NCBI GenBank assembly: GCA_039096225.1
Contig: JBBPEB010000034.1
Location: 1 to 64,000, forward strand
From: Blastocystis sp. Blastoise
Taxonomy: Eukaryota; Protista; Bigyra: Opalinata
DNA length: 64,000 nucleotides
Direction of reading: 5' to 3'
Positions within the stretch are counted from its first letter, which is position 1, and each line of letters opens with the position of its first letter. The translations under genes and the position numbers were made by a program. The notes under the pieces are model-generated. The model did no database searches. It had not been told where the DNA came from and was given only the letters and a program-made list of their open reading frames with translations. Below, piece after piece: positions 1 to 64,000 of the stretch.

Positions 1-15451: not shown

Positions 15452-15660
15452 TATTAATACAATTATTAACATGCCATCTTTGACTAAAATTCATATCATC
15501 CATTCTCCTACAAGTCTAACTAATCAATATGTTACTTTATAAATCAATCTATATAATATATAAGAGTATATAATAAAAAAATATTTACTTCTTGATAATA
15601 ATAAGTTTCTGAGAATATTGCTAATATTTCAATTATCATTATTCTTCCATAAAATTCTAC
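15233..15660 (-). pseudogene. Decayed multi-exon gene fragment
   Basis: Short GC-richer blocks bounded by minus-strand AG/GT sites (e.g. SFNIIQKYCEKGVQLVTTDNK; RMDDMNFSQRWHVNNC), with stops preventing a continuous ORF. Confidence 0.3.
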
Positions 15661-15991
15661 AATTCATTTTTTAGAAAGATATAAATAATAAGCTAATAAT
15701 AAAATATATATTCTTTAGTTGAAGATAATTAAAGAATTTAAGAATATATAGTAGTTAAAATAAATTTAAGAAGATCTTATCTTAATTTACAATTTATTTA
15801 ATATAATAAAAGTAGAAGAGTATTTATAAGAATGAAAGAAAGAAATAACAAGAATAAAAAAAAGTGTAGAGATAGTAATAGGAGTAGGAGAACATATAGG
15901 ATTCACAAATAAATAGCATATATGAGTTCATAATACTAATAACTCTCTCTATATAAATAGATAGAATAATTAGTATCGTTATAATACATAA

Positions 15992-16029
<38 letters not shown>

Positions 16030-16539
16030 CAATAAAAACAGATCTAAAATTATATAAGTAAATTTTTGCCTACTTTATATATAAAATAGAATAATATCAA
16101 GAAGGATTGTAATATAAACTATATTTTTACTAGTCAATATATGATCCATTAATTCTTCTATATATATAATAATGAATAAAAAATAAATATATAATATTAT
16201 ATAACTCTTCGTTGATCATTACTATTTTATTTCCTTAATATTTTATTTTAATTTTTCTATTTCATCATTATCATAATTAATAATTTTTTTATTTCTTTTT
16301 TCATTTCATTTTCTTCTCTACTTTCATTCTTTGTTAATTTTCAAAATTATTATTTCTTCTTCTAATACATAATAAATTATAAATATCCGTAATAATATCA
16401 TTAAGAATACTAATATGGAATTGTTTACTATAATAAATACCTAATGATAAATACTAAACTAAAGAAGTAATAATAAAAGTTGAAGATTATATAAATAATA
16501 TAAAGAAGGAGAAAATGTATTATATGAGGTAATTTTAAT

Positions 16540-16795
16540 AATACTCGTGCTTTCTTTAATCCTAATATAGTATAAGGTAATACTTCATATAAAGGAGTTC
16601 CTAAATCAAATAATAATAATTTCTATGGTTTATAATTATAACTACTAAATTAACTTTTACATTCAACTATTCTCTTTATACATAAACAACGTATACGACG
16701 TTGAATAAGCTTACTTCGAATTCTATTCGAATCTGCTTTAGAAGTAGTAGAAGAAGTACTAGTCACATTTGTAGATAATTCATTTTCAATTTCTA

Positions 16796-16827
<32 letters not shown>

Positions 16828-16839
16828 GCATTATTAAAC

Positions 16840-16901
<62 letters not shown>

Positions 16902-18000
16902 TGAATAATGTATATCTATAGAAGGATTAGATGAATATAAATCTATATTATATAAAATATATTTAGAAGAAGGAAGAAGAGCAATAGGAGTATTATAATG
17001 AGTAATTTCAGACTGATTATGTATATATATGTAGATAAACAATACGATGTAGTACAAGATAAATTATGAATAGAAGAAGAAGAAGAAGAAGAATGACTAA
17101 GAAGACGTAATGATGAATGTTTTGTTTTCGAAGATTCTGTTATATCTGTTAATAGTATATTATTATCATATACTGTAGATATACTATTTGAATGAAATCG
17201 ATTATTTTGAGGTATTCTATTTATACTATTCTTCTTTTTAAATAATTCTTTATCTTGAAGAATCATAGGACTTAATATATTCTTATTTATATACTCATTT
17301 TATGAATCATTATAATGGTTTATAGCTATTTTATTAGTTAATATAAAGTTATTTGAATTATTATTATTTATTTGAATTATTATTAGTATTCACAGAAATA
17401 TTACTACTTATGGAACTTGATGTATCTTCTTCATTTGCTGTAGTTAAATATGTAGAAAGGATAGAACATGTCTTTTGAGATGTATGTATATATATATCAG
17501 AAAATATATTATTTTCTTGAATAGAAGAATATGATTGAGTATAATCATTTGATATAGGTATAGTTGAAGATGATAAAGTTTTTGTTGAATAATTAGAAGA
17601 ATCTGTAAATGAATGAGATGAAGAAGAAGGAATAGTAGATGAAGATCTATGTATAGTTGTAATCGGAGAAATATTTGTATTATTAATAGAAGGAGAAGGA
17701 GATATAGAAGGAGACATTGAACGAAGTGGAATAGGTGAATGAGATTTCAGAGTTGAAAGCACAGAAAGACTTTTTCGATTCATAAATAATCGCCTAAATA
17801 ATGTGTTATTCCAATGTGAAATAGAAGCTCGATTTGGTTTATCTTTTTATTGTGAGGATAGCATAGAAGAAGGAGATACAATAGTATTATTATTATTATC
17901 TTTATTATTATATATAATAATAATAGTAATATTTATTCTTTAAGAAATTCTTCAAATTCAGTATGGATTTGTTTCATCACATTGCATCCTTTATATCATA
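16540..18000 (-). pseudogene. Ser/Asn-rich protein pseudogene
   Basis: Three adjacent ORF pieces (17783-17364, 17266-16943, 17057-16650) broken by in-frame stops (e.g. SMLSSQ*KDKPNRAS; VECKS*FSSY) and a frameshift. Confidence 0.55.
16798..16902. repeat. (AAT)n microsatellite encoding poly-Asn on the minus strand
   Basis: Long TTA run seen directly. Confidence 0.9.
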
Positions 18001-19310
18001 AACTATTCTATAACCATAATATTATTCTTTTAAAAAGAATCTCATAAATTATTTTTAAATAGAAGAATATAAGTAACTACATTAATAGGAGAATTAATAA
18101 TAATATTCAAGATGTATTAATTTTTTTATGACTATATAAAATATATATATAAAATATATAACTATAATAAGAATAAATATATTAATTATAACCATATAAG
18201 AATATATATATACCTATAGAATAGTTCTTCTTCCATTTATAATCGATATTTCAATATATATATAAGTTTAGTATATTTAATAATGTTTATATCTTTCATT
18301 TAACACTTCTAAACCATATACAACAATTTATTTCTTTTTTTTTTTAATAATATAATATATTATATATAAATCTATATATTTATATATTCATTAATAAGAT
18401 ATTTTTTAACATAAAAATAATTCAAATATTATTTATTATTAAAATCAACAATTCAAATATAATATTTAATTCATTTATTCCAAAAAATAATTCCATTTTA
18501 AATAATAAAGACCAAATATAGGATATATTGAATATATATAGAATAGCATTCAAATAGCTATTTAATGATTAATATTTGAATTGTTTTCTCTCTCTATATA
18601 TGTATTTCTTATCAGTTCTTCTTTTAGAAATATCTATATATATATATATGCATTGTCAAGGTAGTAAGTATATTAAATAGATCAACAGAACGTACAAATA
18701 AATTAAATGAATCATCCTCTATATAATATTTATGTACTATATATATATATTATTATTATTATATATAATAGATACATATTATACAAACAATATATATATA
18801 TATATATAATATATATTATACAATATATTTATATACATCAAGTTATTGGAAACCCTTAAGAATATAATCCTTCTGTAAATGGAAGATATGAATTGTTGTA
18901 AGGGTAAGAATAATGATTTGAAGGCAAGAAGATGAAAGGTATGAACTCTTAGAAGATAATAATGTATATAAATCTATATATATATAATATTTGTTGTTCT
19001 ATAACTTTTATTAAAAAAATTTAAAAGTTTAGAGATAAAGATATAGATTCAAAATAGTAGTTGAGAAACTGCTATATATATACTTGATAAAAATAGAATA
19101 ATAAACATAAAATATAATAAATAGATTATTAAATGTCATGAATATCTATATAACAAAGAAGAGAGAAATATACAAAATATTTTACATTATTATATATATA
19201 ATAATATATATACAAAACTATAATCTTTATAAAATGGTATTAATGAGAATATCACATGATTCCATTCATTTAATTCCATAGTATAAATATATTCATAATG
19301 GAAAATATAT

Positions 19311-19544
19311 TCACCAATTGTTCTCTATAATAATAATAATAATAATCTCTCTCTTCCCTGAAACACTTTTTTTACAACAACAATTATCACAAACATGTGA
19401 TACCTTTATCAATTTATAACTGTGTAAAATTGTTTTTTTATTCAACTGTATTAAGTCTGATTTAAATGTCTTTCTGAGATAGTCATAACAAGTACCACAA
19501 AATATTGGCAATACACCTATATTATTTTTTATATATCTCATCAA
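19311..19544 (-). CDS. Short Cys-containing ORF or gene fragment (CxxC...CxxC)
   Basis: FCGTCYD...VCDNCCC in a 77-aa ORF; no clear flanking exons. Confidence 0.25.
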   Translation of the reverse strand: MMRYIKNNIGVLPIFCGTCYDYLRKTFKSDLIQLNKKTILHSYKLIKVSHVCDNCCCKKSVSGKREIIIIIIIENNW

Positions 19545-20427
19545 ATTTATCTTTTTTATTATTTATTCAAATTTTCTATATTATTCTATTATTCATTTAT
19601 ATTTATACTCTTCATCATAATAAAACTATTTTTATAATCATTCCTTTTTTATATTAGTTACAAATAATATTAAAATGTTCATTTGGCTACTTTATATAAA
19701 TTGTATACTATTCATGAATTCTATACTATTCTCAACTTTTTCTTGTTTATAAACTATTTTTTCATTATATTTAAAAAATTTATTTAATTTTATTATTAAT
19801 ATTTATTTGAATTTGTTCATTTCTTTTAAATAATAGTCATTCTGTACATTTATTTTAAACATATTTATTATTATTTTTTTATAATTCAATGATATAATAC
19901 AATTTTTTATTTATATTGTATATAAATTGATATTAATATGTATAGTATTCTTATTATTATAGTTTATAAAAAAAATTAAATTTTTGATAAAAAAAGAATA
20001 GAAACATCTTTCATTTTTTTTTATAGATAACTATTTATTGTTTTGATCTTTCAATAAGAATTGTTTTTAATTATTTAAATAGATAATAATGTATTGATGT
20101 TTATTATTATCATAGAATTCCTATCCTTCATATATTTTATTGTTTTTATTCTTATAATTTATATATTATCCTTTGTTATATATCTATAAAATAAACATGT
20201 TTATAAAAATTATTTTTAATAAAAAATATATATTTATCTTGAGAATATTATATAATAATTAATATTAATAAACTTTTAATAGTATGAATGCAGTTAGAAA
20301 ACAATTAACAAAACTTTTTTTTATATTTTATTAAAAATAATATATATATTGAAAAAACTTTTCTCAATAAAGAAAAGAAAACAATATATATAATGATTGA
20401 AATAAAAAACATAATTTATTATTCTTT

Positions 20428-21998
20428 TTATGCTCTTCCCCAGACTTCATAATCTTCTACTGTAAATTTGTTTTGAGAATTAGCATCACTTATATTTACA
20501 AATAATGAATGTTTTTGAGGAGTATTTACTTCAGAATAAGAATATGCATAACAATAAGAATTGGTATTGCTATGACATTGATCAGATATACAGATATCAT
20601 GGCCACCTCCAAATGTTGGACCATAAGAAGAAGAACAACATATACCATAGCTACTATTAATATTATCATATTTAGTAGGTGGAATACCATGTTCATTACT
20701 TAAAGTAAATAGAAATTCTTTAGAATGAGATTTATAGCCTATATAATTGATATTGAATAATTATATAAATAAATAAATATACTACATGAACCAGCCCAAC
20801 TTTGATCTGTATATCCTCCAAATACATTCATATGATTATTATGACCTATATGTTTGATTATAGTTACTGTCTCTCCTTGATCATCACAATATTTATGGAA
20901 TTCACTTGCTAAGAAATCATGTTTACTTGCTCTATATATATAACGATATAATACTAATAAAATATAAATATACCTAAATAATAATTTCCATTTCTTTTCT
21001 TTACCAAGCCAATTCATTAAGGGTATTTCCATGGATTTATTAGTAAGTATACGTGTATAGGGGAAATATGAATAAGGGATTATACATTCATCCACTATAT
21101 TTATTACTTTATCACCAAATAATCTATACATTTCATTCTCTAATAATTCTCTGTTTACAGTTTTTGTTTCTTCTTTAGAAATATATATACAATTATATTG
21201 AATATATTCATAAATATGATCAATATATGTATAATTCATCTTCATATACATTTCATTATTCTGTTCATCATAATCTACATATCCACTACCATATTCATTA
21301 ACAATCTTATTCATTAATCCATTCTTCTTTAAGTATTTTTTTAATCTATCATCTTCCTTATCATTTATATATAGAATAACATCATCACCTTCTTTATATT
21401 GTTTCACACCATGATCTCTTCTATAATAGGTTTTCATTAATTCTTCAGGAATAGGTAATTCACAATATTCAAACATTTTTAATAAATCAACTTGATCACC
21501 AAATTTCAATTTATCAATATTTATTTTCTTATTCATTAAAGAATCAATTAATAAAGGAAAAAGTGTTTCATCACCACGATAATCAAAAAAAATAGTACCA
21601 TCAACACTTCTTTTATCTTCTTGAGAATATTCATATAAAAATGTTCCTACTAAACTATTTGTTATTCGTTTAGGAAGAGAATAAGCTGGACCACTACTTG
21701 TGAATCGAATATAATCAATTCCATTATCATTATTATTCATATTTAAATCATTTTCATTCAGAAAAGAAGATTCTTGGATAATTATATGTGGATCATCACC
21801 ATTCTTATCATTCCTTCCTTCACAATTTCTTACAGATTGTTTTACCAATTCATTTATAGATTCACCTGAGTGAATACAGAAACTTATTGACTTACTTAAA
21901 ATACCAATCAAATCACCAATCAGTCTTTCAAAATGAATTACATCCTTCTGAATATCACCCATCTTATTCGCATCAAATTCTACCTTCTCTTTCACCAT
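20428..21998 (-). CDS. BTB/POZ-like plus TLDc domain protein (3 exons)
   Basis: BTB-like segment (SLVGTFLYEY...DGTIFFDYRGDETLFPLLID). TLDc motifs: KWKLLFR|ASKHDF..EFHKYCDDQGETVTIIK, VFGGYTDQSW, EFLFTL, YGPTFGGGHDI, FTVEDYEVWGRA*. Two GT-AG introns; stop at 20428-20430. Confidence 0.88.
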
Positions 21999-23805
21999 TC
22001 TAAACTATAAAAGAAATAAAAGAAAAACGAAAACTTTTTAAAAACTATTTTTCTATCCTATAAAGAGAAACTTATTTCTCTAATTCAAAATTCTAGTTAA
22101 AAACTCATTTGTGAAATATATTCTTTTATAGAGAAGAATTTAATAATAATCGTAAATATTTATAAAAAACTAGGTTTTCACCAATTCACGATTATTTTTG
22201 ATTTACTGACTTTTATTTTATAATAAATAAAGATTATTTACAATTTTTTTATTCATTTTTTATATTTCTTTATCATTCAATAAAATTGCATTTATAAAGA
22301 AAAATTTTTGATTTTGTTATTTATAAATCATGGAATCTACAAGAATAGCATTAAAATAGATCAAAATAAACAAATAATTGTCATTCTTCATTCCATTAGC
22401 TACGGTAACAAGTCAATTCTATATTAATTCTTAATTAGATTGTTCTGAATATTAATAATTTTCATTAATTACTTTTGAATTTCTACTTTTATTCACATTT
22501 TGGTTTTTATCTTCTTCATAGGATCTATTTGAACTTCAATTCATATTCTATGTTATTTAAATAATCATAATTCACATGAATCACTGATCTAAATCATAAT
22601 TTTGATGTTTCTTTAGCTAATCATTCCAATTCTATCCTCGATTTAATATCTTTTATATATTTATTACATTCATAATATAATTCTCTACCCATTCAAATCA
22701 CTTTATTTCTTTCAATTTCAATATCCTTCTAGTTAATTAAAAAATCATTATTCTTTTCTATTTTTATTCTTTAAAATAATTAATCCTAATATATCTTATA
22801 CTCCTTATAATCATCATGTAAATGAGTATATTATCTCCATCCAAACAATTATGATCACTTTTTTTTGTATACTATTCAACAACAAATTATTATCTAAGAT
22901 ACTTAACTTATATATATTTACTATATTCATCTATAGACCAAATATGATTAGCTCACAGTACAGAACGTTTCTTATTCATTATCTTATTTAAACAATACCA
23001 ATTATATAATAAATAATTAAATTATGATATAATAGCATATAAAATGATTTCAAGTATAACAATTCATATATATACATTTAATAACTGTAATTTTTAAATA
23101 TATTTTATATTTATAATGAATCATAAAAACATATTTTTTTCAATATTTATAAACATGTATAATTCTATTGGATGGTATACTATATTATTAATCTATTTTA
23201 TATCAAAGTCTCTATATGATATTTAATTATATATATACAAAAAACTATTTTGTATTTTATATATTAAGCATGAAAAGAGATTCTTATATAAACAACATAT
23301 TTCCTCTATTCTTCTACAGCTTACTTTGAAACTACTTTTATAATCAGTAAAACAAACATATTATAACACATAAGAAACCCTAAAACAAATATTTTTTTAA
23401 ATATGAAGAATTTGTAATTCTTTTAAAAAAGTAGATCCAAAACAGTCTTTTTTCTTTTTAATACTTCACATATAGTAGTTAACAGTTATTAAACATTTTA
23501 CTAATCATTATTTCAAATTATTTTTGTATAAGAATAAATCTTTAGAAGCATTTATAGTTCTAAATAAATACCTAATAAGCACAATAAAACAATGAATTCA
23601 TAGCAAACAATAATATTATTTTAAAAACATCAAATACTGAAAACAACAGCTAACATATATAGTGATTATTTTTATTCCATTATTTTCAAATAAAATAATA
23701 AATTTATATATATATATAATTAATAGAAATTTAAATATTTTTTTTTATTTAAAAAAATAGATTATATATAAAGCAACAAAAAAAAAATAAAATAATTTAC
23801 TTAAT

Positions 23806-26800
23806 TTAATCGAATTTATAATACACATGATTTTCTTGAATAAACATAGAATCAATCAATTGTTGTTTATATGAATTAACGTGTTCATCTGGAATATATT
23901 CATCTATACAAAACATTATAGATATATATATCTGTAAATATACCGATATGAATTATAAATTCTTTCAATTTTGGAATTCTTCTTGCAGTTATAAAATTGA
24001 TCAATTCTAATAAGTGTTCCTCATTATAAATATCTATAAAAAAGTATAATTTAAAATATTTATATATATGTATACATATTTCTAAACTTTTTAAACTTTT
24101 CGTCTTATTTTCATTTATACAATCAAATAATGTCTTTATTTCATATTCATTTATTGTTTTATCTACATATTATATAAATATATATTAGTTACATATATAT
24201 ACCTTCTGTACATTTAATTGTATCCATAAGTGAATGAGTATCCTGTTTACATCGAAGAATAGAAGTATTAGGATCATAAATATAAGTATAAGAAGAACCA
24301 CCTATAGAATTAATAACATTAATGAATAATATAGTATTATTTGGATTGACATACCAGTTAATTGAATACTAGTTGATAATGAAAAGTTGTCATGATTCAT
24401 ATATGTGCATAATTTTTGGATAAAACCATTCCACCAATCATTGTCTCTAAATGTTCCTATTAATATATATAATATTTAACAAAATATTATATAATAAAGA
24501 AATAATACACAAAAATTCATGATTTATAATATATATCTTATTATTACTATAAATATATACGAAACTTGATCAATTTTAACTTAGGGAAACTATCTGTAGT
24601 ATATAGTTCACAAAAGTGTTCATCAGGTATATCATCAGGGTCTATAATAATACAAATATTAAAATAAGATCAGATATGTCATGTTTTCTATTGAAACGTT
24701 TTGTTTGCAGAATATATATATACATAAAGATAATTCAGTTATATTATGGAAACAACCTTTAAGAATCAATCTATTTATATCTGTCATATTTCCTTTATAA
24801 TTATATTTAAATTAATTAAATAATTATTATTGACATAATCATCATATATATATATATATAATTACCATAAATAAAAACAATAGAAGCGATAGGAATCAGT
24901 ATATTCATTATGTTTTCTAATATTGTGAAATATTCAGAGAATGAGTCTTCCTTGATATAGCGTACTATATATTATCATATATTTATAATATAATATACAA
25001 TTAATCGTTAATTTTTTAATAACTTTAATCTTATTATCATTAAAAACACTTGATATCCATTTTAAATATTCCAAACTTATATTTTCTTCAACTATAGACG
25101 TTATACAAAACATAATAATATATAATAAAGAATATACATGAAATATTTAATTCATTCAAATGTTCTAATACACTACTCTTTAAAAATCCTTCCAAAGAAT
25201 TTCTTATATCATCTTCCATATTATCTATAAATAAATATTAATACTATATATTAACAATATATTAAATGAATACCTCTGACTGTAATATCTAAACGATCAA
25301 TATTATGTTTATACTTTTCAAAATAATCCAATTTTTTGACATTTATAGAATCAGAAGTATCAACTTTATATGAATAAAAATAATATATAGCATATAAAAT
25401 AATATTTTTTTAATATATATATATATATTTTATACTATAAATTTTATCAAAAAAAATAAGATTTTTCTCCAATAATTCTTTTAAATGTGGAAAACAATAA
25501 ATCAATCCATCTATATAAAAACAAAGAAATGTAATTGTATAGAGAGTGTAATACTATCAAATATATATACTACAAAGTAATGGATTAATTTCATCAATAT
25601 GAATTGAATGACTATAAACTAGGTTATCTAAAAGAGTAGCTATTTCCTTGTTATTGTTGATATCAATTCTATTTATTCTAATAGTATCAATTATTGACAT
25701 TAAATCCATAGGAAAAAGGAACTCAAAATTACTAGTACCTAGAATAAAAATAATAGTTATGTATTATATATGAAATTACTTATTGTAACATTGTAATTGA
25801 TAATATGTAATTTAGGGAAGCATTCTTTTTTTATTGAAGACAATCTGAAAGATTCTATATATAATATATACTTTATATAATATATACTTTATATAATATA
25901 TATCTATACCATCATCATATATAATTTCAGTAACATTTGGAAATACGTGAGTTGTCATTATTTTCATAAACAGTTTATTATTAATTTTATCAACTAATTC
26001 TTTAACTATATTAAACAATAACATAGAGTAGTAATATTGACAATAATAACTAGAAATACATACTCCATCTAATATTTAATGTTTTTAAAGAATCAAAGAC
26101 ACCTTCCAATGATTTTATAATAATCATAGCCTCATATTTTGAATAGGAATGTACTAGTGTTTGATATTATGTTTATAGTGTATTTATTTACATGTATTAA
26201 ACCATATTTCTGAAATAGAAAAATAAGGACAAAGTTGTAATAATTGAGACATACCCCATTCTGAAGATACTTTATCAATACTATTTGATATATATATAAG
26301 AACATATTAATGATATAAAAATATATATATATAAGAAAATACCACAATTTTTTATTGTTTTTGTGGTCTATATATAAGAATTATTAAAAAATGCTTGATT
26401 ATATATTATAAGGATTCTAAATGAAAAGTTTTAATTTTATATATATATATATATACTATCAAATGTAATTCTAACCGTATCTTTAAGCATATTATTACAA
26501 ATCATTTCACTATTTTTGATTTCTGAATAATCATTTGTATATATAACTTCATTAATACTATTTTTAAATATTTTTGGTAACTGATTTTGTTTTCTTTTTT
26601 TATTATAAGAAACAATCAAATCACGAGAATAATAAATATTTTTAGTATCTAAAGAAGAAATCTTATTATATTCATTCATTTCTGATTCGGTGTAATACTC
26701 ATATTTTTTACGTTTACTTATTTCATAGTCATCACTATAGTATAGGCGAGCATATTCCATTATATAGTCATCACTATTTGGATTCAATATTAATTCAGTT

Positions 26801-27607
26801 TGTTTACTACTTGTAGTTACTATATATATATAGTAAAACAAAGGTATATATATACTATTTATTGTTAATTCGTTTAATGAAGGGAATATATCTTTAATAC
26901 ACAATGGACATATATATTCTAATGGAATATTTGAAGAATAATCATCTATATATATTTATTTATTATTTTAATATCTATTTACATTCAATTTCAACTATAA
27001 TAATATTCATCAGTTTAATAAGTAATGAATAATAGAATAATTCTTCTCTTCGTTGTTGTGTAAATAAACCTATACATATTATTTGTAAATAATAATATAA
27101 CTATACCTTTTATACTAATTTTTTTCCAAGTTGGATTAAATAATTCAATAGAATAATCATCATCCAACAGGTTTCTATTGTCATAACCTATAAATATCTC
27201 ATAATTATTCTCTTTCAGATACTCTGCAAATAATTTTTTAATATGTAATAATAAACATTTTTGAGTTTTTTTATCAAGTGTAACTGAGTATTCATGAAGT
27301 GTTCTATATATATCGAAAGTGTCTCATAGATTTAAGAAGAAATATCTTTATTTTTATCATTAAACAATGAAATCACTTTTTCTATATGAAATGGAAGCAT
27401 ATTGATATAATAGCTACCATCCTTAAATTGTTCAGAGTGTTGAATAATATCGTAAAAGGGGAATTGGCGATATTTGTCAATAAAATCTCTAGAAATCCAT
27501 AATTGCGTCTCATCTTGAAATGTAAATAAGTCTAAAAACATATATATCATTTGTAATCATACTCACATACATTTATCTTCTGTTAATATTGACTTGCTTT
27601 CTGACAT
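23806..27607 (-). pseudogene. Multi-exon lineage-specific family gene (BTB-like N-terminus, LRR-like body), disabled
   Basis: ATG 27607 (MSESKSILTEDK); FTFQDETQLWISRDFIDKYRQFPFYDII; many short exons ending DSMFIQENHVYYKFD*. Frameshift plus TGA near 27330 and a further stop near 26130. Paralogous to the 60.1-61.0 kb fragment. Confidence 0.7.
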
Positions 27608-30582
27608 CACTTGAATTCAACTATAAAAATAACATAATCATAGATTATTATTCTTCGGAAACGCATTTCTATATATTATATTCAATAAATACTTTGAAAA
27701 AAGTTGTATTCTAGAATAAAAACAATGAATTAATGAAAGCAAGAAAAATTAAAACTTGCAAATTTTTAGAAAAGATATATATGGAATTACTCTTAGTTAC
27801 TCATTGATATTAAGTGCAATTATATAGCATTTCAAAGTGAATGAACAAGTATCAAAAAAGAATCACGATTATATTTTTTTTTATAGCGAGAAATTTAAAA
27901 GTGAAAAATATTACTTCTTTTAAATTTTATTTATTCATTTTATATCGTTAAAATAACTTATTTAATTCAATATAGTTGAATATGTTTATTAAAATACTTA
28001 GAGATAATGGATATACTCAAAGAATTTATTATTATAATCAAAAAAAGAAATACAAGAATCAAAATTACTAAATAAACATAAATGAATGTATTATTGGCTG
28101 CTTTAATCAAATGTTAGCAAAGTATATTTCAAATAAAAGTCAAATATTCACAATTCTTCAACAAATTATTTTCAAAATCCTATATTGATCTTCATGAGCA
28201 GCTATTTAAGAAGTCTATGATGATTTATGATGTCATGAAATATTAATTATTTAATCTTTACTGGAGTTTCAACAAGATAGAAACAATTAACAGTGATTCT
28301 CTTCTTGTTTTTGAAATAATAGCAATATTATATTCCATGAAGTTACAAAAATATATTCTATCACATTTCTGTATATTATAACATGAATATACCTTATGTA
28401 TACCAATTGAAACAAGCAATTCATCTTTATTTCCTGTTATGCATTCTATTTACGTTTTTATTATATTATATATGAATTAATATTTATCAAGAATCTATTC
28501 ATGTACATGGATTGAAAACAGTTGAAGAGTATGAAACTGTTTCATCTACTGAATTCTCTAAAAGCATTTCATTGCTACTCTTTATTGTATAAAGTATTTT
28601 GAATAAATAGTTCACATTATTAAATGTATAAAGATCCTCTTCATATGCTAAATCATTTATAAATCTAAATATATGAGTTTATACTTCTTTATGACACTGA
28701 TATTGATATGTAAAGACTCTTCATATTATAATTTGTTATAGAACATCACTTTTGATGTTTTTTCTTAGTTATTTTTTATTATTTCTTATTATATGTATTC
28801 AATATATTGCGAATAACTTTTATTTTTAACTTATTCAATAAGAAAAATATACTCATCTTTGAGAATCAGTGTTTTTCATGTATTTATTTTAATCAATTAA
28901 ACAAGTCAGAAAGTAGATAGAATAGAATAATACATTTATAAATGATTTAATACGTTTATCATTCTAAAATAAAAATAATAAATTTTTAGAATAAAAAGTC
29001 TCATAAAATATTTATATAATGTTTTTAATACAAATTTATAAACTATTATTTTTATCATTTCCTCTTTTAATCCTATAAAATTCATTTATGTATATCTTTA
29101 ATATTGATAAACATTATATAACAATTTATACTCAAAAGTGACAACATTATTAAAATGGAATCACTACAATTGTCTTTATTATGTATTTTAAAATCTACTA
29201 ATGAAGAGTACACATAAAATATTCATTAGAAAATAATAAATTATATAATTATATTCCATATTCATAGAATAAAATGAAAAATAAAAAAGGATAGCCAAAG
29301 TATTTTGCAAAAAGCAACGAATACAAATGAATGAAGAGTTTCTGAATATCGTTTGCTAATTCATGGGAGAAGTCGTATTGACATAAGATAGCAATCTTTT
29401 TATATAGAAAAATAAAACAAATTTTACTATTTTTTATGACTCGTTTTGATAACGTAGCTTATAAAGAATATCTTATTTAAAAACTAGGTAAATAGCGAGG
29501 AATTCTTAGAAGAATTCTTTGGTTATTGACTCCAATAGGTTTTCATTGTTTTTAGACTTGACTGTAGACAGTGTAGAATTCTCTCTTGACTAATAAGATC
29601 ACTTTTACTGATTTCTTGGGAAATACCGAAACTGTAGCTATAACGATTTTTATACTATTTTCAAAACAGTTGAATTAGCAACTTTTTTACAATCAGTCAA
29701 TTTATGTATAATACAAGAGAAATAGTGGTACAATACGAGAGTTTCTATTCATTAATATTCTATATAGACATTCTAATAATTGTGTTTCTTTCTTGATTAA
29801 AGTCAACCATTTCATGATATCAGCTGTTTGTTAGTATCCTTATGCTATATGATGGAAAGAAACGATAAAGGAAAAAAAAAAGAAAAATTGGTAGAAATAC
29901 CCAAAAACATTATATTGCAAGTTATGGAGAATCGTTGTACAATTATGGGAAAAGACGATTCTATTCTTTTCTTCATTTTTTAATCTAATAAGATAAATTA
30001 TAAAGTACTAAATGACTTTAAAGTAAACTATAAAATGTATAGATGCTATATTATATATATGATTAAGATTTATGATAATCATTCAGTTTTCTTAACAATA
30101 ATTATCATTAAAATAAATTAATTGATTTCAAATAATATGCAAAATGTTTTAAATAATCGAATGAATCAAAAATAATTCAATAAAACAAACAATTAAAAAG
30201 TAAAATTAAACTTAAAAGACTTTTCTCTTATTTAACTAATACAATACTATTTAACTCATCACATAAACTTTCACATACTCATCACAATACTCATCTAACT
30301 AAAATATTAAACGAATTATTTCAAAATTAAACTAATTATTTATCAAATCCACATAATAAGCAACAAATAACAGAATCATTCAAATATAAAACCTTCTAAC
30401 ACTACAAATTTCATACAATCTTCACAACAATGAAGAAATCAAAGAAAAATCAAACAAACACATTTTAAACAACACAAACCATTTTTCACTCAGATTCTAA
30501 CAAATAATTAAGAGAATTTTCTTATTCTCAAAACACTTTTGTTTCTTTCTGATAATTCATCCTATAATTCTTATTTAATTAA

Positions 30583-33500
30583 ATGAGGATATTTTATCTA
30601 CTCTTATTCATCTATACTACATGTTTAGCAGTGAATTCTGGAAAGAAATTAGGTTTGTTTTTTCAATTCTCTCTTTTCTTAAATTATTCCACATAATTGA
30701 ATAGGTAAATCAAGAGAATTGCCTGTACAAGATTGTATGATAAAACAAGGAGGTGATTATTATTTTGATTCTGAGTATGTTTGGATAGGAAAAGATCGTG
30801 ATGAAGTTTATCTTGTATGTATTGATATATAAATAGAATTCTAGAATCATTTATAAATTTATTTAGACTTATTGTTATCATTTTCAAGGTCAAATGTGGG
30901 AAATGTTTTATTCGAATACCAATAATGACTTTATAACAGATAAACGAAGTTATATAGAACATATATCGGATCCTACAGGCTTTAAGAACATAGAGAATAA
31001 TTCATTCAGAGATTACGACGTAATTGGTATGATTTTTATAATATATATTTGTTTCGATAAATATAAAATTTATGATTCTTATCATCATATTTATCTATAA
31101 AAAATAAATATAAATTAAAAATATATTTCTATAGGTTCCCTTCCTATTTCGTTATTGCCAGGAACCTCGTTAAAGTTGTTAATATTGAATATAAATGGTT
31201 GGTCTGATGATGAATATTTCATAATGACTTTTCAAAAGTATTCTACATTTAATGAATTCATAACAAATCAATGGCCTTATGAATCTTGTCAATCACTTCC
31301 TGGAGGTGAATATATAGAAATACAAACAAAATCAGTTACTTATAAGTATATATATATTATTGATTATTATTATTTATTTATATAGAGTATATGCATTATA
31401 TGTTGATGAGAAAGGATTTGGTATTCGTGATTGTATTATTCATTATACAGATAATTTTATTACAAAACAACCTTCAAATTATCCAAAGTATATTTTTTTA
31501 TTTATTTATTCATTTATAATATATATATATATATAGATATATATATTCAAATTTATATTCAAAAGAAGATAGAGTAGAAACAGTATGTGATAAAGTGAAT
31601 GATTATGCTGATAATAATATTCGAATTTTTGTTGCTACTTCTCGTATATATTTATATATATATATAATGAATATAATTCTATATAGCTATAATATATACA
31701 ATGAGTACCTATTATGATTATACTGCTGCAGGAGATGGATGTTGTTTCGTAGAGGATATTACTGATGATTTCCATAATAATGAAGTGATTTCTCGATTAT
31801 GCTGGTTAGATCCCCAAGGGAATACTGACTTTCAGAAATGGGGAAGTTCTAAAGAAACTGGATTCGTTGAATCAGAACTCAATGATTATGATCTTCCTGT
31901 GTATATATATATTATATATTTTTTTTATTCTTCTTTTTTATTCTTCTTTTTATAGTGCCTCTTTGAATTCTACATATTCTACCTTCAATACATGGTTTAC
32001 AGAAAGTAATAATTCTTATTCTTTTTCTTTTCCTCTTATTGGTATTATGGGTACCAAAAACCTTCTTACTCTTAACTAGTATATATATATTCTATATATA
32101 TTCTATACCTTCTAGTCCTACTTATTTTCCTTTAACAGATGTAAAAGGAGGATATGCATTAAGTCCAATAGAAGAATATATTGGTAAGAAATGTTGGTTT
32201 ACTATGAAAACAAATCTATTCTTCTTGTATATTGTTATTATTTTATATTTATATATTATTATATATTTAGATATGAGAATAGAACAGATCAATTTATAGA
32301 TTTTGAAACGAATAATGGATTATGGGTTTTTATTAATAAACATTTATTCTTAGATTATGGAGGGTATATATAATATATATTATATATTATTATTATTATA
32401 TATATAGTTATAATACTCCAGTTGGTTCTCATGTTAATATAACGAATTATGCAGATAAATTAGGTCTTATTCCTGGAATCACCTATTCTATATCTATATT
32501 CTTTGCTTCTAGAACATGTGGAACTCAATCAAGTATATATATAATAATAATAATAAAAATAATATTATTATTATTCTATAGATTCTATATCTCGTTTTAT
32601 AACTCAAACGAATTTGACATTTCTCTGTGATGCTCCTCTTCTCTCTAAAGTAGTTTTTATGATTATTGATAAAGAAGATACTACAACTATACCGAATATG
32701 AATAGTAGTATTAATCTCTCTGGAAATAGTTATAGTAGTACTTTAAACAGTGAAGGAGAAAATCCTTATTATTGTACAAGAGATTTCAAAAATATTCTTA
32801 TTCAACAACAAGTATATTTATATATTTATCATTATATATATATATTTAGACTGTATCTCTTAATAAAACATCAATATTTGGATATCATATTTATATGTAT
32901 GAAATTCTTCAATTTAAATCAAATATCTATTTAGGTATATATATACTAAATATATATTATATATATATAGAATCCATATCTCCATTTTGTATTCTTCTTC
33001 ATCCTTATATACAATACTCTTCTTCTACTCCTGTAATAAACCCTGATATTCCTTATAATAATATACTTCAATCTCGATGTTTCTCTCAAACTAATTCTTA
33101 TATATTCTTCTTTAATGAAAATAGTATATAAATATATAATAATATTAATAATAATAAATATATAGTTCTTCAAGTATATTTACCTGGTGATACTCCTCCT
33201 ACAATGAAATCTCCTTCTATAATCACTTCAGTATCCTATTCCTTCTATAATAATGGACAATTAACTCTACAGTTGATCTCTAGATATAATCAACTTCATC
33301 TCTATCTCTCTAATAAACATACTCTCAATATCAATCTTGTATTATTCTATATATTATTATTATTATTATTATATTTATAGGATTCTGTCTCTCATCTATC
33401 ATCAGGATATTATTTAGAAATTATTTCACCAGAAAATGTATATATTAATTATAATAATAATATAATTATATTGAATAGGGTATCCAATTGATATCTCCTA

Positions 33501-34392
33501 CAGTATCAACGATTCCTTTGACTTCTACTACTATTACTCCTTCTGAATATCCTCTCTTCTTCACGAGTACTGCAGGATCTATATATTCACTTCAATTATT
33601 CCTTAATAGTCGATGTGGACAAATACCTATAGATATCGATCTCGAACAACGAATTAAAGTCACTTTTATTAGTGATCGAAAGGGTATATTTATTATTTAT
33701 ATTTATTTATTATTCTATATATATATATAGTTCCATCTCTTCCTACATATACCTTCTCCTATCTTTCTTCTTCTTCTCTTTATTTATATTTAAAAGCTAT
33801 CTATGTAGCTATATATGATATTTATATAACAGTAGATGGTATTCCTATTCATTATTCTCCATTTTTATCTGCATGGACAGTAACTCATGGTTCTCTTCTT
33901 CCTTCAAATACTATTTTTATACCACCAAATAAAACTACTACTGTTGGTATTATTCGTATATATTTATTTTATTTATATAATAATAATAATAATATATATA
34001 TAGATGATTTTGAAATATATTTTCGTGATGAATATAATAATACAGTTCCTACAACATTATTTACAGGAACAATTCTATTAAATACAGATCAATCTTATTT
34101 CTTTACTTCAAAAGAAGGTATTTTATATATTTATTATTTATTATTATATATATAGATCCATTACATGAAAAATTAATATATCAATTTGTTTCTTATACTT
34201 CAGAATCTGTTTATTTTAGATGGATGTAAATATATATAATAATAATAATAATACTATTTTTTTATAGTGTGAATGGTTTATCTGTGATTAATACTCCATT
34301 CCAATTATCAGTATATAGTGATGTTCCTTCTTATCTCTACTCTTCTATCTCTACTATCTATTCAATTATTCCTTTATATAGAAGTGTTGATG

Positions 34393-34427
<35 letters not shown>

Positions 34428-37400
34428 TATATAGTTTACATTAATAGTAAGAGATCGTTATTATAATTTAGTGAATCAGAATAATTTTATAATAAAATTA
34501 TATGTAACATCTTCAGAAGGATTTGATATTCCTTTATTTCCAGGGGAATCCGATCAATTCTTTAGTTATAGAATCACTATGGATTCTACTTCACAATATA
34601 CATTATCCATTCGTTTCTTTCGTGAGATTTCTGAAGGTCATTTATATGTACGTCTTCTCAATAAAGAAGAAGAAGATATTGATACAATTAATTCTTATAT
34701 ATATTGTACTATTCAAAGTAGAATTAGTCCTAATGATTGCTCGAAAACTGAAATCTATATATCCTTTTATTTTATTTTATATTATATTCTCTCAATAATA
34801 TTATATATATTTCTTAATTCTACTTTTTTCAAGGTTTTCTATTGATTTTTAGTATTTACAACAAAACTAAGACAACTGAAAATTTTTAAGTTTTCAAAAA
34901 CAGAAGCCTGAAAATTTAAAATTTTCAAGGCTTTGAAAATTCTTGAGAAAAAGAACTGCTTTTTTTGACGTCGACCTGGGAGCTTATTTGAATAGTAATA
35001 GTACTATTTTCAAAATGGCAATCATTAAAGACGTATTTTAATTCATCATTTATACTATTAGCTTCTTTTTTCTTTATAGTATAGGCATCAGCAGATACAT
35101 TCTTCTTCGGCGAGCACACAAAGGTCTTCTTGGAGATTTCTAACCTACGTGACAACGAATTATGAACATACTGGTTAGCTACAGAGGCTGACTTCCATCT
35201 TCCCTGTACCATTAGTTCTTCTGTCGTGGCTCCATTCTCAGCAGCTAGGCTGGCCATTGTTCTACGAAAGCAGTGACCAGTGAAGCTATCAGCATTAGGT
35301 AGGTTAAGGTAAGTAGCTATTCTTCTTGGCCAATTACCAATTGTCTTCTCTCCAGTAGATTTGCAGCAGAAGTGGTTCTCAATTATCAACGGAAACAAGG
35401 GTCCTTCTTCATTAGTATCCAGCTTGCTATAGTATTCTTTTAGTATATTTCCCATCTTTACATTCCCTTCTTCTATAGGTACTATTCCATCAAATCCAAC
35501 TCCATTCTGGTCAGTCTTACTTCTTTCAACGTTAATAGCAACATGGTCATCAAAAATCTATATAAAAGGTATATATATATAATATAATCATACTGTTATG
35601 TTCTTCTTTTTTAACCTATATATTTCTATATGTCTCAAACCACTGTAAATGGTAATGATTAGGCACACCTTGAGTTGAAGGAGAGATAGGTCTTCATCAT
35701 AAGGAGCATTCAGGAATTGGCGGCAGTTATCATCTGATAGGACAGCACTCTTCTTTGGTGGTGGAAGGTTCTTAGCATGGTTCCTAAGTGATCCTTTTAT
35801 TCTTTCAGCAGTTACCTTGTTAACGTAGTGGTTTTCCTTGAATGTAATCATCTTATATAGGCCAGTAAGCTTGGACGTAATGGTATTGGCCCTCATTGGT
35901 AGATCTATAAGATACTGTATATATGATTCTAATACCTTATCTATATCTAATTCATGTTTAGGATCATGTAATGATCGGTAATTCTGGAACTCATTGTACC
36001 ATATCTCATATCGATGACCACTTTTAAGTGGTATAACACTAACTAAAGGTTTCATTTCAGCCATTTGATGATTATGATGGAAAAATAAAAAATGGCGGTC
36101 TTTTAAAGTATATTATTATTTATGTTTAGTTATTTAATTTGTTTTGTTTTATTATTATATTTATACACAACAGTACAGTTATTAAAGACAGTTACTAATA
36201 ATATCATTAAAAAAATGTGTAGTTATTTAATGAAATATTATGATAAATATAGAAATACTAATATATATTATATATATATTACAAATATATATATATATTC
36301 AATATAAATTAGAACAAATCGTTATTATATCAAAAATGGTCAAACTCAAGTATTGAATAGATGAATACTCATAAAATGTTTCTAACATTCACCTGATATG
36401 ACTAGTAAATTGTATTAGTATTTATAGTTTATAACAAAAAGTGTAGAGACAGTCTAGAATGAGTTATTTTTCCAGAGTATGGTTAAAAATGAATTTTAAT
36501 AAAAGATTTAAAACAAATGTTTCAATAATTAATGCAAAATTTATATCATTTATTAATATAATTAATAATTTCAATTATTACATATAATTAGGATATGTTT
36601 ATAGTTGTATATATATAATATATAAAAATGAATAAAACAATATAAAACCAATTGAAAAAACATCTTTCAGAAGTTCTTAAAGAATGTGTAATATTTCAGT
36701 GTCTTAATTTTGATTGATTTCCCTACGGGAAATACAACCAAAATATAAAACACTGAAAATTACACAATTTTCAAGAAACTACCTGAAATATACTATTACA
36801 GTCCTATTAGTTTTGCAGGTACATTAACGTATATGTATATATATACAAGAGATATATATGATGATGGATATTGTTTAGATAATCGAAGAGATAAATATAA
36901 AGTGTATATTAAAGGTGATGGAGAAGTATATATATATTTATTTAATAAATTATTATTATATATAGTATACTCAGAAATCCTTTTATTCATTTTCAACATC
37001 TCCTTCTCTTGATATATATACACAAGAATATCAATATACTTCTATTTGTCCTCTTTATACATTTATTCAATTACCTTCAAAAGTTAGAAATATAACTGTG
37101 AAAATAGATTGTTTATCTGAAGATAATATTTGGTCCTCTTTAGAATGGAATATCACTACTATACCTTCTACTGAAATGTATATTATTTTTATTATTATTC
37201 TCTTATATATATATAGTACATCTACAATTCAAGTAACTCATGATTCTCTTTATACTGCTGGTGATACTATTCCTATAAACATCAAATTCTTTGATATGTA
37301 ATTCTTTTATTATTCATATATATATTATTTATAGATATAATAATTCAGTAATTAATTTACAAAGTGTATATAAAATATGTGATTATAGTTATGTAGAAGG

Positions 37401-39195
37401 TATATTTAAATATATATATAATTTGAATTTAATTTTATATAGATCGAAATACTTATTATGATGTTATGAATCCAGATTCAATAAGTCTTCTTAGTACATG
37501 TTCTATACCTGCTAAAGTATCAGGATTCCATAAGATTTCATTGATTACATTAGTTTCTGGAAATATCTATGATTCTTATCTAAGTAAATATATTTTTATT
37601 TATATAATATATCTATTATCTATAATAGCTGTTGTTCCTGGTACTCTTTATATTGCTCATACTGATATTCATGGGACTGGAATTGAATTTGTTTCTTATT
37701 GTGATTCTACTAATATTTCTATTTGTGGAGATATCTATATGAATTTAAAAGTATTTATTTATTATATATTTTATATATTTATAATAGGATGAATATTTTA
37801 ATTCATTGAATGCTACATATTATATTGAAGAAGGTGGATATTCAAAAGAAGATCCTTCTTTTTCTATATATAATCATGAAGGAGAATATATTGATATAGA
37901 TATTCGACGAGCTGATACTTTAGAAGATACTCCTTTTACTGTAGATAAACATATACTCAATAATACGTATATTTAATATTATTATTATTTATTATTTATT
38001 TATAGTATTCATATTCATTATATTGTTGAAATGTCTTCTATTATTGGTCTTACTGAATCAGAATATCCTTATTTATATATACGTCTATTCTTTCAAAATA
38101 AACAAGATAATCTATTCTCTAAAGATATTCCTATTACTCTATCTTCTCTTCCTTATTCTCTATTCATGTATATTATATAATTTATTTTTTTAATTATTTT
38201 ATATATATTTATAGATTAACATCTCCTCTTAAATTTCATGTATCATCGATATTAAATGTCAATTTAGAAACTGATCCATTCTTTTTATTTCAAATATTTG
38301 ATGAAAATCAACATATTATTACGGGTCAACAATCTAATCTTAAATGGATAAATATAGATGAAGATTATTATGATGGAATCATGTATATAGTTGAAACTAC
38401 ATCACCTGGTACTTATAAATATCCTTTTATATATATATATATTAATAATAATAATTAAATAATATTATTTTCTTTAATCTATATACAACTATACCTCATC
38501 TTCCTACTGCTCGTAATTATACGTTTATATTATTATATAATAATATGCCTATATTGGATACATCAGTGACAATTACTACATTCACATGTTTAAAGTATTC
38601 TTTATCATCAACCTATTCAGGAACATTCAGTATGGGATTTGTACCTGAAATAAGAAGAGAATTAGATGTTATTGTTAAAGATATTCATAATAATGAAATG
38701 TATATTTATTTTTTTTTATTAATATTATTATTATATAGTCCTATTCCTCTAAATCAACAATTCAATTTAACTTCTTCTCCTCCTCTTCTCTATTCTTATA
38801 CTCTCAATAATAATCATATCCATGTATATATATAATAATAATATATAATTAATATATTATATATATAGTTTCTAATAGATTCTCCTCTTCATCTTTCTTC
38901 TTTTCGAGATCTATATACAATTACTATTTCTACATCCTTTGAAGATCAACCCTATATAGAAATACTTACTACCACTACTTATGCTTATCCTAATATGAGT
39001 ATATATATAATATATAATATATAATATATAATAATATAATTATATAGATCTTCTTGGATCTCCTTCTTATTTACTTTGTCCTGATGAATTAACTACAGGA
39101 ATAGAATTTAATTGTACATTTCATCCACGAGATATTTATGGTAATGATATTAATCCTACTTATATTCAACCATTCTTAAAATCAACATGTATATA

Positions 39196-39229
<34 letters not shown>

Positions 39230-42200
39230 AAGTGATTGATTCTAAGGGTAATAATCTTAATGTATGTGATTTACCTTATTGCACAGGGAATAAACCAGCT
39301 ATCTTTGTTTTTGATCATAATACTATTTATACAAAGTATATATTATATATATTATTATTATATTATATAGAATGTATTATATTGATGCTGATACATATAC
39401 GATAACATTTTCTCTTGAGCAAGTTCATTATGAACAACAATTTCAATTGATTATTTCTCCATCAATTATGGACCCTCAACAATCATTTATTCATTTCCCT
39501 TCTAATAATAATCCTATTCCTGTTCCTAATTATGAAGATTATGGAAAAAATGGTATTTATTATATATATTATTTTATTATATATATAGAATTATTAGATG
39601 ATGAAGGAATCAATAAAAGTATATATATATATTTATTATAGTTATTATTTATATATATAGCTTATATAGCTGGTAATCAAATTTTCATTCATGTTCATCT
39701 CTTTGATATATCTTTTATATTATATATATTATATTATATTATTATATAAATAAATATTTTCTTAATAATCACTCCTTTAATAATACAATAGAAGAAGATA
39801 TATCAAAAGAATTATATATAGAAATATATAAGAATGAAACTCGTATAGAAACTGATAGGTATATATATTTATTATTATTATAATTATTATATAGTTATGC
39901 AATATTAATTTATGGAAATGTATATGTATTTTCGTTATATTTATATACAATTGGAAACTATGATATATATGTAAAACGATCAGGAGTAGCTTTATTGGTA
40001 TATTGATTATATTATTATATTCTATATATATATGAATAGAATTCTCCAATACAAGCTATTATAATACCATCAGAAGCTACTTCCTATATATATTCCTGTT
40101 CTCCCTTAGAGAATGAAGATAAGTTACCTGATGAATTATGTAGTATACATGGATTAAGAGAAAATGTATATATTTATATATTACATTATATATTATATTA
40201 TATATTAATAGACAAAAGGATCATTCTTATTATCTACTGTAGATATATATGGGAATCCTGTATATACCTATTTTGACACAAATCTATTCTCTATGGCTAT
40301 TACATCTTCTGTATATATATATAATATATATTATTATTATTATTATTATTCTATATAGTCGAATACAATGTTTATTCCACCTCATTTGACTGTTCAATTA
40401 TATGATAAAGAACTTGGTATATATATAATAATATAATATAAAATAATATTTATATATAGGTCAATATTTGATAATCTATAATGATTTAACTTCTACTCAT
40501 CCTGGAAATTATATCCTATTTATATATATATATAAATATATTTAAAAAAATAAAAATTATTTTCTTTAATGAGTATACTAACTGAATATACACTTCAATT
40601 ATATTATAATTCAACTTCTCCTTTTCCATTATTAAAGATTCAACTCTATCCAGCACAAATCAGATATCAATCTACAAGTATTCTTATTATTAAAATAAAT
40701 AAATAATATATAGTCCTTAAGAATGATGATTGTGAACGTGTGAATACAACTTGTTATATATATGTATATCTTTATGATATATATGAACGTCCAATAGAAT
40801 TTGATGCCTATTCTATTTCTATTGAAATGGATGTATCACTGGATATAGAGGGTGATGGAAATCCTATTCTTCATACTGAACTATTCCCTTGTATATTTAT
40901 AAAGGATTTCTATACTTGTGAATATAAATTAATCTATTCTGGTGATTATATATATTATCCTATTATTAATAATCATCCATATCTTCAATATCATTATCTA
41001 TATCCTTTATATTATATATAATATAATTATAAAAATATATAATATCTCTATATATTTCTTAATAAACTTACTTCTCTTTCTCCTTTAGAACCTGAATATA
41101 CAAATACATATATATCATTTATTTCAGAGAGTACTTCTCTATATACAGATGTGACTATGATTATTAAGATTCGTGATGCATTAGGGAATTTATTAGATAT
41201 TAATACATCTAATAAAACTCTATTTGCTATTATTACTCTTGATTCAAGTGGAAAACAAAGATCTGTATGATTTCATATATATTTAATAATAATTATTTCA
41301 TAAAATTTCAATATAGCTTCGATTGACTATTCCTTTCAAATCTCAGACTCCTTATATACATAGTTTAACTATATTATCTCCTTTATATGGTTATGGATCT
41401 ATAGATTTTTATTTAACAGATATTACTTGGGATGATCTTACAAATACAGAAATCTATACAAAGATATTATTAGGTACTCAACCAAATCTTGTTTTCCTTC
41501 CTTCTTTATGTAAACAACATTCTTCTCTTAGTCCTTATATGTGTTATAATAATATGAATGGTAATTACATAAAGAATCCTATAGAATTCGTTGATAATGG
41601 ACAAACTATTCATTGTGTTTCTGATTGGAATGATTGTCATAATAGTCTTACTTGTCCTCTAGGAATGGAAGCTTGTATGAATCGTGAATCTGAAGATATT
41701 CTTATTGGTTGTCAACAAGATATTCATAATTGTACTTGTCATGGATATATATGTGAAAATGGAGCTTGTGTTGATAATTATATGAAGTATATAGATTGAT
41801 TTTATTTTTTTAACTAATATAATATAATATATATTTTTAGATGTCCTTCTTTTCCTATACATGATACAAATAAAGTAATATGTGTTGATGGAACAATAGC
41901 TATAAATAAGCAAATGTGTCCTCAACAAGTTCATTGTCCACCTTCTACAATTACTTGTGGAGATCTAGTTACTTGTGCAGTATCTATAGAAGAATGTAAT
42001 CAATATAAAAACTCTATTCAATGTCCTTCTTATGCTCCTATTTTATGTTGGGATAAAGTATTTTTTTATTATTATTTTATTATATTAATAAATAATATAT
42101 ATAAATAGAAAAGTTGTGTTATTGATCCAATTGAATGTCCTTCTCTTCGTTTTTGTCCTAAACCACTTATTTTATGTCCTGATGGAATGTGTACACATAA

Positions 42201-45200
42201 GTATATATATATATTATATTATAATAATATAATAATAATAATAATAATTATAGTATATCTGAATGTATATATACGACATGTCCATTAACCTATCCTTATC
42301 GATGTCCTCAAGGATATTGTGTTAAGAATGCTACTTTATGTCCTTCTTCAATTACATGTCCAATACATTATCATTTATCTCCTTCAAATCAATGTATTTC
42401 GGATTCTATATTTATTTTTGGTGAAACTTATAATTATCAATATGATAATAAATTCTTATATTTAAATTTATCTGAAAGTGCACCGAATACAAGATCAAAA
42501 AATATGAATTTATATTCATCTTCTTCTATTCTTAATAATAATATTCAAACTATTTCTTCTATTAAAACTATTAATAATAATAATAATGAAGAAACTACTT
42601 TATTTCCTTATCCTCTCTATCATAAAGATGCTTATAATAATATTATTTATGAAAAATCTTTAAATGAATCTACAATCATTAATATCTATACAAATTGTCC
42701 AAAAAACTTTTATAAATGTAATGATAATACTTGTGTTGTTTCTATGCTTGAATGTCCAACACATGTTTCATATCCTTTATATATTATTATATATTTATAT
42801 TTATTATATTTATTTATATATTTATATATTTTCTTTAATAACTTTACATGTCCTTCTCCTCTTGTATTATGTCCTGATAATACATGTAAACCTTCATCTT
42901 TTTATTGTTCTCAAACACCTCTTTGTCGATCTCCTTATATAAATTGTCCTAATGGAGGATGTGCTTTATTCTATCAACAATGTAGACCTAGTATCTTATG
43001 TACTTTTGAAAAACCTATTCTTTGTGATAATGGTACTTGTGTTGAAAATACTAAAGATTGTTATTCACAAATTCATTTTATTGAAAGAAATCAACAAGGA
43101 AGTATATATATATATTATATAATAAAAACTATAATAAAAACTATAATAAAATAAATCTTTAGAAACTACTACAAATATAACTATTCCTTCTTCTTCAATA
43201 TTATTAACTTCTCATTGTCCTTCTGCTTATCCATATTATTGTTCTTCTAGTAAAACATGTGTACGAAATAGTTTATTATGTTCAAGTCCTGTTATTTGTC
43301 CTACTACGAGTCCTATATTATGTGATACTGGTTATTGTGTATCTTCTTATTCATTATGTACTGATGAATCTAATTATCATTGTCCATTAGGATTCTATAT
43401 GTGTGATTATCAAAAAATATGTGTAGAACATTCTTATTTATGTCCTACTATATCTGTATGTAGAGATAATGAAATGAGATGTGAAGATGGAGGTTGTTAT
43501 ATGATTGAAGATAGTACTTATGGTGTTACCAATATATTCCCTTATATCTATAATTCTTTACAAGAATATAGTGAAGAATATTTAGATATAACAGAATATC
43601 ATGATAAATCTGATTTAAATATAAAAGATACAATAGAACAATGTGTTAGTAAATATTTAGAAATGTATATAGATGTATGTAATGTATATAATAATAAAGA
43701 AGATATAAATAATTGTATAAATAAAATAAAAGATCGATATCAACATTTATGTCCACGTAATTATCAATTTTATCCTTGTAGAAGATATAATATACATTAT
43801 AGTGATGATAGTTATTATATATATAGTATATCTCCCTATTTTATACCTACAGGAGATCCTATTGCTTCTATAGAAGGATCTTTAACTTCTATAAATAAAT
43901 ATTATTGGGATCCATTATCTACAGATACATCCTTTCAATCGAATATCTTATCGAATTCTATTCCTCCTCCTCTTTGTCCTAAAGGTAGTAAACGATGTAT
44001 AGAGGGTAGTTGTATATCTCAAAGTGAACAATGTCCTTCTTATCGTATATGTCCAAGAAATAAACCTATTTTATGTAGTGATGGATTATGTCATTATCAT
44101 CAGAATCAATGTCTTAATACTATTCATTGTCCTATTAATTATAAATTATGTAATGATGGTAGTTGTGTATTTATAACAAAGAAATGTCCATTATTATATT
44201 GTCCAACTACAAATCCTATATTATGTTGGGATCAATCATGTCATGTTTCTGAAGATGATTGTCCACCTATACCTCCTTATGTACCTTCGAATTGTCTTAA
44301 TGGAAAATGTATTACTACTGGAGCAAGACAAGTTACTAAATTTACTAGTTTCTGTAGTATTCATGGAGAATATGTTAAAGATCGAAGTGATTGTATTAAT
44401 GGATATGAAGGCTATTATAGTAGGTGTTTATTGTTTTTTTATTTTTTTTTTATTTTTTTTTATTTTATTATTTTATTATTTTATTATTTTATTATTTTAT
44501 TTTTTATTTTATTTATTTTATAATATCTTTTTATAATATATAATATCTTTTTTTATAGATAAATATTCAATGGAAAGTGATCATTATGTGACTGGTTTTT
44601 GTAGTTATGATAAATATTTATGTTCTGATGGTACATGTGTTCGTGATTCTTCTTTATGTTCTGAACCTTTATGTCCTATGTTTAAACCTTATAAATGTAT
44701 TTCAGGATTATGTGTATCTTCAAAAGAAGAATGTACATCGAATGATAATTGTAATAATGATCAATTTAGTGGATGGTGTCATAATACATTAATATGTTAT
44801 TCAAAAGATAGTTCAAAGAATAATATAGATATTTATCATTCTTCTTGTGATTGGACTTGTAATACTAATGGATATATACGTTGTTTAGATGGTACATGTC
44901 GTCAATCTATAGAAGATTGTCCTCTTTCGAATGGTTGCTCTTCTTCTAAACCTAAATCATGTTATAATGGTGAATGTATAAAAGAAGATGAAGAATGTAG
45001 TCGTATGTTTGTTTTGTTTTTTTTTTATTTTTTTTTTTATTTTATTTTATTTAATAATAATAATATTTATAATAATAAATAACTATTATCTAGCTTTATG
45101 TGTTGCTCCATATAAACAATGTGAGAATGGTTTATGTATGATATCTACTTTTTATTGTCCTTATTCTTCTTATTCATTTATTCCTGAAGATACATCTCCT

Positions 45201-48200
45201 TCTCCTTCTTTATTTGCTACTTCATTATTGAATAAAGATATAAATAATAATAATAGTTATATTAATAAAATAATGAATAATATAAAATCTATAATAAATA
45301 CTCTATATAATACAATAATCGATTCTTTTATGAAATATATGGATAAATCTTTCTTTACAGAAAATAATCTTCAGAAATCATCTCCTTTATTAAATGAATA
45401 TGAACATACATTAATAAATAATAATAATACTAATAAACTATCCTTATTTTCTTCAGAACTCTTTGAATCTCCTTTAGTTTATTTTGTAGATCGTCAATAT
45501 TTATATTCTTATTTTTCTGGTCTTCCTTCATTATGTAGTGAAGATAAACCAATTCGATGTGCTATAGGTATATGTGTGAAATCCTATACAGATTGTCCTT
45601 TGATTATGCCTTGTAATACAAGTAATTATAATACAAATTATATTCGTTGTTCTGATGGTAGTTGTCGTGCTTCTTCTTCTTTATGTACTGATCGAACTAT
45701 ATGTACATCTCCTTATAATTATATGTGTAAAACAGGATTATATAATGGATTATGTGTTGAAAAAGAAGAAGATTGTCTTAGTGATAATGGTAAGTTTATT
45801 ATTATTACATATATATATTAATTAATAAATAAATAATAATAATAAAATAATAATATATATAGGTTGTCCATTATCATCTCCCTATAAATGTCCAACAGGT
45901 CGTTGTGTGAGATATTCTTATAATTGTACAACTGAATATACCTATCATTCTTGTCCTCATGAAAGACCTTATAAATGTATTCGAGGAGAATGTGTAAGGA
46001 ATGCTAATGAATGTACATTTATTAATGGTTGTTCTCCTCTTCATCCTATATTATGTTCTAATGGTACTTGTGTTTCTACAAGAAATGAATGTTCTTCTAT
46101 TCTAAATTCTAATACATATTCTTGTCCTATAAATCAATCTTATATATGTCCAAATGGTCAATGTGTTTCTCATCCTTCACAATGTTTATTATTAAATAGA
46201 TGTTCTATATATCATTCTCAAGCATGTGCTTCTGGAGATTGTATTCCTTTACATGGTCAACGATATTCACCTATTTTATTATCTTTAAATATTATAAATG
46301 AAGATCAATCTGATAATTATTATAATTCTATAGAAAATTATACATTAATACAAGGAAAAGAAACAGATCAAGAAATTAGTTTTATATATAGAAGTTGTCC
46401 AAAAAGACCTATTTGTCCAAAAGATATTCCTTTTCTATGTGATGATATGAGTTGTGTAGCTCATTATAGTTTATGTAAACCATGTATAAATTGTAATGTA
46501 TGTTGTATTTTATTGTTTTTTTTTTGTTTTTATTTGTTTTTATTTATATAATAATAATAATATCTATATATAGCAAGATCCAGAAAAACTTCCTTTTTGT
46601 CCTTCACATTTACCTGTAGAATGTCCTGATGGTATATATATATAAATATATAATAATAATAATAATATTCTATAGGTACATGTGTATTAAATGAAGGTGA
46701 TTGTCCATTACTATCAAATTGTCCTGAGAATCTTCCTTATCATTGTTATAATGATTTATGTGTATCTTCTCCTCTTTATTGTGAAACATTAAATATAACA
46801 TTATTTTCATCTCTTCCTTCTCCTCTTTCTTTTTCTTCTATTACATTATGTCCTGATGGATCTTTTCGTGATATTTCTCTTTGTCCTCCTATTCCTCCTT
46901 GTCCTACTACATCTCCTAAAAGATGTCCTAATGGTATTTGTGTAGATATCAATATCGATTGTAATTCTATATTTATATCACCATCAGGACAACAAGTAGG
47001 AAGATCTATTTATTCACCTTATCATTATTATGATTATTCTATTTATTCTAAAGAAAAATCAAATCAAATTAATATTCATTATGATTCTACTACATTATCT
47101 ATTTTTATTCCTATTCTATATTCAAATAATAATACATATAGTTGCTTTATATCTACATATCAATTATGTTCAGATGGTATTTGTAGATTAACATGTCCTA
47201 TTACTTATGGATGTATGAACAATCAATTAAGATGTCCTGATTCTACATGTATATCTTTCAATTCAAATACAGAATCTACATTATCATGTAAAGGATTGTA
47301 TAATTGTCCAAATAATATGTATAGGTATGGTTGCTGTTTTTTATTTTATTTTATTTTTTTTTATTTATTTTAATTATTTTATAATAATAATAACAATAAT
47401 AATAATTTTTTATAGATGTTTTGATGGTAGTTGCCATTATTCTATATCAGAATGTTTATATTTAAATCCAAGAGATATACTTCCTTATGATTATCGTATT
47501 ACTTTATTAGGTCAAGAATCAAAACAAATTATTCTATATACTCAAACGAATGATTTTTATGGTTATATACATACACCTCATGGTATATATATTATATATA
47601 TTAATTAATTAATTAATTAATATATTATTTTTATATAGCTCAATTACATTCTACAAATTTACCAATATTTTTATCCATAACAACATTATCATCTTCACAA
47701 TTAAATCAATATACATATAAAGCTAATAATTATACACGTCTTCAAGAATTACGTTTTATTTCAGGAAAACCTATAGCTATATATGAACCTCCTCGATATG
47801 ATTCTTCTTTATTATCTTTGCATTTACCTGTAATTCAACATGGATTAATATTAAATTTAACTTTTATAGATATTTATAATAAACGTGTAGAATCGTTAAT
47901 GAATGCAATAGAGATCGATTTAATGTTCCCTCGTAAAGTATGGTTATTACCTCGTGTACTTCAGAATAATACTTATTATCGTCATCCATTAGATATTACA
48001 GAAGATGAACATTGTATTGCTAAATTAAATGAAAAACGAAATGAATTTGAATGTTTAGATGAAATTCAATATCGATTTGAAAAAAGTATGATTCTATGTA
48101 ATATCAAAGAAAGTGGTGTTTATGGTATTATTATAAGACCCAAATTATCAAAAGGATCTTATCCTTATATATATACAAATCAAAATTTCCAAATTAATAC

Positions 48201-51200
48201 AATTACAATGATTATTTGCTTTGTTTATCTTCCATGTTTTATTATTTTATTGTAAGTTGTTTTTTTATTTTTATTATATTATTTTTATTATATTTAAAAT
48301 TATTTATAAAAATAATATATAACTATTTCTATAGATATTTATTATTTATGTTCTTACGATATAAATTTCGATGGGATTTTATGAATAAGACCTTTGTGAA
48401 ATTAGAGACAACAAAAGAAAGTGATCGAATTGAAGATCAATGGCATAGTGAAACACAAGAATGGATCAATAGTGGTATTGATTTAAGAGATCGAGGTAAA
48501 TATCGATTAACAGAAAATCAATATGCTTTTGAAACTCAACAGAAAATGAAACAAGATGAATTATGGAAAGAAAAATCTATTATAGTAAATAAAAATGAAC
48601 AAGAAATTAAACGAAGAATTAAACGTATAAAAGCTTTACAAGTATATATTTATTATTATTATATAACTATAATATTACATTAAAAAATCCTTTTTATAGT
48701 TATATTATACTTATTTACAACAATTACAATTACAGCCTCATTCAATAACTCGTTCATTTAGTTCTCCTGGATATATATCATTACAATTTCCTTCAAGTGA
48801 TTCTTCTTCTATTCATAATGAACGTTCTTCTTCTATTAATAGTAATACAGATATGAATATACCTGAAGGAATAGATATAAATAATGTTGATTCTCATAGT
48901 ATTCCTTCATCAACAATAGGATCTACATCTCCTATTTTAAAATCAACAGATAATAATGATAAAGAACGTTTATTACCTTTATTACAAGCAACTATGAATA
49001 TGAATTTAGAACATTCATTATTTAGTCATAGTATTCATACAATATCATTTAATGAATATTATAATGCAAATATAACTCGATCTTATTCAATGAATAATTT
49101 CCATCGTACGAGTAGTACTTGTAGTACTTATGATCAAGATTCTATAAATAGACCATCTTTATATTTATCCTATTCACAATATCATCATAAAAATAGTAAT
49201 AGTTTTGATCATAAGATCAATTCTAGAGATCAAGATAGAGATCGATATCATTTATATAGTAATGATACTGAAGATTTATCTATGGGATTAGATATTGATG
49301 GAAGTGGAGATAGCTCTCATCTTTATAATAGTCGTAATAATAGTCATAATAATTCATTTTCTAATAATAATAATAAAAAGATGATAATCACAGCAGATTC
49401 TGTTGTAGGAAATCCTAATTTCTTACGTGGAGGAACTCTATTGAATATGAATCAAAGAAAGAATAATAATTATAATAATGAAGATATTCAAGAAAATAAT
49501 TCAAAGAATAATTTTAGTTTAAATTCTAGAAGAGAATTTTTATCAAAAACTATAGATCCGTCTACAATAAGAAATATGAGATCTTCTATGAATATACTAT
49601 CTTCACCAAAACAGAATCATCCTTCTAGAGCTTCTATGTCTATATTAAATATATCTCATGAACCTATAGTAGATTCTAAACATCAATCCATGAATTCAAG
49701 TGTTTCTATATCAAATTCTAAATCGAATTCTAATTCGAATTCTTCATCAAAACATAGTAGTTTAGATTCTTATAAATCAAAGAAAAATAATATTATTATT
49801 AATAATAATGAAAATAATGTTGATATTATTCATAAAGAAAATAATGAGAATAATAATGAATCCAATACACCTATAGAATCAACAGAAGAGAAACCTAAAC
49901 GTAAAGTAAAAAAGATTATTAAGAAACGTATAGTAAAGAAGATTGTTAAGAAAAATAGTAATTCTCCTGTTTCTGAAACTATTGAAGATAGAAAAGATGA
50001 TAATAATAATAATTTAAATGAAGATAATAAGAATAAGAAGAAAGTAAAGAAAATTATTATTCGTAAAGTTAAAAAAGGATCTAAAAGTCTAATAGAAGAA
50101 AATAACGATAGTATAGATGATAATAATAATCTTTCTTCTTCTAAATCTCCTCATGATCCAATCAATTCATCAACTATAAATAAGAATTGTGAAGAGAATA
50201 ATGAATTGCCTGATACTATAATATTAGATCGTAAATCATTATTAACAAGAAGATCCCTTAATATAGATGCTCTAAATGCATCAAAAATGAATCAAATGAA
50301 TAATAATAAGAATAATAATAATACAAATCGTGTGAAATCTATGGTTATTCTTCCTCAATCTTCTATTAATAATCAATCTATAAATCAAGAAAATAATAAT
50401 AATTCTTCTTCATCTCCTCATCCTATATCTATTTCAACTATATCTCCTACTCGATCAGGTATTCATTCTTATACTAATAGTCATTCACCTATTATTAATA
50501 ATTCAAATATACCTGTACCTATAGTATCTACTATAGATCCATCTAAACTATTAAATGATTCATCAATCAATATATCAAATCAAATTCCTATTTCTTCTAA
50601 TAATACATTATCTCATATACCTATATATACAAATAATAATTATCGATTAGATTTCAGTCAATCTCCTCTTCCTTTATGGAATAATAATAGATATAATTCA
50701 AATGGCTCTCCTTCTCTTGTCTCTCCTTCTCATCGAAATTCTTCTTTTGGCTATTATTCTGGACATCGAACTTCTTCTATTTCTTCTTCAGGATATTCAT
50801 CTCAAAACCCATTATCCTCTCCTAATCCATTAATATCTATTTCTTTGTCTCATTCTCATACTAATAATGAAAATATTATTGAAAATAATAAGAATAATAA
50901 TGAAAATATAATAAATAATGATGAAAAAATAAACAAAAAAACAAAAAGAATAAATCATAAAGAGAAATCAAAGAAACAAAAAAATAAAAATACTTTATTA
51001 ACAAGTTCTAATAGAAATACTAGTATATCTCCCATAAATCGTATTAGTCGAACTGTTATTCCTTCGGATCTCGATATTCAACAGGAACTCGATAATAAAG
51101 CTTATAGTCCTCCTCTATTTATTCCTCATTTACAAAATGATATAAAAACAGATAAAGAAGGTATAGAGAAAGATGGTTCTATTTCTTCTATTTCAACTAT

Positions 51201-51225
51201 CGACGAAAATGAAAATAAGGAGTAA
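30583..51225 (+). CDS. Giant type I membrane/surface protein: signal peptide, fibro-slime/PA14 domain, filamin/Ig-like repeats, Cys-rich repeats, TM helix, Ser/Asn-rich tail
   Basis: N-terminus MRIFYLLLFIYTTCLA. Fibro-slime-like motifs FRDYD, YFPLTD, LWVFINKHLFLDYGG, LGLIPGITYSISIFFASR, TQTNL. Repeated RD(I/E)YGN/YNN Ig-like motifs at 34-41 kb. Dozens of CP..P..C.DG.CV repeats at 41.5-47.5 kb. Hydrophobic IICFVYLPCFIILL at ~48.2 kb. Terminal ORF ends TAA 51223-51225. Dozens of short introns; not every junction was checked. Confidence 0.85.
34925..36064 (-). CDS. Tyrosine recombinase, 367 aa, 2 exons (36064-35594, 35557-34925)
   Basis: A 36-nt GT-AG intron joins the two ORFs in frame. Complete catalytic set: YSGLRHIE (R), ERSKTDQ (K), FTGHCFRRT (HxxR), GRWKS (W), VANQY (Y). 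From memory, motifs (PLKSxxRYE, PKKSxVL, GHCFRR, WKSxxVA) resemble CryptonI-type eukaryotic YRs. Confidence 0.93.
36665..36788. repeat. Imperfect ~60-bp-arm palindrome at the right end of the YR element
   Basis: TTTCAG...TGTGTAATATTTCAGTGTCTTAATTTTGATTGATTTCCC-TAC-GGGAAATACAACCAAAATATAAAACACTGAAAATTACACA...CTGAAA; the arms are reverse-complementary with a few gaps and mismatches. Confidence 0.85.
38419..38486 (+). other. U12-type AT-AC intron 2
   Basis: ATATCCTTTT ... TTTCTTTAAT CTATATAC|; removal gives in-frame PGTYK-TIPHLPT. Confidence 0.88.
39708..39772 (+). other. U12-type AT-AC intron 3
   Basis: ATATCTTTT ... TTTTCTTAAT AATCAC|; removal gives HLFD-SFNNTIEED. Confidence 0.85.
40511..40578 (+). 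other. U12-type AT-AC intron 4
   Basis: ATATCCTATT ... TTTCTTTAAT GAGTATAC|; removal gives HPGNL-TEYTLQLYY; unspliced read hits a stop. Confidence 0.85.
41000..41071 (+). other. U12-type AT-AC intron 5
   Basis: ATATCCTTT ... TTTCTTAAT AAACTTAC|; removal gives QYHYL-SLSPLEPEY. Confidence 0.88.
42770..42847 (+). other. U12-type AT-AC intron 6 (78 nt, stop-free, in frame)
   Basis: ATATCCTTT ... TTCTTTAAT AACTTTAC|; removal gives CPTHVS-CPSPLVLCPD and restores Cys-repeat spacing. Confidence 0.85.
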
Positions 51226-51345
51226 AGTAAGCATTATTGTTTTTTTTATAAATTTTATCTATATAATTTTTTTTTAATTTTTAGTTGTTTTAATATTGTT
51301 TGCTTTTATTTATATTATACACTATGGACATTTTTTCAGGTTTCT

Positions 51346-51556
51346 GTCAAAAGGTCCAACGACTTTTTTGTTTTGGTTTCCCCAGTGGTGAGCAGTGAAA
51401 ATTTTTAAATATGTAGCTGACAAAAGGTTATTTGATTTTTCTGTTTGGTTTCCCCAGTGGTGGAGCAGTGAAAAAATTTTAAAGGGTAGCTGACAAAAGG
51501 TCCAACGACTTTTTTGCTTTGGTTTCCCCAGTGGTGAGCAGTGAAATTTTTTGTCA
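51346..51556. repeat. Three 73-bp subterminal tandem repeats
   Basis: CAAAAGG...TTTGGTTTCCCCAGTGGTG(G)AGCAGTGAAA units start at 51348, 51421 and 51494. Confidence 0.92.
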
Positions 51557-51844
51557 GAGTTTCAGTGATTTTATAAAATCGAAAAGCAGTGCAAAAGTAT
51601 GACGCACCTTAAAACAATAATTGGCGAATAAAAATGGTTTTAAATATTCTCTATTTTTTCATTTATTGGTTTTTTTATTCTTTTTGTGGTGTAATAATAA
51701 ACGATATAACAAAACAAACAAATTAAATATTATCAAATAATCATAAAAACAAATAATAGAAAACAATAATAATAAATATATAAAAAAAAGATAATAAAAC
51801 ATATAATAAATAATATAATAAAATATATATAATATTTAATTTAT

Positions 51845-52511
51845 AATATTTCAACCAGGACAGTTTCAGTCTTTAATTTGCATTTAAGCCTAAGCAACCT
51901 ATATAAAGAGATGATATTAGTTAAGTATTACTAATAATAATATATATATAACATTTTAAAATAATAATAAAATAAAAAATATATACCTTTTCTAATCATT
52001 ACAAGACAGGCAAGGAATCAAAGACAAAGAACCATCCTATAAAAGATATATGATAAATAGTATAATGAATAAAACAATATAATTAAATATATATATATAC
52101 TTTTTATAAACCATTCTCTCCAATTAACAACAACGACAGCAACGGAACCCCTGGAAACCTATATAAAGATAGAGTAAGTTATATAATATAATAATATATA
52201 ATAAAGTAAATTAATATAGAATAATAAAATATAAATATATACATTAATGCTATATAAATATAAAGTGGGGTTAGTTATATAATATGTAATAGATAATATA
52301 GATGATATATACCTTCTTTTAACATTGATTCCTTCCATTCTAGACCTAAAGAACCCATCTATAAGAGAGCCACGACCACACACAAGAAGGACCAGAACGT
52401 TTAAGGAGACCAGCAAGTGTCAAAACACCAAGCAGAGACAGCTACTATAGAAAATGAATGAATAGAGTAGAAAAAATAAAATATAAAGAAACAGCAAACA
52501 CCTACCATCAT
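51845..52511 (-). other. Spliced-looking unit (about 5 GC-richer blocks separated by GT-AG AT-rich introns) without a long ORF
   Basis: Minus-strand donors and acceptors flank blocks at ~52444-52313, 52158-52101, 52036-51987 and 51898-51845. Every phase combination tried hits stops; the best product is a 33-aa peptide. Confidence 0.35.
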
Positions 52512-54350
52512 AATAGTATCATATATAATAAAATAAAAATAAAATTTAATAATATATCATATTAATCATATAAGATATAATAAAATAAATATGTGATAAG
52601 TCATGTAGCATTTTGTTTTGTTATAAAAGGGTGTAATAGGAATTTAGAAGATATAGCTGAAATAATGAAAATAAACATGAATAATCTCATATCTACTAAA
52701 TATAGAGAATCTTCATCATAAGAAAAATGAATGGTTAAGAATAAAAGAGAAAGAAAAATTTTATTTCTATGAGGAAAATGGATATTGTTATTGTTATTTT
52801 CAATTTATCATAATTATCATAAGTAATACAAAAATTGTTTTATTTTAAAGAATTATATAGTTATTTATCATTATATCATTTTATAATCAGTTTTGACTAT
52901 GGAAGAGTGATTTTTATCCTTAATTGTCAAAATTATTTTTAGTATCACTCAGTAAGTATAAGTCTTTTAAAAAATAAATATAGGTTACAATACAGACTTA
53001 TAGAGAAGACTCTGAAACTTCTATTTCCAGAATAAAAGTCATTTATATAATCCAGAATGATTGCCTGAATCATTATTTAAAGAATCAGTTTTATCACATA
53101 TCTTCAATAAAATTATAAAATAAAGAAAATGAAGATAAAAAGGTCTAGAGTCGAAAATGTTATGAAATATTATCTTTTTAATGTATTTGTCCCGATTTTT
53201 TATTAATCTGTTATCATAATATGACAAAGAGAGTGGTAAAAACATTTTAAAAGTGAATTAAAGCAATAATTGGAATCAAGTTAAAGTCTTCTAATACCTT
53301 TAAATAGACTTGAAATACATAGAGTAAGCATTTTTTCATGCAAATAGTGTTTTTCATTTAAATAATATCAAAAACAAATCAAAATAGTATTTTATAATTA
53401 CTCAGCAAGAACTTTTTCTAGTATTCAAGGACTTACTATTATCAAATATACGTATAAACAAACAAAAATCATATTTTATATATTTTTAGTTGAATAGTCG
53501 GAGTCGTGTTGATAGTTTATTATAAAACAAATGCAAAAATCACTTTTTTGTCAAAAAAAGTCTTATATCGATATATAGTTTTATTCATAATTTATTTATT
53601 GTCTACAAACTCTGTGTATTCATTTTAAGTGATTTTTAGTAAAACTAAAATTATTTGAAATACATATTCTAATTTCGAAAATGACAAAAACATATTATAT
53701 TACATATTTAGTGTTTAAATGAAGTTTAAAAGTTATTAAAATATCAATTAGTTAAAAAATATAAAATATTGAGAATCTCCATTTTTATGACTTGTCTTAA
53801 ATCACGTTAAAGGTGTATAATTGAATAGTTGCATTGATTATTTGTATGATTCTAGTAATATTTTCTAAGAATTTTGTTTTTTAACAAGAATAAATTCTTA
53901 ATTTATTGTTTATCAACTTAAAAATGTATTTAAATGATTATTTTCTTGTGTAAAAGGGTATAGTGGTTATATGAAAAAAAAATTACGCAGAATCATTTGA
54001 TAATATAATTTTGAAAAATGATAATTATTATTTTGAACTAAACTAATTTTTCACATATACTCATTATAAAACGACTTGAATAATCTTTTGAGAAGATTAT
54101 TTTGTTTTATAATACACTTAAGAAGTAATTGAATGTTATTGTGTCTCTTTTTGTTAAAAAGATTATTTTGAATGCTATTTTTGATTGATCTATATATTAT
54201 CAATGCATTCAATGATGAAATAAATACATATGTAAAGAAAAAATAGTAATTGATCTAATTTATCTTCATCTATTTGAATAGATAATTTTTGAAAAAATTA
54301 ATATAATATAATTATTGATACCTATATATAAAGAATTAGTTATGTAATTG

Positions 54351-54419
54351 ACCTTAAGACAGGAATTGAACCTGTTTTCTATCATAAACTGATAGATACT
54401 TACCAATATAAGCTTAAGG
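54351..54419 (-). tRNA. Atypical tRNA-like cloverleaf (TTT at the anticodon position; probably not a canonical tRNA)
   Basis: CCTTAAG-CTTA TATTGG TAAG-TAT-CTATC AGTTTAT GATAG-AAA-ACAGG TTCAATT CCTGT-CTTAAGG. Perfect 7-bp acceptor stem, 4-bp D stem, 5-bp anticodon stem, 5-bp T stem with TTCAATT loop/B-box. Lacks the 8-9 linker and U33. Confidence 0.65.
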
Positions 54420-54699
54420 ATAATATAGAATAAAAATACATAAATGAAAGTAAAATAGTAGGAATAATGAGTCAGTATGATGTGTAAGGATATATTTATA
54501 TATGTATAAGTGAAAAAGGATGCTAGAAGAAGGGAAAAGAAGTAAAAAAGAATAAAAGAGAAAGAAATATAAAGTAAATGAGATAGGGTCTTTAATTATT
54601 GAGATTAATAAAAAAAATGAAAAATAATTTATAATAAATGACAAAGATAGATATATAGAGATCTATAATAATAAGGAATGCAGAAGAGAAGAGGATTAG

Positions 54700-55230
54700 A
54701 GGATAAAGAATAAGAAGAAGATAAGGAAGATAAGGAAGAAGATAAGGAAGATAAGGAAGAATAAGAAGAAGATAAGGAAGAAGATAAGGAAGATAAGGAA
54801 GAATAAGAAGAAGATAAGGAAGAATAAGAAGAAGAAAAGAAGAATAGGAAGAAGATAAGGAAGATAAGGAAGAAGAAGAAAAGAAGAATAGGAAGAAGAT
54901 AAGGAAGAAGAAGAAGAATAGGAAGAAGAATAAGAAGATAAGGAAGAATAAGAAGAATAAGAAGATAAGGAAGATAAGGAAGAAGAAGAAGAAGATAAGG
55001 AAGAAGAAGAAAAGAAGAATAGGAAGAAGAAAAAGAAAAGAAGAATAGGAAGAAGATAAGGAAGAAGAAGAAGAATAGGAAGAAGAATAAGAAGATAAGG
55101 AAGATAAGGAAGAATAAGAAGAAGATAAGGAAGAAGAAGAAAAGAAGAATAGGAAGAAGATAAGGAAGAAGAAGAAGAATAGGAAGAAGAATAAGAAGAT
55201 AAGGAAGATAAGGAAGAATAAGAAGAAGGA
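54700..55230. repeat. GAA-based minisatellite (GAAGATAAG / GAAGAATAA / GAAGAATAG / GAAGAAAA units)
   Basis: Shuffled 8-9-nt units with repeated higher-order blocks, seen directly. Confidence 0.9.
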
Positions 55231-56149
55231 AATGAATAATGACAACAAGAAGATGAAGAATAAATAGAATAATGATAAGAAAGAATAAATAGATTAATAA
55301 GAGAACAAGAGGATGAATGTGAAGAAGAGACAAGGAAGGAGGTGAAAAAAAGAAAGAAAAGTAAGATAAAGAATAGGAAGAAGATATACAAGAAAATGAA
55401 GAAGAAGAGAAAGAAAAGAAAAGAAGAATAAACAAGAAACATATATAGAGAAACAGAAAGATATAAAGAAATAAAAGAGATAGATAGATAGATAGATAGA
55501 TAGAGAGAAAAAAAATACAAAGATATAAATAGATAGATACACTAATAGATGAATAGAAAGAAAGAAGAAAAGAGAGACATAAAGAAGAAATTAGATAGAA
55601 AGAGATAGAATTCTATATAGAATGAGAGATATACAAAAGAAATCAAATGAAATAGAGAATAAGATAAAAATAGATACAAGAATAAAGATAAAAAGAGAAA
55701 TAGAGGAGTAGGGAAGGTGTATAAAAAAGAAAGAATATAAAGATAGGTAGAGAGGAATTGAGAAGGATAGAGAAGGAGGAGGAAAACAGATAGAATTGGA
55801 AGACGAAGAAAAGAAGATGAGACGAAGAAGGGAGAAAAAAGGAGCAGGAAGTGAATATCAAGAAAGATAAATTTATATAGAAAAAAATTAGAAAGAAAAA
55901 TACATACAAAGAAAACGATAGGGAATGATAGAGAGAATTATAATTTGAATGACATAGAGAGAAGGAGAGACAAAGCAAGATAAAGAAGTATAATAGAAAA
56001 AACAAAGAAGAAAAAAAGAAGAATAAAAAAAGAAAAGATAGAACAATAGTATATGAGAGAAGAAAGAGACAGAAAGAAAACGGGAAATAGGGTAGAGACA
56101 TAGAAGGTAATAAAATATATAGAAGGGGAGAGGGGATTGAGATAAATAA

Positions 56150-56161
56150 ATAGATAGATAT

Positions 56162-56234
<73 letters not shown>

Positions 56235-56238
56235 GATA
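56150..56238. repeat. (GATA)n microsatellite
   Basis: Tandem GATA run; a shorter one lies at ~55478-55503. Confidence 0.92.
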
Positions 56239-59200
56239 GAAGAATACCGAAAGATATAGAGAAGGAGATAAATATTAATAAAAAGGAAAATATGGATAGA
56301 GAGGAGATAGAATCAAACAGAGAAGGAGAAGTAGATAAAAGTCGATTGAGGGAAGAGAGAAGTAGATTAAAATAAAAACAAATAGCAAGAGTTAAAAGGA
56401 AGAAGGGAAGAATATAGAATGATTTGAAGAATGAGATGTATATAGAAGTGAATAGAAGGAAATAGAGAAGGAGAAGTAGATAGAAAAGATTAAAAATAGA
56501 AGGAGATAGAAAGATAAGAGAATGATATAGATACAATAGAATGAGATAGAGAAGATAAAGTAGATAGAAATGGATAGAAATAAGAAAAATAAATAGGATA
56601 AGAGAGAAAGAGAGATAAAAGGATATAAAAGGATATAGAAGGAGAGAAAACGGATTGAGATGTAGTAAGATGGAAGGATGTAGATGGAAATAGAGAAGTA
56701 GATAGAAGATGATGGAGAATAAAGAGGAGATAGAAGAGGAGATAGAAGGAGAAAAAGAAGAAGAGGAAGTAAATTAAGTTAGAAGGAGATATAATAAGAT
56801 AGAGAAGTAGATATACGTAGATATAAGGAAATATACGAAGATATAAGTAGATAAGAGAAAATAGAAGGAAATAGAGAATGAGATTGAGACACATAAATGA
56901 GGTAGAATGAGATAGATAAGGATAGAGAAATATGAAGAGAAATATAGGAATACAGAGAGATAGAATGATGTTGAAAGAGAAAGAAAAGGAAAGACTGAAG
57001 ATTGAGACAGAAGGAGTAGCTGAGATAAAAGGAAGATAGAGAAGGAAATTGAAAGATGAAGGAAGAAGGAGAGAAGATGAAAGAAGAAGAATATAGAAGA
57101 AGATAGAGAATGAGATAATAGGGATAGAAAGAGAAAAATAGGAAAAAAAGATGGTTAGAAGAAAATAGAAAAGGAGAAAGAAGGAGAGATAGAAGGAGAA
57201 ATAGAAGGATATAAAAGAGATTAAGAAAGAAGTTAGAGACAAGAAGATATAGATATATAGAAAGAAATAAAAGGATTAAATAGAAGATTAAGATAGAAGA
57301 AAAGAGACAAAATAGAAGTAGATATAACAATATAGAGAATGAAAGGATAGAAATAAAAATAGAAAATAGATAACTAGAACATAAGAATATATAATAATAG
57401 AGAGAAGGAGAGAGAGAAAAAAAAGTAGATATAAAGTGGAAAAGGAGACATAGAAGGAAATATAAAAGGAAACAAGAAGGTAGAAAGAGACATATAAGAT
57501 AAAATAGACAGGGACAGAGAGAAATAAATGGAAAAAGAATAAGGATAAAGATGGATACGAGAATAGAGAGGGAGAGAAGGAAGATTGAGATAGAATTATA
57601 CAGAAAGAGGAGAGAAGGAAGATAAAGAAGGAAAATAGGGCAGTAAAAAAAAGGGAATCAGAAGGAGGAGAGAAGAAGTATGAGAAGAATAGAAAGAAGG
57701 AAGAGGAGGAAGGCAAATAATAGAAGAGAACTATATATATAATAAATAGTGATATAAATATAAATAAGAAGATGAAGATCTGAAAAAAGCAAAGAATTAT
57801 ATGGAGAAGAAGAAGAAGAAGAAGAGGAAGAGGAAGAAAAGGAGGGTATACACTAATACATGTCGAGGAAAAAGAAGTATAGAATAAGGAGAAGAGGATA
57901 ACAGGATAAAAGAAAAAGACATAACGAAATACAATGTAAATAGAATAGTGATTAAGAAAGAGTAATGAAAGAGTGATATAAAAGGGAAGCGAAGATAAGA
58001 GAGAGGTATAATTAAAAAAAAGAAAAATAAAGGAATTTAGATAGAAGAAAAAATAAAAGAAAAATGAAGATCTGAGGAAGATAATGAATCAAAGGGAGAG
58101 ACAAGGATATAGGCTGGAGACAAGGCATAGGAAGAAGTAATAAAGAAAGAAGATGAAGAAATAAGGAGATAAAAGTGTAGAAGGAAGAAAATGAAGAAGA
58201 GAGAAGAAGGAATCATTTTGTGTAAGAAGAAGAAATAAAGAAGAACTAGATAATAAATAAATAAATAAATAAATAAATAAACATACCTAATAGAAAAAAA
58301 TGAATTTGGTGATGTTGAGTCATAGGGAAAGATAACCAACAGAAACAGTAGAAAACAACCTAAATAAATAAATAATAATAAATAAAAATATAAAAATAAT
58401 GAAAATAAATAATAAAATGAATTAGATTCTAATTTAAGAAAAAACAAAAAGAAAGCTAATAATAGATAGAATGAATATACGATAAGTACTCTATTATATA
58501 ATACTTAAAAATATAACAAAGAAAAAAATTAGAGATAATTATAAAAATAAATAAATACATATATACTTTGAAAGTAGTTTGACATCATAGACGTTGTTGA
58601 CATGGACTGAAGAGGACTCTTATAACCATGGACGAGCAGGAACCTATACATGCTAGAGAATGGGAGAATGTTAATATTGATAAAGAATAAAAAATAGTAA
58701 TATACATACAAGAGAATAATCTGAAGTTAAAATCAACTTCTATTTTTTAAAATAACAGCTAATAAAAATAAAATAAAAATAAAGAAAATAAGTAACAAAT
58801 GAAAATATTTTCTAAGTTAATAGGCTCAATAGCGTATGGGTGTATTCAGGTCTTAAAAGAAAAATCATTTTTGCGGGAATATCAAGAAACTCAAAAAAAG
58901 TATTTTTTCCCTCCTTTTTTCACTGTCACTTTTCTTTAATATTTTTGACTTTTTAGTATTAAAAACGATTCTTACAGGCATGTATAGAGACTCTATACCA
59001 CTTTTGAGACTAAAAATCAAATATTTAAAAATGAGTGAAAATCTTGACTAGCAAGAAAAACAATTATGTGAAGCTGAGTATGTTGTGTATACACATATCT
59101 AACAACAGAGATGATAAAAACACACAACTCCTCTTGGTTTAGGACATAATTATGAATTCTCTCAAAAAAGCTATTTTAAACCTTAAAACGATACCCTGAA

Positions 59201-60123
59201 CTATAAATCAAGTCCTGAATGATATTCTAAAGTCATATTTTTAAAAACAGGTTTAATGACGATAATCAATAAACAAAAACAAGAGCTTCCGTTTTACTTT
59301 TCTTTTTTGAATTTTTAATTGTTTTGACTTTCTAGGGTAGTTGGCTGAAAGAAATGTTGTCGTCTTTAGGCTAAAAAATGATGAATAAAAAAGTCAAGTC
59401 ATTTTATTGTTTTTTCCTTGGGAAATAAAAAAGAAGAAATTTTTAGGTGTGTTTTGGTTTAGGCTGTATAATGGTTTTTATTGTAAAAGGACTTGACGAG
59501 AATGATTGAAATGATAATACATCACTCAGAGAACACACAACTTTAAAAAATTTGTCACTCATGTAATCCATTCCTGAATTATAGACTTCAGAGAAAAAAT
59601 TAAAGTCTTTTTGGTTTTAAACAGTCATTTTAAATCATAAAACACTGTAAAATAGTCAATATTTAGAATGTCTATGATTATATAAATAAACAATATATTT
59701 TGTAGAGTTATTTTTAAGTTTTTCTCGTCAAAAAGAGAGAAACTTGACAAGTTGGCGGACACTCTTTTCTCGAGTTTAGGCCAACGTATTTTTGATTAAA
59801 AAATCCCAGTCATTTTGTTGTTTCTCTTACGGGAAATAGGGTCAAAAAAACACAAAATGTCCATAGTGATAAAAAACAATATTTTTTTATAATCTAATAA
59901 TTATGTACAACATATTCTCACATGACTGTATAGACTTTCTATATGTCACTTGTAAATAATATTTGAATAAAATTCTGATATTAATTACTATATTTCAAGT
60001 CTAAGTGACATAATTTTAAAGGCCATTTATATATTTAATGAAAACAATAAAAATACTTAAAAAATAAGGAATAACATATTTATTATTGAATATAATATAT
60101 ATTTTAAAAAAAATAAAGAAATT

Positions 60124-60990
60124 TCACTTTTTTCTTTTGAGTTCATAATTTACATGATTTTCCTGAATAAATGAAGAATCATTCAATTGTTTTCTATACA
60201 CATTAATTTGTTCATCTGAAATGGGGCGAGCTATATGATATTATGTATTGATATAAAAACTATATTATATATACTGATTGTAATAATAAATTCTTTCAAT
60301 TTAGGAATTTTTCCAGTAGTAATAAAATTGATAAGTTTTAATAATTGTTTCTTATAATAAACATCTATAAAAAAAATAATTTACAATTTTGAGTATTAAT
60401 ATACATATCATTAAACTTCTTAAGTCTTTAGTTTTATTCTTTTTAATACATTTAAATAGCATTTCTACCTCATATTTACTAGTCTCTGGATCTATGTATA
60501 ATAAATAATATATAATATATTTACATATATATACTCTTTGTACCAATAATTGTATCCATATATGACATAGTATCATGTTTTAGTTGAAGAACAGAAGTAT
60601 TAGGATCATAAATGCAATTATCATCATCAAAAGAGAGGGAATCTATACAATGAATTGTAATTAATATGAATTTGATCATTTATATTAACATACAACATAA
60701 TCGAATACTACTTGATGATAAAAAGTGATAATTATGAATATATTTAGATAATTTTTGAATAAGATATCGTGAGAAATTTCTTCTACCAAAATAAACTATA
60801 TATATAGCTAATAAATAATGTTAAAAAAATTATAATTATATGATAGAAAAAAGTGTTACATATATACGCATGATTTATAATATTATATATTATTATTTTT
60901 ATTATATACGAATCCTAATAAATTCTAATCGATGAAAATTATCCGTAGTATATATTTCATAAAAGCTATCATCTAGTGTGTCCTTAATTA
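60124..60990 (-). pseudogene. 5'-truncated paralog of the 23.8-27.6 kb family gene (3' exons only)
   Basis: Exons parallel those at 23.8-24.6 kb (IYTTDNF, YDPNTSVL, FITTGKIPKLKEFII, DSSFIQENHV). There is no room for 5' exons before the next gene ends at 61403. Confidence 0.7.
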
Positions 60991-61253
60991 CTATATATAT
61001 ATATATATATATATTAAATCAACGTCACTATTCAAAAATGATAAATACCCTACTAAAAAACGTATACCAATTCTTTTAAATATCTCCTAATTACAGTATT
61101 CAATTCTTATTTTTTTTTACATCAGAGCAAGTTAAGTTATTAAATAATCAAAACAAAACCATTATAGAAAAACAACAATATATAGAAACAATTGTTGGAA
61201 GTGAATAATAGATTGTATATATATGATAATTTGTTATATTTTAATTCATAATA

Positions 61254-61289
<36 letters not shown>

Positions 61290-61402
61290 AAAAAGATAAA
61301 GAGTATAGCAGTGTATATTTTTAAAGGCATAAAACAAAATTATGGCTTTATAATAATTACAGATTATTTTTTAAAAATACTAAAAAAATTACAAAAAACA
61401 TT

Positions 61403-63752
61403 TTAATATAAAAATGAATAGTGTCTATCAGTAATAGCTTTTTCAGTAACATTATATACTTTATGCATAATAGAGACATAACCTCCATCAATAAAGAATT
61501 GATACATGTCTCTCATAGTTATTTTTATAAATAAATGATCCATATAAGGTAAGGAAAGATTTTTATAAGATGGCTTTGTTTCATAGTTAAAATTACCAGT
61601 AGCATAATTGGATCTATATTTATCAGTATGTGTATCAAAAGTTCTCATATAAAAACGAACACTTTCACTTTGACATTCAATCATATTAGCAGCAGAAAAC
61701 ATAGCATCTTCACCATAAGTAAATGTTTTTTGTTGAAATCTTAATAATACTTTCACATTACTTGGTCGTACCCAGAGGATTTGAGCTACATGATCACAAC
61801 GATCTTTTAATACTATATAAGGAATATCTTGATGTTTTCGATTAAATATTCGACTACGACCACAAAAACGACCCATAATATTCGTATTATTTCTATAATG
61901 ATGATCCGTTAAATTACGATCTTGAATAATAGTCTCTATATTTTCAATAGATTCATCTTTCGATTTCATTTCTATTTTCTTTATATTATTAATTTCTATA
62001 GTATTTGAAATGGAATTATTTCCTATATATTCAGTAAATGGTTTTCCTTGTTGTACAGCATTATAAATAGCATTAGAGATTTGTTTATTTACAGGATATG
62101 AATGAGGAGGAGGAGGAAATATAGAATAAAGATGAGAAGCATTAAAAGGACTATACACTTCTTTATACATTTCTTCTTGTAATTGATTTAATACAAATCG
62201 TTCTCGAATAATATAATCATCATCCATATACATGGCATAATCGACATCAAATAAAGTAGAGAAGAAATATTTACCATGATATTTAGAATTCCAATTACTA
62301 CACCATACATGATATATAGGATTTGCTGTTATATTAAATATACTTGAATCTAATCTCATTAAATCACTATTTTGATATAATAATATAAATTTAGGAACCG
62401 CCCATTGAATTTTAATACTTTTAATTGTTTTTCCTATATAAGGTCGACGATAAACAGCTATATTAACAGCAAGAGTCTTTTCATCTGAAACATAAGGTTT
62501 ACATTTAAATAAATAAGGAATAGTATCATAATGAGGAGCAGATTCTAATATATGTTTATCAAATGAATTATAAGTAAAGAACAAAGAATCTTCTTTTATA
62601 AATATAGGTAAATAATCCATAACATCAATTTCTCCTTTACGAATAGAACTATAAGAATAAAGTTTACGTATAAGAGCTTGAGATGTTAATAAGCATCCAC
62701 TTAGTTTATGTAATGAATTAGAAAAAGTAGAAGATGAACAAGAGAAGAAAGTTAATTCATGATTTTGTATTTGTGTTAATGTAGTATCGATCCATTCAGG
62801 AGTAATTTGTTGTCGTTGAGAATCAGTTAATGTATATTCATCAAGATAAAGAATAAAATCAGCAGGTAAGAAGATAGAATACATAAAAGCAACATGATCG
62901 GATTCATCATAATTTTGTAATACACAAAAAGGAAAAGAAAATGATTTACAAGGATTATCATCATAATCAAGAGATTTCCCTTTCTCATAAGGTGTAAAAC
63001 GTATAATATAAATTTGACTTCTATAAAAATGTTTAGCATATAATAAAGATAAAGATAATATAGATTCAGTAATATTCTTTGCACGAATTACAATAACAAA
63101 TTTTGGAAGTATAGCTAGATTTTTATTACCGAATTGTTTATTAATTTCAGAAGGAAGTGTTCTTGAAGAATTAGTTTGTTTTATAGTAGTAATAGATTCA
63201 ATTGGTTTAATAGAAGTTTCTGATGATGAAGATATTAATGATGATGATGAAGATATTAATGATGATGATGAAGATGGAAGAGAAACCTGTTTTTCAATCA
63301 ATGACTCAGTAACATTTTTTTGAGTAGATACTCTCTCTGATTTAGTATTATTTTGATTCACAGTGTTTGTATTTGCAGTTATATTTGATGAAGACGGTTT
63401 TTCAGGTGGAATGGCAGACATTTGTGGATTAATCAATTCAGAACTTGATGATAAAGACTCTGATATATTATTCTGTATTTTTGAGCTTGATTCATCTTTG
63501 TTTTCATACATTTTTTGCGAAGAAACTAATGATGACAGCTGATCATTTGTTTTATCAGCTAGATACAATATAATTATTTGATACATAAATCATACATTGT
63601 AACCTATTGATCATACTTTTGAACTGATCTATCGAAAAAGAATCACTATTTCTGATAATTGTTGATGCAAAAGGTGAAAAAATGTTTATCAGCCTTGGTA
63701 GAAAAACAGCTGGTATACATACTAAAATGAAAATTAAAAAACAGATTTTCAT
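61403..63752 (-). CDS. Type II membrane GT-A-fold glycosyltransferase-like protein (2 exons)
   Basis: N-terminal anchor MKICFLIFILVCIPAVFL; a short GT-AG intron (~63595-63561) joins the two ORFs in frame; Ser-rich stem; AVNIAVYRRPYI...IQWAVPKFILL and DxD motif MYMDDDYI; an upstream degenerate GT-like segment (ADFILYLDE). Confidence 0.72.
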
Positions 63753-64000
63753 TCTTTATCAATAGAAGACAAGCTTATAAATTAATATAATAAATTTCAA
63801 AGTGAAAAAGACTATGAATGTCCCCTTCGGAGTTGTAAGTAAACTCAAGTCTTTTCATTGGTTCTTTGAATCTGACTATTTGCTGTTTCACCTCATTTTT
63901 ATTTTTTGACGATAATTTTTTTTTGGAAAATGAAGAAAATAACCGAAGAAATCAGATTAACCATGAGTATAAGAAACACTCAATCTGTTATTATTTTTTT

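Follow-up and report, generated by a model that had tools for sequence, protein, structure and literature searches.

The genome assembly of Blastocystis sp. Blastoise, an isolate from the tortoise gut, comprises 33.3 Mb in 34 contigs at about 20% GC. The window analyzed here is the first 64 kb of contig C26, with a telomere at its beginning, and it holds a giant surface-protein gene. In a local splice model, the encoded protein runs from a signal-like N terminus through a weak fibro-slime match, a repeat region, and a Cys-rich region (about residues 2100 to 3900) to a single transmembrane (TM) helix (about residues 4173 to 4199) and a long tail; the Cys-rich region and TM helix given in a preliminary description of this DNA were thus right. 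The same description had read an Ig/filamin-like repeat in the protein, a label left without support by Pfam searches of single host exons, which returned nothing useful. Instead, two adjacent host exons match consecutive parts of the NCBIfam fibro-slime model TIGR02148, weakly and below its cut-off. Directly 3' of the host stop codon lie 73-nt repeats (51344 to 51552). Within one intron of this gene sits a Crypton-like element with a single YR recombinase gene, and the features of the locus are as follows.

30583 to 51225, plus strand: giant surface-protein host gene, about 63 exons and about 5,135 amino acids in a stop-free local splice model
34759 to 34767, plus strand: U12 5' splice site ATATCCTTT, retained in paralogs (ATATCTTTT in one)
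34810 to 34818, plus strand: native U12 branch-point motif TTTCTTAAT, separated from the acceptor by 1,981 nt since the insertion
34822 to 34823, plus strand: proximal AC, host intron DNA 5 nt after TAAT, not a natural acceptor
34827 to 36797, minus strand: Crypton-like element, 1,971 bp with both TT copies, its ends taken from eight copies and three empty/filled pairs
34864 to 34925, plus strand: left subterminal repeats with CTGAAA cores at 34876 and 34908, largely conserved across subfamilies
34925 to 35557, minus strand: YR exon 2 (K171, H252, R255, W278, Y287), antisense to the host gene
35558 to 35593, minus strand: YR intron, 36 nt, GT-AG, donor intact here and GA in the sister copy on C15
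35594 to 36064, minus strand: YR exon 1 (N-terminal domain, R144), antisense to the host gene
36605 to 36797, no strand: right end of the element, an imperfect palindrome of about 170 nt and a conserved terminus, with CTGAAA at 36753 and 36783 and inverted at 36665 and 36694
36798 to 36799, plus strand: true U12 acceptor AC, host derived and in single copy, after which the exon resumes with S-P-I-S-F at 36800

The host exon upstream of the intron ends in KTEIY at 34758 and is followed by the U12 donor and the branch motif, all present as first described. The natural form of the intron can be read from its paralogs. A search of the genome DNA for loci with both insertion flanks side by side found 14 others, all without the element, which is present in 1 of 15 loci. 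Thirteen of these empty paralogs have a plain AT-AC intron of 75 to 84 nt that ends in TTCTTAAT-TCTAC-TTTTT-AC and is followed by AGT CCT, and splicing at the last AC yields in-frame KTEIY|SPISF. With a ATATCCTT donor, a branch-point motif, and an in-frame AC acceptor, all 13 are predicted U12 introns. Use of the proximal AC, on the other hand, shifts the frame in every empty paralog, and in one of them (L012) the position is mutated to AT, which rules it out as the natural acceptor. Moreover, verified TAAT-to-AC spacings are 6 to 12 nt, while the proximal AC is only 5 nt away, and no alternative donor that would place it in frame fits ATATCCTT. Because the last AC is in frame and the first shifts the frame in all paralogs, the acceptor must be the AC at 36798 to 36799, and the intron before the insertion had 72 nt. 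The element sits between branch point and acceptor and has lengthened this intron to 2,041 nt.

These results change part of what had been proposed for the site. The 3' splice site, said to have been duplicated by the insertion, is in single copy. Precise excision would in principle restore the gene, as suggested, but with an intron of 72 nt rather than 65 nt. Likewise, splicing to the proximal AC would indeed add FFQG...ENF and reach a stop at 34887 to 34889, although that AC is no natural acceptor. Genome-wide, the TAAT-to-AC distance of candidate U12 introns is mostly about 8 nt; in the interrupted intron it is 12 nt.

Of the 62 host-gene introns, six are AT-AC, counting the interrupted one, and all lie within 8 kb (34759 to 42847). 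The other five measure 65 to 78 nt, in agreement with the similar size reported before, and the 61 uninterrupted introns of the gene range from 35 to 133 nt. Minor (U12) introns of Blastocystis are short, mostly AT-AC, and often in phase 0 (PMC10639083). The interrupted intron is likewise AT-AC and in phase 0, whereas the host gene stands apart from that description in having unusually many such introns (6 of 62), one of them stretched more than a kilobase beyond its natural length by the element.

Comparison with the empty paralogs also fixes the ends of the element. The net insertion is 1,969 bp, and no host bases were lost or duplicated beyond the TT. The left end reads TT-TCAAGG and the right end AATATACTA-TT, and AATATA(C/T)TATT is common to the right ends of all eight full-length copies in the genome. 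The preliminary description had placed the boundary at TACT, which does occur twice (34821 to 34824 and 36791 to 36794) but is not the terminal repeat: the first TACT belongs to the host intron and precedes the true acceptor by 7 nt, and the second is part of the conserved right end of the element. Empty paralogs read TCTAC-TTTTT-AC|AGT, not TCTAC-TATTAC-AGT, and together with the other element copies they rule this boundary out; across the window, each kilobase has about 5 instances of TACT. The heptamer CTGAAAT (34748 to 34754 and 36783 to 36789) was rejected as well, since none of the element copies ends there and its first occurrence is host exon sequence that the paralogs also have. Variable coupling sequences of the Tn916 kind were also ruled out, as the subfamilies do not differ in the 7 nt inside the right end.

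Three exact pairs of empty and filled sites share an identical geometry, in which the target is TT-N-C-R and the TT is the only sequence held in common. In the second pair, the filled site carries a 99%-identical sister of the window element on C15 and the empty form is on C28; in the third, a subfamily-2 copy on C15 is matched by an empty form on C23. The same rule predicted both exactly. Empty sites for two further element copies were searched for and not found. Subfamily 3 probably has a left end one base shorter, judged from the neighbouring repeat units. Across the eight copies, C stands at position +2 after TT in seven (p about 1e-6, for a pattern picked after the sites had been seen) and R at +3 in seven. 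TTT-N-C-R occurs about 4.8 times per kb, with some 160,000 instances in the genome. A U12 acceptor that ends in TTAC and is followed by A fits TT-N-C-R, and the motif alone therefore suffices for the position of the insertion. Targeting of TACT or of U12 acceptors, raised as an option at the outset, was ruled out when copies and flanks were compared genome-wide: the shared target is TT-N-C-R, and none of the other seven copies (0 of 7) has a U12 donor within 150 nt. A search with the 12-nt end pattern was unspecific.

The YR gene was searched exon by exon or via its deposited protein. Its product is a 367-aa protein in NCBI, where both it and its nearest relatives are deposited as Blastocystis sp. 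Blastoise proteins. As first reported, the gene is antisense to the host and has all catalytic residues; the R-(K)-H-R-(H/W)-Y set is intact and invariant in the family alignment, the protein matches PF00589, and the nearest solved structure is Cre. The nearest named matches outside Blastocystis are insect YR genes. In a tree that holds no named Crypton reference, the Blastocystis YR proteins form their own clade, with 25 to 30% identity to others.

Exon-by-exon protein searches found 11 YR loci, of which eight are full-length elements and three are more distant. The eight are 1.6 to 2.0 kb long, carry one YR gene each, lie at T-tract targets, and fall into three subfamilies with 45 to 99% protein identity to the window copy. 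Three near-identical pairs (99.0, 99.8, and 99.0% identity) lie at unrelated sites. Within the ends of all eight copies there is a single long ORF pair and no RT, DDE, capsid, or polymerase. The copies have no long direct repeats and no terminal inverted repeats, only the subterminal CTGAAA repeats and the right-end palindrome that are common to all eight; the left CTGAAA repeats are candidate recombinase-binding arms. Transposition through an RNA intermediate was ruled out, as the YR intron is kept in seven of eight copies. An origin from a Polinton-like virus was excluded too, with no relative in viral contigs and no viral genes in or beside the copies.

The window element and its sister on C15 (L042, C15:124769-126739) differ at 20 positions. 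The sister is located in end repeats adjoining a Tc1/IS630-type transposase. Its YR-intron donor has changed from GT to GA, and it is probably non-autonomous because its deposited protein skips the catalytic Arg region. The window copy, which has kept the GT donor that the sister lost, may be the active one.

Several further observations concern the more distant family members. The subfamily-3 copies L047 (C15:711609-713219) and L048 (C28:303209-304821) have TATGG in the left end and not in the right. Matches to the subfamily-2 right end at C5:4915 and C22:549706 have no nearby YR match and are possibly non-autonomous or solo ends. The distant YR genes L049 (C23:222205), L050 (C16:969073), and L051 (C28:342490) share 32 to 38% identity in exon 2; the exon-1 match contains stops in two of them, and their ends were not found.

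How does this family relate to known mobile elements? Crypton DNA transposons are an established superfamily (Goodwin et al. 2003; Kojima and Jurka 2011 [PMC3212892]), and the window element is of this already known kind; what is new is this Blastocystis family with its base-exact ends and target. The likeness lies in a lone YR gene with R-H-R-Y, the lack of RT or DDE, dispersed near-identical copies, and the absence of long terminal repeats and terminal inverted repeats. CryptonF and CryptonS have terminal direct repeats of 4 to 6 bp (TATGG in most CryptonS), CryptonA and CryptonI have none, and CryptonF has a GCR1_C domain (PMC3212892). In contrast to CryptonF and CryptonS, the window element shares only TT between its ends (an imperfect 5 bp, TTTCA/TTACA), and Pfam scans of family members found no GCR1_C domain. 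The element shows every feature tested for the superfamily, and its anatomy, as far as sequence can tell, is nearest to CryptonI and CryptonA. As regards CryptonI, the nearest named matches are insect YRs, yet the Blastocystis clade is separate, in a comparison that included no named CryptonI. The Crypton survey does not mention Blastocystis, and the Blastocystis genome preprint does not mention Cryptons.

The Starships of fungi (PMC10104507) offer a second comparison. They too are mobilized by a YR and use a short target motif that is matched by the element end, with no true target duplication; the motif is TTAC for Starship (PMC10104507) and TT-N-C-R here. Footprint-free excision has been shown for Starship (PMC10104507) and is predicted for the window element. 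However, Starships are giant and cargo carrying, with DUF3435 captains, whereas the window element is a cargo-free 2 kb with a YR of the Phage_integrase type.

Taken together, the evidence makes it likely that an active Crypton-like DNA transposon recently inserted at this locus and disrupted the gene. The initial recognition of a Crypton-like YR element is upheld, as is its place in a U12 intron of a surface-protein gene that is otherwise intact. We propose that a YR-only transposon family is currently moving in this genome. The recombinase would join both ends of an element into a 1,969-bp circle, as suggested by YR chemistry and the Crypton model, with a junction (...ATACTA-TT-TCAAGG...) that would form an imperfect inverted repeat. 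The circle would then re-insert at TT-N-C-R in a T-tract, with TT as the sole shared sequence. The window site would have been struck since its acceptor, TTTTTAC|A, happens to fit this motif, like about 160,000 others. This family is of use beyond the locus. Crypton ends are hard to define, and the excision circle was still only a proposal in 2023 (undemonstrated as of PMC10104507). In a cultured protist there is now a family with recent activity, eight full copies, three base-exact pairs, the TT-N-C-R rule, and an intact recombinase, and base-exact ends yield an exact predicted circle junction.

By parting the branch point from the acceptor, the insertion would leave the interrupted copy with no RNA other than truncated or unspliced forms. 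An AC at +5 and an AG at +15 now follow the native branch point, and splicing to either of them, or to any other AC or AG up to 45 nt away, would run into a stop within 21 codons, which is why we expect this outcome. In the filled allele, the TTAAT closest to the distal acceptor is 91 nt away, and only CCTGAAAT is nearer.

That motif bears on a different outcome, in which the insertion is tolerated in the manner of an introner and the element is spliced out within the 2,041-nt U12 intron. Splicing would run from the native donor to the native AC or to an AC in the element (36792-36793, adding YY), with CCTGAAAT as a weak branch point. Crypton-derived introners have been reported (PMC12130899). 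Against a knock-out stand an intact donor and native acceptor, two distal ACs that both keep the frame, an open downstream frame, and the CCTGAAAT that the element end places 10 nt upstream of the native AC, within the 6-to-12-nt range. Nevertheless, the native consensus branch point has kept its distance of 52 nt to the donor and would be expected to compete, CCTGAAAT deviates from the TCTTAAT/CTTTAAT of all six introns, and no other intron of the host gene exceeds 133 nt. Also, CCTGAAAT is present in the element end of every subfamily 1 and 3 copy, whatever the site, and is therefore no adaptation to this one. We regard this outcome, the chief alternative to a knock-out, as unlikely.

Redundancy of the host gene bears on why a disrupting insertion could persist. 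Five full-length paralogs (on C8, C13, C14, C30, and C31) are colinear with the interrupted gene at 94 to 96% identity and lack the element, with frames compared within 1.5 kb of the site. The interrupted gene is thus one of six near-identical full-length copies, and the insertion is tolerated because five uninterrupted ones exist; such redundancy removes the need for control. The nine further paralogous loci are partial. One of these, L008 (C26:1094199-1097152), carries an insert of about 2.9 kb that is unrelated to the Crypton-like element. This insert lies upstream of the branch point within the same U12 intron, and its end shows a GC-rich hairpin and CTTG (Helitron-like).

Since neither the host gene nor the element is unique in the genome, a YR element might have been wrongly joined into one paralog during assembly. 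Such an artefact has a next-to-negligible probability: the element differs from its sister at the 20 positions given above, its junctions obey the same base-exact rule as the two other pairs, and both flanks carry variants private to the window. The private exon variants are G at 34633 and A at 34635. Paralogs alone would yield empty-site and distal-junction reads, and therefore only these two variants identify the window allele.

The age of the insertion can be bounded from the downstream gene, which had been described as undegraded and has 4,073 host codons (12.2 kb of coding sequence) free of stops. At 0.5% neutral divergence (per lineage, from the sister split), 3.5 stops would be expected and the probability of none is 0.03; at 0.1%, 0.7 would be expected. 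Therefore, the insertion is younger than about 0.25% divergence, or stops were purged by gene conversion, or the copy is still expressed. In RNA contigs from two runs, 15 to 17% of sampled words of 34400 to 37200 are present, where host exons shared with paralogs would account for up to 19% and a full YR transcript for 38%. Such values are compatible with a host family that is expressed and a YR gene that is not transcribed in full, a weak indication in which the copy is not distinguishable.

The preliminary description had proposed a regulated DNA or splicing switch for the locus, in which programmed excision or acceptor choice would determine whether the full membrane protein or a truncated, secreted form is made. 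It had cited bacterial excision elements for comparison. The skin element of Bacillus sigK and the nifD and fdxN elements of Anabaena each occupy one fixed site in a single-copy differentiation gene and are excised on a developmental cue. The window element resembles them in that a recombinase element interrupts a gene that its excision would restore; moreover, the YR gene is intact, the host gene is otherwise open, and the 72-nt intron would be regained to the base if the element were excised conservatively by a YR at TT. However, the TACT boundary was wrong and the proximal AC is no natural acceptor. The other copies share TT, not TACT, and lie at unrelated targets without U12 context, findings that the preliminary description had itself named as contrary to its reading; unrelated sites are expected for a mobile family and not for a domesticated one. 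Instead of a fixed site in a single-copy gene, we find eight dispersed element copies and a host gene in six full copies, of which one is interrupted, with the element in only 1 of 15 loci. A switch would be pointless beside five uninterrupted copies unless paralogs are expressed one at a time, and with six near-identical full-length genes present, nothing depends on the interrupted one. Exact excision that restores an intron is a property of conservative YR elements and is therefore no evidence of a switch. Under the insertion reading that we favor, any excision would be an ordinary, rare transposition event. We consider a regulated switch highly improbable.

A broader version of this idea holds that the interrupted copy is functional under control, either through precise excision driven by a cue or through an element-end branch point that lets the minor spliceosome remove an autonomous YR transposon, so that paralog or form becomes switchable. 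It too is very unlikely. If true, it would be a eukaryotic counterpart of the bacterial excision switches.

Two side observations concern other movement in this genome. First, window positions 33476 to 39940 and matches on C13 (two), C17, C20, C23, and C26 are partial host-gene copies with a common left border and mostly a common right border, as if carried by a mobile element. Second, the element copies L044 (C14:81345-83291) and L045 (C22:949070-950975) differ at three positions besides one intron, and therefore very young moves do occur in the genome. L045 lacks exactly the 41-nt GT-AG intron present at this position in the other seven copies, as though a DNA transposon had lost an intron precisely and very recently, perhaps by cDNA conversion.
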